Source of the DNA: an uncultured Spirochaetota bacterium
GTDB lineage: Bacteria > Spirochaetota > Spirochaetia > SZUA-6 > CAVTHK01
Direction: 5' to 3'
Assembly (NCBI GenBank): GCA_963734495.1
Contig: CAVTHK010000013.1
Location: 288,001-352,000 of the forward strand
Length of the DNA: 64,000 nucleotides
The translations under genes were made by a program, and so were the position numbers. The notes under the pieces were generated by a model that worked only from the letters and a program-made list of their open reading frames with translations, was not told the DNA's origin and made no database searches. Positions 1 through 64,000 of the stretch are shown here, piece by piece. How positions within the stretch are numbered: the stretch's first letter is position 1; each line of letters opens with the position of its first letter.

Positions 1-520
1 TCGCGACGGTCATGCCGGGCGTGAGGCGCGCGCGGTGCGCCGCCTGGATGCCGACGCTGATCGGCTCGACGAACGCCGCCTGCTCGTCGCTCACGGAGTC
101 GGGGACGAGGTGCGCGAAGTCCGAGACGATCGCGACCTGCTCGGCGAACGTGCCGTTGATGGGCGGAGCGGAGAGGAATGTGACATCAGGGCAGAGGTTG
201 TAGCGGCCCTTCTTGCACCACTCGCAGCGGCGGCACGGGATGCCGGGCTCGACGGCGACGCGAGCGCCTGGGCGCGGCCCCCGGCCATCGGCCGCGGCCC
301 GCACGACGACACCGCACGCTTCGTGGCCGGGAACGTAGGGCTTGGTGACGCGGAACGGGCCGAGCTTGCCGCTCTCGTAGAAGTGGATGTCGGAGCCGCA
401 GAGGCCGTTCATCCTGATGCGGATCAGGACCTCGTCGGGCGCGGGCTCGGGCGCCGGTATCTTCTCGTAGCGCAGGTCGTGCGCTTTGTGCAGCACCGCG
501 GCTTGCATCTCGACAGCCAT
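1..520 (-). CDS. Zn-dependent polyol (sorbitol/xylitol-type) dehydrogenase, 3' end outside window
   Basis: Read manually: MAVEMQAAVLHKAHDLRYE..GLCGSDIH..GHE..CRRCEWCKKGRYNLC (MDR catalytic and structural Zn motifs); GGAGGTG RBS upstream of ATG 520. Confidence 0.85.
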   Translation of the reverse strand, partial: MAVEMQAAVLHKAHDLRYEKIPAPEPAPDEVLIRIRMNGLCGSDIHFYESGKLGPFRVTKPYVPGHEACGVVVRAAADGRGPRPGARVAVEPGIPCRRCEWCKKGRYNLCPDVTFLSAPPINGTFAEQVAIVSDFAHLVPDSVSDEQAAFVEPISVGIQAAHRARLTPGMTVA

Positions 521-589
521 CGCTCACCTCCGGCTGCGATCATAGGCGCCCGCTGCTGGAGAGCGCAAGCCCGGCAGTTGCCTTCAATT

Positions 590-619
590 TTGACCTTCCT
601 GCTTCTTCTGTGTTATAAC
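590..619 (+). promoter_or_regulatory. sigma70-type promoter of the MFS gene (near-leaderless)
   Basis: TTGACC 590-595, TG-n-TATAAC 611-619, GTG start 8 nt later with no RBS. Confidence 0.55.
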
Positions 620-627
620 GAATTCCC

Positions 628-1860
628 GTGCCTCCCTGGAAACGAAACCTCTACGCGGTCTGGTTGTGTCAAGTCCTTTCGATGATGGGATTTGGGTTCG
701 TCCTGCCGTTTCTCCCGTTCTACATTCAGACGCTCGGGGTCACGGAGCCGGCCGCGCTGCGGGGGTGGACGGGAGCGATCTCGGGCGCGCCCGGAATTCT
801 GATGGGCCTCGTCGCCCCGGTGTGGGGCACCCTCGCGGATAAGTACGGCCGACGCGTGATGCTGCTGCGCGCGATGGGCGCGGGAGCCATCGGCATGGTG
901 GCCATGGCGTTCGCGCCGAACGTGGAGATGGTGTTCGTGCTGCGGCTGGCGCAGGGGCTGTTCGCCGGCACGATCGCCGCCGCGAGCACGCTGGTCGCGG
1001 CGGGGACGCCGCGCGAGAAGATCTCGTACGCGATGGGCTTTATCGCCTCGGCGGCGTTTATCGGCAACGCCCTCGGGCCGTCGATCGGGGGAGTCTGCGC
1101 CGAGTGGCTCGGCTACAGGCCCACGTTCTTCATCGGCGCGGCCATCACGGGCGTGGGATTCCTGCTGGTCCTCAGGTTCGTCGAAGAGGTGCGCGAGGAC
1201 AGGGAGGAAAACGGCGGGTCCGACGAGGGCATCCCGTTCAACGTGCGGCTCACGTTCCGTATGCCGTTCCTGCCGATGTTTATCGCGTTCTTCGTGCTGA
1301 GGCTCGCGCGGAACCTCCCCGGGCCGTTCACCTCGCTGTACATCCAGGAGCTGCGCGGAACGATCCAGGGCTCGTCCGCCCTCACCGGCGCGCTCTCGGC
1401 GGTGATCGGTGTCCTCACGGCGCTTTCGGGGATGCTGCTCACGCGGCTCGGCGACCGGCACGACAAGCTGCGGCTGCTGACCGTCTTTATGGCGCTGAGC
1501 GCCGCGACGGCGCTGCCGATCTTCTTCGCGCCCGGCTCGTGGGGGTTCGTCGTCTTCTACATTCTCTCTGTCGTCTTCCTCGGCCCGACCAACCCGCTGC
1601 TCGAGTCCACGATGACCGTGCTCACCTCGCGGTCGACGCGGGGCGTGCTCTTCGGCGTCGAGGCGTTCATGGGGAACATGGCCATGGCGCTGGCGCCGTT
1701 CCTCGGCAGCGCGGTGACCATCGCGTTCACGCTCAAGCACATCTTCCTGGTATACGCCATCGCCCTCGTCGGCGCGTTCGCGGTGGCGACGTTCTGCAGG
1801 CGCGCCGCGGCGCGGGCGCCTGCCTACGGCGAGGTCGCCGTCTCGAGCGCCGCGAGGTAG
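628..1860 (+). CDS. MFS transporter, DHA1/MdtG-like
   Basis: 410 aa, about 12 hydrophobic segments, WKRNL N-terminus, motif A WGTLADKYGRR. Confidence 0.9.
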   Translation: MPPWKRNLYAVWLCQVLSMMGFGFVLPFLPFYIQTLGVTEPAALRGWTGAISGAPGILMGLVAPVWGTLADKYGRRVMLLRAMGAGAIGMVAMAFAPNVEMVFVLRLAQGLFAGTIAAASTLVAAGTPREKISYAMGFIASAAFIGNALGPSIGGVCAEWLGYRPTFFIGAAITGVGFLLVLRFVEEVREDREENGGSDEGIPFNVRLTFRMPFLPMFIAFFVLRLARNLPGPFTSLYIQELRGTIQGSSALTGALSAVIGVLTALSGMLLTRLGDRHDKLRLLTVFMALSAATALPIFFAPGSWGFVVFYILSVVFLGPTNPLLESTMTVLTSRSTRGVLFGVEAFMGNMAMALAPFLGSAVTIAFTLKHIFLVYAIALVGAFAVATFCRRAAARAPAYGEVAVSSAAR

Positions 1861-2094
1861 GAGAGCGCCTCCTCGCGCGAGGCGCCGCACATCTCGGGCA
1901 TCGGACGCAGGGCGACGCACACCGCCGGCCGCTCGGGCCTGCCGTAGAGCGCGCAGCGGTAGCCGGCGGTGAGGTGAATGCAGCGCACGCCCGCGGGCTT
2001 GCCGTCGCGGCATCCCGGGGATCGGCGAGGAGATCGAGAGCGCGATGCAGCAGGCGCCGCAGCCGGGCCTGCAGGGCGCGGGCCCCGCGCTCAT
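1824..2094 (-). CDS. YkgJ-like cysteine-cluster (CxxCC) protein, one frameshift near 2010
   Basis: CRPGCGACCIALSISSPIPGMP then, after removing one base, DGKPAGVRCIHL..CALYGRPERPAVC..EMCG..TAG 1824; span is 270+1 nt. Confidence 0.8.
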
Positions 2095-2121
2095 CGGCCG
2101 CTCACCCGGCTCACCCGCGGC

Positions 2122-2757
2122 TCACTTGCCCGAGGCGATCGCGACGGCCTCCCGCGCGACCTTGGTGATCTCGTCGAACTTGCCGCCCGAGATCTGCTCG
2201 GCCCTCGCGATCCAGGTCCCGCCGACGGCGTAGACGGCAGGCTCCTTGAGGTACGCGGCCAGGTTGGCCGGGGTCACGCCGCCGGTGGGGATGTACTTGA
2301 CGCCCACGTAGGGACCGGCCAGCGCCTGGACCATCTTGATGCCGCCCGAGACCTCGGCCGGGAAGAACTTGAGCACGGTCAGGCCCCTCTCGAGCGCGGC
2401 CTCGACGCCCATCGGGTTGTTGATGCCCGGGTAGATCGGGATCCGGTTCTTGACGCAGTAGTCGACGACCGTCGGGTTGAATCCCGGCGTCACGATGAAC
2501 CGCGCCCCCGCCTTGAGCGCCCGCTGCACCTGGTCGATCGTCAGCACCGTGCCCGCGCCGACCAGCACGTCCGGGAGCTTCGACGCGAGGGTCCGGATGG
2601 ACTCTTCAGCGGCGTCGGTCCGGAAGGTGATCTCCGCGATGGGGAGCCCGCCTTCGAGCAGCGCCTTGCCCAGAGGAAGCGCGTCGGCCGCCCGGTCCAG
2701 CTTGATCACCGGCACGATCTTGAGCTCGCGAATCCTGGCATTCAGTTTTTCGTCCAT
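2122..2757 (-). CDS. eda: KDPG/KHG aldolase
   Basis: EITFRT, GAGTV, LKFFPA and IPTGGV motifs; 211 aa. Confidence 0.93.
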   Translation of the reverse strand: MDEKLNARIRELKIVPVIKLDRAADALPLGKALLEGGLPIAEITFRTDAAEESIRTLASKLPDVLVGAGTVLTIDQVQRALKAGARFIVTPGFNPTVVDYCVKNRIPIYPGINNPMGVEAALERGLTVLKFFPAEVSGGIKMVQALAGPYVGVKYIPTGGVTPANLAAYLKEPAVYAVGGTWIARAEQISGGKFDEITKVAREAVAIASGK

Positions 2758-2848
2758 GCCCGGATCATGTCACGACGCGGCGCGGCTGTCGAGAGCGGGT
2801 GTCGAGAGCGGGCGGGCGGTGTGCGAACGGGCCGACCCGCCGGCGGGC

Positions 2849-3448
2849 TCAGCCGTCCTCGGGGCGCCGTAGAGCCAGCACCGCCGCGCCCGCGGCGTCC
2901 AGGTCCGCAGCGAATGCGATCAGGCCGTCGCGGTGGCCGCCCATCACCACCACGCCCGCGGCCCGCGCCCCGCGGACCGCTTCCGCAACGGCCTCCGCGA
3001 TCTCGGGAGTTCCATACTCCGCTTCGCGGCGCGTGGTCGGAAGCCTGCCCGCGAAGCGCTCCCACATCCGCGCCGAGTGCACGTGGATCACCGCGCCAAC
3101 CCATGGGAGGGTCTGGTAGACGGCGGCGTGGGTGAGCGATTCCGAAGACGCCCGCGTGAGGCCCCTGCACGCGAGCCAGTTCTCCCAGGGCCGCGCCTCG
3201 TCGACCAGCGCGTAGTGACGCGGCTCGAGGCTCTCGAGCGCGCCGGTAGCCGAGCCCGTGATGACGAACGCGTTCCCGCCGGCGCGGGCGGAGATGTTGC
3301 CGAAGCCGGTGCCGTCCTGCGTAGCGCCGACAAGGCCGAGGCGCCGCAGCTCGCTTCGCCAGCGTCCGAGAGCCGCCAGCAGCGCGGGCGCGATTTCGAG
3401 CGGCTCCTCGGTCCAGCGGCAGGCGAACTTCGTGTAGCCTTCGGACAT
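2849..3448 (-). CDS. Class II aldolase/adducin family protein
   Basis: GNISAR, ITGS, ASSESLTHAAVY, VIHVHS, GHRDGL metal-binding His pattern; GAGG RBS before ATG 3448. Confidence 0.85.
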   Translation of the reverse strand: MSEGYTKFACRWTEEPLEIAPALLAALGRWRSELRRLGLVGATQDGTGFGNISARAGGNAFVITGSATGALESLEPRHYALVDEARPWENWLACRGLTRASSESLTHAAVYQTLPWVGAVIHVHSARMWERFAGRLPTTRREAEYGTPEIAEAVAEAVRGARAAGVVVMGGHRDGLIAFAADLDAAGAAVLALRRPEDG

Positions 3449-3546
3449 CGCGACATCCTCGCTGCAGGGCGCGGCGGGCGCTGCGGCTGCGGCTGCGGCG
3501 ACCGCGGGGGGCGCGGGCGCGGCGGGCGCTGCGGGCGCCACTGGCG

Positions 3547-4584
3547 CTACGGGGCGAGCGCGCGCAGAATCTCGCCGGGCCTGAAGATGCCCCTCTCCGT
3601 GATGATGCCTGAGACCAGCCGCCCGGGGGTGACGTCGAAGGCCGGGTTCCTCACGGGGCTCGCCTTCGGGGCGATCCGGACGGTGGCCGGCCGCCCGCTC
3701 GCGACGTCCTCGCCCGCGACGCACGACACCTCGTCCGCCGCGCGCTCCTCGATCGGGATCTCGCGGCCGGTCGGGCAGCGGGGATCGATCGTGGCCGCGG
3801 GCGCCGCCACGTAGAACGGGATGCCGTTCTCGCGCGCCACCACCGCGCTGGAGTAGGTGCCGATCTTGTTGGCGACGTCGCCGTTGGCCGCGATGCGGTC
3901 CGCGCCCACGATCACGAGGTCGATCTCTCCGCGAGCCATGAACCAGCCGCTCGCGTTGTCCGCGATCACGGCGTGGGCGATCCCTTCCTCGCCGAGCTCG
4001 AACGCGGTGAGCCGGCTGCCCTGGCAGCGCGGCCGCGTTTCGTCGACGAACACGAAGAAGCGCACGCCCCGCCGGTGGGCCTTGTACATCGGGGCGGTGG
4101 CGGTGCCCCAGTCGACGGTCGCCAGCCATCCCGCGTTGCAGTGCGTGTTGACCCGCGCCCCTTCGCGTATCAGGTGCTCTCCGAGCTCCCCGATGGCGGC
4201 GCACGCCTGCTCGTATTCGTCGGCGACCGCCCGCGCCTCCTCGAGCACGGAGCGGCCCGCGCCGGCGGCTCCGAGCGTCCTGTCGATCGCCGCGAACAGG
4301 TCCTGCGCCGTGGGCCTCGTCGCCCGCAGCTCCGCGGCGGCGGCCGGGAGGTCCGCGCGCTGCCGCTCGGCGAGCGCCATGCCAAAGGCGGCCGCCGCGC
4401 CGATGGCGGGAGCCCCGCGCACGACCATGGTTCGGATCGCCGCCGCCACTTCCCGGTAGTCGCGGTATCGCGCGATCTCCAGCCTGTGCGGAAGCGCGGT
4501 CTGATCGATCAGGCAGAGCTCGCCCGCCCCGCGCGAGGACTCCTCGAACCAAACCGTCCTGTAGGGGCGTCCGCCGATACGCAT
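3547..4584 (-). CDS. mtnA: S-methyl-5-thioribose-1-phosphate isomerase
   Basis: VRGAPAIG, RPTA, THCNAG, ETRP, GADRIAANGDVANKIGTY, NPAFDVTP. Confidence 0.95.
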   Translation of the reverse strand: MRIGGRPYRTVWFEESSRGAGELCLIDQTALPHRLEIARYRDYREVAAAIRTMVVRGAPAIGAAAAFGMALAERQRADLPAAAAELRATRPTAQDLFAAIDRTLGAAGAGRSVLEEARAVADEYEQACAAIGELGEHLIREGARVNTHCNAGWLATVDWGTATAPMYKAHRRGVRFFVFVDETRPRCQGSRLTAFELGEEGIAHAVIADNASGWFMARGEIDLVIVGADRIAANGDVANKIGTYSSAVVARENGIPFYVAAPAATIDPRCPTGREIPIEERAADEVSCVAGEDVASGRPATVRIAPKASPVRNPAFDVTPGRLVSGIITERGIFRPGEILRALAP

Positions 4585-4590
4585 CGTTCG

Positions 4591-5340
4591 TCAGCTCACG
4601 CGCGGGATGAGCGCTACGAGGATGCGCCGAACCTTCTCCGCGTTGCGATGGAAGGTCTCGAGCACCGCTTCCCACGTGACCGGCTCCTCGTCCTCCTTCC
4701 AGCAATCGTAGTCGGTGGACATGGCGATCGTCGCGTACGGAAGGCCGATCTCGTTGGCGAGGATGCACTCGGGCGCGATGGACATGTTGATGACGTCGGC
4801 GCCCCAGGCGCGGAACATCCGCGACTCGGCGCGGGTCGAGAAGCGTGGCCCCTCGATCGTGACCACCGTCGCGCGCTCGTGCACCGCCACGCCGAGGTCC
4901 CGGCACGTCGCGATGATCAGCGCGCGCAACCCGGCCGAGAACGGGTCGGCCATCGGCGTGTGGTTCATGGCGCCCGGCTCGAATCGCTCGAAAAAGCTGA
5001 CCTTCCTATGCCTCGTGAAGTCGATGAACTGGTCGAGGACCGCCAGGTCTCCCCGGCGGATCTCCTCGCGCAGAGAGCCGACCGCCGTCGTGCTCACGAC
5101 GTGCGTGCACCCCGCCTGCTTCAGCGCGAACACGTTCGCCCTGTTGTTCACCTGCGTCGGCGGGATCGTGTGGTCGCGGCCGTGGCGGGCGAGCAGGTAG
5201 ACCGCGCGTCCCTCGATCCGGCCCTCGCGAAGCGGCGAGGAGGGACTCCCCCAGGGAGTGTCGATCTCGACGTCGCGGCTCTCCTTGAGGATCGCCGGAT
5301 CTTCCAGCCCGCTTCCGCCGATGATGCCGATGACCGCCAT
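4591..5340 (-). CDS. mtnP: S-methyl-5'-thioadenosine phosphorylase
   Basis: IGIIGGSG, RHG..H, EGPRFSTRAES, INMS, TDYDCW. Confidence 0.95.
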   Translation of the reverse strand: MAVIGIIGGSGLEDPAILKESRDVEIDTPWGSPSSPLREGRIEGRAVYLLARHGRDHTIPPTQVNNRANVFALKQAGCTHVVSTTAVGSLREEIRRGDLAVLDQFIDFTRHRKVSFFERFEPGAMNHTPMADPFSAGLRALIIATCRDLGVAVHERATVVTIEGPRFSTRAESRMFRAWGADVINMSIAPECILANEIGLPYATIAMSTDYDCWKEDEEPVTWEAVLETFHRNAEKVRRILVALIPRVS

Positions 5341-5377
5341 GCGCGCCTCCCGCTCCTTCCGCGGCCCGAGTATAGCG

Positions 5378-6133
5378 TCAGGCCGGCTCCCTGCGCCACC
5401 TCGCGACCGTGGCCGGGATCAGCACTGCGAGGCACGCCGGCCACCCGACCGCGAGAGACTCAGGAATGGTAAGGCGAAAGGCCTGCTGCGCCACCCACAT
5501 CGATGCCGCCATCGAGCCCAGGCTGAGGATCACGAGCGGAGTCTGGCGCACCATCGTCCACAGGCTGTGGCGCGCCTCGTAGGTGGCGACCACGCCGACC
5601 ATGGGGAACGTCGCCATGAAGCCGCCGAGCGGGCCCTTGAGCGCGACGAGCGCGGAGATGACCGCGGCGACGACCGCGAACTTGACGGGCACGGGCAGGT
5701 CGCTGCGATGGCCGGGCTCCACGCGGTGAGGCAGCGCGACCGCGAGGCCGACGCCCACCGCCAGCACGACGGCAAAGGCGGTCCAGAACGACGCCGCCGT
5801 GAGCGGCATGACCGCGTTGAGCAACGCGCCCACGACGCAGTAGACCGCCGCGGACGCGGCGATGCTCGCAACGATCGGCGCCTTGAGGCGGCTGTGCAGC
5901 CATCGCACCAGGACCATGAACAGCAGGAGATTGAGGTAGCCGACCATGTGCGACGTCCCGATCGGCCGGCCCAGGGCCAGGTTGGCGATCGTGAAGGGCA
6001 CCGGAAAGGAGTAGAGCAGCGCCTTCGCCCTCGGGCTGCGGACAAAGGCGAGCAGCGTCGTCTGCAGCGAGACTCCGAGAACGAGGACGAAGTCCCAGAC
6101 GCCGAGGCTCGGCGCGATCCCGGCGAGGGTCAT
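5378..6133 (-). CDS. Hypothetical multi-pass membrane protein
   Basis: About 251 aa, roughly 8 hydrophobic segments; ATG 4 nt after the upstream stop. Confidence 0.7.
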   Translation of the reverse strand: MTLAGIAPSLGVWDFVLVLGVSLQTTLLAFVRSPRAKALLYSFPVPFTIANLALGRPIGTSHMVGYLNLLLFMVLVRWLHSRLKAPIVASIAASAAVYCVVGALLNAVMPLTAASFWTAFAVVLAVGVGLAVALPHRVEPGHRSDLPVPVKFAVVAAVISALVALKGPLGGFMATFPMVGVVATYEARHSLWTMVRQTPLVILSLGSMAASMWVAQQAFRLTIPESLAVGWPACLAVLIPATVARWRREPA

Positions 6134-6137
6134 CCGG

Positions 6138-7118
6138 CTACAGCACCAGGAAGAGGACGGGCAGCGCCACGACGAGCGTCGAGGTGCTCGCGACCCAGGC
6201 GCTGTTGGCGAGGTCGAGGTCGAAGCCATAGAGCGCGGGCGGAACGAGCGCGTTGAACGCCACTGGCATCACGGACAGGATGACCACGATCTTCAGCGCG
6301 AGCCCGTCGGCCACCGACCCGAAGCCCAGCACCGCGGCGAGCGGGATCATGACCAGGGGCACCAGGGCGTGCCGGATGACGAGCACGATCAGAATGTCCC
6401 TCCGGTAGCCTCCGATGCGGGAAAAGTGCAGCGTGAGCCCGATCGCGAGCCCCAGCGTCGCGGCCACGCACGGCACAAGGACCGCCACGACGTGCGTCAG
6501 CACTTCGGGACGCGCGGGACCCCAGAAACGCAGAAGGATTCCCGCGCCGATGGCGATCAGCGGGATGACGAGGTACGGGTTTTCCTTGAGGTTTTCCGAG
6601 CTGACGCGCAGGACGCGCTCCTCGCCGCGCGCGATGTTGCTCGAGACGGGGTATCCGATCATGTAGTACGCGGGCGACATGAGGACCGTAAAGAGCTGCG
6701 CGAGCCCGTACCCGGCCTCGCCGAACATCGTGTAGGCGATCAGCCCGCCGAAGGTCACGACGTTGCTGAAGACGCCGCACGTGAACACGGACGCCGCCTG
6801 CTCGGGGGGGATGCGGAACAGGCGGATCGCCACCATGGCGCCGGCGGCCCCGAGCAGCACCGACAGCAGCCCGAGGAACGGGAACGCGAGCACGCTCGGC
6901 GAGGGGAGCGTGAGGCCCCAGAAGGTGCTCAGGATCGCCACGGGATTGAGGAAGAAGAAAGACACGAGCTTGAGGACGCGCGAGATCGCTCCGAATCCCG
7001 TCGCGCCCGCTACGCGGAACCCGGTGAGGACGCGCTGCATCCCGTATCCGACCGCGATGCTGCCTATGCTGACGACAAGCACGAAGATGAGTTGTCCCAT
7101 CGCATCCGCCGGGGCCAT
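6138..7118 (-). CDS. AEC/Mem_trans family transporter
   Basis: About 10 TMs; SNVVTFG, NPYL and MPVAFNA..YGFDLDLANS motifs; start may be ATG 7100. Confidence 0.8.
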   Translation of the reverse strand: MAPADAMGQLIFVLVVSIGSIAVGYGMQRVLTGFRVAGATGFGAISRVLKLVSFFFLNPVAILSTFWGLTLPSPSVLAFPFLGLLSVLLGAAGAMVAIRLFRIPPEQAASVFTCGVFSNVVTFGGLIAYTMFGEAGYGLAQLFTVLMSPAYYMIGYPVSSNIARGEERVLRVSSENLKENPYLVIPLIAIGAGILLRFWGPARPEVLTHVVAVLVPCVAATLGLAIGLTLHFSRIGGYRRDILIVLVIRHALVPLVMIPLAAVLGFGSVADGLALKIVVILSVMPVAFNALVPPALYGFDLDLANSAWVASTSTLVVALPVLFLVL

Positions 7119-7271
7119 GCTGCCACCGGCCGCGGCCGCGGGTCAAGCGGCTCGCCTTCGGCTGCCTTTGGCGCTCGTGCCGGCGGGCGGGCGCGGCTGC
7201 CTCGCCGGCGCCCGGCCGATATCGGCCGCGGTCCGCCGTGTGCCCGCCGCGCAAAGTCCGACAGGCTGCTG

Positions 7272-9083
7272 TTATGCGGAAGTGCGGAAACGCTCGACGT
7301 ACTCCAGGGACTGGTGCCGGAAGTAAGTGTTGTAGAGGTTCGCGTAATGGCCGCCGGCGGCGAGCAGCGCCTGGTGGGTGCCCATCTCGATGATCCGCCC
7401 CTTCTCGAGCACCACGATACGGTGAGCGTGACGGACGGTGGAGAGCCGGTGCGCGATCACGATCGAGGTGCGGCCTCGCATCACGGTCTGCAGCCCTTCC
7501 TGGATCTGCGTCTCGGTGAACGGATCGACGCTGGCGGTCGCCTCGTCGAGGATCAGGATCGCAGGGTCCTTGAGGAAGACGCGCGCGAGGGCCACGAGCT
7601 GGCGCTGCCCCATCGAGAGGCTCGCTCCCCGCGCGCCGACCTGCGTGTCGAGGCCGTTCGCGAGATCCATCAGCCAGTCGCCGAGCGCTATGTGCGTCGC
7701 GGCCGCGACCACGTCCTCGTCGCTGGCGCCCAGGTTCCCGTAGCGGATGTTCTCCCGCACGGTGGCGGAGAACAGGAACGGGTCCTGCGGCACGATGCCG
7801 ATCCAGCGGCGGTAGTCGTCGAGGGAGAGGCTCCGTATGTCCATGCCGTCGACCAGGATCGACCCGCCCTGGAACTCGTAGAAGCGTGCGATCAGCTTCG
7901 CGATGCTGCTCTTGCCCGCGCCGGTGTGGCCCACCAGGGCTACGGTCTCGCCCGGGGCGACGGAGAGATCGAAGCCGTCGAAGACGCGCTCCTTGTCGCT
8001 GTACGCGAACACCAGGTCGTGGAACTCGATGCGGCCGTCGAGCCGTGCGACGCCAAGCGACCCGGTCTGGCGCACGCGCGGCTCGGCGTCGATCAGCGCG
8101 AATACGCGCTCCGCGGCCGAGAGGCCGTCCTGGAACTGGCTCCAGAAGCTCGCCACGCTGATGAGAGGCCACCAGAAGAAGCCAACCCCCTGCATGAACA
8201 GGTACCAGTCGGCGGGGCTCAGGGCCCCCGCCTTTGCGGAAAGCCCGCCCGCGTACACGAGCACCGCGATGCCGACGCCGGAGGCGGCGCTGAGCACGGG
8301 GAAGATGGTGTTGATCACCAGGCCTCGCCTGAGGCCGACCCGGTAGGCGAGGCGGTTGTTCCTGAGGAAGCGGCGGAAAAGGACCGGTTCCTGCCGGAAG
8401 CTCTTTGCGACGACGATGCCCGCGATGGATTCCTGGATCTCGCTGTTGATCACCGCGGTGACCCTCTTGGCATCGAGGCTCACGTGGCGGGCGATTCTGC
8501 GGAAGGCGAGCGAGATCCCGATGGCAACCGGCGCCATGGCGAGGAGCAGCAGGGTGAGCCGCGCGTCGACGACAAAGAGCCAGGCTCCGAGAAAGACCAC
8601 GAGCAGAACCTGGCTGCCCAGCTCGAGCACGAGCGTCACCACGCTGGAAAAATCCTGCGTGTCCGACGTGACCCGGCTCACGATCTTCCCCGACGAATGC
8701 TCGTCGAAAAAGGAGAGGTCGTGGCCGAGGGTCGCCCGGAAAGCGTCCTCGCGCAGCCTGAGCACCACGTCGCCGACCACCCGCGCCGTGACGGACTCGC
8801 GCACGTAGTTGACCAGCCACCCGAAGACGCCGAGCAGCAGCACGCCCGCGGAGAGCAGGATCATCGCCTCCAGCGTCGCCCTCCGGGAGAGCAGGTCGAG
8901 CGCGCGGGCGATGAGAATGGGCCCGCCGCTCCCGGCGGCCGAGCTCAGGGTGAGCATCACCGCGGCGACCATCGTCTCGCGCCGGCTCGGTCGGAAGTAG
9001 CCCAGGATGCGACGGAGCAGCGTGCTGTCGGTGTAGGTGCGGTCGTAGGTCTCGGATTCGAGCCCGTCGAGGATGAACGGCAT
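7272..9083 (-). CDS. ABC exporter TMD+NBD half transporter
   Basis: GHTGAGKS, degenerate signature LSMGQ, ILILDEAT. Confidence 0.93.
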   Translation of the reverse strand: MPFILDGLESETYDRTYTDSTLLRRILGYFRPSRRETMVAAVMLTLSSAAGSGGPILIARALDLLSRRATLEAMILLSAGVLLLGVFGWLVNYVRESVTARVVGDVVLRLREDAFRATLGHDLSFFDEHSSGKIVSRVTSDTQDFSSVVTLVLELGSQVLLVVFLGAWLFVVDARLTLLLLAMAPVAIGISLAFRRIARHVSLDAKRVTAVINSEIQESIAGIVVAKSFRQEPVLFRRFLRNNRLAYRVGLRRGLVINTIFPVLSAASGVGIAVLVYAGGLSAKAGALSPADWYLFMQGVGFFWWPLISVASFWSQFQDGLSAAERVFALIDAEPRVRQTGSLGVARLDGRIEFHDLVFAYSDKERVFDGFDLSVAPGETVALVGHTGAGKSSIAKLIARFYEFQGGSILVDGMDIRSLSLDDYRRWIGIVPQDPFLFSATVRENIRYGNLGASDEDVVAAATHIALGDWLMDLANGLDTQVGARGASLSMGQRQLVALARVFLKDPAILILDEATASVDPFTETQIQEGLQTVMRGRTSIVIAHRLSTVRHAHRIVVLEKGRIIEMGTHQALLAAGGHYANLYNTYFRHQSLEYVERFRTSA

Positions 9084-9086
9084 CCC

Positions 9087-10901
9087 TTACCCCCTGGTCG
9101 CGGGCGACCCGGTCCGCAGCCCGGACGAGCGGGGCTCGGGGGCCAGCCCCTCGTACCGCGAAAAGATGCGGCGGTAGTCCGGCGAGCGCTCGAGCAGCTC
9201 CTCGTGCGTTCCCGCCGCCGCGAGATCGCCGTTGGCGAGCACGAGGATCTTGTCCGCCCACCTGATCTGGCTCAGCCGGTGCGTGATGACAAAGGTCGTG
9301 CGCTCGCGGCTGATCTCGCGCATGGCGCGCTGGATCTGGTCCTCGGTCGCGCTGTCGATCGCGCTCGTGCTGTCGTCGAGGATGAGGATCCGCGGGTCCG
9401 TCAGGAAGGCCCGCGCGATGGCGATGCGCTGCTTCTGGCCGCCGGAGAGCGTGACGCCGCGGTCGCCGACCAGCGTCTCGTAGCCCTCGCGGAAGCCCGT
9501 GATGAACTCGTGCGCCTGCGCCTGGCGCGCGGCCCGCTCGATGGCCTCGCGATTCGCCTCGGTATGCCCGAACGCGATGTTCTCGCGGATCGTCTGCGAG
9601 AACAGGAACACGTCCTGTTCGATGGCCGATATCTGGGAGCGCAGCGCCTCCAGGTTCCAGTCCCTGACGTCGACGCCGTCGACGAGCACGCGGCCTGAGC
9701 CGACGTCGAAGATCCGGTTGACCAGCCGCGTCATCGTCGTCTTGCCGCTGCCGGTCCGGCCCACGATGGCCACGGTCTCCCCGGGCTGCACGGCAAAGGT
9801 GATCCCTCGCAGCACGGTCTTCCCGTCGTAGGCGAAGCCGACGTCCTCGAAGCGCACCTCGCCGCGCATGGGCGCGGAGTAGCCCCCGCGGTTCTCGTCG
9901 AGGTGCGTCTCGGTGTTGATCGTCTCGAGGACCCGCGCGGCGCCGGCCATCCCCATCTGGACGAGCTGGAAGGAGAACAGCGAGATGAAGGTCGTGAAAC
10001 GCAGGGTGCCGAAGAGGCCCATGAAGGCGACGACGCGGCCGAGGGTCAGGTCGCCGGCGCGCCAGAGCCAAAGGGCGTGAAAGAGAGCCGCGCCCCAGCA
10101 GACCGCGAACGCGAGCATGGGGTAGTAGCGCGCCTCGATGAAACCCTGGCGGACGAAGTGATCGCGGAACGCGCGGGCGTTTCCCACGAACTTGTCGAAC
10201 TCGTAGCGCTCCCGCACGCTCCCCTTGACCACCTCGATGCCGGAGACGGTCTCCTCGAGCCCCGCGCTGAGGTCGCCGTAGGTCGCGCGCTGGGCGAAGG
10301 TCACGGGCTTCAGCCTGCGGTTGTAGTCCCACACGGTGACGATCAGCGCCAGCGTAAAGATGACCGGCACCAGGAGCAGGCGCGGATCGATAAAGCCGAT
10401 CATCGCGACGGGAACCACCAGCGCCAGCGCGCTGTCGCTGATGAGCATGAGCCCGGGGCTGACCATCGCGTTCAACGAACGGACGTCGCCGGTGGCGCGC
10501 GCCATGATGTCGCCCACCCGCTGGCGGCCGTGGAACGTCTGGCTCTTCCCGAGGAGGCTCGCGTACAGCTCCTCGCGCGCGTTGGCCTCGATCCTCTGCG
10601 CGAGGATCTCGACCGCGAAGTTGCGCACCAGCCCCGTCAGGCCCTGCAGGCCGGCCGCCCCCGCCAGCGCGAACGCCACCGCTATCAGCGCGGCCGGAAC
10701 CCATCCGGCCGCGGCCACGATGTCGAAAGCTTTCCCTACATTGACCTGGATCCGGCCGTACGCCCAGTTGTTGACCACGGAAGCGGCCAGAACGAGAAGC
10801 GGCAGCGCGGGATAGCGCATCAGGTGCGAGACGACCCATGCCACGGGGCTCGATCGACGGTAGCGGTAGGCGTCGTCGACCCTGAACTCAGCAGACTTCA
10901 T
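9087..10901 (-). CDS. ABC exporter TMD+NBD half transporter (partner of an asymmetric heterodimer)
   Basis: GRTGSGKT, LSGGQ, degenerate Walker B ILILDD. Confidence 0.93.
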   Translation of the reverse strand: MKSAEFRVDDAYRYRRSSPVAWVVSHLMRYPALPLLVLAASVVNNWAYGRIQVNVGKAFDIVAAAGWVPAALIAVAFALAGAAGLQGLTGLVRNFAVEILAQRIEANAREELYASLLGKSQTFHGRQRVGDIMARATGDVRSLNAMVSPGLMLISDSALALVVPVAMIGFIDPRLLLVPVIFTLALIVTVWDYNRRLKPVTFAQRATYGDLSAGLEETVSGIEVVKGSVRERYEFDKFVGNARAFRDHFVRQGFIEARYYPMLAFAVCWGAALFHALWLWRAGDLTLGRVVAFMGLFGTLRFTTFISLFSFQLVQMGMAGAARVLETINTETHLDENRGGYSAPMRGEVRFEDVGFAYDGKTVLRGITFAVQPGETVAIVGRTGSGKTTMTRLVNRIFDVGSGRVLVDGVDVRDWNLEALRSQISAIEQDVFLFSQTIRENIAFGHTEANREAIERAARQAQAHEFITGFREGYETLVGDRGVTLSGGQKQRIAIARAFLTDPRILILDDSTSAIDSATEDQIQRAMREISRERTTFVITHRLSQIRWADKILVLANGDLAAAGTHEELLERSPDYRRIFSRYEGLAPEPRSSGLRTGSPATRG

Positions 10902-10981
10902 GCGACCACCGTCCGGTGAACATACTCAACGGGTCTACGGGTGGCAAACCGGACGTTCGGGGAGGAGCGCCGCGCGCCGCG

Positions 10982-12976
10982 TCAGCTGCTGCGGCTCCTG
11001 ACCGCGGCCGCGATGATCTCGCTGAAGCGGCGGAGATCGAGCGGTTTCTCGAGCGCGGCAAAGGATCCTTCGCGCTCCAGGTCGCGGAAGCTGTCGTCCG
11101 CAGTGAAGCCGCTGACGCACACGACCTTGGCCTGCGGGTCGATCTCCCGCAGCGCCGCGAGGCATTTGCGGCCGCCCATCCTCGGCATCACCATGTCGAG
11201 AACGACGGCGACGATCTCCGGGTGACGCTCTCGGAACGCCTCGATGGCCTCGAGCCCGTTGGCGGCGGTCACCGTGCGGTAGCCGCACCGGCCGAGGAAG
11301 CGCGTGATCATGGAGAGGACCTGGGGCTCGTCGTCGACGACCAGGACCGTGCCGGAGCCGCGCACGAAGCCGTCCGGCTGCTCGCCGGCCTCTTCCGCGG
11401 CCGCCTGCTCCAGCGCGGGAAAATACAGCTCGAACGTGGCGCCCTGCCCGGGCGCGCTGGTGACCTCGAGGAACCCGTCGTGGTGGCGCACGATCCCGTA
11501 CACGAGCGCGAGCCCGAGGCCCGTGCCGCCCGAGTTCTCCTTTGTCGTGAAGAACGGCTCGAAGATCCGGTCGCGGACCTCGTTCGTCATGCCGATCCCG
11601 TTGTCGGCGACGCGCAGGCAGACGTAGTGGCCGGCCTGGGCGTTGACGAAGCGCGACGCCTCGGCGCGCGACAAGGTCACCCGCCGCGTCGCGATGGCGA
11701 TCACGCCGCCCTCTTCGCCGCGCGCCAGGATGGCGTCACGCGCGTTCAGGCACAGGTTGACGAGCAGCTGGCTCACCTGTGACGCGTCCGCCGCGATGGA
11801 CCAGAGGTCCTCCTGCAGGTCCTGGCGGATGATGATCTCGCGCGGGAAGGTCCTGAGGAGCATCCGTTCCGTCTCGTGCACGACGCCGTTCAGGTTCAGC
11901 GGCACGCGCCGGGCGCTCACCTGCCTGCTGAAAAAGCGGAGCTGATCCGTCAGGTCCTTGGCCCGATCGGTCGCCGCCTTGATCTGGCGGAAGTCCTCGT
12001 AGTGCTCGCTGTCTTCGGGCACGTCGAGCAGCAGCAGCTGCGCGTAGCCGCCGATCGCGGCGAGAAGGTTGTTGAAGTCGTGGACGATCCCGCCCGCGAG
12101 CTGCCCGAGCGCATCCATCTTCTGGGCCTGGCGGATCTGGGTCTCCATCCGCTTGCGCTCGGTGACGTCCGCGAACGAGGCCATCAGGCCGACCGGCCTT
12201 CCCCTGTCGTCGAGGATCAGGGACGAGACCGCCTCCGCGTCGAACTCGTCGCCGCTCCTGCGGCGGACCACCAGCTCGCCCTGAAAGAGCCGCGCGGCGG
12301 GGTCCCTCAGGTCGAGGTTGCGGTACTGCCCCACGAGATCGCCGATGACCGTGCCGACCACCTCGCCGGCGCGGGTGAATCCCCAGAGCGCCACGAATGC
12401 AGGGTTGGCGTACGTGACCCTCCCGTCCATGTCCGTGAGCAGGATCCCGTGGAGGGAGGTGTCGATGGCATGGTTCTTGATCAGGAGCTCACGGCTCTGC
12501 TGCGTGAGCGCGGCCGAGAGGGCGCGGCGGATCTCCTCCTGGTTCTGCAGCGTGCGCTCGAGGAGCTCGTCGACGTAGCCGGCGAACGCCTCGTGGAAAT
12601 AGCCGTCGACCACGTCGAGGATGCGCGAGGCAGCCACCCCGGCGGCTTCGAGCACCAGCGCCCGCAGCGCGGCGCCCGTCGCCTGCAGCGGGCGCACGCC
12701 GACGCCTTCGCGTGCCAGCGCCCGGCCGCTCTCTCTGGCCGCGGCGGCGTCGAAGTCCGTCAGGTACTTCAGCAGCGCCGTGACCGCCGCGTCCGCGATC
12801 GGCTCGAAGCGGCGCGGATGCAGCTGGTAGCGGTTCTCGAAGGCCAGCTCGCGCAGCAGGCGCGTCACGGATTCGCGCAGGCGCGGCTCGAGGCTCGGCC
12901 GCGCGGCGGCGAGCCGCCGCAGCTGCAGCCACTCTTCGTCGGTAAGCCCGCCGGAAAGGTGCGGAGTTTCGCTCGT
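10982..12976 (-). CDS. Hybrid sensor histidine kinase: helical N-domain, PAS, HisKA, HATPase, REC; apparent ACG start
   Basis: YANPAF (PAS), AGGIVHDFNN, NARDA, GTGLGL, VLDMVMP; AGGAG at 12989-12985 lies 8 nt before in-frame ACG at 12976. Confidence 0.85.
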   Translation of the reverse strand, partial: TSETPHLSGGLTDEEWLQLRRLAAARPSLEPRLRESVTRLLRELAFENRYQLHPRRFEPIADAAVTALLKYLTDFDAAAARESGRALAREGVGVRPLQATGAALRALVLEAAGVAASRILDVVDGYFHEAFAGYVDELLERTLQNQEEIRRALSAALTQQSRELLIKNHAIDTSLHGILLTDMDGRVTYANPAFVALWGFTRAGEVVGTVIGDLVGQYRNLDLRDPAARLFQGELVVRRRSGDEFDAEAVSSLILDDRGRPVGLMASFADVTERKRMETQIRQAQKMDALGQLAGGIVHDFNNLLAAIGGYAQLLLLDVPEDSEHYEDFRQIKAATDRAKDLTDQLRFFSRQVSARRVPLNLNGVVHETERMLLRTFPREIIIRQDLQEDLWSIAADASQVSQLLVNLCLNARDAILARGEEGGVIAIATRRVTLSRAEASRFVNAQAGHYVCLRVADNGIGMTNEVRDRIFEPFFTTKENSGGTGLGLALVYGIVRHHDGFLEVTSAPGQGATFELYFPALEQAAAEEAGEQPDGFVRGSGTVLVVDDEPQVLSMITRFLGRCGYRTVTAANGLEAIEAFRERHPEIVAVVLDMVMPRMGGRKCLAALREIDPQAKVVCVSGFTADDSFRDLEREGSFAALEKPLDLRRFSEIIAAAVRSRSS

Positions 12977-12987
12977 AGCTGCCGCTC

Positions 12988-13788
12988 CTACTTCCGCAGG
13001 ATCACGCCGTAGAAACCGCGCCCGCCCCACTCCCGCGTCTGAAGCGCCTGAACCCGGGGGTCCATCCCGAGCCACGTCTCCAGGGGCAGCACGCCCGGGG
13101 CGACTGTCTTCCACGGAGCTGCCAGACGGAGCAGCGTCTCGCTCGTGCGGATGGTGATCGGCTGCCCGATCTTCTCGTAGATGGCGAACAGCGGTTTGAG
13201 CTTTTCGTTGGGCGTTGCGGCGTCTGCGTCGCTGAGAAAGAGCACCGACCCGGGTGCGACCCAGTCGTAGAGGACGCGGAGGGCGTGGCCGAGTTGCTCG
13301 TCGGAGAGGAAATAGGCGATGCCGTTGAGCCCCACGGCCAGGCGGCGCTCGTTGCCGAACAGCTCCGCCGCCGCGTCGGACTTCAGGATGACCTCGGGGG
13401 TCGCGGCGTCGCACTGAACGTAGCGGGCGTTCGGGTTGCCGCTGAGGATCGCCCTGGCGTACTCGACCGTCACCGGATCGATGTCGGAATAGAGCACCCG
13501 GGTGCCCGGGGGCGTCACTTCGTGGATATGGTCCAGCGTCGGCAGGCCCGAGGCAAAATCGAGGAACCGGGTGTGGCCTTCGGCCGCGAGCCTCCGGGTC
13601 GCCTCGCCGAGGAACCACCGGATGAGCTTGAGCACCTGCGGGAGGAACGGTGCCACCTGCACGATCTGCGTGGTCGCCTGGCGATCGATCTCGAAGTTGT
13701 GCGTGCCGCCGAGCAGGTAATCGTAGATCCGACCCGCGTTCGGACGACTGGAGTCGGCGATCGTCGTGAGATCGACGTTTTTTCCCAC
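12988..13788 (-). CDS. SAM-dependent methyltransferase, Methyltransf_19 (actinobacterial-type) family
   Basis: PNAGRIYDYLLGGTHNFEIDR, FLDFASGLPT..HIHE, YSDIDPV, C-terminal YGVILRK. Confidence 0.88.
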   Translation of the reverse strand: MGKNVDLTTIADSSRPNAGRIYDYLLGGTHNFEIDRQATTQIVQVAPFLPQVLKLIRWFLGEATRRLAAEGHTRFLDFASGLPTLDHIHEVTPPGTRVLYSDIDPVTVEYARAILSGNPNARYVQCDAATPEVILKSDAAAELFGNERRLAVGLNGIAYFLSDEQLGHALRVLYDWVAPGSVLFLSDADAATPNEKLKPLFAIYEKIGQPITIRTSETLLRLAAPWKTVAPGVLPLETWLGMDPRVQALQTREWGGRGFYGVILRK

Positions 13789-14032
13789 GGAAGCCCTCCC
13801 CGCACACGAATGCCCGCGTTTTTCTGCGCGGGCAGGGTGATGGGCATTATATTCCCTCGGAGCGCTGTAAACAACGGGAGGACGCGACGCCTCGCGACAG
13901 CGCGACGCAGCGCCCGGACCCTGTTGCGGCCCGCGCGCGGCAGCCTGGGCGAACGTTGTAGACCGGCGCTTATGTCCCGCGGGTACCCGGCGGGTACCCG
14001 GCGATCACGCCGGGCCAAAGCGCGCCGGACCA

Positions 14033-14055
14033 GCCCGTGGCCTGCGGCCACGGGC
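14033..14055. repeat. Perfect 10-bp stem-loop GCCCGTGGCC-TGC-GGCCACGGGC
   Basis: Inverted repeat read directly. Confidence 0.7.
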
Positions 14056-14180
14056 AAGGGCGCCTGGCTGTGCCGGTCAACCCAACCCCGGTTCGCGGGC
14101 TCGGGTTCGCGGGCTCGGGTTGACCAAGAGTCGGGGTTCGACTACGGTAGGCACCTATACTGCAGCAATCAGAGGTCGAC

Positions 14181-14435
14181 ATGTCGAAAGCGCATCGAGG
14201 AAAGGGCATACTCGACAAGCCCAAGCGCGGCCGCGGCGCGTGTCCGGTCAGCAAGCAGACTGGCGTCAAGCTCCTCTACCAGGTAGAGCTCGACGGGAAA
14301 CAGGTGATGGTTTCCAAAGTGGGCAAGGCGATACTGGCCAAGGCGAAAAAGAGCGCCGCCGCCGCCCCCGCCGCCCCCAAGGAAGAAAAGCCCGCCGAAG
14401 CACAGGCAAGCACAGCAGGCGCCAGCGCGACGTAG
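14181..14435 (+). CDS. Small basic protein (ribosomal-protein-like, degenerate zinc ribbon)
   Basis: MSKAHRGKGILDKPKRGRGACPVSKQTGVKLLY..; GAGGT RBS; TTGACC-17-TACGGT promoter candidate at 14120. Confidence 0.8.
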   Translation: MSKAHRGKGILDKPKRGRGACPVSKQTGVKLLYQVELDGKQVMVSKVGKAILAKAKKSAAAAPAAPKEEKPAEAQASTAGASAT

Positions 14436-14474
14436 GTCCTGAGGCGAGCCCGTCGAGCCGTCGCAACCGCGGCA

Positions 14475-15911
14475 TCAGGCGTCTTCGCCGAGACGCGGAA
14501 ACAGGCCCCTCAGCGCGAGGTACGCTTCGCGGTACAGGCCGTAGAGGTCGTCATAGACCCCTCGCGATGCTCGATCGGGATCGAAGCGGCGCTCGATGCG
14601 CACGCACGCCCGCGCCGCTTCGACCGGGTCGCTGTGCACGCCGAGGGCGGCCAGTCCCACGCACGCGTCGCCCATGAGCTCCGACTCCGGGACCTCCGGG
14701 ACCAGCAGCGACCGGCCGGTGATGTCGGCCTTGATCTGGTTCAGCGTGCCCGCCCGCGCTTGCGTGCCGGCGACGCGCATCTCGCCCACGTCGAGCGCGT
14801 GCTCCTCCATGACCTCCAGCACATCCCTGATCGCGAAGCCGATCGATTCGAGCACGGAGCGCGCCAGGTCGCCCCAGCCGTGGGCGAGCGTCAGACCGAC
14901 AAAGGCCCCCTTGGCGAGCGGGTCCCAGTGCGGCGTGCGCTCGCCCGCGAGGTACGGCAGGAAGAGCAGGCGACGTGCGCCCGCCGGCGCCCCGGCTGCC
15001 GCGGCGAATAGCTCTTCGTAGCCTCCGGCAGCGCGGCCGGAAGCGCCGCGCAGCCAGTCGATCGCCTTTCCGCTCGTGGAGATGAGTCCCGACACGTTCG
15101 TGCGGCGGGGCACGATATGCGGCAGGCAGAGCAGCCGCGGGTCCGCCACCGCTGCCGTCGAGCAGCGGTTGACGCCTTCCGAGCTGCCCGCCCTGTCGTT
15201 CGTGCTCCCGACGTCGACCGTCGCGGTGCCGAGCAGGGATACGATAAAGTCCGGCCCGCCGGCGACCACGGGCAGTCCCGCCGGCAGGTCCAGCTCGGCC
15301 GCCGCTGCCGGCCGCAGGCGGCCGACGCGCTGCCCCGTCGTGATCGACGGCGGCAGCAGCTGCGGGTCTATCCCCAGGGCCTGCGCCGCCTGCGTGGTCC
15401 AGTAGTAGCGCTCGTACTCAGGTGTGGGCAGAATCGCGCACCGCTCGCCTGTGAGCCAGGCAGCCACGAACTCGGGGCACCCCAAGAAGCTCGCGACGCG
15501 GCCCATGACCTCGGGCTTGTGCGCGTTGAACCACAGCACCTTGGACAGGAAGAAGGAAGTGTCCACGCCGGCAACCGTTTCCGCGCCGCCGGCTGCGGCG
15601 CGCGCCTCCTCCCGCCCGCGGCTGTCCATCCACAGCAGGGCGCGGTGAAGCGGCTCGCCCTCGGCATCGACGGGGACAACGGTGGGGCCGTTTCCGCTCA
15701 CCACGATCGCGGAGGCTCGGCTGCGCGGCCCGCTCCCGAGCCTCGCGACCGCGTCCCGCAGCGCGCGCAGCCAGACGCGCGCGTCCACCTCGTAGCCGCC
15801 GGCGACGCGCGAGAGAGGAGTCTCCGCCTGCGCGATCCCCGTCAGGGAGGCGCGCTCGTCGAAGAGCCCCGCTTTGAGCGTCGACGTGCCCACGTCCAAG
15901 GCAAGCACCAA
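14475..15911 (-). CDS. FGGY-family carbohydrate kinase
   Basis: LDVGTSTLKA, WMDSR, FLPYLAGERTPHWD. Confidence 0.88.
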   Translation of the reverse strand: MVLALDVGTSTLKAGLFDERASLTGIAQAETPLSRVAGGYEVDARVWLRALRDAVARLGSGPRSRASAIVVSGNGPTVVPVDAEGEPLHRALLWMDSRGREEARAAAGGAETVAGVDTSFFLSKVLWFNAHKPEVMGRVASFLGCPEFVAAWLTGERCAILPTPEYERYYWTTQAAQALGIDPQLLPPSITTGQRVGRLRPAAAAELDLPAGLPVVAGGPDFIVSLLGTATVDVGSTNDRAGSSEGVNRCSTAAVADPRLLCLPHIVPRRTNVSGLISTSGKAIDWLRGASGRAAGGYEELFAAAAGAPAGARRLLFLPYLAGERTPHWDPLAKGAFVGLTLAHGWGDLARSVLESIGFAIRDVLEVMEEHALDVGEMRVAGTQARAGTLNQIKADITGRSLLVPEVPESELMGDACVGLAALGVHSDPVEAARACVRIERRFDPDRASRGVYDDLYGLYREAYLALRGLFPRLGEDA

Positions 15912-16053
15912 TCAGGCAACCCTCGCGGGACGAACGTAGTCGGCTCGCGCCCCCGAGTCAACTTGGCGCCGGCCGGCGCCGGCCGGCGCTCCATGGCAGC
16001 CATATGGTGCGGACGCGGCCGTTGAGTTATGCTCAGCGTCAGGGAGGGGAGCC

Positions 16054-17088
16054 GTGCCTGAGCGCCCGTTCGGTGACGTCTACCAGGGATTTCTCGGCGA
16101 TCCGAGCCTGGTCCTGCTCGTGCTCTTCGGCATTCTCGCTCTGGTCGTCGGCGCGCTGGTGGTCGCCGTCGTCCAGAACCGCCGCATGCGCCAGGCCCTC
16201 GAGCTGCAGTCCTCGCAGGCAAAGGAGCGCGCTCTGGCAAAGCTCAAGCTCTCGGACGAAGAGCGCGCCCTCCTCGACAGGCTCGTGCGGATGGTCAACG
16301 ACCCCCCCGTCCGCGGGCACCTCGTGCTCACCAACCCGAACACTTTTAACCACTGCGCCGCGCGGTTGATCGCGGCGCGCGGAGCGGGCGAAGGCGAGCT
16401 GGCGGCGCTGAGGGTTCGCCTGGGGATCGCCCGCGGCAGCACGGAAAAGACGGTCACCTCGACCGCGATCCTCCCGGCCGGGCTGCGGCTGCTGGTCTCT
16501 CAGCGGGAGACCAAGAAGTTCTATGCGATCGTGCGCGAGTCCGCGCCCGGCGGCCTGATCGTGAGCATCGAGGACGCGGACGTGATCGCGCCCGGCCCCG
16601 GGACCGAGCTGCGCTGCTTTTTCAACGTCAAGAGCGGGACCTTTCAGTTCACCACGATCGTGAGGGGGGTCGACGGCCAGACGCTGCGGATCGCGCATTC
16701 GGAGAAGATCCTTCGCACTCAGCGCCGCAAGTACTACCGGGCGCGGACCAGCCTGCCGGCCCGGGTCGGCGTTGCCGGGTCCCAGGAGCAGCCGGTGGTG
16801 ACGCGGCTGGTCGACCTGAGCGGAGGCGGGGCGAGCCTCGAGAACTCCGGCATGCGCTTCAATTCGGGCGACGATGTGCAGATCCGGTTCGCGACGTTCG
16901 ACGGCATCGAGTTCCAGCTCGTCGCTGAAGTCAGGCGCCTCTCTCACGGAGGCCGAGTACTGCACGTGCTCTTCGGCCCGATGAGCGACACGGCGAGGGA
17001 CCGCCTGATCGCCTTCGTGCTGAGCCTCCGCAAGCGGGGCCTGGCGCCGCATTTCCTCCCTGCGGATCCCGGCCCCGGACGGGCCTGA
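16054..17088 (+). CDS. Membrane-anchored YcgR-like/PilZ c-di-GMP receptor
   Basis: N-terminal TM; QRRKYYR (RxxxR) and DLSGGG (DxSxxG) PilZ motifs; AGGGAGG RBS. Confidence 0.85.
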   Translation: MPERPFGDVYQGFLGDPSLVLLVLFGILALVVGALVVAVVQNRRMRQALELQSSQAKERALAKLKLSDEERALLDRLVRMVNDPPVRGHLVLTNPNTFNHCAARLIAARGAGEGELAALRVRLGIARGSTEKTVTSTAILPAGLRLLVSQRETKKFYAIVRESAPGGLIVSIEDADVIAPGPGTELRCFFNVKSGTFQFTTIVRGVDGQTLRIAHSEKILRTQRRKYYRARTSLPARVGVAGSQEQPVVTRLVDLSGGGASLENSGMRFNSGDDVQIRFATFDGIEFQLVAEVRRLSHGGRVLHVLFGPMSDTARDRLIAFVLSLRKRGLAPHFLPADPGPGRA

Positions 17089-17204
17089 CGCGGATCGCGG
17101 CCGAGCGGACGGGCGGCTGCGCCTGAGGCCGGCGGCCACGCCGCGGCCGCCGCCTTGACAAATCGTGCATGCATTTGCGATAAACAATCACCGGCAGAGG
17201 CCGG

Positions 17205-17315
17205 GCCTTCGGGGCAAGGTGCGATTCCTGACCGGCGGTAAAGCCCGCGAGCCGTCCAAAGCGGCTGATCCGGTGCGACTCCGGAGCCGACAGTACAGTC
17301 TGGATGGAAGAAGGC
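17205..17315 (+). ncRNA. FMN riboswitch (RFN element)
   Basis: GCCTTCGGGGCAAGGTGCGATTCCTGACCGGCGGTAAAGCCCGCGA..GATCCGGTGCGACTCCGGAGCCGACAGTACAGTCTGGATGGAAGAAGGC fits the RFN consensus; TTGACA at 17155. Confidence 0.95.
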
Positions 17316-17330
17316 GTTCGACTGTCTCAC

Positions 17331-17354
17331 CGCGCGTGACCCGCGCGCCTTTTT
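17331..17354 (+). terminator. Candidate intrinsic terminator of the riboswitch expression platform
   Basis: CGCGCG-TGACC-CGCGCG followed by CCTTTTT. Confidence 0.55.
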
Positions 17355-17393
17355 CCTCACCCCCGGAGGACGAGAGTCTGCAAGGGGTGTGGT

Positions 17394-18447
17394 ATGAAAC
17401 ACGCAGTTGTCTCGCGCATCGCGCCGAGGCTCGCGGCGGGGCTCGCCCTCATCGTCGCGGCGTCGCTGTCGGGATGCGCACGCTCGACCGCGGGCAGCGC
17501 CCAGGGGGCGGTCCGCATCGGCGTTTTCGTCCCGGGCTTCGTGCAGGGGAGCCCCACGTACGAGATGCTCGTGGCGGGCACCAGGAAGGCCGCGGCCGAG
17601 CGCCCCGACACGGCCGTGGACGTGGTCGAGGCCGGCTTCAACCAGGCGGAGTGGCAGGACAAGCTCACCGCCCTCGTGGCCACCGGCAAGTACAACCTGA
17701 TCGCGACCACGAACTCGGCGATGCCCGCGATCTGCGCCGAGGTCGCCAAGCGCTTCCCGAAGCAGAAGTTCGTCGTCATCGACGGCCGCCTGGTTCACCC
17801 GCAGATGTACACGGTGATCTTCAACCAGGTCGAGCAGGGATACCTGGTGGGCTACATGGCCGGCCTGGTCACCGACGAGCGACATGCCCGGCGCCAACCC
17901 TCAGAAGAAGGTCGGGATGATCGTGGCCCAGCAGTATCCCGCCATGGACCGGGCGATCCGGCCGGGGTTCGAGAAGGGCCTCAAGGACGTCGACCCCGCC
18001 ATCACCCTCGACTTCCGGGTGATCGGCAACTGGTACGACGCCGCCAAGGCGGGCGAGCTCGCCGACAGCATGTTCGACGCCGGCGTCGACGTCGTGCTCA
18101 CGATCGCCGGCGGCGCCAACCAGGGCGTGGTCAAGGCCGCCAGGGAGCGCGGCCGCTACGTGCTGTGGTTCGACTCCAACGGCTACGCCGTGGCTCCCGG
18201 GACCGTCGTCGGCTCGAGCGTGGTGGCCCACGACGAGGCCACTTACCGCGCGGTCAAGGCCTTTCTCGCGGGCAAGCTGGAGCTCGGCAAAGCCGTCACG
18301 CTGGGAGCCGCCGACGGCTTCGTGACCTTCGTGCAGGACGACCCGCTCTACACGCAGAACGTCCCGCAGGCCCTGCGCGAGCGCATGAAAGCTCAGGCCG
18401 AGAGGGTGCGCCGCAACGAGCTGGGGCTCGCGATGCCGGAGCTCTGA
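17394..18447 (+). CDS. rfuA: BMP-family riboflavin-binding lipoprotein (RfuA-like), frameshift near 17875
   Basis: Lipobox LSGC; GVFVPG..SPTYEML; second frame GNWYDAAKA..IAGGANQG; directly downstream of the FMN riboswitch. Confidence 0.82.
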
Positions 18448-19970
18448 TGTCGGCCGCCCCCTACCTCGCGATGCGGGGCATCACCAAGTGGTACCCTTCG
18501 AGCGGGGTCCTCGCGAACGACCGGATCGACTTCGACGTGCGCCCGGGCGAGATCCATGCGCTGGTGGGCGAGAACGGGGCGGGCAAATCGACGCTCGTGC
18601 GGATTCTCGACGGAGTCGTGGCGGCCGACGCCGGCTCGATCTCGATCGACGGCCGCCCCGTCCACATCCGCTCGCCCCGCGAAGCGATGCGCCACGGCAT
18701 CGGCATGGTGCACCAGCATTTCCGCCTGATCCCCTCGTTCAGCGTCGCGCAGAACGTCATGCTCGGGATCGAGCCTGCCCGCTTCCGCGCGTTCCTCGAC
18801 GAGTCCGAGCTCATCCTGCGGGTCGCGGACGCTGCGGCCCGCTGGGGCCTGCCGGTCGAACCCGGCGCCGAGGTCTCCGACCTCGACGTCGGCGCGATGC
18901 AGCAGGTCGAGCTGCTCAAGCTGCTCTACCGCGACGCGCGCATCCTGGTGCTCGACGAGCCGACCGCGGTGCTGACCGATCAGCAGGCGGAGGCCCTGCT
19001 GCGCACCCTGCGCTCGCTCGCCGCCGAAGGCCGGACGGTCGTCATCGTGACCCACAGCATCGAGGAGGTGCTCGACGTGGCCGACCGCGTCACCGTGCTG
19101 CGGCGCGGCAGGGTCGTCGCCACCCGCGACGCCGGGGCCTGCACGGCCGCCGAGCTGGCTGCGCTGATGGTCGGCGCGGACCTGCCGCCGGAGCAGCCCC
19201 GGTCGCCCGCGACGGCCGGAGAGCCGGTGCTGCGGCTCGAGCGGCTTTCGGTGCGCGGCCCGTTCGGCGCGGGTCTCGACGCCCTGGACCTCACGGTGCG
19301 CGAGGGGGAGATCATCGGCGCGACCGCCCTCGCGGGCAACGGCCTGCGGGAGCTCGAGGACGCGGTCTCGGGGCTCCGGCCGCCGGCCGCCGGCCGCATC
19401 GTGTACCGCGGGCGGCCGCTGGCGGCCGATGCCCGCCACGCCTTCCGCAGGCAGGAGCTGGCCTACGTGCCCTCGCAGCGCTTCGAACGAGGGGCGAGCC
19501 TCTCGTCGACGGTCGAGGAGAACCTCATCCTCGGATGGCCGGGCGCGTTCGCGCGCGGCGGTCTGTACCACCGCAGCGCGGCGCGCAGGCACGCGCTCGG
19601 GCTGATGGAGGAGTTCGGCATCGAAGGGACGCCGGACCTGCCGATGGAGATGCTCTCGGGCGGCAACCGCCAGAAGGTGATCCTCGCGCGGGAGCTCGGC
19701 TCCGGCAAGGACTTCGTGCTGTTCGCCGAGCCGACGTGGGGGGTCGACGTGGCCGCCGCGCGCTTCGTCCACCGCCGCATCCTGGCGCTGCGCGACCAGG
19801 GTTGTGCGGTCCTGCTGATCTCGAGCGACCTGCAGGAGATCCTGCAGCTCGCCGACCAGGTCGTCGTGCTGCGCGGCGGCCGCGCGGTGGCCCGGCTCGC
19901 GAACGGGCCGGGCCTCTCGCGCCGCACCCTCGGCGAATACATGCTCGGCCTCCGCGAGGACGCGGCATGA
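18447..19970 (+). CDS. rfuB: ABC transporter ATPase with two NBDs (RfuB-like)
   Basis: GENGAGKST, VHQHF, LDEPT, LSGGNRQK; TGATG coupling. Confidence 0.88.
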   Translation: MSAAPYLAMRGITKWYPSSGVLANDRIDFDVRPGEIHALVGENGAGKSTLVRILDGVVAADAGSISIDGRPVHIRSPREAMRHGIGMVHQHFRLIPSFSVAQNVMLGIEPARFRAFLDESELILRVADAAARWGLPVEPGAEVSDLDVGAMQQVELLKLLYRDARILVLDEPTAVLTDQQAEALLRTLRSLAAEGRTVVIVTHSIEEVLDVADRVTVLRRGRVVATRDAGACTAAELAALMVGADLPPEQPRSPATAGEPVLRLERLSVRGPFGAGLDALDLTVREGEIIGATALAGNGLRELEDAVSGLRPPAAGRIVYRGRPLAADARHAFRRQELAYVPSQRFERGASLSSTVEENLILGWPGAFARGGLYHRSAARRHALGLMEEFGIEGTPDLPMEMLSGGNRQKVILARELGSGKDFVLFAEPTWGVDVAAARFVHRRILALRDQGCAVLLISSDLQEILQLADQVVVLRGGRAVARLANGPGLSRRTLGEYMLGLREDAA

Positions 19971-21055
19971 AGGCGGCGTCCGCCCGGCCCCGGCCGGGGC
20001 TGCGACGCTTCGTCGCCGCCCGCCTGCCCCGAGCCGTCGCGCTCGGGCTGACGCTGGCCGCCGCGCTCGCGGTGGCTGTGGCCGTGCTGGCCACCTGGGA
20101 CCGGCCCGGCGCCGCGCTCCAGGCCTTCTTTCTCGGCCCGTTCTCGAGCTCGTTCGCCTTCGGCAACATGATCGACACGGCCGTGCCGCTCATCATCGCG
20201 GGCCTCGGGATCGCGGTGAGCTTCCAGGCGGGCGTCTTCAATCTGGGCGGCGAAGGCCAGATCTACGCCGGCGGCGTGCTTGCGGCCGCCCTCTGCTCGG
20301 CGCTGCCGGCCGGCGCGGGCGCCGGGCGCGCTCTCGTCATGGCCGCCGCGGCGCTGCTCGGGGCGGGCATAGCCGGAGTGTCGGGCTGGCTGCGCTACCG
20401 CTGGGAGACCAACGAGCTGATCTCCTCGTACCTGCTGTCGGCGGTCGTGCTTCTCGTCGGCGACTGGCTGATCACGGGCCCGCTGGACGACCCGGCGAGC
20501 AACCTGATGGCCACGCGCGAGATCCCGGCCGCCTTCGGGCTCCCGGAGCTGCTGGTCCCCTCGCACTTGAGCACGAGCGTCTTTCTCGCCCTCGGCATGG
20601 TCGCCCTCACCGCCCTGTTTCTCGGCAGCACGCGCTGGGGCTACGAGTTGCGCCTCTGCGGCGCGAACCGTCGCTTTGCCCGCTACGGCGGCGTGCACGT
20701 CGGGCTGTACCTGGTGCTGCCGATGCTGCTGAGCGGCGCGCTGCACGGGCTCGCGGGCGCGGCCGGGATCCTCGGCACCTACCACCGCGCGATCAAGGGG
20801 TTCTCTCTGGGCTGGGGCTGGAACGCGATCGCCGTCGCGCTGATCGCGCGCAACCGCCCGCTCGCGGTGATCCCGGCGGCCCTGTTCTACGCGTGGCTCG
20901 ACGCGGGGGCGCGCGCCGCGACGGTCCTCGCGGGCGTGAGCTACGAGATGATCCTGCTCGTGCAGGCGGTGCTGTTCTACCTCGTCACGGCGCAGGCCCT
21001 CGTGGAATTCGTGCTGGCCAGGAGCAGGTCGTGGTCCATGCAGCCGTCCGACTGA
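19967..21055 (+). CDS. rfuC: ABC permease (RfuC-like)
   Basis: FNLGGEGQ, ARYGG, GWNAIAVALIARNRP; ATGA overlap. Confidence 0.85.
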   Translation: MKAASARPRPGLRRFVAARLPRAVALGLTLAAALAVAVAVLATWDRPGAALQAFFLGPFSSSFAFGNMIDTAVPLIIAGLGIAVSFQAGVFNLGGEGQIYAGGVLAAALCSALPAGAGAGRALVMAAAALLGAGIAGVSGWLRYRWETNELISSYLLSAVVLLVGDWLITGPLDDPASNLMATREIPAAFGLPELLVPSHLSTSVFLALGMVALTALFLGSTRWGYELRLCGANRRFARYGGVHVGLYLVLPMLLSGALHGLAGAAGILGTYHRAIKGFSLGWGWNAIAVALIARNRPLAVIPAALFYAWLDAGARAATVLAGVSYEMILLVQAVLFYLVTAQALVEFVLARSRSWSMQPSD

Positions 21056-21936
21056 TGGTGCCCCTGCTCCTCGCCGCGGTCGGGGGGCTGATCACCGAAT
21101 ACGCGGGGGTGCTCAACATCGCACTCGAGGGGCTGATGCTGTTCGGCGCTTTCGCCGGCGTCCTCACGGCCGCGCACACCGGCAGCGTCGCGGCGGCGAT
21201 CCTCGTGGCCGCGGCCGCTTCGGGCGCTCTCGCCCTGCTCTACGGCCTCGCCGCTCTCAGGCTGCGGGCCGACATCTTCGTGGCGGGCATCGCCACCAAC
21301 CTGCTGGCCTCGGGCCTCACCACGGTGCTCGCGGACCGGCTCTTCGGCTACAAAGGCGTCGTCCGCTTCGCGACGTTCCCCGCCCTCCCCGCGATTGTCC
21401 CTGCGGCCGCGCTGGAGCCTCTCGGCCCGGCGGGCGCCTTCCTTCAGATTTTCCTGGACCAGAACCTGCTGGTCCCCCTCGCGTGGGCGCTCGTCGCGGT
21501 CGCATGGCTCGCCTTGGAGAAGACCCCGTTCGGGCTCCGGCTCAAGGGGACCGGCAGGGCGCCGGAAGTCGTGGCGAGCGTCGGCATCGACCCCGAGCGG
21601 TACAAAGTCACGGCGATCGCGTTGTCGGGCGTGGCGTGCGGGGTGGCGGGCGCGGCGCTCGCCATGGACCTGCAGGCGTTCGTGCCGAACCTGACCGCGG
21701 GTCGCGGCTGGATTGCGCTGGTGATCGTCTACCTCGGCCAGCGCCGGATCGCGGGGGTGGTGGTGGCTTCCCTCTTCTTCGCGCTGGCGGAGAGCTTCTC
21801 GAACTACTCGCAGGGGGTCCTGTCGCTGCCGTCGGAGATCGTGCTCGCTTTCCCTTACGCGCTGAGCCTGGCGGCCCTCGTGGTGTACTCGATCGTGCGG
21901 GCGCGCGGCCGCAACCGCGGAGGCGGGCGGGGTTGA
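21031..21936 (+). CDS. rfuD: ABC permease (RfuD-like)
   Basis: GVLNIALEGLM, TPFGLRL, AGRGWIAL; AGGAG before GTG 21031. Confidence 0.85.
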   Translation: MVHAAVRLMVPLLLAAVGGLITEYAGVLNIALEGLMLFGAFAGVLTAAHTGSVAAAILVAAAASGALALLYGLAALRLRADIFVAGIATNLLASGLTTVLADRLFGYKGVVRFATFPALPAIVPAAALEPLGPAGAFLQIFLDQNLLVPLAWALVAVAWLALEKTPFGLRLKGTGRAPEVVASVGIDPERYKVTAIALSGVACGVAGAALAMDLQAFVPNLTAGRGWIALVIVYLGQRRIAGVVVASLFFALAESFSNYSQGVLSLPSEIVLAFPYALSLAALVVYSIVRARGRNRGGGRG

Positions 21937-22031
21937 CGCGGCGGATCCTGGCCGCAGGGCTCAAGGAACAAAGTTGAAGGGCGTCTCTCGGGCGTCATAG
22001 CTCATAGGCCGGGGGCTCCGGCCCAAGGAGC

Positions 22032-22084
22032 TTGACATGCACGCACTTTTCGGTTATGTTAGCTTTGTCAGAAAAATCAGAAGA
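22032..22084 (+). promoter_or_regulatory. sigma70 promoter with TCAGAA direct repeat (candidate operator)
   Basis: TTGACA 22032, 17 nt, TATGTT 22055; TCAGAAAAATCAGAAGA at about 22068-22084. Confidence 0.55.
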
Positions 22085-22093
22085 GGCCGAATT

Positions 22094-22327
22094 ATGGGAT
22101 GTTGCGGAATCGAAGCCATTATCACCGTCGACGCGAGAGGGCAGGTGGTCCTGCCCAAGGAAGTGCGCGACCAGGCGGGGATCAGGCCCGGTGAGAAGCT
22201 CGCGGTCGTGATCATGAGGAGCGAGGGGCGCGTCTGCTGCCTCTCGCTCGTGAAGACCGATGCGCTCAGCGACGCGGTTCGTGACGTCCTGGCGCCGGCC
22301 ATGCAGGCAATAGGAGGAATGGGATGA
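22094..22327 (+). CDS. AbrB/MazE-fold protein with two CC pairs (HgcAB-associated HgcC-like)
   Basis: MGCCGIEAIITVDARGQVVLPKEVRDQAGIRPGEKL..VCCLSLVK. Confidence 0.82.
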   Translation: MGCCGIEAIITVDARGQVVLPKEVRDQAGIRPGEKLAVVIMRSEGRVCCLSLVKTDALSDAVRDVLAPAMQAIGGMG

Positions 22328-23142
22328 GCGACGATATCAGGGCCGCGGTGCGGGAGCGCTACGCGGAGACCGCGCGGAGCGCGGGCGGGTGCTGCGGGTC
22401 GAGCAGCGGGGCGTGCGGCTGCGGCTCGGCTGCCGACCAGAGCCTGAGCGTGGGGTATACGCCCGACGAGCTGGCCTCGCTGCCGGAGGGGGCCAACCTC
22501 GGCCTCGGGTGTGGCAATCCCACGGCAATCGCCGCATTGAAAGAGGGAGAGTCCGTGGTCGACCTCGGGTCGGGAGGCGGCATCGACTGCTTCCTCGCCG
22601 CCCGCCGCGTCGGTCCCTCCGGGCACGTGATCGGCGTGGACATGACGCCGGACATGCTCGACCGCGCGCGCGCCTCCGCCAAACGCTCGGAGGCCGCCAA
22701 CGTGGAGTTCCGCCTCGGCGAGATTGAGCACCTGCCCCTGGCGGACGCGAGCGCGGACGTGATCATCTCCAACTGCGTGATCAATTTGTCGCCTAACAAG
22801 CGTCAGGTGTTCCGCGAGGCGTTCCGGGTGCTGCGCAAGGGCGGCCGGGTCGCCGTCTCCGACGTCGTCCTCCTCGCCGACCTGCCCGATGCCCTGCGCG
22901 CCGACCTCGGCCTCTACGCCGGCTGCGTCGCGGGCGCCCTGCGCAAGGACCAGTACCTCGACGCGATGCGCGTGGCCGGCTTCGCGGACATCCGCGTGGT
23001 GAGCGAAAAGGCCGCCGGCGAGCTCATCTTCGACGAGGCGGAGTTCGAGCGCCTGCGCGAGGCGAGCGGTCTCTCGACCGAGGAGCTGCGCGCCCTCGGC
23101 GCCAAGGTGGTGAGCGTGCACGTGGAGGCGGTCAAGCCTTAG
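22324..23142 (+). CDS. arsM: Arsenite S-adenosylmethyltransferase
   Basis: VRERY..CC, LGLGCGNP, DLGSGGGIDC, ISNCVINLSP, GCVAGA. Confidence 0.92.
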   Translation: MSDDIRAAVRERYAETARSAGGCCGSSSGACGCGSAADQSLSVGYTPDELASLPEGANLGLGCGNPTAIAALKEGESVVDLGSGGGIDCFLAARRVGPSGHVIGVDMTPDMLDRARASAKRSEAANVEFRLGEIEHLPLADASADVIISNCVINLSPNKRQVFREAFRVLRKGGRVAVSDVVLLADLPDALRADLGLYAGCVAGALRKDQYLDAMRVAGFADIRVVSEKAAGELIFDEAEFERLREASGLSTEELRALGAKVVSVHVEAVKP

Positions 23143-23244
23143 CCGGACCGCGACGGAACGCGCGGCGGGGGCGGTCGGTCCGCTCCCGCCTTCGCGCGCC
23201 CGCGGCGGCGCGCCCCCTCGGGCGCGGGCGTCCGCGGCGCGCGC

Positions 23245-23661
23245 CTACTCCCCGATCACCTTGACGAGCACGCGCTTGCGGCGCTTGCCGTCGAACTCTC
23301 CGTAGAAGATCTGCTCCCATGGCCCGAAGTCGAGCCTGCCGCCCGTCACCGCCACGACCACCTCGCGGCCCATGATCGATCGCTTGAGGTGGGCGTCGGC
23401 ATTGTCCTCGCCGGCGTTGTGGCGGTACCGCGTGTGCGGCTTTTCCGGGGCGAGCTGCTCGAGCCAGTCCTCGAAATCCTGGTGGAGGCCGCCTTCGTCG
23501 TCGTTGATGAACACGCTCGCCGTGATGTGCATCGCGTTGCAGAGCAGCAGCCCTTCGGTGATGCCGCTCTCGAGCAGCGCCTGCTCGACCTGGGGCGTGA
23601 TGTTGAGAAACGCGCGGCGGCGCGGCACATCGAACCAGAGCTCCTTGCGGAAGCTCTTCAT
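23245..23661 (-). CDS. yjbQ: YjbQ/UPF0047 family protein
   Basis: [26 protein letters not shown]. Confidence 0.92.
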
Positions 23662-24545
23662 CACTTGCCTCCCGCTCCCAGCTCCCGCCTGCGCGGAATC
23701 GAAGCCGCGGCCCCGCGCCGGGACACGCAGATCGCGGCCGCGCGCGTCGCCGATTCCAGCGCCCGACGGATCGGCATCCCCTGGCAGATCCCGGCGAGCG
23801 TGTAGCCGATGAACGTGTCGCCCGCCCCCGTCGTGTCCACGACCTTGACCCGCACGGCCGGCACCCGCTCGCGCAGCGGCCCCTTGCCCCACAACGCGCC
23901 TTCGCTGCCCAGAGTGAGCACGACTTCGGCGGACGGGTACTTCGCGATCATCGCGGACGCGATGGCCTCCGGAGCGCGCTCGCCGGTGAGCTCCTTCCCC
24001 TCCACTTCATTGATGAAGAACGAGGACACCAGCTCGAGCGGGTAGCTCCTGACCGCGTCGGTAAAGGGCGCGGCGTTGAAGAAGACTCTCAGGGACCTCT
24101 CAGCGGCCCGGCGCATCGCGTGCGCCGTGACGTTGGTCTCGTTCTGCAGCGCGACGATGTCGTCGCGGGCCGCCGCCGCGAGCGCCGCGTCGACGTCCGC
24201 CGGCTCGATCTGCTGGTTGGTGCCGCCGAAGACCACGATGGAGTTCTGCCCGTCCCGGTCGACCTGGATCATGGCGTGGCCGCCCGGCTCGTCGCTCACG
24301 ACGACGCGGGAGACGTCGACTCCGTCGGCTTTCATGGGGGCGATCATCCACTCGCCCTCGCGGCCGATCTTGCCGACGTGGAGCACTCCCGCCCCCGCCC
24401 TCGCGATCGCGAGCGACTGGTTCGCGCCCTTGCCGCCCGCGAAGCGCGCGTAGCCGCGGGCGATCAGCGACTCGCCGGGCCGCGAGAAGTGATCGACCTG
24501 GTAGACGTGGTCGACGTTGAGCGAGCCGATGTTGATGACCCGCAT
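23661..24545 (-). CDS. rbsK: Ribokinase (PfkB family)
   Basis: [26 protein letters not shown]. Confidence 0.88.
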
Positions 24546-24553
24546 GGAAAGCC

Positions 24554-26053
24554 CTACCCCGGAAGCTGCGCGGACAGCGCCTTGCGCCACCGCTCGTAGG
24601 CGGCGCGCCAGGCGCCGGCGGCGGCGCGATCCGGCTCGACGGCGCCTTTCTGCTCGAGCCCGCGAAAGGCGTCCTTTGCCGTGAACAGCCCGGCCCCTAT
24701 CCCCGCGCCGCGAGCCGCCCCCTGCGAGCCGTCGGTGTCGTAGAGCTCCACGCGCGCGCCGGCCAGCGTGGCAAAGGCGCCCGCGAACAGGCTCGAGCGG
24801 AACATGTTGGCGTTCCCGGCCCGCACGGTCCCGACGGAGGTGCCCATCCCGCGGATGATCTCCAGCCCGTAGATCAGGGCGAAGACGATCCCCTCCTGGG
24901 CCGCGCGCAGCAGGTGCGCGCGCGTGTGCCTGTTGAGGTCGAGCCCCAGCACCGACGCGCCGAGGTTCCGGTTGTCGAGGGTGCGCTCGGCGCCGTTGCC
25001 GTAGGGCAGGATCACGAGCCCGTCGGCGCCCACGGGCGCGGAGGCGGCGACGCGATTCATCTCGTCATAGGGCGGAAGCTTCTCCGCGCTTCCCGTCATC
25101 GCGTTGTGCCGCAGCCAGCTGTAGAGGATCCCGGTCCCGTTGACGCAGAGCAGGATCCCGTAGCGGGGCCGGCCGGCAGCGTGGTTGACGTGGACAAAGG
25201 TGTTGACGCGCGACCTGCGGTCGTAGTCCGCCTTGTCCGCGACGGCGTAGACGACGCCCGAAGTCCCCGCGGTGGCCGCGATTTCCCCGGGCTCGAGCAC
25301 GTTCAGCGAGAGGGCGTTGTTGGGCTGGTCGCCCGCGCGATAGGCGACCGGCGTCCCCGCCTTCATGCCCAGCGTGGCGGCCGCTTCGGAGGTGAGCGCC
25401 CCCTGCTTCGCGAAGGTCGGCACGATCTCGGGCAGCAGCTTTTCGGGGATCTCGTAGTGCTCCATGAGGAAACGCGCGGGAGCGTCGTCCTTGAAGTCCC
25501 AGAGGATGCCCTCCGAGAGGCCCGAAGGCGTCGTGCGCATCTCGCCGGTCATGCGGTAGGCAACGTAGTCGCCCGGCAGCATGACCCTGTCGATGCGGTC
25601 GAAGATGCGCGGCTCGTTCTCCTTGACCCAGCGCAGCTTGGACGCCGTGAAGTTGCCGGGTGAGTTCAGCAGGCGGCCCAGGCACCTCTCCGGCCCGAGC
25701 TTCTCGAAGGCGCGGTTGCCCACGTCGACGGCCCTGCTGTCGCACCAGATGATCGACGGCCGCAGCACCGCGCCTTTGGCATCGACCGCGACCAGCCCGT
25801 GCATCTGGTACGAGATGCCGATGGCCGCGACGTCCTTGAGGTCGCGGCGGGCCCTGATGGCCGCGGTCGCCGCGAGAACGTTCTCCCACCACAGGTCGGG
25901 ATGCTGCTCGGCCCAGCCGGGGTGCGGCGCCGCGATCGGCATCTCCTCGGAGGGAGAGGTCGCGGACTCGAGGGCCTTGCCGGTGTCCGCGTCGATCAGC
26001 GTCGCCTTGATCGACGAGCTTCCGACGTCGTAGCCGATCAACGTGCGTGCCAT
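24554..26053 (-). CDS. xylB: Xylulokinase (FGGY family)
   Basis: DVGSSSIKA, YQMHG, WCDSR, NSPGNFTASKL, GDQPNNA, PYGNGAER. Confidence 0.85.
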   Translation of the reverse strand: MARTLIGYDVGSSSIKATLIDADTGKALESATSPSEEMPIAAPHPGWAEQHPDLWWENVLAATAAIRARRDLKDVAAIGISYQMHGLVAVDAKGAVLRPSIIWCDSRAVDVGNRAFEKLGPERCLGRLLNSPGNFTASKLRWVKENEPRIFDRIDRVMLPGDYVAYRMTGEMRTTPSGLSEGILWDFKDDAPARFLMEHYEIPEKLLPEIVPTFAKQGALTSEAAATLGMKAGTPVAYRAGDQPNNALSLNVLEPGEIAATAGTSGVVYAVADKADYDRRSRVNTFVHVNHAAGRPRYGILLCVNGTGILYSWLRHNAMTGSAEKLPPYDEMNRVAASAPVGADGLVILPYGNGAERTLDNRNLGASVLGLDLNRHTRAHLLRAAQEGIVFALIYGLEIIRGMGTSVGTVRAGNANMFRSSLFAGAFATLAGARVELYDTDGSQGAARGAGIGAGLFTAKDAFRGLEQKGAVEPDRAAAGAWRAAYERWRKALSAQLPG

Positions 26054-26135
26054 GCGGGAACCTCCGCCGCGCCCCGCCGAGGACGGGGCGCGGCGCCATT
26101 CTTGCCGCGCTCCCCGCAGGTGTCAAGGCGGGCGC

Positions 26136-26268
26136 AGCCGCCGCGCCCGCCCCAGCCGCCGCGCCCGCCCCGGCCGCCCGGCCGCCGCGCCCGCGCCCGC
26201 CCCAGCCGCCGCCCCGGCCGCGCCCGACGCGCCCGCCGCCCCCGCCCCGGCCGCCGACGCCCCGCGCC
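26136..26268. repeat. Low-complexity, almost pure GC tract (GCCGCCGCGCCCGCCCC-like units)
   Basis: Imperfect tandem units between divergent xylB and MBL genes. Confidence 0.6.
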
Positions 26269-26308
26269 AGGTTTGACAAGACCCGCGCGCCTGCATAGCT
26301 TCGAGTCC

Positions 26309-27706
26309 ATGGACATCCGCTTTGTGGGCGCGGCCGGCAGCGTGACCGGCTCGAGCACTCTCGTCGAGGCTGGAAAGCTCCGCATCCTGGTCGACTGCGG
26401 GTTCTTTCAGGAGCGCCGGATGCAGGAGCGCAACTGGGCTCCGTTCCCGTACAATCCGCGCGAGCTCGGCGCGGTGCTCCTCACCCACGCCCACCTGGAC
26501 CACTGCGGCCTGCTGCCCAAGCTGGTCAAGGCCGGCTTCAGGGGGCCCATTTACTGCACGGCCGCGACCGCCGAGATAGCGCGCATCGTCCTCGCCGACT
26601 CGGCCAGGCTCCAGGAGGAAGACGCGGAGTTCAAGAGGAAGCGCCACGCGAAGGAGGGCCGCAAGAGCCCCTACCCCGAGGTGCCGCTCTACACGACCGC
26701 GGACGCCGAAGCGGTCTCCTCGCACTTCACGCCGGTGACGCTCGGCGAGCCCACAAAGGTCGGTGAGGGCGCCGAGGCGACGTTCGTGGAGGCGGGCCAC
26801 ATCTTCGGGGCCACGTCCATCAGGCTCGAGGCGGGCGTGAACGGGCAGAGGCGCAGCATCGCATTCTCCGGCGACCTCGGCCGATGGGACCGCCCCATCA
26901 TCGACGACCCGGTCCTCATCGAGCAGGCGGACTACGTCGTCATGGAGTCGACCTACGGCGACCGCGAGCACGACGACGGCGACATCGCGGAGACGCTGGC
27001 GCAGGCGGTCGCCGAGACGTGGAAGCGAGGCGGCAACCTCGTGATCCCCAGCTTCGCGCTGGAGCGGGCCCAGGAGCTTCTCTACTATTTCAACGAGCTG
27101 CTGCTCGCCGACCGCATCCCTCACCTCTTCGTCTTTCTCGACAGCCCGATGGCGATCAAGGTGCTCGACGTCTTCGAACGGCACACCGAGCTCTTCGACC
27201 GGGACATGCAGGAGCTCGTGCGCAGCGGCAGGTCGCCCTTCCAGTTCCCGGCCCTCAAGCTCGTGTCGACTTCGGACGAGTCCAAGGCTCTCAACCATCT
27301 GCGGGGGACCATGGCGGTCATCGCGGGCGCCGGGATGTGCACGGGCGGCCGTATCAAGCACCACCTCGCCCACAACATCGAGCGGCCGGAGAGCACCATC
27401 CTGTTCGTCGGCTACCAGGCCGAGGGGACGCTCGGCCGCGAGATCCTCGAGGGCGCGAAAGAGGTGCGCATCCACGGCCAGAAGCAGCCCGTCCGCGCGG
27501 CGGTGCATCGCATCGGCGGCCTGTCGGGCCACGCGGACAGGCGGGAGCTCGTGCGCTGGCTGCGCGGATTCCGCAAGCCCCCCCGCGGCCTCTTCCTGAA
27601 CCACGGCGAGCAGAAGGCGCTCGCAGCGCTGCGCGACTACGTCAAGTCGCAGGTCGGCCTCTCGGCGACGATCGCCCCTTCGCTTCAGCGCGTCACGCTC
27701 GACTAG
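26309..27706 (+). CDS. MBL-fold/beta-CASP ribonuclease (YSH1-like)
   Basis: THAHLDH, AGHIFG, MESTYG, SGHAD, NHGE. Confidence 0.92.
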   Translation: MDIRFVGAAGSVTGSSTLVEAGKLRILVDCGFFQERRMQERNWAPFPYNPRELGAVLLTHAHLDHCGLLPKLVKAGFRGPIYCTAATAEIARIVLADSARLQEEDAEFKRKRHAKEGRKSPYPEVPLYTTADAEAVSSHFTPVTLGEPTKVGEGAEATFVEAGHIFGATSIRLEAGVNGQRRSIAFSGDLGRWDRPIIDDPVLIEQADYVVMESTYGDREHDDGDIAETLAQAVAETWKRGGNLVIPSFALERAQELLYYFNELLLADRIPHLFVFLDSPMAIKVLDVFERHTELFDRDMQELVRSGRSPFQFPALKLVSTSDESKALNHLRGTMAVIAGAGMCTGGRIKHHLAHNIERPESTILFVGYQAEGTLGREILEGAKEVRIHGQKQPVRAAVHRIGGLSGHADRRELVRWLRGFRKPPRGLFLNHGEQKALAALRDYVKSQVGLSATIAPSLQRVTLD

Positions 27707-27722
27707 CGGCGGAACTGGGCGC

Positions 27723-27827
27723 GTCCCCGCCTGGGCCGGCGTCCTTGCGGGGCGGGGACCAGGCTGCTCCGGGCTTCGGTCCTCGCCTTGCCAGGCTCGG
27801 ACCACGCCCGGCCTACGGCCGGGCGTG
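27723..27827. repeat. Intergenic stem-loops, including perfect CACGCCCGGCC-TAC-GGCCGGGCGTG
   Basis: Inverted repeats at 27723-27759 and 27803-27827. Confidence 0.65.
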
Positions 27828-28043
27828 CCCTGCGCATCCTTCGCGCGGGGAGCGGCAGGCGGGTCGACGCGCCCCAACGACCGCAAGGGTGCGCTTCCGT
27901 CCGGAATCCCGCTGAAACAGCCGACAATCTACCTATGGGAACCGGGAGGCCGACCGGTTGACGAAAGAAAGTGCGCAGGATATCGTCGTGCTACAATCAA
28001 GCTTGACGCCTTGGCTGACGGCTACGTATTTTCCAGGAATAAG

Positions 28044-29153
28044 ATGAAAATTGGTGGAATACTCGCGGCGGCGTTGATGGCGGCGGGCACGATGGTGCAC
28101 GCCGAGGAGCCGCGGAATGAGAAGGTCCTCTTCAACTCCGAGAGGTTCGAGACGCCCGAGCTGGGGCGGCTGCGAAAGCTCTACAACTACGACGAGATGA
28201 TCTCGAAGGGCTCCACCGAGCTCGAGCAGATGCTGCTGCTCAAGAACTGGGTCTTCCGCAACGTGCCGTACCGCCACAACTACGACCTTTCGTACATGCA
28301 CGACAGCCTCGACATCCTCGGCCTCGCCACGTCGGGCGTCGGCTTCCTGTGCACGCAGTTTTCCACCGTGTACACCCAGCTCGCCGTGTCGATGGGCTGG
28401 ACTGCCCGCTACATCTTCAACCGCGACCGCAACGGCAACGAGCACTCGACCAACGAGATCTGGTCAAACCAGCTCGGAAAGTGGGTCTATATCGACGTGA
28501 CATGGAACCTGCACGTCGAAAAGAGCGGAGTGCCCCTCTCGGCGCTGGAGTTCCGCCGCGAGGTGCTGGCAAACGGCGGCCGCAACGTCGTCTTCGTCTT
28601 CGGCGCCGGCGCCAACGAGGCGCGCTACACCACGGCGCAGTTCCCCATCAAGCGCAAGGACAACCTCGCGTGGCAGGAGTGGCCGCTCGACGACTTCTAC
28701 CTGGGCTACACGTGGGAGATGGCCTGGATCGGACGGAACGACTTCTTCAGCAACGATTTCCTGTTCTGGGACAACATCCTGGTCTACCGCGACGACGCCA
28801 ATGAGGACGACGATACCTGGGGCTTCCGGCTCCAGCCTGACGCCGACGCCTCCACCCTCTATCACGACGTGAACCGGGTGGACATCCAGCTCTCCGCACG
28901 CGACGCCAGGGTGGCGACGGTCAAGCTCGACGCTTCGGGACCGCGGAACATAACGCCCAACTTCAAGGAGTTCCTGGTGCGGGTGAACGGGGGCGACTGG
29001 AAGGCGCTCAACGGCGACACGCTCTCCGTGGGCGTCACGGGGCCCAACGTCACGATCCAGGCGCGGGTGCGAAACAAGTTCGGCGTGCTCGGGCCGGTTA
29101 CGACGCGCGTCCTGCGGCCCTACGCGCAGCCGTTCACGGGCGTGCGGCCGTAA
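28044..29153 (+). CDS. Secreted transglutaminase-like (Cys-His-Asp) protein
   Basis: Signal peptide MKIGGILAAALMAAGTMVHA; FLCTQFS, EHSTNEIWS, WVYIDVTWN. Confidence 0.78.
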   Translation: MKIGGILAAALMAAGTMVHAEEPRNEKVLFNSERFETPELGRLRKLYNYDEMISKGSTELEQMLLLKNWVFRNVPYRHNYDLSYMHDSLDILGLATSGVGFLCTQFSTVYTQLAVSMGWTARYIFNRDRNGNEHSTNEIWSNQLGKWVYIDVTWNLHVEKSGVPLSALEFRREVLANGGRNVVFVFGAGANEARYTTAQFPIKRKDNLAWQEWPLDDFYLGYTWEMAWIGRNDFFSNDFLFWDNILVYRDDANEDDDTWGFRLQPDADASTLYHDVNRVDIQLSARDARVATVKLDASGPRNITPNFKEFLVRVNGGDWKALNGDTLSVGVTGPNVTIQARVRNKFGVLGPVTTRVLRPYAQPFTGVRP

Positions 29154-29190
29154 GCAGTCGCGGGCGGCGGGGCGCCGCCCTTCAACCTTT

Positions 29191-32136
29191 TCAATACTCC
29201 AGAACGATCCGCAGTGACGCAAGGCCGCGGCCGGGGACGCGGATGGAGACGGAACCGCCGTCGACGGCGGCCGCCGCGAGCCTGCGCTCCAGCAAGTCCA
29301 CCTGCTCGGCCGAGCGGATGCGTCCGAGAAGCGGAGCCGGCTCGACGCGCGCCACGGTCTCCTGTTCCGCGGGGTTGCAGAACCGCAGGATCAGCGCCTC
29401 GCCGTCCTCCGACCGCTTCAAGCCGCTCAGGACCGCGCCTTCGACGCGCAGGAACGAGGAGGAAGGCGGCAGGCGGCCCGGGCGGCTCGCGGTGCTCACC
29501 ACCGCGAGCTCCGTGTCGAACGCGGCAGCGGACCGGGCGACGGCCGCGCAGTCGAGCGACCCGGCGACGCAGGCGAGGCCGCAGCGCACCTCGTGCTGCC
29601 CGATCTCCGGCAGGGGGTCGGGCTCGAAGCTGCCGCGGATCAGCGTCAGCGCGAGGATGCCGTCGCGGAACGAGTGGCCGTGCTTGCAGTCGTTGTACAG
29701 CACGCAGGCGATTCGACGGCCGCGAGGCCCGGCCTCGACCGCGGCCCAGCGCAGCGCCGGGACCTCCTCGCCGCGGGCGAGCGAGCGCTCGAGCGCTCCG
29801 AACGGGATCTCGTAGACGGCGCGCGGCCGCGCCTCCGCTCCCGCAAAGGCCAGCGGGAGGGCGAGGCGCAGGACCGGGGTGCCGGCATCGCGGCTGCCGC
29901 GCTCCAGCCAGACGGCTTGCAGCCTGAGGTGCAGCCTCGGGTCACCGGCCCGCAGCTCGTACACGAGCCGCAGCTCGGACGCGGCCACGCGCATCGAGAC
30001 GGCGAGCGAGGCCACGTAAGGTCCCGCGGCGAGGCGCTCGATCTTCGTCACGACGGGCGCCGCCGCTGCGCCGGTGTGCTCGATCTCCCAGGCGCTCATG
30101 GGCCGCGCGCGCTCGACCGCGTACTGCAGGATCGAGGCGGCCCCTTCGACGAGCACGACGCCGCTCGGCACGTGCGCCAGGCGACGGATGCCGCCGCCGT
30201 TCGGATCGACCTCCAGGCTCAGGTGCTCGTTCTCGAGACCCTCGACGCCGCGCTCGTAGACGGCGTAGCGGCAGGGGTGGACGAATCCGAGCTGCCGCGC
30301 CGTCGATTGCGTCGCCGCAGCCTGCGCCAGGTCGGACCGGGGCTCCGGCTCGGTCTGCGCGGCGAGCGCCGGCACCGGCTTCTCCCGGAGGAACCAGCGG
30401 CTGTACCCGAGGCCCGGGACGGTCGCCGGAAACGCCACGCGCTGGAAACGATGCCCCCAGTACGTGCCGCGCTCGAGGACCTGGGCTCGGGCAAGCGAAC
30501 CGTCGGGCCCCTCAGCGTCGAGCTCGACGGAGTCGGGGCTCTCCCAGCCCCAGCCGGGATCCCAGACGGCAGCCTCGACGATTTCCTCGCGCTCAGCCTC
30601 CGTCGTGTTGAAGATCACCAGCGGATGGACTCCCGTGCCCGCGTCGGCCGCGTAGCTGCTCAGGCCGCCGTCGGCCGACCCGTGTCCCGCGCCGGAGCCG
30701 GGCGCCGTCGGCGCAAGGGCCGCGGGCAGGTCCGTCTCCGCCCCCTGCGTGTCGCTGGTGTCGACGAGCCCGGCGATCGCGCGGAGCGCCCGCGTCCCGG
30801 CCGAGGCCGTGAACGCCACGACCTGCTGGTACAGGCCGTGCGCGTAGGTGCGGGTGTCGCGCACGCCGGAGCCGGGCAGGATGTCGTGGAAATGACTGAA
30901 CAGAGCGTCCCGCCAGGCCTGCTCGAGGCCGTCGGCCGGGTAAGGGACGCCTGCGACCCGCTCGCCGAGCAGGCAGGCGGCCTCGGCGTCGGCGAGGCGC
31001 TTCTCCGCGAAGCGGTTGGACTTCTTGATGAGCGTCTGCGTCGTGTAGCAGCCGGTGAACTCGAAGTTCAGCTCCCCCTCCAGGACGGGCAGGCGCGCGC
31101 CTTCGGCTTCGAGCCGCTCGAAGAACTGCTTCGCCGTCGCGAAGACGAGCTTCGGGAAGACCGGCCACTCCGCCATGTCGAGGAGAACCGCGAGATCGCG
31201 CCGCGTCGGACCGCCGCCGTGGTCGCCGACGCCGTAGACGAACATCGTAAATTGAAGGCCGGCTTCCCGCCTGAACGGCACCAGGCTGTGGGACACGACC
31301 TGCGGTCCGATGACGCCGTTGTAGCCGAGCGCGCGGTCGTTGCGCACCAGCACGCGCGAGCCGTCCGCCGCCGCCCACCAGAACGCGCCGGGCACGTCCG
31401 GCCTGCCGTGGACGCCGGGACGATGCAGGTAGAGGTAGCGCACGCCGCCCTGCGCGAGGTAGGTCGGCACGGTTGCCGCGTGGCCGAACGTGTCGGGCGA
31501 CCAGTCGATGGGCACGTCTTCGGGCGCGAGCCCGAAGAGGCGCTGCATGTAGCGCCGCGTGTAGAGGAGGTGCCGGCAGAGGCTCTCGCCCGAGACCATG
31601 TTCTTGTCCGTCTCGACCCAGTGGGACGCGGTCACCTCCCAGCGTCCCTCGCGCACCCGCCTCTGCACCTGCTCGAGCAGGTCGGGGCGGTAGCGCTCGA
31701 GGATCGCGTAGACGCTCGCCTGGCTCTGGCTGAAGGTGAGCTGCGGGAACTCCTCCATCAGCCGCAGCACCGTCGTGAGCGTGTCGATGGTCACCGAGAC
31801 CGTCTCCGGCCACGACCACATCCAGTTCATGTCGATGTGGGCGTGGCCCACGCAGTAGACCGTGCAGGCTTTTGCCGCCTCGCCGATCGGCGCCATCAGC
31901 CGTTCCGCCTCGCGAACCGCGTCGCGCACTCGCGCCGCGTCGCCGCGCTCGGCCGCGGCTTCGACCACCGACGACGCCTTGTCGACCAGCTCGAGCCACT
32001 CCTCCTCGCGCGCCGGATCCGAAGCCGCCAGCTCGCGCGCGAACGCGGCCTGCGCCGCGAATCGCGTCCTCTCGTATCCGACGAGGGCGAGCGTCTTTTG
32101 AAAACCCCGCTCCGGCCCCTGCTGCCCGTTCGCCAT
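29191..32136 (-). CDS. Alpha-mannosidase, GH38
   Basis: GHAHIDMNWMW, PDTFGH, YGVGDHGGGPT, FHDILPGS. Confidence 0.92.
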   Translation of the reverse strand: MANGQQGPERGFQKTLALVGYERTRFAAQAAFARELAASDPAREEEWLELVDKASSVVEAAAERGDAARVRDAVREAERLMAPIGEAAKACTVYCVGHAHIDMNWMWSWPETVSVTIDTLTTVLRLMEEFPQLTFSQSQASVYAILERYRPDLLEQVQRRVREGRWEVTASHWVETDKNMVSGESLCRHLLYTRRYMQRLFGLAPEDVPIDWSPDTFGHAATVPTYLAQGGVRYLYLHRPGVHGRPDVPGAFWWAAADGSRVLVRNDRALGYNGVIGPQVVSHSLVPFRREAGLQFTMFVYGVGDHGGGPTRRDLAVLLDMAEWPVFPKLVFATAKQFFERLEAEGARLPVLEGELNFEFTGCYTTQTLIKKSNRFAEKRLADAEAACLLGERVAGVPYPADGLEQAWRDALFSHFHDILPGSGVRDTRTYAHGLYQQVVAFTASAGTRALRAIAGLVDTSDTQGAETDLPAALAPTAPGSGAGHGSADGGLSSYAADAGTGVHPLVIFNTTEAEREEIVEAAVWDPGWGWESPDSVELDAEGPDGSLARAQVLERGTYWGHRFQRVAFPATVPGLGYSRWFLREKPVPALAAQTEPEPRSDLAQAAATQSTARQLGFVHPCRYAVYERGVEGLENEHLSLEVDPNGGGIRRLAHVPSGVVLVEGAASILQYAVERARPMSAWEIEHTGAAAAPVVTKIERLAAGPYVASLAVSMRVAASELRLVYELRAGDPRLHLRLQAVWLERGSRDAGTPVLRLALPLAFAGAEARPRAVYEIPFGALERSLARGEEVPALRWAAVEAGPRGRRIACVLYNDCKHGHSFRDGILALTLIRGSFEPDPLPEIGQHEVRCGLACVAGSLDCAAVARSAAAFDTELAVVSTASRPGRLPPSSSFLRVEGAVLSGLKRSEDGEALILRFCNPAEQETVARVEPAPLLGRIRSAEQVDLLERRLAAAAVDGGSVSIRVPGRGLASLRIVLEY

Positions 32137-32280
32137 GCGATCCCCCCAACTGCCGGCCCGCGCCGGCCCCTGCGCTACTGCTAAGGCGTTTTGCCCGAAG
32201 CGTCAACCCGGGCGAACCGCGGCCGGCAGCGCGCGGCTGCAGCCGTTGACGCAGCCGTTTCATTTGGCGACCTTCGAACT

Positions 32281-33409
32281 ATGACCGACACGCACCATCA
32301 CGAGGCGCAGCACGCGCACGGCAGCCACCACCACGGAGTCGCCGCTGCGCCGATCGCGTGCCCCCATGCCCTCGGCCTCGCGATCCCGCTGGTCGTGGCG
32401 GTGTCCACGGCGCTTTCCGCGCGCAACGGCCTGCTCGTGCGCAACCGCGCCGCCTTCGAAAAGGCCCGCGGCATCGGCGCGGTCATCTTCGACAAGACGG
32501 GAACGCTCACGCGGGGCGAGCTCGGCGTCACCGAAACGATCGTCCTGGATCCGCGCTACGACGGAGAGCAGATCCTCGAGTACGCGGCGTCGGTCGAGGC
32601 GAGCTCGGAGCACCCGATCGCCCGCGGCATCGTGAGGGCCGCGGCGCGGACTCAAGCTGTGGACCGGTTCCGCGCGATCCCCGGCAAGGGGGCGGAGGGA
32701 ATCGTCGCCGGCAGGAAGGTGATGGTGGCGAGCCCCGCGTGGCTCAAAGAGCTCGGCCACGACAGCGACGACCCGAGGGTCCGCGCGCTCGCCGACCAGG
32801 GCATGACCGTGGTCTTTGTCGTGATCGACGGCTCGCCCGCGGGCGCCGTGGCCCTTGCGGACACCGTGCGCGAGGAGGACGTCGAGGCGGTCGCGAGGCT
32901 GCGCGCCATGGGCATACGCACCATGATGCTCACGGGCGACAACCGGAAGGTCGCGTCGTGGGTGGGCAGCCGGATCGGGATCGACGAAGTGTTCGCCGAG
33001 GTTCTGCCCCACGAAAAGGCCCTCAAGGTCAAGGAAGTCCAGGCACGCGGGCTCGTGGTGGCCATGACGGGCGACGGCGTCAACGACGCGCCCGCGCTCG
33101 CCCAGGCGGACGTCGGCATCGCCATCGGCGCGGGAACCGACGTCGCCGTCGAGACCGCGGACATCGTGCTGGTCCGATCGAGCCCGCTGGACGCGGTGGC
33201 CGTCATCGGGCTGGCTCGCGCAACGTACCGGAAGATGGTGCAGAACCTCGCGTGGGCCACGGGCTACAATCTCAGTCACTCTCCCGCTCGCCGCGGGCGT
33301 GCTGTCCGGCGCCGGCATCGTGCTTTCGCCGGCGATGGGCGCGGTCTTCATGTCGCTGAGCACGGTGATCGTGGCCATCAACGCCCGGCTGCTGCGCGTC
33401 CGCCGCTGA
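32281..33409 (+). pseudogene. copB: P1B-3 (CopB-like) heavy-metal ATPase lacking the actuator and N-terminal TMs; frameshift near 33274
   Basis: His-rich start joined directly to [46 protein letters not shown] after removing one base. Confidence 0.8.
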
Positions 33410-33447
33410 GGCGGCGCCCGCGCGCAGGCGCGGGCGCGCCCGCGGCC

Positions 33448-34533
33448 CTACTTGGCCGAGAGGTACCCTTCAGCCTTCAAGAGCTCGGCGGTGAGGACGC
33501 CGCCGCCCGCCGCGCCGCGGATCGTGTTGTGCGACAGGCAGACGAAGCGCCAGTCGACGAGGCGGTCTTCGCGGAGGCGCCCCAGCGTGATCCCCATGCC
33601 GCCGCCGTAGTCACGGTCGAGGCGGGTCTGGGGGCGGCTGTCTTCGTCGTAATACTTGAGGAAGGGTCTGGGCGCGCTCGGGAGGCCCAGCTTCTGCGGC
33701 TTTGCCTCGAACGAGGCCCAGAGCTCGAGGATGCGATCGCGCGAAGCCTTCTTGCGCAGCGCGAGGAACACGGCGGCGAGATGGCCGTCGGTGACCGGGA
33801 CGCGGATGCACTGGCTCGTGATCACCGGGCCGTCGGCGGGAACGATGCTGCCGTCGACGATGCGGCCCCAGATCTTCAGCGGCTCCTTCTCGCTCTTCTC
33901 CTCTTCGCCGCTGATGTACGGGATCACGTTGTCCATCATCTCGGGCCACTGCTTGAAGGTCTTGCCGGCGCCGGAGATCGCCTGGTAGGTGGCGACAAAG
34001 ACCTTTTCGGGTCCGAGCTCGCGCAGCGGCTCCAGGGCAGGCACGTAGCTCTGGATCGAGCAGTTGGGCTTGACCGCGATGAACCCGTTGCGCACGCCGA
34101 GGCGCTTGCGCTGCGTGGGGATGATCGCGGCATGATCCGCGTTGATCTCGGGGATCATCATGGGCACGTCGGGCGTCCAGCGGTGCGCGGAGTTGCTGGA
34201 GATCACGGGAGTCTCGGAGCGCGCGTAGCGCTCCTCGAGCGCGCGCGTCTCGTCCTTGGGCATGTCGACGGCGCAGAAGACGAAGTCCACGGCCGACGCG
34301 ATCTTCTCGACGTCCGACGCCTTCGCGACCGTGAGCGCGGCCACGCGGGGCGGGATCGGGCCGGGCAGCGTCCAGCGGCTTTCGACCGCCTCCTTGTAGG
34401 CCTTGCCCGCCGACCGCTCGCTCGCGGAGACCGACACGATCTCGAACCACGGATGGTCCGCGAGGAGGCTGACGAAGCGCTGTCCCACCATCCCGGTGGC
34501 CCCGACGATCCCGACTCGAAGCTTGCTGCTCAT
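33448..34533 (-). CDS. asd: Aspartate-semialdehyde dehydrogenase
   Basis: GATGMVG, KPNCS, QAISGAG, HNTIRGAAG. Confidence 0.95.
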   Translation of the reverse strand: MSSKLRVGIVGATGMVGQRFVSLLADHPWFEIVSVSASERSAGKAYKEAVESRWTLPGPIPPRVAALTVAKASDVEKIASAVDFVFCAVDMPKDETRALEERYARSETPVISSNSAHRWTPDVPMMIPEINADHAAIIPTQRKRLGVRNGFIAVKPNCSIQSYVPALEPLRELGPEKVFVATYQAISGAGKTFKQWPEMMDNVIPYISGEEEKSEKEPLKIWGRIVDGSIVPADGPVITSQCIRVPVTDGHLAAVFLALRKKASRDRILELWASFEAKPQKLGLPSAPRPFLKYYDEDSRPQTRLDRDYGGGMGITLGRLREDRLVDWRFVCLSHNTIRGAAGGGVLTAELLKAEGYLSAK

Positions 34534-34678
34534 ACCTCCGCCTCGAACGACTCACCGTTCATTTCGCAAGAGAACATGGTACAAAGGCAGCGGGCGGGTC
34601 AAGGGCCAGGCGCGGGCCGCGCGCCGTGGGAGAATCCCGCGCCTCGCCGCCGGCCCCGCCGCCTGCTAAAATGTCGGC

Positions 34679-35629
34679 ATGAGCGACCCGATCACCTCGC
34701 GCATCCTCCGCGAAGCCGGGAGCCCCGAGCTGCTCGCCACTCTCGCCGAGCGCCTGGCGCCGACCGACCTGAAGTCGCTGCTGCTGCGGGTGTACAGGCT
34801 CCGCGCAGCCCGCATGAGCCCGCGGGAGGTGCTGCAGGCGTACGCGCTGCAGAAGCTGCCGCGGCCGTCGGGGGTCGACGCGCGGCTGCTCGCGGAGCTC
34901 CGTCGACTCGCCTACACCGTGCTGCCGGAGGGGTTCGAAGCGCTCGAGCTCTCGCCCGTGGCGCCGCTCGGCGTCGTGTCGGTCCTCACGAACCTCGACC
35001 AGAATCAGGCGCTCGCGACCGTCGGCGCCTGCGAGGTGTGCTCGGACCCGACCAATGTGCTGGCGCTCGAGTGCGCGCTGCGGCGCAGCAACGCCGGGCG
35101 TCAGAAGGGGGGAAGCGCGCCGGCGGTGAGCCTCGCGACGACGCTCCGCTGCCTGCGTCCCCAGACCGAACCGGCGCCCGGCGTGGTGCCCCACTTCGAG
35201 CTGCTCGCCCTGTGCAGCGCGGGCAGCGATCCCGGAAACCACGCCTTCGAGTCCGGCGCGTTCCTCACTCACATCCGCACCTACATCGCGTTCCTCGAGG
35301 CGACGCGACCGCTCGGGCTGCGATGCGCGAAGCTGCGGGTCGCGCTCACGGCCTTTTCCGAGGCCGCGGCACCATGGCTGCGCGCCGGCGTCGAGCGGCC
35401 GCTGCGGCAAGAGGGGCATGCGGTCGACGCCGAGCCGGAACGCGGGCAGGGGCGCAACTACTACGGCGAGGCGGCGTTCCACGTCTACGGCACCAGCGCC
35501 GACGGCAAGGAGCACCAGCTCGCCGACGGCGGCCTGGTGGGCTGGACGCAGGTCCTGCTCGGCAACCGGAAGGAGAGGCTGCTCATCAGCGGCCTGGGTC
35601 TCGAGCGCCTGGGCAGCCTCTTTTCCTGA
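34679..35629 (+). CDS. Hypothetical protein with class II aaRS-like catalytic motifs
   Basis: LRPQ..PHFELLAL (motif 2-like), LADGG, terminal GLGLERL (motif 3-like). Confidence 0.7.
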   Translation: MSDPITSRILREAGSPELLATLAERLAPTDLKSLLLRVYRLRAARMSPREVLQAYALQKLPRPSGVDARLLAELRRLAYTVLPEGFEALELSPVAPLGVVSVLTNLDQNQALATVGACEVCSDPTNVLALECALRRSNAGRQKGGSAPAVSLATTLRCLRPQTEPAPGVVPHFELLALCSAGSDPGNHAFESGAFLTHIRTYIAFLEATRPLGLRCAKLRVALTAFSEAAAPWLRAGVERPLRQEGHAVDAEPERGQGRNYYGEAAFHVYGTSADGKEHQLADGGLVGWTQVLLGNRKERLLISGLGLERLGSLFS

Positions 35630-35652
35630 CGCCGCGGCGGACCGCGCCCGGC

Positions 35653-37137
35653 CTATCCCTTCGCCCCGACCGCGACGCGCGAGCCGATGTCCGCGAAAGC
35701 CCGGTCGATCAGCGCAGCGGCGGGCGGTGCGGTCACGGCGCTGACCAGGGGAACGACCGCGAACGGCACGATCATCGCGATCGAGGCCGCGATGGGCGAG
35801 TTGGCGGGGCCGAGCACGAAGAAAAGCGCCACTCCGAGCGCCGCGCCCGTCGTCATCCCCGCGGCGACGCCGGCCGTGGTCGCCCGCTTCCAGTACAGCC
35901 CGTACAGGAAGGGCGCCATGAACGCGCCGGCAACCACGCCCCAGGACAGGGACATCAGGGTCACGATCACTTCGATCTCGTAGCGGGCGATCGCGAAAGA
36001 GAACAGGACGAAGAACCCGCTCAAGATGCGCATGAGCGCCAGGGGCTTGCCGCTCGAGTCCTTCGGCGAGAGCCGCGCCTTGTACAGGTCGATGGCGATC
36101 GCCGAGGCGGACACCAGCACGAGCGAAGAGAGCGTCGACATCGACGCGGACAGGACCAGAAGCAGGATCACGGCGAGCAGCGGGTCCGGGAGCTGCTGCT
36201 TGAGCATCGCCGGGATGAGCCGGTCGAAATCGACCTTGCCTCCGACGACCGGGGGAGCGTCGAAGAACACGTGCGAGAGCACTCCCGTGAAGTAGGCGGC
36301 GAACACGATGATGGCCGCGAACGCCGTCGTCACCCACGTGGCAGTGCGGATGACGCGCACGTCCTTGATGGCGTAGAACTTCTGCACCATCTGGGGCAGC
36401 CCCCAGGTGCCGAACGACGTCATGAACACGAGGCCGGCCAGCAGCACCAGGCTCGGCTGCTTTGCGGGCGGGACGTGCTGCGCGTACCGCGTCGCGGCGA
36501 GATTGAGCGCTTCGCCGAGCCCCCCGGCCTTGCCCACCAGGACCGCGACCATGAGGATCGAGCCCACGATCATGATAAGCCCCTGCACGAAGTCCGTGGC
36601 CGCGATCGCGAAGTAGCCGCCGAGCACCAGGTAGATGCCGGTGATCACGATCATGATCAGGAGCGCCAGGTCGTACGAGATGCCGAACACCGCTTCGAAG
36701 AGGTGGCCAAGCCCTTTGAAGATCGAGGCCGAGTAGGGCAGCAGGAACACGAAGATGATGAGCGCCGCCGCGGTCTTGAGGTACCCGGCGTCGAAGCGCT
36801 CCGCGAGGAACTCGGGCATCGTCATCGCGCCGAGGCTCTGCGTCATGCTGCGCGTGCGCCTGCCGAGGACCATCCAGGCCGCCATCGACCCGAACACCGT
36901 GTTGCCGAGCGAGATCAGCAGCACGCGGGGCCCGAAACCCCACCCCAGCTTTCCGGCGAACCCGATAAAGACCACGGCCGAAAAGTAGGTCGTGCCGTAC
37001 GCGATGGCCGACATCCAGGGCCCGACTTTGCGGCCGCCCAGAAAAAAGTCGCCGAGAGTACGGGTGCGCGACATCCCCCACAGGCCGATGCCCACCATGG
37101 CTGCGACGAACACGGAGGTCAATACGATGGCAAACAT
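35653..37137 (-). CDS. Sodium:solute symporter (PutP-like)
   Basis: DFFLGGR, YGTTYFSA, GLPQ..KFY, SASMSTLSS; about 13 TMs. Confidence 0.92.
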   Translation of the reverse strand: MFAIVLTSVFVAAMVGIGLWGMSRTRTLGDFFLGGRKVGPWMSAIAYGTTYFSAVVFIGFAGKLGWGFGPRVLLISLGNTVFGSMAAWMVLGRRTRSMTQSLGAMTMPEFLAERFDAGYLKTAAALIIFVFLLPYSASIFKGLGHLFEAVFGISYDLALLIMIVITGIYLVLGGYFAIAATDFVQGLIMIVGSILMVAVLVGKAGGLGEALNLAATRYAQHVPPAKQPSLVLLAGLVFMTSFGTWGLPQMVQKFYAIKDVRVIRTATWVTTAFAAIIVFAAYFTGVLSHVFFDAPPVVGGKVDFDRLIPAMLKQQLPDPLLAVILLLVLSASMSTLSSLVLVSASAIAIDLYKARLSPKDSSGKPLALMRILSGFFVLFSFAIARYEIEVIVTLMSLSWGVVAGAFMAPFLYGLYWKRATTAGVAAGMTTGAALGVALFFVLGPANSPIAASIAMIVPFAVVPLVSAVTAPPAAALIDRAFADIGSRVAVGAKG

Positions 37138-37276
37138 GGCGCCAAGGAGATCACGACTCGCGGGCCAAGATCAAGAGACAAGAGCGAAATTGAAGGGACG
37201 CGTTCGGTTGTCCTCGACGCGGGCCCGAAAACTCAAGCGAATCGCTCAGATTTCAGAAGCCGCGCGGCAGCCGCGC

Positions 37277-38779
37277 TCAGACGCGCGCCCCATCCAGCAT
37301 GAGGCGCACGCGTCCGGCGACTCTGGCCGCGATGCGCCGGCACGCGGCGATGCCGCCGCCGCTGAGGTATGCCTCGACGCCGGCGGGCGAGGAGAAATCC
37401 GCGTGCGTGATCGCCCGGCACTGGGTGCTGCCGAGCTCCGTGGCGAACCAGGACGCCAGCTCCCCGCCGCGGTTCATCGGCACGTTGAACTTGTTGACGC
37501 CGTCGTCAAAGGCGGGGCCGCCCGTCCACATGAGGGCGACCATGTGCAGGACGCGCAACGGGTTGCCTTCGATTTCCCCGATGCGCAGGCCCAGGGCCAT
37601 GACTCCCGCGGTGAGCGCGCTGCAGGTCATGCCTGTGAACAGCGTCCCGCCCAGGAACGCGCTGGCCGCGTCGAGGAGCTGCGGACCCGCCGGGAGCCCG
37701 TCGACCTGCCGCAGCACGTCCTGCGCGCAGTGAAACCCGCAGCCTGCGAGCTCGGCGTACAGCCGGCGGTACGCCGCACGCGTCTCGCCGGTGATGGCGG
37801 CGCGGTCATCGCCGGACAGGACGCCGCGGATAAGCCCCGCGGAATGAGCGACCGTCCGGACGCACGGCAGCACGCGAGGCGGCGTCCCGCGGATCTCGCG
37901 GCAAAGCAGCGTCCCGCGGCAGCGCCGGAATCGCGCCATGTGATCGTGGCCGAGGTCGAAAACGAGCGGGAGTCCCTCATCGATCTCGCGGAGGCCGTGG
38001 CGCAGGCCCAGCAGCATCAGCGGCGACGTGATCCCGCCGCATTCGCCCCCGGTGTTGCCTATGCCTCCCGGCAGGCCGGCCGCCAGCCTGACGGCCCACT
38101 CCTCGTTCCGGAGGGTGCTCATCACGGTCGGGGCGCAGTGCCCCATATGGAGCAGCCTCCAGAACGCCTTGGCGCCGTAGAGTCCCCTGCGGACGGCGAG
38201 GGGCAGCGTCAGGTAGCGCGCGACGCGGTCGCGATAGCGCTCGTAGTCCGGGCCAAACGTGTGAAGCAGCCACCGCTCCTCGGCGAGGATGATCCTGTGA
38301 TGGACCGCCGCGACGAACGCGCCCGCGGCAAGCATCGCGGGATTGCGCGTGTAGAGGATCGCGGCGAGGATGGTGGCATCGATTCCAGCGTACATCGGGT
38401 TCCGCGAGAAACGATAGACGCCGTTGCAGTGCAGGCGCGTCGCTTCGCTCGGAAGGCCGAACCTGAGATGAGCGCCCAGGCACGTGTGGCCGAGGAACAG
38501 CAGAGCGAACCCGCAGACCCATAGGCCGCCGGACAGCCAGAGCGGCGCGGGCGCGAGCGCGAGCGGCTGCCATCCCAGCCCCCAGCTCTGCAGCGACGCC
38601 GCAGCCCAGATCCCGATCGCCAGGTACTTGGACGCGAGGAACGGCAGCGTGTGGATCGGCGGGCGCCCGCCGATCGCGATCCGACGGCGCGCGAGCGCGG
38701 CTTCACTCGCCAGCAGGTGGGCGAGGAACGCGAGGGGCAAAGCCGTCGCGATCACTTTTTCCATGCCGGTCACCTTCAC
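37277..38779 (-). CDS. Fusion: ICMT/PEMT-type membrane methyltransferase domain plus two C_GCAxxG_C_C-type redox domains
   Basis: GVYRFSRNPMY..EERWL..FGPDY; HCA..GGECGGITS..C..C and HCA..MTCSALTAG..C..C. Confidence 0.8.
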   Translation of the reverse strand: MKVTGMEKVIATALPLAFLAHLLASEAALARRRIAIGGRPPIHTLPFLASKYLAIGIWAAASLQSWGLGWQPLALAPAPLWLSGGLWVCGFALLFLGHTCLGAHLRFGLPSEATRLHCNGVYRFSRNPMYAGIDATILAAILYTRNPAMLAAGAFVAAVHHRIILAEERWLLHTFGPDYERYRDRVARYLTLPLAVRRGLYGAKAFWRLLHMGHCAPTVMSTLRNEEWAVRLAAGLPGGIGNTGGECGGITSPLMLLGLRHGLREIDEGLPLVFDLGHDHMARFRRCRGTLLCREIRGTPPRVLPCVRTVAHSAGLIRGVLSGDDRAAITGETRAAYRRLYAELAGCGFHCAQDVLRQVDGLPAGPQLLDAASAFLGGTLFTGMTCSALTAGVMALGLRIGEIEGNPLRVLHMVALMWTGGPAFDDGVNKFNVPMNRGGELASWFATELGSTQCRAITHADFSSPAGVEAYLSGGGIAACRRIAARVAGRVRLMLDGARV

Positions 38780-38962
38780 CTTTGATTCTAAGCGCCGGCG
38801 GGCTGTAACGGGGGCGCTTTTTTGTGAACGGGTCGAGGCGGGGTCAGCGCTGGACGTAGCTCACCGCGGCCTCGACAGCCCTTGACGCCCTCTCGCGACG
38901 TCGGCGACACTCGCGCTCGTGGCTGCCGCGCGGGAGCGGCCGCTTGCTCCGAGGAGGTCCGT

Positions 38963-40211
38963 GTGAAGCCTGTGACGCTGATCGTGGCGGGCGCCGGAAA
39001 CCGCGGCACCGTCTACTCGCAATACGCCCTCGAGCACCCCGACAAGGCCAAGGTCGTCGGCGTCGCGGAGCCGCGGGACTTCTACCGCGAGCGCATCGCG
39101 CGCGGCCACGCGGTGCCGGCAGCAAATGTCTTTGCGGACTGGCGCGAGATGGCGTCGCGCGAGCGGCTCGCCGACGCGGTGATCATCGCGACGCAGGACC
39201 GCATGCACCGCGAGTGCGTCGAAGCCTTCGCCGCGCGCGGCTACCACATCCTGCTGGAAAAGCCCATCGCCCCCGACGAGGCGGGCTGCCGCGCGATCCT
39301 CGCGGCCGCCAAGGCGGGCGGCGGCCTGTTCGCCGTCTGCCACGTGATGCGCTACACGGACTACACGCGCCGGCTCAAGGAGCTCCTCGACGCGCGGCGC
39401 GGTGGGCGACATCGTGAGCGTGCAGCTCCTCGAGCCCGTGGGCTTCTGGCACCAGGCCCACTCCTTCGTCCGCGGCAACTGGCGCAGCGAAGCGCAGAGC
39501 TCCTTCATGCTGCTCGCCAAGAGCTGCCACGACCTGGACTGGATCCGCTACATCGTCGGCCGGCGCTGCCTGCGGGTCAGCTCCTTCGGCTCGCTCAAGC
39601 ACTTCCGGCCGCGAGGAGGCGCCCGCGGGCGCCGGCGAGCGCTGCGTCGCCTGCGGCGTCGAGCCCTCCTGCCCCTACTCCGCGGTCAAGATCTACCTCG
39701 ACCGCGTGCGAGCCGGGCACACGGACCTGGCCCGTGAACGTGATCACGCCCGAGCCCACCGAGGCGAGCGTGCGCGAGGCGATCAGCACGGGCCCGTACG
39801 GCCGCTGCGTCTACGCCTGCGACAACGACGTCGTCGACAACCAGGTCGTGAACATGGAGTTCGAAGGCGGCCGGACGGCGACCTTCACCATGACCGCCTT
39901 TACGGAGAAGCGCGACCGCGCAGGTGCGCATCTTCGGCACCCGCGGCGAATGCAGCGGCGACGGCGAGGTGATCGACCTCTACGACTTCCTCACCGACAG
40001 CCATCGAAAGATCGACACGCGCGCGACCGACGCGGGCGCGCTCGCCGGCCACGGCGGCGGCGACTACGGCCTGGCGGCCGCGTTCGTCGAGGCCGTCGCC
40101 ACCGGCGACTGCGCGCGCATCCTCTCCGGCCCCGACGAGTCGCTCGAGAGCCACCTCATGGTGTTCGCCGCCGAGCGTTCCCGCCACGAGGAGAGAGTAG
40201 TTAAAGTCTGA
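38963..40211 (+). CDS. Gfo/Idh/MocA oxidoreductase, several frameshifts
   Basis: GAGNRG, LEKP, CHVMRY / HSFVRGNW, KSCHDLD / YGRCVYACDNDVVD / GHGGGD in shifting frames; GAGGAGG RBS. Confidence 0.85.
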
Positions 40212-40229
40212 AGGTACCCGCGCGGGCGA

Positions 40230-41320
40230 CTACTGGAGCTTGCCGCGGCCCTGGATGTCCCAGATCACCTCGACCCTGCCGTTGCGCACGCCGTACAGAC
40301 GGTCGTGCAGGAACACCGTCGAGTCGCCGTAGCTCACGACGAAGTCGAAGGCGTCGCCCGGCTTGATCTTCGTGTCCGGGCGCTCGAGCGTGAGCGTCCC
40401 GTGCTCGGCCGAAGGCTTGTACGGCGCGGTCTCGGGGAGCCCGGCCGAGGCGAACGGCGATCTCGCCCACGCGGGCAGCGCCTTGAAGCCCGCGTCGAAG
40501 ATGACGCGCGTCGGCGTCGGGCGGCTCGTCACCATCGTCCGCACGAAGAGCGAAGGCTTCGTGCCCGCCCCGTAGGCGAGGTACGTCGCGTCGCAGAAGA
40601 TCGCGCCGCCCGCCTGCACCTCGGTGAGCACGCCGAGCCGCGGGCTGAGAAGGTAGTCGCCGCTTCCGCCGCCGCTCACGATGCTCACGGGGAGCCCCGC
40701 CTCGCGGCAGAGGCGCGCGCTTTCGCCTAACAGGCCGACGGCCTTCTCGACGGCCGCCTTCTTCTCGGCGCTTCCTTGATGCCGACGGTGTGGCCTTCCC
40801 AGCCCATCACGCCGCGGTAGCGCAGCCCTTTCGTCTCGCACAGGATGCGCGAGAGCTCGAGCGCGGGCGCGCCGGGGGCGACCCCCGCGCGGCCCATGCC
40901 GATGTCCACCTCGACGACCACGCCGATCTCGCTCCCCGCGTCGCGTGCGGCGGCGCCGAGCTCGCGCGCGTTCTCCGCGCCGTCGACCGCGACCTTTACG
41001 TCCGCGCGCCGGGCGAGCTGCGCGAGGCGCGGCGCCTTGAGCGGCCCGACGACCTGGTTCGCGATCAGGATGTCGCGGATGCCGCCCGCGACCATCACCT
41101 CCGCCTCGGCGAGCTTGGCGCACGTGACGCCGATCGCGCCGGCGGCGATCGCCTTGCGCGCTATGTCCGGAACCTTGATCCCCTTGGTGTGCGGCCGCCA
41201 GCTCACGCCCGCCTCGCGGAAGTGCGAGGCGAGCGCCTGGATGTTCGCCTCGAGCTGGTCGAGGTCCGTCCAGAGGAAGGGGGTGTCCACCGCGTTCTTC
41301 GTGAGTCCGATCTCGCTCAT
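40230..41320 (-). CDS. DSD1/D-threonine-aldolase-like PLP enzyme, frameshift near 40770
   Basis: DTP..D, WRPHTK, AKLAEAE, GMGRAG, GWEGH / SGGGSG, EVQAG, DAGFK, SAEHG. Confidence 0.85.
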
Positions 41321-41330
41321 GTCGTTCCTT

Positions 41331-44197
<2,867 letters not shown>

Positions 44198-44232
44198 TCG
44201 CACCTCCCTGCGCGTTCCCTCCGCGCCGGGGC

Positions 44233-44469
44233 CTACGCGGTCGGCTCCTGGCGCGCATCGGTGAAGAACCTGATCCCGGGGAGCGCTTCCGCTTTCGCTT
44301 TCGCCTCGCGGCTGGCGGCTCCCCGCACGACGTAGCGGCCCAGCCCCGGATTCACGAGGATGGGGCCGTACCCCTCGTCAAGCTCGACGCCGGTCTCGGC
44401 CAGGAGCTCCTTGGCGCCGGGCATGTCGAGCTTTCGAGCGGGGGACTCGATCTGGATGAGAAATCGCAT
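44233..44469 (-). CDS. Small protein resembling the adjacent subtilase prodomain
   Basis: 78 aa; VELDEGYGPI, RYVVRG, FFTDAR parallel LEFDEGFHPV, TYAVRA, VFADPR. Confidence 0.72.
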   Translation of the reverse strand: MRFLIQIESPARKLDMPGAKELLAETGVELDEGYGPILVNPGLGRYVVRGAASREAKAKAEALPGIRFFTDARQEPTA

Positions 44470-44557
44470 CGCGTGACGACGGCCACTCATGTGACAAAGT
44501 GCCGGGCCGCGGGGCCGGCTCCCTTCAAAGTCTAGGCGGCTGCGGCTCGGAATTCAA

Positions 44558-44605
44558 CCCGGCGAGTACGCCGGGCAGGTGCCCGGCGAGTACGCCGGGC
44601 AGGTG
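44558..44605. repeat. Two tandem 24-bp palindromic units CCCGGCGAGTACGCCGGGCAGGTG (REP-like)
   Basis: Exact duplication; each unit folds as CCCGGCG-AGTA-CGCCGGG. Confidence 0.8.
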
Positions 44606-44645
44606 CCCGCACCCGCCGGTGCGGCCGCGCCGCCGTCGCTCCCCA

Positions 44646-45644
44646 TCACCAGGCGTACGCCTTGGGCGCCTCGCCCCCGGGCCCGGGGAAGATCGCGTCC
44701 AGCTTCGAGAGGACCTCGGCGTCGAGCTTGAGGGCCGTCGCGCGCAGGGCGCTCTCGAGCTGCTCGATCGTGCGCGGCCCGATGATCGGCGCGGTCACGA
44801 CCGGGTTCGCGAGGAGCCATGCCAGGCCGACGACCGCGGGAGGCTCCCCGAGCGACTTGCAGAGCGCCTCGTACTGCTCGAGCTTCGCGCGGTTCTTCTC
44901 GACCGTGTCATCGAAGCCCTGCCGGGCCCTGCGGCCTTCCCTCTGCTTCTGCAGCGCTCCGCCAAGCAGGCCGCCCGCGAGCGGGCTCCAGGGGATGAGC
45001 CCCAGCCCGTAGTGGCGGCAGGCGGGGACGACCTCAAGCTCGACCGTGCGGTTGTTGAGGTTGTAGACGCTCTGCTCGCTCGCGAGACCCATCAGGCCGC
45101 GGCGGGAGGCCTCCTGGCATGCGGTCGCGATGTCCCAGCCCGCAAAGTTGCTCGAGCCGACGTACACGACCTTGCCCTGCTTGACGAGCGCGTCGAAGGC
45201 CTGCCACGTCTCCTCCCACGGGCAGTCGCGGTCGACGTGGTGCATCTGGTAGAGGTCGATCGTCTCGGTCTGCAGCCGTTTGAGGCTGCCCTCGCAGTGC
45301 CGCTTGATCTTGAGCGCCGACAGGTTCCGGTTCGAGTGGTTGGGCTCGGGCTTGCCCGGCGGCAGCTCGACAGGGTTGTAGACCTTGGTCGCCAGGACCA
45401 CCGCGTCGCGGCGGCCGCCGCCCTGCGCGAACCAGCGGCCGAGGATCTGCTCGGTGCGGCCGCGGTTCCCCTCGCCGCCGTACACGTCGGCGGTGTCGAA
45501 GAAGTTGATGCCGAGCTCCAGCGCCCGGTCCATGATCCGGAAGCTGTCCGCCTCGCTCGTGTGCGAGCCGAAGTTCATGGTTCCGAGACACAGGTTGCTC
45601 ACGAGAGCCCCGTGCCTCCCCAGTCTGCGGTATTCTATTGCCAT
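44646..45644 (-). CDS. Aldo/keto reductase
   Basis: LGTMNFG, DTADVY, ATK, IDLYQMH, WSPLAGG, IIGPR. Confidence 0.93.
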   Translation of the reverse strand: MAIEYRRLGRHGALVSNLCLGTMNFGSHTSEADSFRIMDRALELGINFFDTADVYGGEGNRGRTEQILGRWFAQGGGRRDAVVLATKVYNPVELPPGKPEPNHSNRNLSALKIKRHCEGSLKRLQTETIDLYQMHHVDRDCPWEETWQAFDALVKQGKVVYVGSSNFAGWDIATACQEASRRGLMGLASEQSVYNLNNRTVELEVVPACRHYGLGLIPWSPLAGGLLGGALQKQREGRRARQGFDDTVEKNRAKLEQYEALCKSLGEPPAVVGLAWLLANPVVTAPIIGPRTIEQLESALRATALKLDAEVLSKLDAIFPGPGGEAPKAYAW

Positions 45645-45824
45645 AGTCTCTAGATACGAACTCCGGTGCGGCCGCGTCAACCGGCTTCAACCCGTCGAGT
45701 ACTCAGGGCCAGGGCGCGTGTTCTTGACCGCCTGCGCCGCCTTCCCGTAGTCTCAAGACCTCAGGGGGCCGTCCGCCGGTCGGGTGCGTCGGCGCGCGTC
45801 GCCTCCGGAAGCCGCACCCGAGCC

Positions 45825-47138
45825 GTGAGACGAGCCCCTTTCCCCAAAGAGTACCTCAGCTTCTTTCTCCCGCTGGCGGTCCAGGGTGTGGCGCAGTCTC
45901 TGACCCACCCGCTGGTGGCGATGGTGTCGTCGCACGGACCCGGAGGCGCGCTCGCCCTCGCGGGCCAGGGGCAGGCAGGCAGCCTCATGTTCCTCCTGCA
46001 GACGCTGAACCTGGGGCTGCTCACGACAGGCATGGTGTTCGGCCGCACGCGCGGTGGTTTCCGGGTGTTCCTGGGCGCCTGGGCGACGCTGGGGGCGGTC
46101 ACGGTGAGCGCCCAGATCGTGGCCGCGATCCCGGCCGTGTCGCACTGGCTGTTCGCGGGGGTCATCGGGCTGCCGCCCGGCATAGAGGGGCCCGCGCGCA
46201 TCAGCTTCGCGACGGGCATCCTCGCGCGCTTTCTCTTTCACCTGCGGATGCCGTTCCAGGTGATCCTGCTCAACAACCGCGCGAGCTCCCGGGCCAGCGC
46301 GGCGGCGATCGGCCGCGTGGCGCTCGCGCTGCTGCTTGCGCCGCTTTTTGTCCGCACGGGGCTGGTCGGCAACTTCTGGGGCGAGGTCTGCCTGGCGATC
46401 TCGGCTCTCTTCGAGCTGGTCGCGGTCGCGATCATGGCGCGGCCGTACCTCGCCCGCTTCGTGCCCGAGACTCCCGCGGAGGCCAAGCCGTCGTCGGTCC
46501 GCGGCCTGATCGCCTTTACCCTCCCTCTCTCCCTGGGCTCCACGATCCTCAGCCTCTCGGGCAACCTGCTGTCCGCGTTCATGGCGCGCGCTCCCAGCCC
46601 GGAGATCGTCCTGCCGGTCTACCAGCTTGCCCTTACCGTGACGGGCACTCTGTCGTACGCGAGCACGCAGGTGGAGCGGGTGGTGGTCGCGTTCGCGCCG
46701 GGATCCCTCGCCGACCGTTCGACGACGCGCTTCGCGGCCGCCGTGGGGATCGTGACCGGCCTGCTGCCGCTCCTGTTCCAGCTGGAGCCGCTGCGCAGCG
46801 CTTACTTCGTGACCGTGCAGAACCTGCCCCGCGAGCGGCTGGGCTCGCTCGGCCTGTTGACGGTTTTGCTCACGGGCCAGGGGCTGGTGATCGCGATGCG
46901 CTCGCGCCTCACAGGTGTCGCTTCCTCCCTGGGCGCGCCCGCGATCGTGCTGGGCGGCAACGCGGCGCTTCTCGCGGCCATGACTGCGACCGGCGCGTTC
47001 TGCCTGTCGGCGGGCGTGCCGGGGCTCCTGATCGGGCCGCTGGGGATGTACGTTTCCAACGCAGCCGCGATCCTGACCATGACCGTGCTGGCGAGGCGGC
47101 GGGTGAGACAGCCGGCAGCGTCCGCCGCGGCTCAGTGA
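45825..47138 (+). CDS. MATE/MOP-like multi-pass membrane protein
   Basis: About 12 TMs in two repeats starting FFLPLA and FTLPLS; start uncertain. Confidence 0.65.
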   Translation: MRRAPFPKEYLSFFLPLAVQGVAQSLTHPLVAMVSSHGPGGALALAGQGQAGSLMFLLQTLNLGLLTTGMVFGRTRGGFRVFLGAWATLGAVTVSAQIVAAIPAVSHWLFAGVIGLPPGIEGPARISFATGILARFLFHLRMPFQVILLNNRASSRASAAAIGRVALALLLAPLFVRTGLVGNFWGEVCLAISALFELVAVAIMARPYLARFVPETPAEAKPSSVRGLIAFTLPLSLGSTILSLSGNLLSAFMARAPSPEIVLPVYQLALTVTGTLSYASTQVERVVVAFAPGSLADRSTTRFAAAVGIVTGLLPLLFQLEPLRSAYFVTVQNLPRERLGSLGLLTVLLTGQGLVIAMRSRLTGVASSLGAPAIVLGGNAALLAAMTATGAFCLSAGVPGLLIGPLGMYVSNAAAILTMTVLARRRVRQPAASAAAQ

Positions 47139-47908
47139 GTCTTTTCGAGGGTCTCGATCCAGAACCAGAGCGATTCGCGGACGCGCTCCCGAACCAGGCC
47201 CATGTCCTTGCGGCGGATGGCGTCCAGCACCGACTCGTGGTTGCGCCACGCAAGCATCGGGTCCGCTTCGACGCTCTTCTCGATCGAGGCGAAGAAGAGG
47301 CGGTAGATGGTCCTTCCGATCTTCGAGAGCAGCCGGTTGCCGGAGAGATCGAGGAGCGCCTCGTGGAACGCGAGGTCGAGGTCGCGGAACTGGTGGGGCT
47401 CGTGCGCGGCCTTCTGCGCTTCCTCATGCAGCCGCTCGTTCGCCTCCTCGAGAGGCCGGAGGTCCGGATGCGCCTCGCGCCGCAGCATCAGCTCGACGGC
47501 CGCGCTGTCCAGCACGACGCGCATCTGGATGAACTCGAGCGAGGTGCCCTGCTCGACGATGAGGCTGAGGATCAGCGGCGTCAGCACCGCGGGCGACGTG
47601 CTGCGGGCCACGAAGGTGCCGGAGCCCCTGCGGATCTCCACGGCCCCGACGGACGAGAGCATCTTGATCGCCTCGCGCACGGAGTTGCGGCCGACGCCCA
47701 GCTTCTGCGCGAGATCGGTCTCGGTGGGCAGCTTGTCTCCGGGCTTCAAGTCGCCGTTGAGCAGAGCGTTCGTGATCAGGTCTACGATCGAAGAAGAGAC
47801 CGAGTCGCCCCTGATGGGTCTCAGCGATTGCTCGAAACCGTTGTCTGCCACCGCCGGCCGTCCGCCTGCGACAACACTAACCCGAGTCGGTCCCGTTCCG
47901 CCACTCAC
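47132..47908 (-). CDS. GntR/FadR family regulator
   Basis: LKPGDKLPTE..LGVGRNSVREA..GSGTFV; FCD domain with DLAFH. Confidence 0.92.
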   Translation of the reverse strand: MSGGTGPTRVSVVAGGRPAVADNGFEQSLRPIRGDSVSSSIVDLITNALLNGDLKPGDKLPTETDLAQKLGVGRNSVREAIKMLSSVGAVEIRRGSGTFVARSTSPAVLTPLILSLIVEQGTSLEFIQMRVVLDSAAVELMLRREAHPDLRPLEEANERLHEEAQKAAHEPHQFRDLDLAFHEALLDLSGNRLLSKIGRTIYRLFFASIEKSVEADPMLAWRNHESVLDAIRRKDMGLVRERVRESLWFWIETLEKTH

Positions 47909-49573
47909 CGCAGCCGCCCGTGCACGACGTGCAGCACCCAGTCCTCGGCATCGGGGGCCGCGAACCGCTCCAGCCCCCCTCCCGCCACCGCAGGCCGCTC
48001 GCTCGTCTCCCCCGTGCGCGGGTTGAGCCAGCTCACCTCATACGGCCCCGCCGCCAGCCGCAGCCCCGCGCTCCCGCCCGCCGCGTAGTACACCAGGTAC
48101 TCCCGCCCCGCCTCCGCAAGGCAGTACACCAGGTTGCTCGCTTCCACCAGCAGCCCATCCGAGGGCTCCATCCGCCACCACGCCACCCCAGCCGTCTCGA
48201 TGAGCTCGGCCATCCGCGCGAGGTCCGCGTAGATCGGAGGGTCGCCCGCAAGGGCGAACAGCTTCGACTCGTACAGCCTCTTCCCGTCGGCCACCGGATA
48301 GTGGCGGTCCACCCGTCCCATCATGAACCCGCTCGCCAGCGCCACCCAGTACCCGCGCCGCTCCCAGCCGTAGCGGTTGTTGTTGAACCGGTCCTGCTCC
48401 CCGATGATCGCCGGCCGGTCGTAGCCCCAGAACCGCTCCCCGAACCGGTTCAGGTTCGCGCAGAACAGCACGGGGTCGTCCATCGTCGTGTGCTCCTGCG
48501 TGATCATGATGTTGTTCCTGCTGTGCCGCACCAGCTCCGCGCACTCCCCCGTGTCCCCGATCGCCTGCAGCCGCCCGTGCGGGTCGCGCGCAGCCACGTA
48601 GTCGCCCCAGTGCCCGTACCACGCCGCGTGCCGCGCAGCACCGGGCCGGTCGATGTTCCCGCACTCCGCTCGCCAGCGCCCACCACAGGTTCCAGTACGC
48701 CGAAAGCCGCGCCACCGTGTAGGCCACGTAGCGGCCTATGTACTCGACGTGAGCGCGGTTGCCCAGGTCGAACATCTCGGCGAACCCGTCCCGTCGCGAT
48801 CGCTGTCCTCCAGCCACCCGCCGTTGGCCGCGTTCAGCGGGTGGTGCGACCACTCGAGCTGCCGCCACACCGAGTTGTCGTACAGCAGCTCCAGCCCGTA
48901 GAAGATCCCCTTCTCCTTCGCGTAGCCGATCGTGCGGTCGAGCCTGCGGTAGTAGTCGAGGTTGAAGCGCTCCCGGTCGATCCGGTTCGCCTTCGCGTCC
49001 ACCACCTTCCACGGCCACTCGAACGAAGGGTCCGTGTTGAAGTCCTGCCGCGCATAGATCTGGTTCACCACGATAAGCAGGTTCACGCCGTAGCGGCCGA
49101 GGGTGTCGAGGTAGGCGCGCACGTCCGCCTCGCTCGGGTAGCCGTAGCGCAGGTCGCCGTGCTCGCTCCTGTTGCCGAAGCCGGGGTGCGGCGCACCACC
49201 CGTCGTTGACGACGAAGAAGGGCCTGCCGTCGGCGCGGAAGAACCAGTTGGGGAACTGCGGGTCGACTGCGAGCGGACCGCGCGAGACGGGCGCGGTGCA
49301 CGCGAACGAGCCGCTCCTGCCGTCGAGGGCCGGGTCGTCGGAAACGGTGCGCCAGCGCCAGCGCCCCTCGACGGGCGGGGCGAAGCGGACGCGCCAGAGA
49401 CCGCCGCGGCCGCCTTCAACTTCACCATCATAGAAACCTTCGATCCAGAGCCGCCGGTCGGGGCCGTCGAAGACGACGGTGAGGCTCACGTCCGTGAACG
49501 GGTTGTCGTAGCGCCGCTCGCTCGCAAACGACTCTTCGAAGATCTCCCACTTCGCGACCGATCTGTCCGCCAT
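47905..49573 (-). CDS. DUF5060/DUF4038-type putative glycoside hydrolase with C-terminal beta domain, frameshifted
   Basis: KWEIFE..YDNPF..GFYDG..WRVRFAP..GRWRW; FNLDYYRRLD..; C-terminal WLNPRTG..DWVLHV. Confidence 0.75.
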
Positions 49574-49608
49574 ACGCTCCCTTTCGCCGAAGCGCGCGCC
49601 GGCCCGCC

Positions 49609-50472
49609 CTATCCCTTGATGCCGGTCATGCTGATGCCTTCCACGTAGTAGCGCTGCAGCACCGTGAACAGCGCGAGGATCGGGACCACCGCGGCCACCG
49701 TCCCGGCCATCAGCAGGCGCCACTGCGTCCCGTACTGCCCCACGAAGATGCCGAGGCCCAGCATGACGGTCATCTTCTTCGTGCTGTTGATGTAGATCAG
49801 CGGATCCATGAATGCGTTCCACGTCCACATGAAGCTGATCACCGCCATGGTCGCCAGCGCGGTGCTCGCGAGCGGCATGATGATGTAAAGGTAGACCTGG
49901 AACGAAGAGCAGCCGTCCATCTTGCCGGAGTCCTGCAGCTCGTCGGGGATCGTGATGTAGAACTGCCTCATCAGGAAGATCCCGTAGGCGAAGAACAGGC
50001 TCGGAGGGATGATCAGCGGCAGGTGCGTGTCCACCCACCCGAGGTAGAACATCAGCAGGTACTCCGGGATGAGGATCACGGCGCGCGGCACCATCATCGT
50101 CGCGAGCACGACGAGCATGAGGAAGTTGCGGCCCTTGAAATGCAGCTTCGCGAACGTGTAGCCGGCGAGCGACGCGAGGAAGAGCCGGGCCACGGTGACG
50201 ATCGTCGTGATCTTGAAGGAGTTGGCGAAGAAACGGCTGAAAGGCAGGGTCTTGAAGGCCTGCACGTAGTTGTTGAAGGTGACCGGCCACGGGATCCACT
50301 CGGGCGGATAGCCGAACTCCTTGCCGGGGATCTTGAGCGAGGTCGACAGCGCCCAGAGGAACGGCGCCACCATCACGACCGTGCCGGCGGAGAGCACCAG
50401 CGTCACGAGGATGTTGCCGAGCACGCGTGTGGCCGCTGCGCGCGCTCATCTCATGCGCCCCCTCTGCTTCAT
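49609..50472 (-). CDS. Carbohydrate ABC permease (MalG-type); in-frame TGA at codon 9, alternative GTG start 50424
   Basis: FLMRQFYITIPDELQDSGKMDG, WNAF. Confidence 0.88.
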
Positions 50473-51359
50473 GCATGGACCCACTTGTCGCTCAGCTTCC
50501 ACTGCGCGAGGGTCATCAGGAAGATGAGGAAGAAGAGGACCCACGCCATCGAGGCCGCGTAGCCCATGCGCAGGAACTGGAAGGCGCTCTCCCAGAGGTA
50601 GAACATGATGACCTTGGTGGAGTCCTCGGGGCCGCCCATCGTCATGGTGTAGATGGCGTCGAAGACCTGGAACGAGTTGATCACCGAGGTCACGGCGAGA
50701 AAGAAGGTCGTCGGGCTGATCAGGGGCAGCGTGATCTTCCAGAACTGCTGCCACGAACTGGCCCCGTCGATGCGCGAGGCCTCGTAGAGCTGCTCGGGCA
50801 CGCCCTGCAGTGCCGCGAGGTAGATCATCATGTTGAAGCCGAGCCCCTTCCACACGTTGACAAGGATCACCGACGGCATCGCCCACGTGCTGCTCACGAG
50901 CCAGTCCGGCCCCTGGATTCCGGCCAGCCCGAGCACGTAGTTCACAAGGCCGAACTCCGGGTTGTAGAGCCAGCGCCACACCAGGCCGACCGCCACCCAG
51001 GAGGACACGACGGGGATGAAGTAGGCGGTCCGGAAGATGACGCGGCCGCGGATCGGACGGTTCATCATCAGGGCGAGCAGGAGCGAGAGGACGAGGCCGA
51101 GCGGGATGCCGGTAAAGGCGAAGTAGGCCGTGTTGCCGAGCGTCTTCCAGAACCTCGCGTCGCTCAGCATGCGCGTGTAGTTCGCAAACCCAACGAACTT
51201 CGGCGGCTCGACGAGCGTGTAGGTCGTGAGGCTCAGGTATATGGAGGCGAGAAACGGGATGAGCAGGAAGACGCCGATCCCGACCAGGACGGGGCTGATG
51301 AACAGGTACGCGTCGCGGGCTTCGCGCGAACCGAGCGCGCGGACTCTCCTCTTCGCCAC
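50469..51359 (-). CDS. Carbohydrate ABC permease (MalF-type)
   Basis: FVGFANY, LYEASRIDGA, GGP. Confidence 0.93.
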   Translation of the reverse strand: MAKRRVRALGSREARDAYLFISPVLVGIGVFLLIPFLASIYLSLTTYTLVEPPKFVGFANYTRMLSDARFWKTLGNTAYFAFTGIPLGLVLSLLLALMMNRPIRGRVIFRTAYFIPVVSSWVAVGLVWRWLYNPEFGLVNYVLGLAGIQGPDWLVSSTWAMPSVILVNVWKGLGFNMMIYLAALQGVPEQLYEASRIDGASSWQQFWKITLPLISPTTFFLAVTSVINSFQVFDAIYTMTMGGPEDSTKVIMFYLWESAFQFLRMGYAASMAWVLFFLIFLMTLAQWKLSDKWVHA

Positions 51360-51372
51360 TTCCGCCTCCGCG

Positions 51373-51402
51373 AAAACGGGCGCGGGGGAGACCCCGCGCC
51401 CG
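51373..51402 (-). terminator. Intercistronic stem-loop with U-tract after the binding-protein gene
   Basis: Minus strand CGGGCGCGGGG-TCTC-CCCCGCGCCCG-TTTT. Confidence 0.7.
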
Positions 51403-51431
51403 CGTAGATCAAGCGTTCGAGAGCGCCCCGC

Positions 51432-52768
51432 TTACGGGGTCACCGTGTCCACGTCCGCATAGGGCCTGTACTGGATCTCGTTGTTGATGGTCTCCTGGAT
51501 GTCCTTGACGAACGTGTCCGCCGCTTCCTTGGCGGTCTTGGTCCCGAGGAAGAGCCCCTCGACGTCCCGGTTCCACTTGCGAGTCCACCTCGGCGCCCTG
51601 CAGCAGGAACTCGGAGATGCGCGAGGTCTTCTCCAGGATCGTGAGGAAGATCTGCTCGTCTTCGGGAGTGTCGGGCCGCACGAACGCGTCCGAGTAGGCG
51701 ATCGTCTTGATGATCGGGATGCGCGGCGATGTTGGCGAGGAAGGTCTGAGGCTCCTTGTCGGTGCTGAGCCACTTCATGACCTCCCAGGCCGCCATCTTG
51801 TTCTGCGCGTAGGACGGCATCGACCACCCCTCGTAGGTCGCGCGGGTCAGGCTGTTCGCCGGGCCCTTGACCGGCATGGCGACGCCGTAGTCGAGGGTGC
51901 CCGCCTTGCGCGAGTCGCGGTAGGCCAGCAGGCCCCAGTTGCCGTTCTCCCACATCGCCAGGCGTCCCGCCTTGAACAGCGTGTCGGAGCCCTCTTCCTT
52001 CTCGACCGAAGCCGAAGGGGCGACGTGGTACTTGTTGCGGAGGTCGGTGTAGGCCTGCAGGCCCGCGATCGCCGCCGGGTCGCTCAGCGTCGACTTGGTC
52101 TTGCCCTTGTCGAAGAGGTTGCCGCCGGCCCTCCAGATCCAGGTCTGCGGGTAGAGCCACTGCGTGCGGATCCCGAAGCCGTAGGTGTACGGCTTGCCGT
52201 CCTTCTGCGTGGTCGTCTTCTGCGCCGCGTCGAGGAACTGCTCGTAGGTGATCCCGGCCTTCGGGTCGGAGACGCCCGTCGTCCTTGAACAGCTTGTTGT
52301 TGTAGTACATGCCGACGACGTCGCCCTTGAACGGCAGCGCGTAGATCTTGCCCTTGTACATGAAGGGGATCCAGCTGTCCTTGAAGAACTTCGAGGTGTC
52401 GATGTCCTTCTTCACCAGGTCGGTGAGGTCCATGAACTGGTCGCGCACGAAGTACTCGCCGACCCAGTCGTCGTCGGACCGCAGAATGTCCGGGAGCTGC
52501 TTGGCCGCCATCATGACCTTGAACTTGTCCCAGTAGCCGCTGCCCGGAACCATCTGGAGCTCGACCACGATGTGGCTGAACTTCTTGTTCCAGAGCTTGA
52601 CCGCCTCCTCCATGATCTGCATGGTCTCCAGCGATCCGCCACCGTACAAGCACCTTGAGCTGCACCGGGCCCTTGCGTGCCCGCCTCCTGCTTGCCGCTG
52701 GCCGCCACGGTCGCCGCCGTGAGAACGACCAGAACGAGCACGAGCGCCCTCTTGATGATCTTTCTCAT
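51432..52768 (-). CDS. Extracellular sugar-binding protein, several frameshifts
   Basis: Signal peptide ..TAATVAASGKQEA; PDI, YKGKIYALP, MYYN, FKAGRLAM, AAWEVMKWL. Confidence 0.85.
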
Positions 52769-53746
52769 CTCCAGGCCTCCTCCTCGATACTTCTCTCAGC
52801 TCCGACGGAGCTTGTTCGCGCCAGATACGTAATACGGCGCGGCGGCCTCGTGCCCGCCCGGTCGCGACGGCGGCCGGCCGCGTCGCCGGCTCGATCGGCG
52901 CCCAGGTGCTCCGCGACGAAACGCAGCGACTGCGTCATCGCCGCCCGGATCGCCGGGAGCGCGACCGGCGGCTCCCGCGGATCGAGGGCGATCCGCCAGT
53001 CCGGCCCGCGGTGGTGGCGCAGGGGAAGCTCGATGGCGAGGGGCGGAGCCTCCGATCCCAGCCGCCGAAGGATTGTATCATAGTGGGTGACCCCTGCGCC
53101 GATCGGGACGAACCGCCACCCGAACCCGTCCCGCGCGATCTCCTTGAGGTGCAGGTGAGCCGCCACGGGCAGGGCGTCGACGTAGTCCTGCTCCGGACGC
53201 AGCGCTCCCCGCGAATAGGAGTAGATGTTGGAGAAATCGTAGTTCAGACGGACGCACGGAGAGCCGATGCGTTCCACGAGATCAGCGCCCGCGCGGCCGC
53301 TGTCGACGATGTTGTCGCTGCCGTCGCCCGGGTTTTCCAGGCAGATCGTGATGCCCGCGCGCTCGGCGATCGGGATGACGGCCTCCACGGCGGCGAGAAA
53401 GTCCCGCTCCCGCTGCCGCTGGCTCGTGTTGGTGTGCACGAAGCGCGCGCCGAGCGCCGCTGCGAACTCGATCCGCCGGCGGAAGCCCGCGCGCGCCCGC
53501 TGGCAGGCCGAGGTCCATGTGGGCGCCGACGGAGCGGACTGCCAACCCGTTGGCGCGCGCCGCGGCTGCCAGGCGGGCGGCGTTGGCCGGCGAGAACCAG
53601 CCGTCGTCCATCTCCGGGTAGTAGGCCGCGATCAGCGCGGGCTCGACGTACCGCGCCCCGGCGGCCGCGATCTCGGCGAACGCCACCTCGAGGTCGTGGC
53701 CGTGCCAGGCCAGTGTGTTGATCGCGACCCCGCCGTCCGGAAGCAT
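52765..53746 (-). CDS. Sugar phosphate isomerase/epimerase (xylose-isomerase-like TIM barrel), frameshift near 53490
   Basis: ITICLEN, LNYDFSN, HLHLKE, PIGAG, AIE. Confidence 0.82.
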
Positions 53747-54153
53747 CAGCCCCTGGAACCTTTCTTCCTGGCGTCTTCGGCTGCTTTCTGGATGCGGTCC
53801 AGGTTCTCCTTGGCCGTGTAGCCGGGAACGAACACGGTCGCGAGCTTGATCGACTCCGGCCCCGTGTTCCTGATCTGGTGCATCTCGCCGGCCCTCGCCT
53901 ACAGCGCCATGTCCGGCTCGACCGGGATCTCCTTGCCGTCGCAGACCGCGACGCCGCGGCCGGAGACGATGAGGATCAGCTCGGGACGGTCGTGGGCGTG
54001 GTAGTCGGTCTGGCTGCCCGGATCGATGATCGCGTGGCTGAACGTGATCTCCGGCACGCCGCGGACATCGGGGGCGAGCATGACCTTGATGTGCCTGCTG
54101 TAGGGCGCGGGAATCGTGACCGCCTTCTCTTGCCAGCATCTGATGACTTCCAT
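53746..54153 (-). CDS. Cupin domain protein with an in-frame TAG at 53899-53901
   Basis: DYHAHDRPELILIVSGRG..MAL*ARAGEMHQIRNTG..; frame continues to TGA 53746 coupled to the next ATG. Confidence 0.8.
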
Positions 54154-54243
54154 GGGCTCTCCTTGTCGTCGACGGGATGTTCGGCGCGGCGCCGGCACTT
54201 CCTTTGCGAAAGAAACCTGGCGGCCAACGCCGAGGCCCGCAAA

Positions 54244-54293
54244 ACATCCTACGTACTACGTCCCATCTCTAACAGCGGCCGGACCCCTGTCAA
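54244..54293 (-). promoter_or_regulatory. Promoter of the sugar operon with a candidate FadR/GntR operator
   Basis: Minus strand TTGACA 54293-54288, TAGAGAT, then GACGTAGTACGTAGGATGT (tandem ACGTAG). Confidence 0.55.
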
Positions 54294-54642
54294 TCCCGAA
54301 CTGGAGCATTGATCACGCGATCGGGCATCCGCGACAACAAGGTATTCATCGCATCACCTTCACTACGTGCAACCGACCGGTACGCCCTCAGCTCGCCGTT
54401 GTTAACAGCGCCACGGGTGCCCTCATGGATTGAGCGGGAGACTGTCCTGCTCGACGAACGTCGCGGCGGCAGCCCGCAACTGAAAACGGTCCCGCCGAGA
54501 CCGCGTGTGGTCGACCCCTTGCCCTGTACTCGCCGCAAGCGTGTCGGCGGAAGTAACTTCACCATCCCCTTGCCCACCGACCGCGGCGAAACGGCCGGCG
54601 ACTGTACGGAAATCGTTCAGCGCGCCGCGCGCCGTTTGGCCA

Positions 54643-55578
54643 ATGGAGGTAAATTTGTCACGCCCTCGCGCCTGGCTCTCGATCCTGAGGCTGCAGTTCT
54701 ATCCCATGACTCCGGTCGTCGTCGCATGGGGTGCGCTTACGGCCGGCCGGGCCGCCGGCAGGCTCGACGCAGCGGCTCTGGCGCTGGCCGCGGCTGCGAT
54801 GATCCTGCTCGAAGTCGCCACCGTCCTCATCAACGAGCTGGTGGACTTTGCCAGCGACGCGCTGAACCGCAACGCCGGGCCGTTCACGGGCGGGAGTCGC
54901 GTCCTTGTCCGCGGCGGGCTCGAGCAGGGCGACGTCAGGCGCGCCGTCGCGCTGGCCCTCCTCGGGTACGCGGTGTGCGCCGCGGCGCTGGCGGCGCGGC
55001 TCGCGCCCGGCCACGGGCTGCCGCCGGCCGCGGCGCTGCTGCTGGTCGGGCCGGTGTTCGCTCTCGGCTACACCGCCCCACCGCTTCGCCTCTGCTACCG
55101 CGGCCTCGGCGAGCTCGACGTCGCGCTGGTCACCGGACCCTACCTCTTCCTGATCGGCTACGCTGTGCAGGGGGCGGGATGGCCGCGCGGCGCGGACCTC
55201 GCGCCTCTGCTTCCCCTCGCGCTCGCGATCTTCGCCGCGATCACGCTCGCGGGAATCCCCGACGAGGCGGCCGACCGGGCCGTTTCGAAGAGGACCCTCG
55301 CCGTTCTGCTGGGCCCGCGTCCGGCCGCGGTTGTGGCCGGCGTCGCTGCGCTCGGGGCATCAGCAGCCGCGCTGCGCCTCGGCCTTCCCGTGGGCCGCAC
55401 GGTCGCCGAGCTGGCCGCTGTCCACGGGTGCATCGCGGCATGCGCCGCCATTCTGCTCGCGCGCCGCCGCGGCATCGACCGCCGCATCGACCTCTCGCTC
55501 GTGATCGCGCTCACGCTGATCCCCTGGTTCGGGCTTGCTCCGCTGGTGGCGTCGCTCGCGCGAGCTGGCGTGCAGTAG
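54643..55578 (+). CDS. MenA/UbiA-family prenyltransferase
   Basis: LRLQF, NELVDFASD..PFTGGSR, YTAPPLRL, IPDEAADRAVSKRTL. Confidence 0.85.
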   Translation: MEVNLSRPRAWLSILRLQFYPMTPVVVAWGALTAGRAAGRLDAAALALAAAAMILLEVATVLINELVDFASDALNRNAGPFTGGSRVLVRGGLEQGDVRRAVALALLGYAVCAAALAARLAPGHGLPPAAALLLVGPVFALGYTAPPLRLCYRGLGELDVALVTGPYLFLIGYAVQGAGWPRGADLAPLLPLALAIFAAITLAGIPDEAADRAVSKRTLAVLLGPRPAAVVAGVAALGASAAALRLGLPVGRTVAELAAVHGCIAACAAILLARRRGIDRRIDLSLVIALTLIPWFGLAPLVASLARAGVQ

Positions 55579-55621
55579 GCCCGAGTCGGCACCCGCCCAC
55601 TCAGGAGCGGGCGAGCCCGAC

Positions 55622-57160
55622 TCAGGAGCGGGCAAGCAGCAGCGAGAGGGCCGGGATCACGCCGCACAGGACGCCGGCGGCGGCCGACGCGCTCATCAGC
55701 GCGGTGAGCCGCGTGCCCGCGGGCCGCGCCCACGCCCCGAAGCTCGCCAGTATGAAGGCGGCCGTCGCCGCGGGCGGCACCGCCGCGAGCAGCGCGGGCG
55801 CCGGGGCCAGCGAGCCCGACGCGCCGAGGAGGATGAGCGCCGCGGCAGCGCCCGCGGACGCTGCGGCGGCGACGGCGAGCACTGCACGCGGCCCGATGTT
55901 CACCGCGATCGACCGCTTGCCCGAGGCGCGGTCAGCGTCGAGATCGGGGATCTGCGTCAGGCACAGAGTGGTGAAGACCGACAGCGAGATGGGCACCGCC
56001 ATCAGCTCGAGCGACGCGCCCCGAAGGACGCCGGCGATCGCGGCGGGGTCCGCCTGCAGCGCGAGCCCCACGGCCATGAGCGGCGCCCCGTACGCGACGA
56101 GGGCCGCGACCTCGCCGAGCCCGATGCGCGCGAGGCGCAGCGGCGGCAGGCTGTACTCCAGCCCCAGCGCGAGGGCTGCGAGCATGCCGGCGGCCAGGAT
56201 CCAGTGCGCGCCGAGGGCCACGGCGGCGCCTCCCGCCGCCAGCGCGAGCGCCGCGGCGGCCTTCCAGCCCGCGGCGAGCATGCGCCGGCTCGCGAGCCCG
56301 CGCGCGAGCAGCCCGGTCCCTCCCGAAAACGGCGTGCGGTTGCGGTTGATCGCATCGGTGTCCGCGTCGGCAGCCTCGTTGGCGAGCGAGACCGCCGCGT
56401 GACCGAGGAACCCGATCGCCTGCGCGGCGAGCAGTCCCAGCAGCCGGAAGCGTCCGCCGATCGAGGCGCCCAGGGCGCTCCCGAGAAAGACGGAAGCAGA
56501 GGTAAAGGAAAACAGGGGAAGTCGGCACGCGGCGACCAGCGTCCGGCACGCGGCGGCCAGGCGCTCAGCGCGGCCGCGCGGCCGGCCGGCGCGCGCCGCG
56601 ATCGCCTCGGCCTGCGCGAGCCAGCGCGCGCGGGCCTCGCTCGTGGAGCCGCGCACCGGACCGAAGAGGCGGAACCGGCACGGCTTGAGCCCGCAGAACT
56701 CGAAGGCTCCCCGCAGCAGCCCCTGCAGCGCCTGGATGCGGCGCTTCATGTACAGGATCGGGATCGGAGTGTCGGTCGTCACGAGCAGCAGGACGTCGCG
56801 GCCGTCGAGCTTTCCGGTCGGGATCCCGGCCTTGTTGTACTCGAACGAGTAGTCCTCGGTCAGGACCCGGTCGAGATAGCCCTTGAGCATGGCGGGCAGC
56901 GAGGCCCACCACATCGGCGTGACGAGCACGAGCGTCTCCGCCCACCACAGCTCTTCCTGCAGCGCGAGCGTCCCGGGCGAACCGGCGTTCTCGGGCAGGT
57001 CGCGGAGAACCGGGTCGAAGCCCTCGGCGTAGAGGTCGTGAAAGCGGACCTCGGCGCCCGAGCCGCGCAGCCCTCGCAGCACTGCGTCCTTGATCGAGTG
57101 ATTGAAGCTGGCCGCGGACGGATGGCACAGAATCAGCAGAACGCGCCTTGGCGCACCCAT
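55622..57160 (-). CDS. Fusion: Flavodoxin_2 NAD(P)H:quinone oxidoreductase plus MenA-like prenyltransferase
   Basis: HPSAASFN..DLYAEGFDP..PMWWASLPAMLKGYLDRV then NEAADADTD..PFSGGTG, YSLPPLRL, IPDLDADRASGKRS; single uninterrupted ORF. Confidence 0.85.
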   Translation of the reverse strand: MGAPRRVLLILCHPSAASFNHSIKDAVLRGLRGSGAEVRFHDLYAEGFDPVLRDLPENAGSPGTLALQEELWWAETLVLVTPMWWASLPAMLKGYLDRVLTEDYSFEYNKAGIPTGKLDGRDVLLLVTTDTPIPILYMKRRIQALQGLLRGAFEFCGLKPCRFRLFGPVRGSTSEARARWLAQAEAIAARAGRPRGRAERLAAACRTLVAACRLPLFSFTSASVFLGSALGASIGGRFRLLGLLAAQAIGFLGHAAVSLANEAADADTDAINRNRTPFSGGTGLLARGLASRRMLAAGWKAAAALALAAGGAAVALGAHWILAAGMLAALALGLEYSLPPLRLARIGLGEVAALVAYGAPLMAVGLALQADPAAIAGVLRGASLELMAVPISLSVFTTLCLTQIPDLDADRASGKRSIAVNIGPRAVLAVAAAASAGAAAALILLGASGSLAPAPALLAAVPPAATAAFILASFGAWARPAGTRLTALMSASAAAGVLCGVIPALSLLLARS

Positions 57161-57187
57161 AAGCCTCCAAGGCAAGGGGAGTGCAAT

Positions 57188-58003
57188 TTACTGCGAAAAG
57201 CGGGAGGCCGGCGAGAGCCTCGCCCCAGCAGCGCTTCGCGCAGGCGGCCGCGCACCTCCGCGGTGACGCCGGCGCGCGCGGCCAGGTACGCCTCGAGCGA
57301 CCCGTAGCGCGCGCGGACGACGTCGAAGGCGGCCGCGAGATACCGCGGCCGCGCCTCCAGGAAGACCCTCGCGAAGCGCGGCCTCGCGCATCCGCCCGCG
57401 ACGCGGTCGACGAAAGCGCGCCGGCACCAGTTGGTCAGCAGGTAGTCCCGCATCGCGAGTGCCCGGGGCACGCCGAGCGCCGCGAGGATGAGCGTGCACA
57501 GGAACCCGGTGCGGTCCTTGCCCGCCGTGCAGTGGAGCGCGAGCGGAAGGTTCCCCGGATCGCACAACGCCTGCACCACCCCTCGCGCGTGGCCGGCGAG
57601 GTCGTCCACGAACCCACGGTAAATGTCAAGGTGAAGGCGCCTGCCCTCGGTGTCGCCTTCACCGCCCGCCTTTACCGCGTGCCACACGGTCTTGAAGCGC
57701 TCGATCGCGTCGCTGGTCATGGGCATGGGAAGCGCACGCGCGCCGGCAGGCAGGCGGTCGGGGTCGACCCGCTGCACATCGGGCTCGCGCAGGTCGACCA
57801 CGGTCCGGATGCCGAGGCTCCGCGAGCCGCGCGAGGTCCTGCGGCGAAGCCGCGCTCCAGGACCCGGAACGGAAGAGCACGCCCGTGCCTCGTGACGCGG
57901 CCGTCTCCGGCCGGGATGCCGCCGAGGTCGCGGAAATTGTCGATGCCCTCGAACGCGAACGACGCGCCGCGAGGTCGCGCGCGGCCGGGCGCCGGACGAT
58001 CAC
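57188..58003 (-). CDS. Tyrosine-protein phosphatase (Y_phosphatase3/IphP type), frameshifted; ends approximate
   Basis: NFRDLGG, LFRSG, VVDLR, HCTAGKDRTG, DYLLTN. Confidence 0.8.
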
Positions 58004-58962
58004 CGGTCAGCCACGCGCACGCGGCCGTTGGCGACGAGCCAGTCGACCGCCTCGCGGACAGCCTGGAACGAGCTGTAGCGCGGCTGAAAACCCAGCAGCC
58101 GCTTCGCCTTCGCGATGCTGCAGTTGGGGCTGTGCGCGATGTGGTCCCACGTCGCCTTCGCCTCTTTCTCGCCGACGCTCGCGCGGAACTCCTCCCACGG
58201 CAGGAAGCGAAGCCGCGCCTCCCTGCCGAACCACGACGCGACTTCCATCGCGTAGCCGCGGAGGGTCACGGCCGCTTCCGACACCACGTGGAAGCTCTCC
58301 CCGACGGCCGCGCCCCAGTGGTCGAGGGCGGCCTCGAAGGCCTGGGCGACATCGTCGGCGTGCACGTGGTGCACGGTCTCCATCCCGATGTTCGGGAGCG
58401 CGACCTCCTCGCCGCGGGCGAGGCGGCCGTAGACTTCGGGGTCGAAGTTGCCGGTCGGGTTCAGGGGGACCCACCCGGGCCCCACGATGTGGCCGGGGTG
58501 CAGCACGGTCGCGGGCAGGCCGCGGACGCGGGCTTCGCGGAGGAGGTACTCCTCGAGCGCCGCCTTGTTCACTCCGTAGTCCCCGAACGGGCGCCGGGGC
58601 TCGGCCTCCGTCGTCGGCACGGAGCGGCTCGGCCCGTGGACCCAGACGGTGCCGCAGACCAGGAGGTGCCGCACGCGGCCGGCCAGCGCCTCGGCGAGCT
58701 GCCGCCCGCTTGCCTCCGTAAAGCAGATCATGTCGACGACCGCGTCGGGGCCGAGATCGGCGATGCGGCGGCCGAAGCTGCCCCGCGCCTCCTCCGCCGC
58801 GCGGTCGAGCGGGACCCGAGTGACGCGGCTCCACGCCGCGTGCGGCAGATAGGGCTCACGCTGGCCGCGGCTGACGTTGACGACCTCATGGCCCGCGGCT
58901 ACGAGCCGCGGGACCAGGAAAGTCCCGACGTGGCCGCTGCCGCCGATGACGACGATCTTCAT
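58000..58962 (-). CDS. NAD-dependent epimerase/dehydratase
   Basis: GGSGHVG, YGVNK. Confidence 0.9.
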   Translation of the reverse strand: MKIVVIGGSGHVGTFLVPRLVAAGHEVVNVSRGQREPYLPHAAWSRVTRVPLDRAAEEARGSFGRRIADLGPDAVVDMICFTEASGRQLAEALAGRVRHLLVCGTVWVHGPSRSVPTTEAEPRRPFGDYGVNKAALEEYLLREARVRGLPATVLHPGHIVGPGWVPLNPTGNFDPEVYGRLARGEEVALPNIGMETVHHVHADDVAQAFEAALDHWGAAVGESFHVVSEAAVTLRGYAMEVASWFGREARLRFLPWEEFRASVGEKEAKATWDHIAHSPNCSIAKAKRLLGFQPRYSSFQAVREAVDWLVANGRVRVADR

Positions 58963-60899
58963 GCGGGCGCCGCGGCCTTTTCGGCCTTGGTGGCCAGGAT
59001 CTCCTCCGGGACCACGGTGATGAGCTTCGCGAGCTCGTCGAAGACGAAGTCGATGTCCATGACCCCGCGCAGCGTCCTCCCGTCGTGGACGGGCGGCTTG
59101 GTCCCCGCAGCGGCGCGGCCCGTCGGCGCGGCGGCCTTCTTCACCTTGCTCTTCCTGGCGGGCGCCTGCGCGTAGATCGGGACGGCGGCCGTCATGATCA
59201 GCCGGCCGGTGTACTTGGAGAAGAAGAGGTCCGAGTAGTAGGGCTCGCCGTTCTTGAGCACGTTCACGAACCAGTCGTGCTTGCGGAAGTCCTTGTTCAG
59301 CAGGTTGCGGTAGAGGGCCTTTTCGCCGCGCTGCGTGTGCACCTGGCTGATGCGCCGGCCCTCGGTGTTGGTGACCGCGATGAGCTGGATCGAGCCTTCC
59401 TTGCGCACCACCTCGTGCAGGAAGCGCTCCATGCGCTCGGCGTCGAGGGCCTGCACGGCCTCGGAGGCGGAGATGCGGCCCGCGAGCGTGACCGCCCTGG
59501 CGACCGCCTCGCGCTTGACCTTCTCGAAGTCCGACAGGAACAGGTGCGGCAGGTAGTGGCGGGCCTGCGCGATCAGCTCGTCGGGCGAGATGCTGCTCGT
59601 GCGGCCCTGCTCGTACTGCTCCATCACCCAGTTGTTGATGTGCCGGACGCCGGGGTGGCGCTTGGACAGCGGCTCGAACCGGATGCCGGTGATCTCCGGG
59701 ATGTTGTCGTTCATCCACTGCGCGATGCCGGCCAGGCCGCTCTTGTCCGTGACGGTGATCCGCAGCGGCCGGCCGAGGATGCGGTCGGTGTCGAAGATGT
59801 TGTAGATCTCCTGGTTCTTCATGATGCCGTCGGCGTGGATGCCGGCGCGCGTGGTGTTGAACTCGCTGCCCGCGAACGGGTAGTTGGACGGTATCGGCGC
59901 CTTGACCTGCTCGCGGAAGTAGTCGGCGATCTCCGTGATCACCCGGGTGTCCATGCCGTCGTCGGTGCCGCGCAGGCTGATGTACTCGATCACCGCCGCC
60001 TCGAGCGGCGGGTTGCCCGTGCGCTCGCCGTAGCCGAGGAGCGACGCGTTCAGCGACGCGCAGCCGTACAGCCAGGCCGTGGTCGCGTTGATGTGCACCT
60101 TGTGGAAGTCGTTGTGGCCGTGCCACTCCAGCCACTCGGGCGGATAGCCGAGCTCGTAGGCAAAGGCGTGCACCAGCTTCGGCACGCTGCGCGGCAGCAT
60201 CGCCTCGGGGTAGGTCAGGCCGTAGCCGAGGGTGTCGCAGAGCCGGATCTTGATGCCGACGCCGCTCTCCTCCATGAGGCGAAGCACCTTTTCGGCAAAG
60301 GGCAGGCAGAAGCCGTAGATGTCCGCCCGGGTGACGTCCTCGAGGTGGCAGCGCGGCCGGATGCCGTTCGAGAGCGCCTCCTTGACGATGGAGAGGTACT
60401 CCTCCATGGCGGCCGCCCTCGTGGTCTTGAGCTTGAGATAGATGTGGTAGTCGGAGCAGGAAGTGAGGATCCCGGTCTCCTTGAGGCCGAACTCGCGCAC
60501 CAGCTTGAGGTCGGCGGCGGCGGCGCGGATCCAGCTCGTGATCTCGGGATACCTGTAGCCGAGCGCCTGGCAGCCTTCGACCGCGGCGCGGTCGCGCTTG
60601 GAGTAGATGAAGAATTCGCTCTGCCTGATGATGCCCTTGGGCCCTCCGAGCCTGTGCAGCATCGAGTAGATGTCGACGATCTGCTGCGGCGTGTACGGCG
60701 GGCGCGCCTGCTGGCCGTCGCGGAACGTCGTGTCCGTGATCCAGATCTCCGGTGGGGGCTGCGGGCGCACGTAGACGCCGTCAAAGAGGATCCGCGGGAT
60801 CTCCGTGTAGGGGAACTGCTCGCGGTACAGCACGGGCGCCTCGGGCTCGATCATGGGGAAGGAGCGGGCGGGCACCGGCGCAAAGGGGCTCTTGACCAT
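58959..60899 (-). CDS. DRE-TIM Re-citrate-synthase-like enzyme with a C-terminal Cache/PDC-like domain
   Basis: TDTTFRDGQQ, SCSDYHI, CHLEDVTRAD, HGHNDF, GERTGN, TRAGIHADG; C-terminal WF..YYSDLFFSKYTGRLIMT..GVMDIDF. Confidence 0.85.
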   Translation of the reverse strand: MVKSPFAPVPARSFPMIEPEAPVLYREQFPYTEIPRILFDGVYVRPQPPPEIWITDTTFRDGQQARPPYTPQQIVDIYSMLHRLGGPKGIIRQSEFFIYSKRDRAAVEGCQALGYRYPEITSWIRAAAADLKLVREFGLKETGILTSCSDYHIYLKLKTTRAAAMEEYLSIVKEALSNGIRPRCHLEDVTRADIYGFCLPFAEKVLRLMEESGVGIKIRLCDTLGYGLTYPEAMLPRSVPKLVHAFAYELGYPPEWLEWHGHNDFHKVHINATTAWLYGCASLNASLLGYGERTGNPPLEAAVIEYISLRGTDDGMDTRVITEIADYFREQVKAPIPSNYPFAGSEFNTTRAGIHADGIMKNQEIYNIFDTDRILGRPLRITVTDKSGLAGIAQWMNDNIPEITGIRFEPLSKRHPGVRHINNWVMEQYEQGRTSSISPDELIAQARHYLPHLFLSDFEKVKREAVARAVTLAGRISASEAVQALDAERMERFLHEVVRKEGSIQLIAVTNTEGRRISQVHTQRGEKALYRNLLNKDFRKHDWFVNVLKNGEPYYSDLFFSKYTGRLIMTAAVPIYAQAPARKSKVKKAAAPTGRAAAGTKPPVHDGRTLRGVMDIDFVFDELAKLITVVPEEILATKAEKAAAPA

Positions 60900-61113
60900 G
60901 CGGGGCGACTCCTTATCAGGCGGCGCGATTGTACCCCCATCGACGGGCCCAGTGTCAAGCCGAATCGAGCACAAAACTGACAGAAACTACGCCTTCATGT
61001 CAATTTTGTGTCCGCGCAGGGCTGCCGGATCCGCGGTCGCGCGATGCAGCCGCTGCGGCCGCCGCGCGCCGGCGCCTTTCCACGAGCGCGCCGCCGGGAT
61101 ATCCTCGCGAGTC

Positions 61114-61914
61114 ATGGACATCGTCGATACCCACTGCCACGCCTGCCTCTCCTGGTACGAGCCCGCCGAGATGCTCGTGCGCCAGATGGACGCGAACGGG
61201 GTGCGCTTCGCCTGCCTGGTCCAGATCAAGGGCCAGTACGACAACGGCTACCAGGCCGACGTCGTGCGGCGCTACCCGGGCCGATTCGTCTCCGTCGTCC
61301 ACCTCGACGCGGCGCGGCCCGACGCCGAGGCGGAGCTCGAGCGTCTCGCCGCCGAGGGCGCCCGCGGACTGCGGCTGCTGCCCGGCGACCGCTCTCCCGG
61401 CCGCGACCCGCTCGCGATCTGGAAGCGCGCGGCCGCGCTGCGGCTTCCCGTCAGCACGGGCGGCGGCGGCGCCGAAGAGCTCCTGTCCTCGGGGCTCGAG
61501 ACCGTCGTCCGCAGCATTCCCGACCTGACGGTCATCGTCGAGCACCTGGGCTCCGGCAACCGCCCGGACGGAGAAGCGCCGCCCTGGCCGCTGCGGAAGC
61601 GGGTCTACGACCTCGCGCGCTATCCCAACGTCTGCATCAAGCTCCACGGCCTCGGCGAGTTCGCGGCGCGGGCCATGCCGGTGGCGGAGCCGTTCCCCTT
61701 TGTGCGCCCCGTCCCGCCGCTGCTCGATATGGCCCTCGAGCGCTTCGGGCCGAAGCGCATGATGTGGGGGAGCGACTACCCGCCCGTGAGCTCGCGCGAA
61801 GGCTACGGCAACGCGCTTCGCCTGCCGCGGGAGCACCTTTCGCCCTGCGGCGCCGAGGCCGTGGCGGAGCTGTTCGGCGGCACGGCCATGCGGATCTACC
61901 GGATCGGCTCGTGA
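61114..61914 (+). CDS. Amidohydrolase family 2 protein
   Basis: VDTHCH, VEHLG, MWGSDYP. Confidence 0.88.
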   Translation: MDIVDTHCHACLSWYEPAEMLVRQMDANGVRFACLVQIKGQYDNGYQADVVRRYPGRFVSVVHLDAARPDAEAELERLAAEGARGLRLLPGDRSPGRDPLAIWKRAAALRLPVSTGGGGAEELLSSGLETVVRSIPDLTVIVEHLGSGNRPDGEAPPWPLRKRVYDLARYPNVCIKLHGLGEFAARAMPVAEPFPFVRPVPPLLDMALERFGPKRMMWGSDYPPVSSREGYGNALRLPREHLSPCGAEAVAELFGGTAMRIYRIGS

Positions 61915-62525
61915 TCACGGGCGCGGGCGCCGGCGCGGGCGTGCGGGCGCCGGCGAGCCGGCGCGTGACGCTGCTCACCGGCGCGCGGGGCGCCGGGAAG
62001 AGCACGGTCTGCCTGCGGATGGGCGAGCTCGCCCGCGGCGCCGGCATCGCCGTCGCCGGCATCGCCTCGCAGGGCGTGTTTCGGCAGGGCGCTCGCGTCG
62101 GCCTGGAAGCGGTCGACCTGGCGACGCGCGAGCGCTGGCTGCTCGCGAGCACCGTCGAGCAGCAGGACGGACCGGCCGTGGGTCCCTTCAGCTTCAGCCT
62201 CTCTGGCCTCCAGCGCGCGCTCGCCGTTCTGGACCGCGCCCTGGACCGCTTCGCGCAAAGCGCGGCTCTGCCCGGGACCGGGCTGCTCATCCTCGACGAG
62301 GTCGGCCCCCTCGAGATCGCGCGTCACCAGGGCTTCTTCCCCGTGGTGGCACGCCTGCGGATCACGCCGTCGCCGGATCTCCTGATCGTGGTCCGACCGG
62401 AGCTCGTCGGAGAGCTGCGCGCGGCTCTCGGCGATGGCCGCTTCACGGTCGTCGAGGTCACGCGCGACTCCCGCGACGCGCTCCCCGAACGGCTCCTCGC
62501 CGCAGTCGACGCGAGGCCGGACTGA
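61911..62525 (+). CDS. Nucleoside-triphosphatase (NTPase_1/DUF2478-like)
   Basis: TGARGAGKST, LLILDEVGPLE; GTGA overlap. Confidence 0.8.
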   Translation: MITGAGAGAGVRAPASRRVTLLTGARGAGKSTVCLRMGELARGAGIAVAGIASQGVFRQGARVGLEAVDLATRERWLLASTVEQQDGPAVGPFSFSLSGLQRALAVLDRALDRFAQSAALPGTGLLILDEVGPLEIARHQGFFPVVARLRITPSPDLLIVVRPELVGELRAALGDGRFTVVEVTRDSRDALPERLLAAVDARPD

Positions 62526-62531
62526 GAGTCC

Positions 62532-63467
62532 TTACACGATCTGCAGCACCAGCTTGCCGAGCACCCCGCCGCGCTCGCGCTGCGCGAACGCATCGCGGAT
62601 CTGCTCGAGCGGGAAGGTCCGCTGCACGGCGATCCTGATCTTCCCTTCGGCCGCCAGGCGGGCCAGACCCTCCAGCCTCGCCGTCGTGACCTGGGTAAAC
62701 TGGGAGCTTGCCTTGACGCCCCGCTTCTCGGCAAGAGCGGCGTCGGGCATCCCGGCCAGAGACACGATCGCCCCGCCTTTCCTGACCGCCTCAAAGGAGC
62801 TCTGCAGGAGGTCGCCGCCGACGTTGTCGAGGACCGCGTCAAAGTCCGCGGCGAGGTTCCTCAGCGAATCCTTGCCGAGATCGATCACGGCATCCGCCCC
62901 CAGCCCTTTCACGAACTCGACGCCCTTGCCGCGGGCCGTGGCCGTCACGCGGACCCCGAGAGCCTTTGCGAGCTGGATGGCGAACTCGCCGATCCCGCCC
63001 GAGCCGCCTGTCACCAGGAGCTTCTGTCCGGCCCGCAGGCCCAGGGTCTCGAAAGCCTGGACCGCGCTCACACCGGCCAGCGGAAGCGCCGCGGCTTCCG
63101 CAAAACCGACCTTGTCGGGGATCTTCGCGATCTGTCCCTCGGCGACCGACGCGATCTCGGCAAACGCCCCGCTGGCTCCCGCGAGGGCGCTCGCCGAGCC
63201 AAAGACGCGGTCTCCGGCCCGCACGCCGCGCACGCCGCTGCCCACCTCGCTCACGACACCCGCGATGTCGCAGCCGAGCGTGATCGGAAAGGCCAGGGGC
63301 ACCATCTTTGCCATATAGCCGGCGCGCACCGCGGAATCCACCGGGTTGAGGCTCGCCGCGTGGACCTTGACGAGGACGCGGCCCTTTCCCGCGACGGGGG
63401 CCGGTGCGTTCCGCTCGATGGTGATGACGCCCGCATCGCCGTATTCCTTGATCTGCGCTGCTTTCAT
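62532..63467 (-). CDS. NADP-dependent MDR (quinone) oxidoreductase
   Basis: ASLNPVD, LGCDIAG, GGSGGIG, GKLVL. Confidence 0.9.
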   Translation of the reverse strand: MKAAQIKEYGDAGVITIERNAPAPVAGKGRVLVKVHAASLNPVDSAVRAGYMAKMVPLAFPITLGCDIAGVVSEVGSGVRGVRAGDRVFGSASALAGASGAFAEIASVAEGQIAKIPDKVGFAEAAALPLAGVSAVQAFETLGLRAGQKLLVTGGSGGIGEFAIQLAKALGVRVTATARGKGVEFVKGLGADAVIDLGKDSLRNLAADFDAVLDNVGGDLLQSSFEAVRKGGAIVSLAGMPDAALAEKRGVKASSQFTQVTTARLEGLARLAAEGKIRIAVQRTFPLEQIRDAFAQRERGGVLGKLVLQIV

Positions 63468-63674
63468 GACTCTCCTCCTCCGGCGGCCGTCGCCCCGGAG
63501 TCGACTCAATGTGATTACCAGCAATATACGGACGCGGCGGACCGCAGGGGTATCCCGGCGGCGGATCGGAGCGGATCGCCCGCAGATTTGACTCGCCCCG
63601 GCTACCGGGTGTAGAAATGCGCGCAGCCGGACCTGATGCAGGCAGGCAGCTTTGTCCGGTGCAGAGGAGACGCA

Positions 63675-63926
63675 ATGGCAACCAGCTCCGACAGGCTCAA
63701 GACCAAGATCTATGACGCGATCAAGGCCTCCAGCGAGATCAAGCCCGGCAACTACATTTCCGTGAACGTCAAGACTGGCGGGCTCTTCGGCTTCGGCAAG
63801 CGCGTGATCGAGCTCACGGGCCGCGCGAACTCGGACAAGGACAAAGAGGCGATCGAAAAGATCGCCCGCGACCTTGCCGAAGGGGCGGAGGTGGTGAGCA
63901 CCGTCAGGACCGGCCGCACGGGCTAA
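63675..63926 (+). CDS. Small BON-domain-like protein
   Basis: 83 aa, ISVNV..IELTG..KEAIEKIA..VVSTV; GAGGAG RBS; no signal peptide. Confidence 0.6.
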   Translation: MATSSDRLKTKIYDAIKASSEIKPGNYISVNVKTGGLFGFGKRVIELTGRANSDKDKEAIEKIARDLAEGAEVVSTVRTGRTG

Positions 63927-64000
63927 GGTCCGGCTCCTCCTCTCTTCCTCGGCACCGCGCAACTCCTCCCCCTGCGGACGGCGCGACGCGACTCAGGGCC

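Follow-up and report, generated by a model that had tools for sequence, protein, structure and literature searches.

We describe a conserved gene pair, encoding a methyltransferase (MT) of the Methyltransf_19 family and a cytoplasmic hybrid histidine kinase, in the window, the whole 64,000-nucleotide stretch of DNA from an uncultured Spirochaetota bacterium that was analysed. Our comparisons establish the gene anatomy, the domain fold class, the strict co-occurrence and the co-divergence of the MT and the kinase. With a probability of roughly one half, the two would form a dedicated, co-transcribed input module of a cytoplasmic phosphorelay, in which the MT acts through the N-terminal domain of the kinase (N-domain).

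Anatomy of the gene pair

12988..13788, (-) strand: gene of a Methyltransf_19-family, SAM-dependent MT; 266 aa, GTG start at 13788, TAG stop at 12990-12988
10982..13030, (-) strand: gene of a cytoplasmic hybrid histidine kinase; 682 aa if GTG 13030 is the start
12985..12989, (-) strand: Shine-Dalgarno-like AGGAG, read off the sequence, overlapping the MT stop TAG at 12990-12988
12476..12949, (-) strand: N-terminal globin-like helical domain, about residues 28-185; no Pfam model, assigned by AlphaFold and fold match
12809..12835, (-) strand: signature motif NRYQLHPRR, residues 66-74, in the loop between helices 44-61 and 72-92
12143..12472, (-) strand: PAS domain, residues 187-296; PAS_9 E 1.5e-10, PAS E 9.7e-07
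11924..12109, (-) strand: HisKA, residues 308-369, E 3.9e-09; H-box HDFNN with H317
11414..11788, (-) strand: HATPase_c, residues 415-539, E 3.9e-22
11012..11347, (-) strand: receiver (REC), residues 562-673; Response_reg E 1.6e-18
10919..10947, (-) strand: promoter-like site past the kinase stop and ahead of the ABC exporter gene that follows; a consensus match only

The MT matches Pfam PF04672 over residues 11-253 (E 1.1e-50; 173 bits against a cut-off of 26), covers profile positions 8-257 of 268 and is a member of the family. Structures are available for its relatives 2qe6 (E 3.8e-30) and 3giw/3go4 (E 3.8e-22). In an alignment of 16 MT orthologues (mean column identity 67%), motif I DFASGLPT (77-84), which continues as DFASGLPT.DHIH, and motif II YSD.DP (100-105) are invariant, and both motifs align with the equivalent motifs of 2qe6 and 3giw. 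The class I SAM-binding motifs, with their glycine-rich loop and the acidic residue that follows strand 2, are hence conserved in the MT. Other invariants are specific to the clade: HNF, RWF.GE, DHIH (86-89) and NG (N155-G156). The family binds SAM or SAH, the former being present in the 2qe6 crystal and the latter in 3go4 (PMC2954221).

HisKA, HATPase_c and receiver of the kinase each score above the Pfam cut-off, as expected of a hybrid histidine kinase, and the phospho-acceptor H317 and the receiver residue D612 are invariant in an alignment of the kinase with P0002 and P0001. There is no transmembrane (TM) segment in the kinase, the top 19-residue Kyte-Doolittle mean being 1.42. A sequence-only reading of this DNA had seen a Methyltransf_19 MT beside a TM-less hybrid kinase with the order N-domain, PAS, HisKA, HATPase and REC, and the Pfam and hydropathy results bear out both points. 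The name 'CckA' given to P0002 is a generic label. A CckA identity was rejected for the kinase itself, which scores 348 and 319 bits against the NCBIfam models NF046020/NF046026, where the equivalog cut-offs are 1000.

The same reading had the ribosome-binding site of the kinase overlapping the MT stop codon. The AGGAG does overlap the TAG, but the first in-frame ATG, GTG or TTG after it comes only at GTG 12868, with none within 100 nt downstream. The database version of the kinase, P0001 (628 aa), begins at GTG 12868, a start that would remove two conserved helices. The homologue P0002 (681 aa) aligns with the kinase from residue ~15 onward, which accords with GTG 13030 as a candidate start. 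This codon is in frame with the kinase, lies 43 nt inside the MT gene and is the origin of our residue numbering. In any case, the MT and kinase genes abut or overlap whichever kinase start is used. Downstream of the kinase, the promoter consensus scan gave one site at 10919..10947 against 0.1 expected, suggesting that the pair is its own two-gene unit, and the MT and kinase are probably co-transcribed.

Conservation of the pair across genomes

The pattern NR[YF][TSQ]LHPRR[LF], derived from a 14-sequence N-domain subset, was used to search for related loci. In all 17 loci found via this motif, an MT orthologue (49-57% identity) stands directly upstream on the same strand and, therefore, the adjacency of MT and kinase is not due to chance. 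All of them hold orthologues of a single kinase type, and some 35 short metagenomic N-domain proteins stand outside this count. Fourteen of the loci are labelled Spirochaetota, two Desulfobacteraceae and one is unclassified. The GC content of the loci spans 38% to 66%, and that of the window is ~69%. No third gene is common to the loci, as judged from 50 flanking ORFs in 16 of them. The ABC exporters, permease, PilZ protein and 84-aa protein that flank the pair in the window have no counterpart in the 17 loci, and the FGGY kinase, a further flank, was matched just in L005.

Six of 16 loci show a 4-nt overlap of MT stop and kinase start, and in six more the gap from MT to kinase is 14-52 nt. 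In one locus (L009) a stand-alone 160-aa N-domain gene follows 36 nt after the MT and precedes the kinase, and one predicted protein (P0021) opens with an MT C-terminus (E 8e-10) that leads into an N-domain. These two cases argue that the MT is linked to the N-domain and not to the kinase core; apart from L009, the linkage is demonstrated just for PAS-kinase orthologues. Together with the 17 loci they uphold the earlier suggestion that MT and N-domain are a conserved unit. A search of longer proteins with the MT profile returned no fusion of the MT with either the N-domain or the kinase, a weak negative owing to word crowding. Furthermore, trees of the MT and of the kinase, each built from 12 loci and the window, have the supported groups {L001,L008}, {L002,L005} and {L004,L011,L012,L013,L015} in common.

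Among the distant family members sampled on plasmids the association was not seen. The MT is just 28-37% identical to actinobacterial and cyanobacterial plasmid members of Methyltransf_19, and none of 12 contexts of such distant members (11 Actinomycetota and 1 Nostoc, all on plasmids) has a kinase or GGDEF neighbour by annotation, which does not support the view of the sequence-only reading that the family often sits beside PAS-GGDEF-EAL proteins, mainly in Actinobacteria. HMM searches found no N-domain gene near any of six of these distant MTs (L018-L023). A Nostoc 82-aa ORF and hypothetical proteins of Prauserella and Pseudonocardia near distant MTs were considered as N-domains and rejected (hhalign probability at most 0.3%).

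The N-domain and its predicted fold

The ~185 N-terminal residues of the kinase gave no Pfam match at E <= 0.01. None of 41 N-domain members could be assigned to a Pfam family over this domain, and the globin, RsbR_N and RsbRD_N models gave no hit in them even at E <= 10. Leads toward RsbR_N, RsbRD_N and sensor globins in Atlas reached scores of just 0.79-0.85. Using phmmer we found 47 relatives at E <= 1e-3 and, as judged from these sequences, the N-domain defines a previously undescribed family with the motif NRYxLHPRR. Across the 36- and 41-sequence alignments, N66 and P72 do not vary and the conservation of R73 is at least 90%. Q164-E165 in the output helix is near-invariant, and the sole semi-conserved histidine, H71, which lies in the loop ahead of helix 72-92, gives way to A, S or L in several members.

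The alignment-based AlphaFold model of the N-domain (pLDDT 87.7, pTM 0.79) shows six helices, the last of which extends into the PAS N-cap; it was used in place of a single-sequence fold, which reached a pLDDT of just 52.8. The best fold match is the RsbR N-domain 2bnl (TMt 0.69, TMq 0.50, E 0.024), followed by myoglobins, flavohaemoglobins and pXO1-118 (3pmd, TMt 0.65). The top Foldseek matches have probabilities of 0.93-1.00, yet E values of 0.02-0.3 and TMq of ~0.5. The N-domain is thus predicted to be a globin-like helical bundle, nearest at the fold level to the non-haem RsbR N-domain, in agreement with its earlier description as all-helical and globin/RsbR-like. The F-helix equivalent (95-108) contains no histidine, so a proximal histidine is absent. 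Comparison of the N-domain profile with PDB sequences gave nothing meaningful; designed armadillo proteins, matched in the PDB by the single sequence, and the HEAT repeat protein P0029 were both set aside as alanine-/leucine-rich helical noise.

Proteins that carry the N-domain include hybrid HisKA kinases, one HisKA_2 kinase (P0004) and one GAF kinase (P0042), besides short proteins, and none with a GGDEF/EAL output was seen. The idea of a portable input module is therefore supported in part. Word-indexed searches with the N-domain region, and with its profile for longer proteins, each returned just the window's own protein and P0002 (weak negatives), and plasmid records gave no match to the N-domain.

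Predicted contact between the MT and the N-domain

A complex model with the MT, proposed in the sequence-only reading as a check, was run with the N-domain and scored 0.58 (runs 0.59, 0.57 and 0.58), whereas the best of three controls scored 0.00. At least 90% of contacts are shared between the runs, and the pLDDT of the partner is at least 76. The prediction passes, but in the weak class: 116 of 157 solved complexes attain the mark, as do 2 of 215 mismatched pairs, while passing scores of 0.60 or below comprise just 18 of the 157 solved complexes and both of the passing mismatches. These counts hold roughly for our runs, for which the input alignments were made in this analysis, and a pass of this class is more often wrong than right unless the contact is likely beforehand. 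Hence the model hints that the MT and the N-domain may be in physical contact.

A model for the pair and its alternatives

We propose that this MT clade, which retains the SAM-binding motifs of its family, partners the non-haem globin-like N-domain of the kinase. The MT would dock onto the N-domain and convey a SAM-, SAH- or substrate-dependent state, either by binding alone or by transfer of a methyl group, and the long C-terminal helix of the N-domain would relay this state via PAS to HisKA/HATPase and from there to the fused receiver. That the MT feeds a signal into the kinase is suggested by the two genes always being found together as a two-gene unit in spirochaete-like bacteria, whereas the nature of the signal and any methyl transfer are speculative. 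Binding to the N-domain without covalent modification is conceivable, though we consider it somewhat doubtful. A reversible CheR/CheB-like cycle is without support, because no demethylase or esterase is conserved near the pair among 50 flanking ORFs and 44 window ORFs.

The pair could instead be coupled metabolically, the MT methylating a small molecule whose substrate or product form is sensed by the PAS or globin-like domain of the kinase, with no stable complex; co-transcription would then reflect that both serve one pathway. Sensors with a non-haem globin-like fold can accommodate small hydrophobic ligands, and pXO1-118 (3pmd), which presumably binds a ligand, is among the fold matches. 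The 3giw structure contains an unidentified, phenylalanine-like ligand, which its authors read as pointing to a small-molecule N- or O-methyltransferase (PMC2954221, PMC2954220). A homocysteine S-methyltransferase gene neighbours the pair in L003 and aminotransferase genes in L004 and L015, and methionine-salvage-like genes lie in the window at 3547-5340; however, such neighbours are found in just 3 of 16 loci and lie 6 kb off in the window. The 4-nt overlaps, the stand-alone N-domain of L009 and the weak pass of the complex prediction all fit a protein partner better, and we regard metabolic coupling as unlikely.

Less probable still is a covalent switch in which the MT methylates a conserved residue of the N-domain and so sets kinase activity independently of CheR. 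This draws on the same linkage evidence as our preferred model (the 17 of 17 loci, L009 and the trees), and the invariant, surface-type polar residues N66, R73, Q164 and E165 would suit a recognition or acceptor site. In addition, the MT clade invariants DHIH (86-89) and N155-G156 differ from the solved actinobacterial members. One may speculate that the acceptor lies in the NRYxLHPRR loop or at Q164-E165 of the output helix, a segment which we take to resemble MCP methylation sites, although the spacing does not fit. The complex prediction, however, gave neither a contact map nor an acceptor residue, H71 is replaced in several members and the flanking ORFs hold no conserved demethylase. Moreover, we know of no Methyltransf_19 member that is a protein methyltransferase, and the literature searched yielded no functional study or defined substrate of any member of the family. 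Similarly improbable is the reading in which the MT serves a new kind of non-haem globin-like receptor domain, either as a protein methyltransferase or as a sensor of the SAM state.

Inherited synteny of two functionally independent genes would accord with loci that are all orthologues from limited lineages (mostly Spirochaetota MAGs) and with a link that rests on genomic and in-silico evidence, but it is very improbable when all 17 loci retain the pair amid varying flanks, when GC ranges from 38% to about 69% among loci with the pair, when the Desulfobacteraceae-labelled loci hold the same pair, when supported groups agree between the MT and kinase trees and when 6 of 16 loci have overlapping start and stop codons.

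Relation to known systems

The MT is homologous over its full length to Methyltransf_19/DUF574 proteins of the class I Rossmann fold family (2qe6, Tfu_2867; 3giw/3go4, Streptomyces avermitilis), but it belongs to a separate clade that is always followed by a gene with the globin-like domain, unlike the distant members inspected on plasmids. The N-domain resembles the RsbR N-domain (2bnl) and sensor globins in its N-terminal position and in the long helix that leads into a signalling output. In contrast to RsbR, this output is PAS plus histidine kinase rather than a STAS domain in a stressosome, and the N-domain lacks a sequence match to the Pfam models of either group. Globin-coupled histidine kinases (e.g. 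AfGcHK) are likewise cytoplasmic kinases with an N-terminal globin-fold sensor, and they bind haem via a proximal histidine and sense O2; the kinase described here has no proximal histidine, carries a PAS domain in addition and comes with an obligatory partner gene, that of the MT.

CheR-MCP chemotaxis adaptation offers a parallel in idea, a SAM-dependent methyltransferase encoded with a receptor to tune a kinase. However, the MT lies outside the CheR family, the system has no MCP signalling domain or CheA/CheW, and no CheB-like gene occurs in the 50 flanking or 44 window ORFs. In H-NOX/HnoK operons a small soluble ligand-binding protein is encoded directly upstream of a kinase and acts on it by contact. 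The arrangement of a small partner gene directly upstream of a cytoplasmic kinase is analogous, but here an enzyme-fold MT takes the place of a haem protein, and the globin-like domain is the presumed docking site.

No function has been assigned to the large Methyltransf_19/DUF574 family, for which three crystal structures exist, and the N-domain of the kinase belongs to a family without any Pfam model. Their strictly conserved and often translationally coupled pairing leads to a testable hypothesis, namely that the MT serves a cytoplasmic phosphorelay as its input device. Should contact or methyl transfer prove true, it would represent a new accessory-protein control, possibly covalent, in two-component signalling, and would provide a handle on the many actinobacterial Methyltransf_19 paralogues situated next to regulators. 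Control of a histidine kinase by methylation outside CheR/MCP chemotaxis would, if true, also give Methyltransf_19 its first function, and these anaerobes would gate a phosphorelay by sensor-domain methylation or by cellular methylation potential.

The methyltransferase-kinase pair

The pair consists of two reverse-strand genes. Kinase residues are numbered from the candidate start GTG 13030, the nearest upstream in-frame start, 43 nt inside the methyltransferase (MT) gene.

12988-13788 (-): MT gene, 266 aa, Methyltransf_19 (PF04672)
stop at 10982 (-): hybrid histidine kinase gene, directly downstream of the MT gene in another frame
kinase residues (Pfam): PAS 187-296, HisKA 308-369, HATPase_c 415-539, receiver 562-673

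The MT matches PF04672 with E 1.1e-50 (173 bits against a Pfam cut-off of 26) and has the solved proteins 2qe6 and 3giw/3go4 as sequence relatives; no NCBIfam model gives it a name. All 16 MT orthologues keep the class I motifs DFASGLPT and YSD.DP unchanged; these motifs align with their counterparts in 2qe6 and 3giw, and the ligand table of PMC2954221 lists SAM in the 2qe6 crystal and SAH in that of 3go4. Compared with the solved actinobacterial members, the MT clade differs in a set of invariant residues (HNF 30-32, RWF.GE 57-62, DHIH 86-89 and N155-G156), which suggests that its substrate may be unlike theirs. In the literature within reach, to which most subscription journals do not belong, we found no functional study of Methyltransf_19, PF04672 or DUF574.

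The highest 19-residue hydrophobicity means, 1.30 for the MT and 1.42 for the kinase, are too low for a membrane helix. The first 185 or so kinase residues match no Pfam family. NCBIfam CckA models reach only one third of their cut-off with the kinase, and a CckA identity was rejected.

The MT stop codon TAG (12990-12988) overlaps an RBS-like AGGAG (12989-12985), as the sequence-only reading had stated. Between this AGGAG and GTG 12868 there is no in-frame ATG, GTG or TTG. The database version of the kinase (P0001, 628 aa) begins at GTG 12868. This start would drop residues that are conserved in P0002, a 681-aa homologue with 67% overall identity whose alignment runs from about residue 15; in the predicted model the dropped residues make up helices one and two of the N-terminal domain. 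Between the kinase stop and the ABC exporter gene downstream there is a promoter-like site (consensus match only), and neither gene of the pair occurs a second time in the window.

Conservation of the pair

The sequence-only reading proposed that the MT and the helical domain ahead of PAS (N-domain) form a portable module. A genome scan with the pattern NR[YF][TSQ]LHPRR[LF] matched 24 stretches, 17 of which encode a relative; the window's own genome is not among them. These 17 loci are labelled Spirochaetota (14, two on one contig), Desulfobacteraceae (2) and unclassified bacterium (1). In all 17, the gene immediately upstream, in the same orientation, is an MT orthologue (tblastn, hmmsearch); the unit of MT and helical domain is real and conserved. 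The MT is 49-57% identical to that of the window in the 16 single-piece matches, the N-domain 32-43% and the rest of the kinase, where complete, 35-50%; locus GC ranges over 38-66% against about 69% in the window. In six of 16 loci the MT stop overlaps the kinase start by 4 nt; gaps measure 14-52 nt in another six and 106-171 nt in four.

We built trees from 12 loci and the window, omitting L006 for its frameshifted MT, L010, L014 and L016 for truncated kinases and L017 for a disrupted one. The MT and kinase trees share the supported groups {L001, L008}, {L002, L005} and {L004, L011, L012, L013, L015}, and by these trees the pair is inherited as a unit.

Among 50 flanking ORFs from 16 loci there is no third shared gene. 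Among the commonest neighbours, one spirochaete subgroup has an NAD synthase and an unassigned ORF of about 600 aa, and aminotransferases flank the pair in L004 and L015. In the related loci L002 (7033-8115) and L005 (7029-8072), both (-), a REC-HD-GYP (HD_5) response regulator lies convergent just downstream of the kinase and is a candidate phosphorelay target there.

Two loci, L011 and L017, sit about 6 kb apart in opposite orientation on contig CAVUXE010000003.1 as two cassette copies with identical predicted MT N- and C-termini; the L017 kinase is broken into several frames. In L006 (4154-4962) the MT orthologue spans three reading frames, reflecting a pseudogene or assembly frameshift errors.

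The window's own neighbour genes are absent from the 17 loci, the FGGY kinase in L005 excepted. Further features of the window are listed here.

3547-5340 (-): IF-2B-family protein (methylthioribose-1-phosphate isomerase-like) and PNP_UDP_1 phosphorylase, methionine-salvage-type
14181-14435 (+): 84-aa lysine/alanine-rich protein, no Pfam match, divergent from the MT gene
16054-17088 (+): 344-aa protein with C-terminal PilZ domain, on the strand opposite to the MT gene and 2.3 kb upstream of it
17394-19970 (+) and 17884-18447 (+): Bmp/PnrA-type substrate-binding protein, apparently in two frames near 17880
40727-42903 (-): split Cys/Met-metabolism PLP enzyme

The methionine-salvage-type genes share the kinase's strand, about 6 kb downstream of it and past two ABC exporter genes; a link to SAM metabolism is possible, and they are not conserved in the other loci. 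PilZ domains are of the c-di-GMP receptor type. The longer Bmp/PnrA-type ORF continues into an ABC ATPase, and a frameshift or fused ORF call is probable. The N-terminal part of the PLP enzyme lies in ORF 42016-42903; ORF 40727-41842 (-) carries its C-terminal part joined to an alanine-racemase-type N-terminal domain.

Linkage to the N-domain

In L009 a stand-alone N-domain of 160 aa has its own gene (1881-2363), placed 36 nt behind the MT (1047-1844) and ahead of an N-domain kinase (2520-4523). A further partial MT, 37.6% identical to that of the window, lies at the contig start, and the tandem (L009:3-4523) points to local duplication of module parts. The predicted metagenomic protein P0021 matches the MT C-terminus over its first 40 residues (40% identity, pair E 8e-10) and then continues as N-domain, suggesting that a further organism shares this gene order. 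On the basis of L009 and P0021, the MT is linked to the N-domain and not to the kinase core.

This partnership is confined to the MT clade described here. In 72,556 plasmid records, tblastn with the MT matched 81, all below 60% identity (27-37% among the matches listed); 61 are from Streptomyces and the remainder mostly from other Actinomycetota, with two from Nostoc. The N-domain HMM matched none of six plasmid loci (L018-L023), and small ORFs adjoining the distant MT genes in three of these are unrelated to it. PAS-GGDEF-EAL neighbours, which the sequence-only reading named for this family, mainly in Actinobacteria, did not appear: in a plasmid-only sample of 12 annotated contexts, no neighbour is a GGDEF or EAL protein or a histidine kinase. 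Several of the 12 have XRE/HTH or BTAD regulators nearby. On Streptomyces, Nonomuraea and Thermobispora plasmids (L020, L028, L026, L021), distant Methyltransf_19 genes often lie beside XRE/HTH and DUF397, or BTAD regulators, which suggests that the family overall keeps company with regulators.

The N-domain family and its fold

With residues 1-160 as query, an exhaustive phmmer search across 1.84 billion representatives found 47 proteins at E <= 1e-3, P0002 alone at E <= 1e-10. Pfam scans of the other 46 placed the N-domain before kinase modules in ten.

Domain architectures of N-domain kinases
PAS-HisKA-HATPase-REC: P0012, P0034, P0036, P0038, P0039, P0046
PAS-HisKA_2-HATPase: P0004
GAF-HisKA-HATPase: P0042
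PAS-HATPase: P0045
PAS-HisKA, truncated: P0017

A further 35, short at 118-234 aa, carry no Pfam domain; among them at least P0006, P0016, P0022 and P0041 extend into the PAS N-cap, which makes these four probable gene fragments. P0029, a HEAT-repeat protein, was rejected as a false positive. The alignments show the signature aFxNRYxLHPRR...G..lAxEGlG...eGy..rE..l..QE.lR.A, with N66, P72 and G109 invariant and R73, G102, A106, G151, L161, Q164, E165 and A170 at least 90% conserved. No Pfam model consistently matched 41 members, even at E <= 10, and the profile found nothing among PDB sequences. The N-domain constitutes a separate family. As a lead, its stand-alone form may be more widespread: that of L009 scores 0.91 (173 shared features) in the language-model atlas against a cluster with 72 members, hypothetical proteins about 156 aa long, that is commonest in Chloroflexota, and further unnamed clusters are commonest in Chloroflexota and Actinomycetota.

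Modelled with no alignment, the N-domain was poorly predicted (pLDDT 52.8); a 36-sequence alignment gave a confident model (pLDDT 87.7, pTM 0.79) with six helices (31-42, 44-61, 72-92, 95-108, 112-130 and 135-187). Foldseek returned no PDB match at E <= 1e-3. The top of its list is entirely globin-fold, led by the RsbR N-terminal non-haem globin domain 2bnl (E 0.024, TMt 0.69, TMq 0.50) and followed by myoglobins, flavohaemoglobins, cytoglobins and pXO1-118 (3pmd, TMt 0.65). The atlas gave RsbU_N and RsbRD_N clusters as leads only (0.79-0.85). The proposed globin/RsbRD_N likeness hence holds for the fold; membership of RsbRD_N by sequence does not. The would-be F helix (95-108) contains no histidine, and the only semi-conserved one, H71, lies in the loop before helix 72-92 and is replaced in several members; we therefore take the predicted domain to be globin-like and non-haem, with a role in sensing or docking.

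Direct contact or metabolic coupling

Complex prediction with the MT (16-row alignment) and N-domain residues 1-189 (41-row alignment) scored 0.58 (runs 0.59, 0.57 and 0.58) against 0.00 for the best of three controls, a result classed as weak support. At least 90% of contacts agree between the runs, with partner pLDDT of at least 76. Of 157 solved complexes 116 reach the score mark, as do 2 of 215 mismatched pairs; at 0.60 or below it is reached by only 18 of the 157 and both passing mismatches, all rates being approximate with custom alignments. Together with the genomic prior, this raises our estimate for a direct MT/N-domain partnership to about one half and not more; covalent methylation, included in that figure, is by itself rather improbable. 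A weak search for natural fusions that join the MT to the N-domain or kinase found none. There is no CheB-like esterase or other conserved third gene near the pair, in the window or among the flanking ORFs of 16 loci; a reversible methylation cycle finds no support.

Purely metabolic coupling, in which the kinase senses the substrate or product of the MT, is somewhat unlikely. The main argument for it is the phenylalanine-like unknown ligand in 3giw, with the suggestion of a small-molecule methyltransferase made in passages of PMC2954221 and PMC2954220. Meaningless synteny is a very improbable account of the adjacency.

The literature within reach, most subscription journals lying outside it, gave us no account of a comparable methyltransferase-kinase pair, and the one text naming non-heme globin, histidine kinase and methyltransferase does so in unrelated passages. 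Sensor kinases with a dedicated cytoplasmic accessory protein are a known kind, to which the MT-kinase pair likewise belongs; what is new here is that the partner and the receiving domain both come from uncharacterised families.

Follow-up and report, generated by a model that had tools for sequence, protein, structure and literature searches.

What controls arsM where the gene that leads it encodes a small AbrB-fold protein with two vicinal cysteine pairs instead of an ArsR repressor? The question is raised by a locus in the window, the 64-kb stretch of DNA analyzed here, for which the original prediction proposed a thiol-based As(III)/Hg sensor repressor of metal(loid) methyltransferases, belonging to a regulator class distinct from ArsR and MerR. 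As judged from sequence comparison across bacteria and archaea, the small protein, HgcC, placed upstream of arsM is probably an arsenic-sensing switch of a new kind.

Organization of the hgcC-arsM locus

The two genes form a self-contained operon, comprising the following features:

22032-22060, forward strand: sigma-70-type promoter, with the -35 hexamer TTGACA at 22032-22037, a 17-nt spacer and the -10 hexamer TATGTT at 22055-22060
22066-22074 and 22075-22083, unstranded: putative operator of two adjoining 9-bp units, with TCAGA cores at 22068-22072 and 22077-22081
22068-22073 and 22077-22082: TCAGAA direct repeat, read from the sequence
22094-22327, forward strand: hgcC-family gene, encoding a 77-aa protein of predicted AbrB/SpoVT fold with Cys3, Cys4, Cys48, Cys49 and a C-terminal helix
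22312-22317, forward strand: AGGAGG, the ribosome-binding site of arsM, read directly within the 3' end of hgcC
22324-23142, forward strand: arsM, encoding an As(III) S-adenosylmethionine methyltransferase of 272 aa, its start overlapping the hgcC stop (ATGA)

The promoter, the TCAGAA repeat, the 77-aa Cys-pair protein and its ATGA coupling to arsM, all read from the letters in the original prediction, lie exactly where they had been placed. The promoter displays 10 of 12 matches and is the single such site in 21800-23400, where 50 shuffles averaged 0.1, the local G+C content dipping to 0.49-0.52 around it in surroundings of ~0.7. The first operator unit begins 5 nt past the -10 hexamer, and a GAGG motif lies 7 nt ahead of the hgcC ATG. 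A longer ORF of 96 aa, opening at 22037, was rejected as the start of hgcC because it begins inside the -35 hexamer. The gene after arsM is convergent (UPF0047), and no toxin gene adjoins hgcC.

The second gene is a bona fide arsM, its product scoring 349.6 bits against NF008823 (cut-off 263). In 30 HgcC-led ArsM sequences no variation occurs at Cys63, Cys151 and Cys201, and almost none at Cys24; we take these four residues to be the catalytic cysteines of characterized ArsM enzymes. The N-terminus of ArsM contains a GGCCG motif similar to that of HgcC. No conserved third gene follows arsM in the relatives described below: of 69 arsM-linked loci, 13 have no next ORF and 8 too little sequence, and the 48 next ORFs scanned in Pfam are heterogeneous.

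The words sampled from 21900-23300 were recovered to a fraction of at most 0.09 in any public sequencing run, and the four runs aligned to the locus yielded mostly short pieces from other organisms, lying on conserved methyltransferase motifs. A single 90-nt contig from an RNA library, with 6 differences, crosses the hgcC/arsM junction (22283-22366); it derives from a relative, may represent DNA and is not taken as a transcript.

The HgcC family and its predicted fold

The assignment to the HgcC family, made earlier, is borne out by the NCBIfam model NF040962 ('HgcAB-associated protein HgcC'), which matches residues 3-71 of 77 with 106.7 bits (cut-off 70), the sole match above cut-off in the genome. 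The protein also matches TIGR01439 (AbrB; 39.9 bits, cut-off 28.3) and, as its only Pfam match, PF04014 ('MazE_antitoxin'; 34.1 bits, cut-off 24.7). The sequence begins MGCCG, with CC pairs at 3-4 and 48-49, and displays an invariant RGQ-VLPK-E-R segment. A profile search of solved structures retrieved SpoVT and AbrB-family DNA-binding proteins only. The monomer model (mean pLDDT 77; 58 for the N-terminal 10 residues) places CC48-49 within a strand comprising residues 46-54, followed by a helix at 55-74, a predicted secondary structure that fits a swapped hairpin. Foldseek with this model returned SpoVT/AbrB/MazE-type proteins as all of the top 17 matches, the E-values being weak (best 0.011, with no match at E ≤ 0.001). 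Pfam detects no winged-helix HTH_5 domain (PF01022) in HgcC, and Pfam and NCBIfam detect neither a MerR family match at E ≤ 0.01 nor an ArsD domain; the separation from ArsR and MerR that had been proposed thus agrees with the domain content.

The family has been met before under other names. The 'putative regulator' upstream of hgcAB in McDaniel et al. 2020 (PMC7438021) and the prlF/mazE/abrB-like gene lying upstream of hgcA in Zhang et al. 2023 (PMC10349881) both correspond to HgcC; the relevant passages of these two papers mention no arsM or acr3 linkage, cysteines or operator, and our literature searches found no paper that connects arsM, acr3 or an operator with the family. Passages of Zhang et al. 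treat the gene as associated with toxin-antitoxin systems, some homologues are labelled 'antitoxin PrlF' in their sources, and the sole Pfam match carries an antitoxin name, all of which would suit an orphan type II antitoxin (MazE/PrlF/AbrB type) standing beside arsM by chance. This reading is nevertheless highly improbable, being contradicted by the missing toxin gene, by cysteines and an operator that are specific to the HgcC family, and by a genomic context in which nearly all members lead the same three kinds of gene.

Genomic context of the HgcC family

Three sets of loci were surveyed. Among the best 80 of 245 relatives, taken from GTDB species genomes, arsM lies directly downstream in 63 and one gene further in 6, with hgcA in 7, a contig end in 2 and other genes in 2. 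Methanoculleus isolates are an example of cultured carriers among the relatives. The 401 Thermodesulfobacteriota genomes yield 62 matches to HgcC, each above the cut-off (44 leading arsM, 17 hgcA, and 1 at a contig end), and the 301 genomes of one archaeal phylum contain 73 over the cut-off (39 arsM, 19 hgcA, 14 the arsenite efflux gene acr3, and 1 with nothing recognizable). Pooled, the next gene is arsM, hgcA (43) or acr3 (14) in 209 of 215 matches, counts that overstate the number of independent events since related genomes are not independent. The three kinds of downstream gene all serve the handling of arsenite or soft metals. The arsM linkage, which might have been unique to this genome, is therefore widespread (69 versus 7 hgcA in the best 80, then 44 versus 17 and 39 versus 19), and arsM is the commonest context of the family. 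As for the targets foreseen, metal(loid) methyltransferases, arsM and hgcA are indeed among them, but the restriction to methyltransferases does not hold, since 14 of the 73 archaeal members directly precede acr3; these form one clade of the sampled archaeal phylum.

In the 80-locus tree, the hgcA-linked members appear scattered, requiring 6 changes for 7 rows, a value reached or undercut in 83 of 500 shuffles; this tree comprises 81 columns and its starred branches force just 1 change. In the archaeal tree, a single clade of hgcA-linked members is not rejected (p-AU 0.36).

The window itself contains neither arsR nor hgcAB, as had been noted: all 13 ArsR-type HTH_5 matches in the genome fall on contigs other than this one, and HgcA-like matches occur only on contig C3. 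A search of the genome for hgcAB, suggested at the outset, thus finds an hgcAB-like locus outside the window, which displays several frame changes, no HgcC and no operator upstream (two-unit score -11.9). It was considered as a pseudogene, a reading that is not adopted: a Bmp-family gene in the window and acr3 on contig C11 are likewise split over several frames, so that assembly indels are an equally good explanation. Upstream of 11 hgcA genes that lack an HgcC lead in genomes with HgcC-arsM, the best operator scores are 12.2, 11.9 and 10.5, the rest reaching at most 4.4; a wider HgcC regulon is not claimed because no clear operator precedes these genes.

A conserved operator array on the promoter

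Nowhere else in the window do two TCWGA pentamers stand 9 nt from each other as they do in the TCAGAA repeat. Across the 5.38-Mb genome TCWGA-N4-TCWGA occurs at 8 sites, and only that of the locus has an all-A/T spacer. Conservation upstream of homologues, proposed as a check, is extensive: the repeat is one instance of an array with a 9-bp period, comprising two to four ATTCWGAAT-like boxes, that precedes hgcC in each of the three locus sets, bacterial and archaeal, the flanks being almost devoid of it. The locus displays two strong units only, three being the commonest number among relatives. TCWGA pairs 9 nt apart number 52 in 20.6 kb of upstream sequence, the 606 kb of flanks containing none; the counts are 25 versus 1 at 18 nt and 14 versus 0 at 27 nt. 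A two-unit matrix, built from 42 of the initial 80 loci, scores at least 12 in 76 of those 80 versus 7 of 470,802 flank positions; outside the training set, in collections that may share species with the first, the figures are 54 of 62 versus 7 of 153,932 and, for the archaeal set, 63 of 72 versus 3 of 195,088. The acr3 clade contains a strict TCWGA pair in 5 of 14 loci, compared with 3 pairs in 26 kb of AT-rich flanks. The operator is common to the hgcA-linked and arsM-linked members of the family, and this comparison strongly supports HgcC as a presumptive sequence-specific DNA-binding protein.

A promoter matching at least 9 of 12 positions is found in 97 of 110 array-bearing bacterial loci, and, with positions counted from where the -10 hexamer ends, the array begins between -30 and +19 in 96 of these 97. 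Such a placement on the promoter fits the expectation for a repressor, and repression rather than activation is the likelier mode of action in the bacterial loci.

The same array bears on the possibility that HgcC serves mainly, or in addition, as a metallochaperone that passes As(III) or Hg(II) to the neighboring enzyme or pump, as ArsD does to ArsA, DNA binding being a secondary autoregulation. Vicinal cysteine pairs in HgcC, the GGCCG motif of the ArsM N-terminus with its nearly invariant Cys24, and the translational coupling of hgcC to arsM, which suggests equimolar synthesis, would all suit such a transfer; moreover, ArsD, which uses Cys12-Cys13-Cys18, was itself first described as a repressor. 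However, the partners belong to three unrelated structural types, namely SAM methyltransferase, corrinoid protein and membrane permease, for which a shared signal fits better than a shared docking surface, whereas the conserved operator on the promoter is accounted for by a regulator alone and HgcC lacks an ArsD-like domain. A chaperone role is therefore considered unlikely.

Conserved cysteines and the proposed arsenic switch

The internal CC pair is kept in 126 of 126 distinct sequences placed, and the N-terminal tail displays CC, C-x2-4-C or CC-x8-10-C in nearly all of them. The acr3-linked clade adds a third cysteine to the hairpin (C-x6-CC). The two other AbrB-type proteins of the genome contain no cysteine past their likely start codons. 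Thiol sensing of As(III) or Hg(II) is proposed because of this invariance and of the functions of the genes under presumed control. An unrelated, ArsR-like regulator makes hgcAB arsenic-responsive, according to Gionfriddo et al. (bioRxiv 10.1101/2022.10.17.512643).

The reading that we favor, with a likelihood somewhat better than even, is that of a local autorepressor that leaves its DNA when its thiols bind As(III), perhaps also Hg(II). HgcC would act as a small swapped-hairpin (AbrB/SpoVT-type) DNA-binding protein, occupying the tandem 9-bp units (consensus ATTCWGAAT) cooperatively, probably as a dimer per unit; the bound units, at or just past the -10 element of a strong promoter, would keep hgcC and arsM transcription off. 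A thiophilic metal(loid) entering the cell would then be bound by Cys48-Cys49 together with Cys3-Cys4 of the N-terminal tail. The likeliest effector would be As(III), the substrate of ArsM and ACR3, with Hg(II) possible in hgcAB-linked members; the identity of the effector and its ligation by these cysteines are both presumptive. Binding may distort strand 1 and the DNA-contacting loops, releasing HgcC from the operator and allowing arsM to be expressed.

Other signals could be envisaged for a repressor of this architecture. HgcC might sense redox state or oxygen through a disulfide or an iron-sulfur cluster, confining oxygen-sensitive methylation to anoxia: each monomer carries four to five cysteines, hence eight or more per dimer, the carriers are mostly anaerobes as judged from record titles, and HgcAB requires a reduced corrinoid and ferredoxin. 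Against this, ACR3 and ArsM are not oxygen-sensitive, acr3 has no obvious need for redox control, and vicinal CC pairs typically mark the As(III) sites of ArsR variants and of ArsD but are unusual as cluster ligands, so that redox sensing appears as improbable as the chaperone role.

Slightly less probable again is a local repressor that binds its effector, such as S-adenosylhomocysteine or a methylated product, without involving the cysteines, or one devoid of effector whose cysteines hold a structural zinc. Methyl-transfer systems account for two of the three target classes, and the ArsR-like hgcAB regulator of P. mercurii answers S-adenosylhomocysteine besides arsenic (Gionfriddo et al.). 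Yet the acr3-linked members are unrelated to methyl transfer, a 77-aa protein predicted to comprise an AbrB fold and one helix would offer scant room for a small-molecule pocket, and the N-tail cysteines vary in number and spacing, as those of a structural zinc site rarely do.

Comparison with known regulators

Compared with the hgcAB-linked members that gave NF040962 its name, the protein belongs to the same family and displays the same cysteine pattern and upstream operator; it differs in leading arsM, the HgcA-like locus of the genome residing on another contig. ArsR/SmtB repressors offer a functional parallel, being small, autoregulated and encoded by the first gene of the operon, with the operator on the promoter and a Cys-rich As(III) site, a logic that HgcC presumably shares. 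The kinds of target are also alike (arsM, acr3, hgcAB), including hgcAB for the ArsR-like regulator of Pseudodesulfovibrio mercurii ND132. The fold of HgcC is nevertheless unrelated, and its array comprises short palindromic units with a 9-bp period. An ArsR operator, in contrast, is a single imperfect inverted repeat.

With AbrB, SpoVT, MazE and MraZ, HgcC shares the predicted fold and the signature (R/K)GQ-hydrophobic-x-hydrophobic-PK-E-hydrophobic-R, to which it adds an invariant CC pair in its fourth strand, an N-terminal tail with cysteines and one helix at the C-terminus. MraZ likewise binds several short repeats in a row close to its own promoter, whereas AbrB itself has no clear binding consensus, unlike the well-defined operator of the HgcC family. 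We know of no AbrB, SpoVT, MazE or MraZ protein that acts as a metal(loid) sensor. ArsD is a further small ars-operon protein with vicinal cysteine pairs, but it adopts a thioredoxin-like fold, whereas HgcC has a predicted AbrB fold and no ArsD domain, and ArsA, the ATPase partner of ArsD, is absent from HgcC loci.

Implications for arsenic and mercury methylation

The chances are about even that HgcC represents a structural class new among metal(loid)-sensing repressors, in which an AbrB-type swapped hairpin carries an As(III) site of vicinal thiols, to be set beside ArsR, MerR, CsoR, Fur, NikR and related classes; such a protein would read a 9-bp-period array conserved from Spirochaetota to methanogens and switch on alternative responses to arsenite, three in number: methylation by arsM, export by acr3, and hgcAB. 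Arsenic and mercury methylation by anaerobes decides the amounts of toxic methylarsenic and methylmercury that reach rice and food webs, and to our knowledge the inducers of arsM and hgcAB are largely unknown apart from one ArsR-like case. If the proposal is correct, arsenic would control a large share of the hgcAB genes in the environment and of the arsM genes of anaerobes, and mercury methylation would be tied to arsenic exposure, supporting a native role of HgcAB in arsenic metabolism. With a defined ATTCWGAAT operator and four cysteines as candidate ligands, the hypothesis lends itself to direct testing, and HgcC with its operator could provide a compact (77-aa) part for an arsenite biosensor.

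The name 'HgcAB-associated' describes a minority context, since most sampled members lead arsM instead of hgcAB, and is misleading where hgcC serves as a marker of mercury methylators. In the 401 Thermodesulfobacteriota genomes, HgcC leads 42 of 121 arsM genes, about a third, and 16 of 118 hgcA genes, about a seventh.

The hgcC-arsM Locus

The locus comprises a promoter, a tandem repeat, and two overlapping genes:

22032-22060, sigma-70-type promoter (TTGACA, 17-nt spacer, TATGTT), near-consensus with 10/12 matches
22068-22072 and 22077-22081, two adjoining 9-bp units centered on TCAGA, starting 5 bases past the -10 hexamer
22094-22327, hgcC ORF, 77 aa (MGCCGIEA...), Cys pairs at 3-4 and 48-49
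22324-23142, arsM ORF, 272 aa, its start overlapping the hgcC stop as ATGA

The promoter is the sole such site within 21800-23400, where shuffled sequences average 0.1, and lies in DNA of ca. 0.5 G+C versus ca. 0.7 in the surroundings, the units being followed by GAGG and then by the hgcC ATG at 22094. HgcC scores 106.7 bits against NCBIfam NF040962, 'HgcAB-associated protein HgcC' (cut-off 70), and also scores above threshold on TIGR01439 (AbrB) and on Pfam PF04014, while ArsM matches NF008823, the model for arsenite methyltransferases, with 349.6 bits (cut-off 263). The unit consists of two genes, since the gene past arsM is a convergent UPF0047 gene and that preceding hgcC encodes an ABC transporter permease. 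Every detail of the original prediction's description (promoter, repeat, Cys-pair gene, ATGA coupling, and arsM) holds.

NF040962 already covers this family. McDaniel et al. (2020, PMC7438021) described it in 112 genomes as a 'putative regulator' upstream of the mercury methylation genes hgcAB, and Zhang et al. (2023, PMC10349881) reported it as a prlF/mazE/abrB-like gene ahead of hgcA, chiefly in archaea. The passages of these two papers on the gene mention neither a linkage to arsM or the arsenite efflux gene acr3, nor the cysteines, nor an operator, and full-text literature searches on HgcC and on AbrB/MazE with hgcA, arsM, and acr3 returned no report of such a linkage or operator. Judged from sequence, the hgcC module is a real, conserved regulatory module, and it is apparently unpublished.

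Genomic Neighborhoods of the HgcC Family

A first census, with one genome per GTDB species, confirmed 245 relatives, and the best 80 loci were retained for analysis. Among these best 80 of 245, (i) arsM lies directly 3' on the same strand in 63, (ii) one gene separates hgcC from arsM in 6 (NifX-like in Krumholzibacteriota, nitroreductase-like once), (iii) hgcA (NF040863, above cut-off) comes next in 7, and (iv) the contig ends in 2, a further 2 being other or too short. By record titles, the carriers include Spirochaetota, Nitrospirota, Chloroflexota, Thermodesulfobacteriota, Krumholzibacteriota, Actinomycetota, Methanomicrobiales, and Bathyarchaeota, among others. Because this sample was ranked by likeness to the arsM-linked query, a second census applied the NCBIfam model to genomes drawn evenly. 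A set of 401 Thermodesulfobacteriota genomes contains 62 HgcC matches in 60 genomes, all above cut-off, with 44 ahead of arsM (4 of them across a gap of ca. 0.9-1.1 kb), 17 ahead of hgcA, and one at a contig end. The same genomes hold 121 ArsM above cut-off (112 genomes), 42 of them HgcC-led, and 118 HgcA above cut-off, 16 of them HgcC-led, plus one truncated case. The archaeal phylum to which the HgcC locus L049 belongs, sampled with 301 genomes, has 73 matches above cut-off in 64 of them. Of these matches, 39 lie ahead of arsM and 19 ahead of hgcA; another 14 adjoin or overlap a gene for the arsenite efflux protein ACR3 (TIGR00832; 13 above cut-off, one truncated), and 1 has no recognizable neighbor. 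Within the window's own order hgcC is patchy, occurring in 6 of 40 genomes (arsM 4, hgcA 1, contig end 1). The linkage to arsM on which the original prediction was built is thus not peculiar to the host genome, as the counts from the best 80 loci, the Thermodesulfobacteriota, and the archaea demonstrate. HgcA is absent altogether from two arsM-linked genomes checked, and one genome encodes two HgcC paralogues, identical at 43/73 residues, one heading hgcA and the other arsM. A conserved third gene was sought among the next ORFs past arsM in arsM-linked loci, and none was found. These neighborhoods contradict the reading of HgcC as an orphan antitoxin.

The HgcC tree of the best 80 of 245 loci mostly agrees with taxonomy. 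Its hgcA-linked rows fall in various places between arsM-linked ones (6 changes for 7 rows; 83 of 500 shuffles no less clustered), in an alignment of only 81 columns whose well-supported branches force just one context change; a Desulfobacterales pair, one hgcA-linked and one arsM-linked, are sisters (SH-aLRT 94). The archaeal tree places the acr3-linked HgcC on one side of a branch (SH-aLRT 97.8) and does not reject a single hgcA clade (p-AU 0.36).

Several loci display additional features. Krumholzibacteriota-type loci (L021, L034, L043, L067, and L074, ca. 40-430 nt past hgcC; L026:3859-4236) encode, between hgcC and arsM or past arsM, a NifX/NifB-like protein of 126 aa (Pfam PF02579) whose N-terminus is rich in Cys and His and which may be a further metal-handling partner. 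At L188, from the window's order, the hgcA 3' end is convergent to the end of the hgcC-arsM pair within ca. 90 nt; arsM and hgcA can thus adjoin while HgcC heads arsM only. At L029:592-2070 the HgcC-led ArsM is a 492-aa fusion with an additional methyltransferase domain, and several methyltransferase models each match it in two stretches. Several ArsM matches, some HgcC-led, carry a single in-frame TGA (e.g., G403:C12:32356-33186 and G162:C33:2572-3438), which may be a selenocysteine codon, since NCBIfam has ArsM selenoprotein models.

The Putative Operator Array

Pairs of TCWGA are concentrated upstream of hgcC genes.

TCWGA pairs in 260 nt upstream of 80 homologues (20.6 kb) and in flanking DNA (606 kb)
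Spacing 9 nt: upstream 52, flanks 0
Spacing 18 nt: upstream 25, flanks 1
Spacing 27 nt: upstream 14, flanks 0

The consensus from 95 units, W-T-T-C-W-G-A-A-W, is a 9-bp palindrome with an ambiguous center. The TCAGAA direct repeat of the original prediction is one case of this element, strikingly conserved upstream of homologues; its designation as 'direct' rather than 'inverted' is meaningless, because the unit is such a palindrome. A two-unit weight matrix, trained on 42 of the first 80 loci, recovers the array across the sets.

Loci and flanking positions scoring at least 12 with the two-unit matrix
First 80 loci (42 used in training): 76/80 loci, flanks 7/470,802 positions
Thermodesulfobacteriota: 54/62 loci, flanks 7/153,932 positions
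Archaeal phylum: 63/72 loci, flanks 3/195,088 positions

The array comprises two units in 36 loci, three in 66, and four in 25, and is found upstream of arsM-, hgcA-, and acr3-linked hgcC alike. It is more degenerate in the acr3 clade, with a strict TCWGA pair in 5/14 loci versus 3 pairs in 26 kb of AT-rich flanks. The upstream repeats of these 14 loci (L246-L262), TTCGAAAA / TTCCTAAA-like units, resemble a divergent version of the operator.

A promoter with at least 9/12 matches accompanies the array in 97 of 110 distinct bacterial loci, and in 96 of these 97 the array starts between -30 and +19 of the -10 hexamer end, a position that is the geometry expected of a repressor that would occlude RNA polymerase at a strong promoter. 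In the window the array begins at +5. No second TCWGA pair at 9-nt spacing occurs in the 64 kb, and none elsewhere in the genome has an A/T spacer. In genomes whose HgcC heads arsM, hgcA genes without HgcC have no clear operator upstream, so the regulon seems confined to adjoining genes. A chaperone function like that of ArsD is disfavored, given that the three partner proteins share no structural relationship and that regulation alone accounts for the operator.

The HgcC Protein and Its Cysteines

Among solved structures, SpoVT and AbrB-family DNA-binding domains are the only matches to a profile built from 31 homologues (E 1e-5 to 0.04), and the 17 best Foldseek matches are all of the SpoVT/AbrB/MazE type, though none reaches E 0.001. 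The AlphaFold model (mean pLDDT 77) comprises short strands at 11-12 and 18-19, a helix 22-28, a hairpin 36-54 with Cys48-49 in its second strand, and a C-terminal helix 55-74. Residues R15, G16, Q17, P21, K22, and R25, the loop-helix signature of the fold, are invariant in the homologues, together with C48 and C49. Functionally the hgcC-arsM pair would resemble an ArsR-controlled ars operon, whereas structurally HgcC belongs to neither the ArsR nor the MerR family, in agreement with the distinct regulator originally proposed.

The cysteine survey covered 142 rows from two locus sets, 11 of them unplaced by pattern (CC visible in 9, 2 frame-broken). The internal CC occurs in 126/126 sequences after removal of duplicates. 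The N-terminal tail always bears Cys in varying arrangements: (i) a CC right before strand 1 in 80/101 arsM-linked sequences, (ii) C-x3-C in Methanoculleus, and (iii) a single Cys plus a CC ca. nine residues upstream in 10/20 hgcA-linked sequences. The acr3 clade (14 archaeal loci) has an extra hairpin Cys, giving C-x6-CC. The other two AbrB-type proteins of the host genome have no Cys past their likely start codons. The family is small: of 1.84 billion representative clusters, 303 match at E <= 1e-10. The HgcC profile also matches 26 short stretches (profile positions 41-62) of P0141, a protein of 2100 aa that is probably a repeat protein mimicking the hairpin region.

Proposed Mechanism

In the best-supported reading, HgcC would be a local autoregulated repressor that occupies the tandem ATTCWGAAT units of the hgcC promoter and leaves the DNA once CC48-49, together with the N-tail thiols, captures a thiophilic metal(loid). 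DNA binding is very probable and repression likely, and the role of DNA-binding autoregulator is strongly supported by comparative sequence evidence. HgcC is a candidate arsenite sensor, and As(III) sensing through the cysteines is somewhat favored; a rival reading has the effector bound elsewhere than at Cys. As(III) is the most likely effector because two of the three target classes, ArsM and ACR3, have it as their substrate and because ArsR variants and ArsD are known to bind As(III) at three-thiol sites that include vicinal Cys. It is further favored by the report that hgcAB is arsenic-responsive through an ArsR-like regulator unrelated to HgcC (Gionfriddo et al., bioRxiv 10.1101/2022.10.17.512643). 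Hg(II) is possibly an alternative or additional ligand in hgcAB-linked HgcC. A redox or iron-sulfur sensor is disfavored by acr3 and arsM as targets. The module would represent a new variation on the metal(loid)-repressor theme, built on the AbrB fold.

The Host Genome

The assembly comprises 5.38 Mb in 18 contigs and is 83% complete. The genome search for hgcAB suggested by the original prediction located an hgcAB-like locus on contig C3, outside the window:

C3:350570-352174 (locus L106 4571-6174), minus strand, hgcA-hgcB-like locus with HgcA model and ferredoxin matches

The HgcA model matches C3:351001-351954 in six pieces, each below cut-off, with the cap-helix motif stretch in another frame than the sequence on either side; next comes an HgcB-like ferredoxin with two clusters. 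Upstream of the locus, neither HgcC nor ArsR nor an operator was found. The locus may equally well be a pseudogene or affected by assembly indels, since two other genes are also frame-split: that of a Bmp/PnrA-type substrate-binding protein in the window (17394-18447, plus strand; split at profile position 124/125) and an acr3 gene at C11:82250-83366. The latter two splits hint at indel errors in the assembly. Above cut-off, the genome encodes one HgcC and one ArsM. ArsR-type HTH_5 matches number 13, all on contigs other than the window's, one of them (C11:79980-80117) ca. 2 kb from an acr3 gene.
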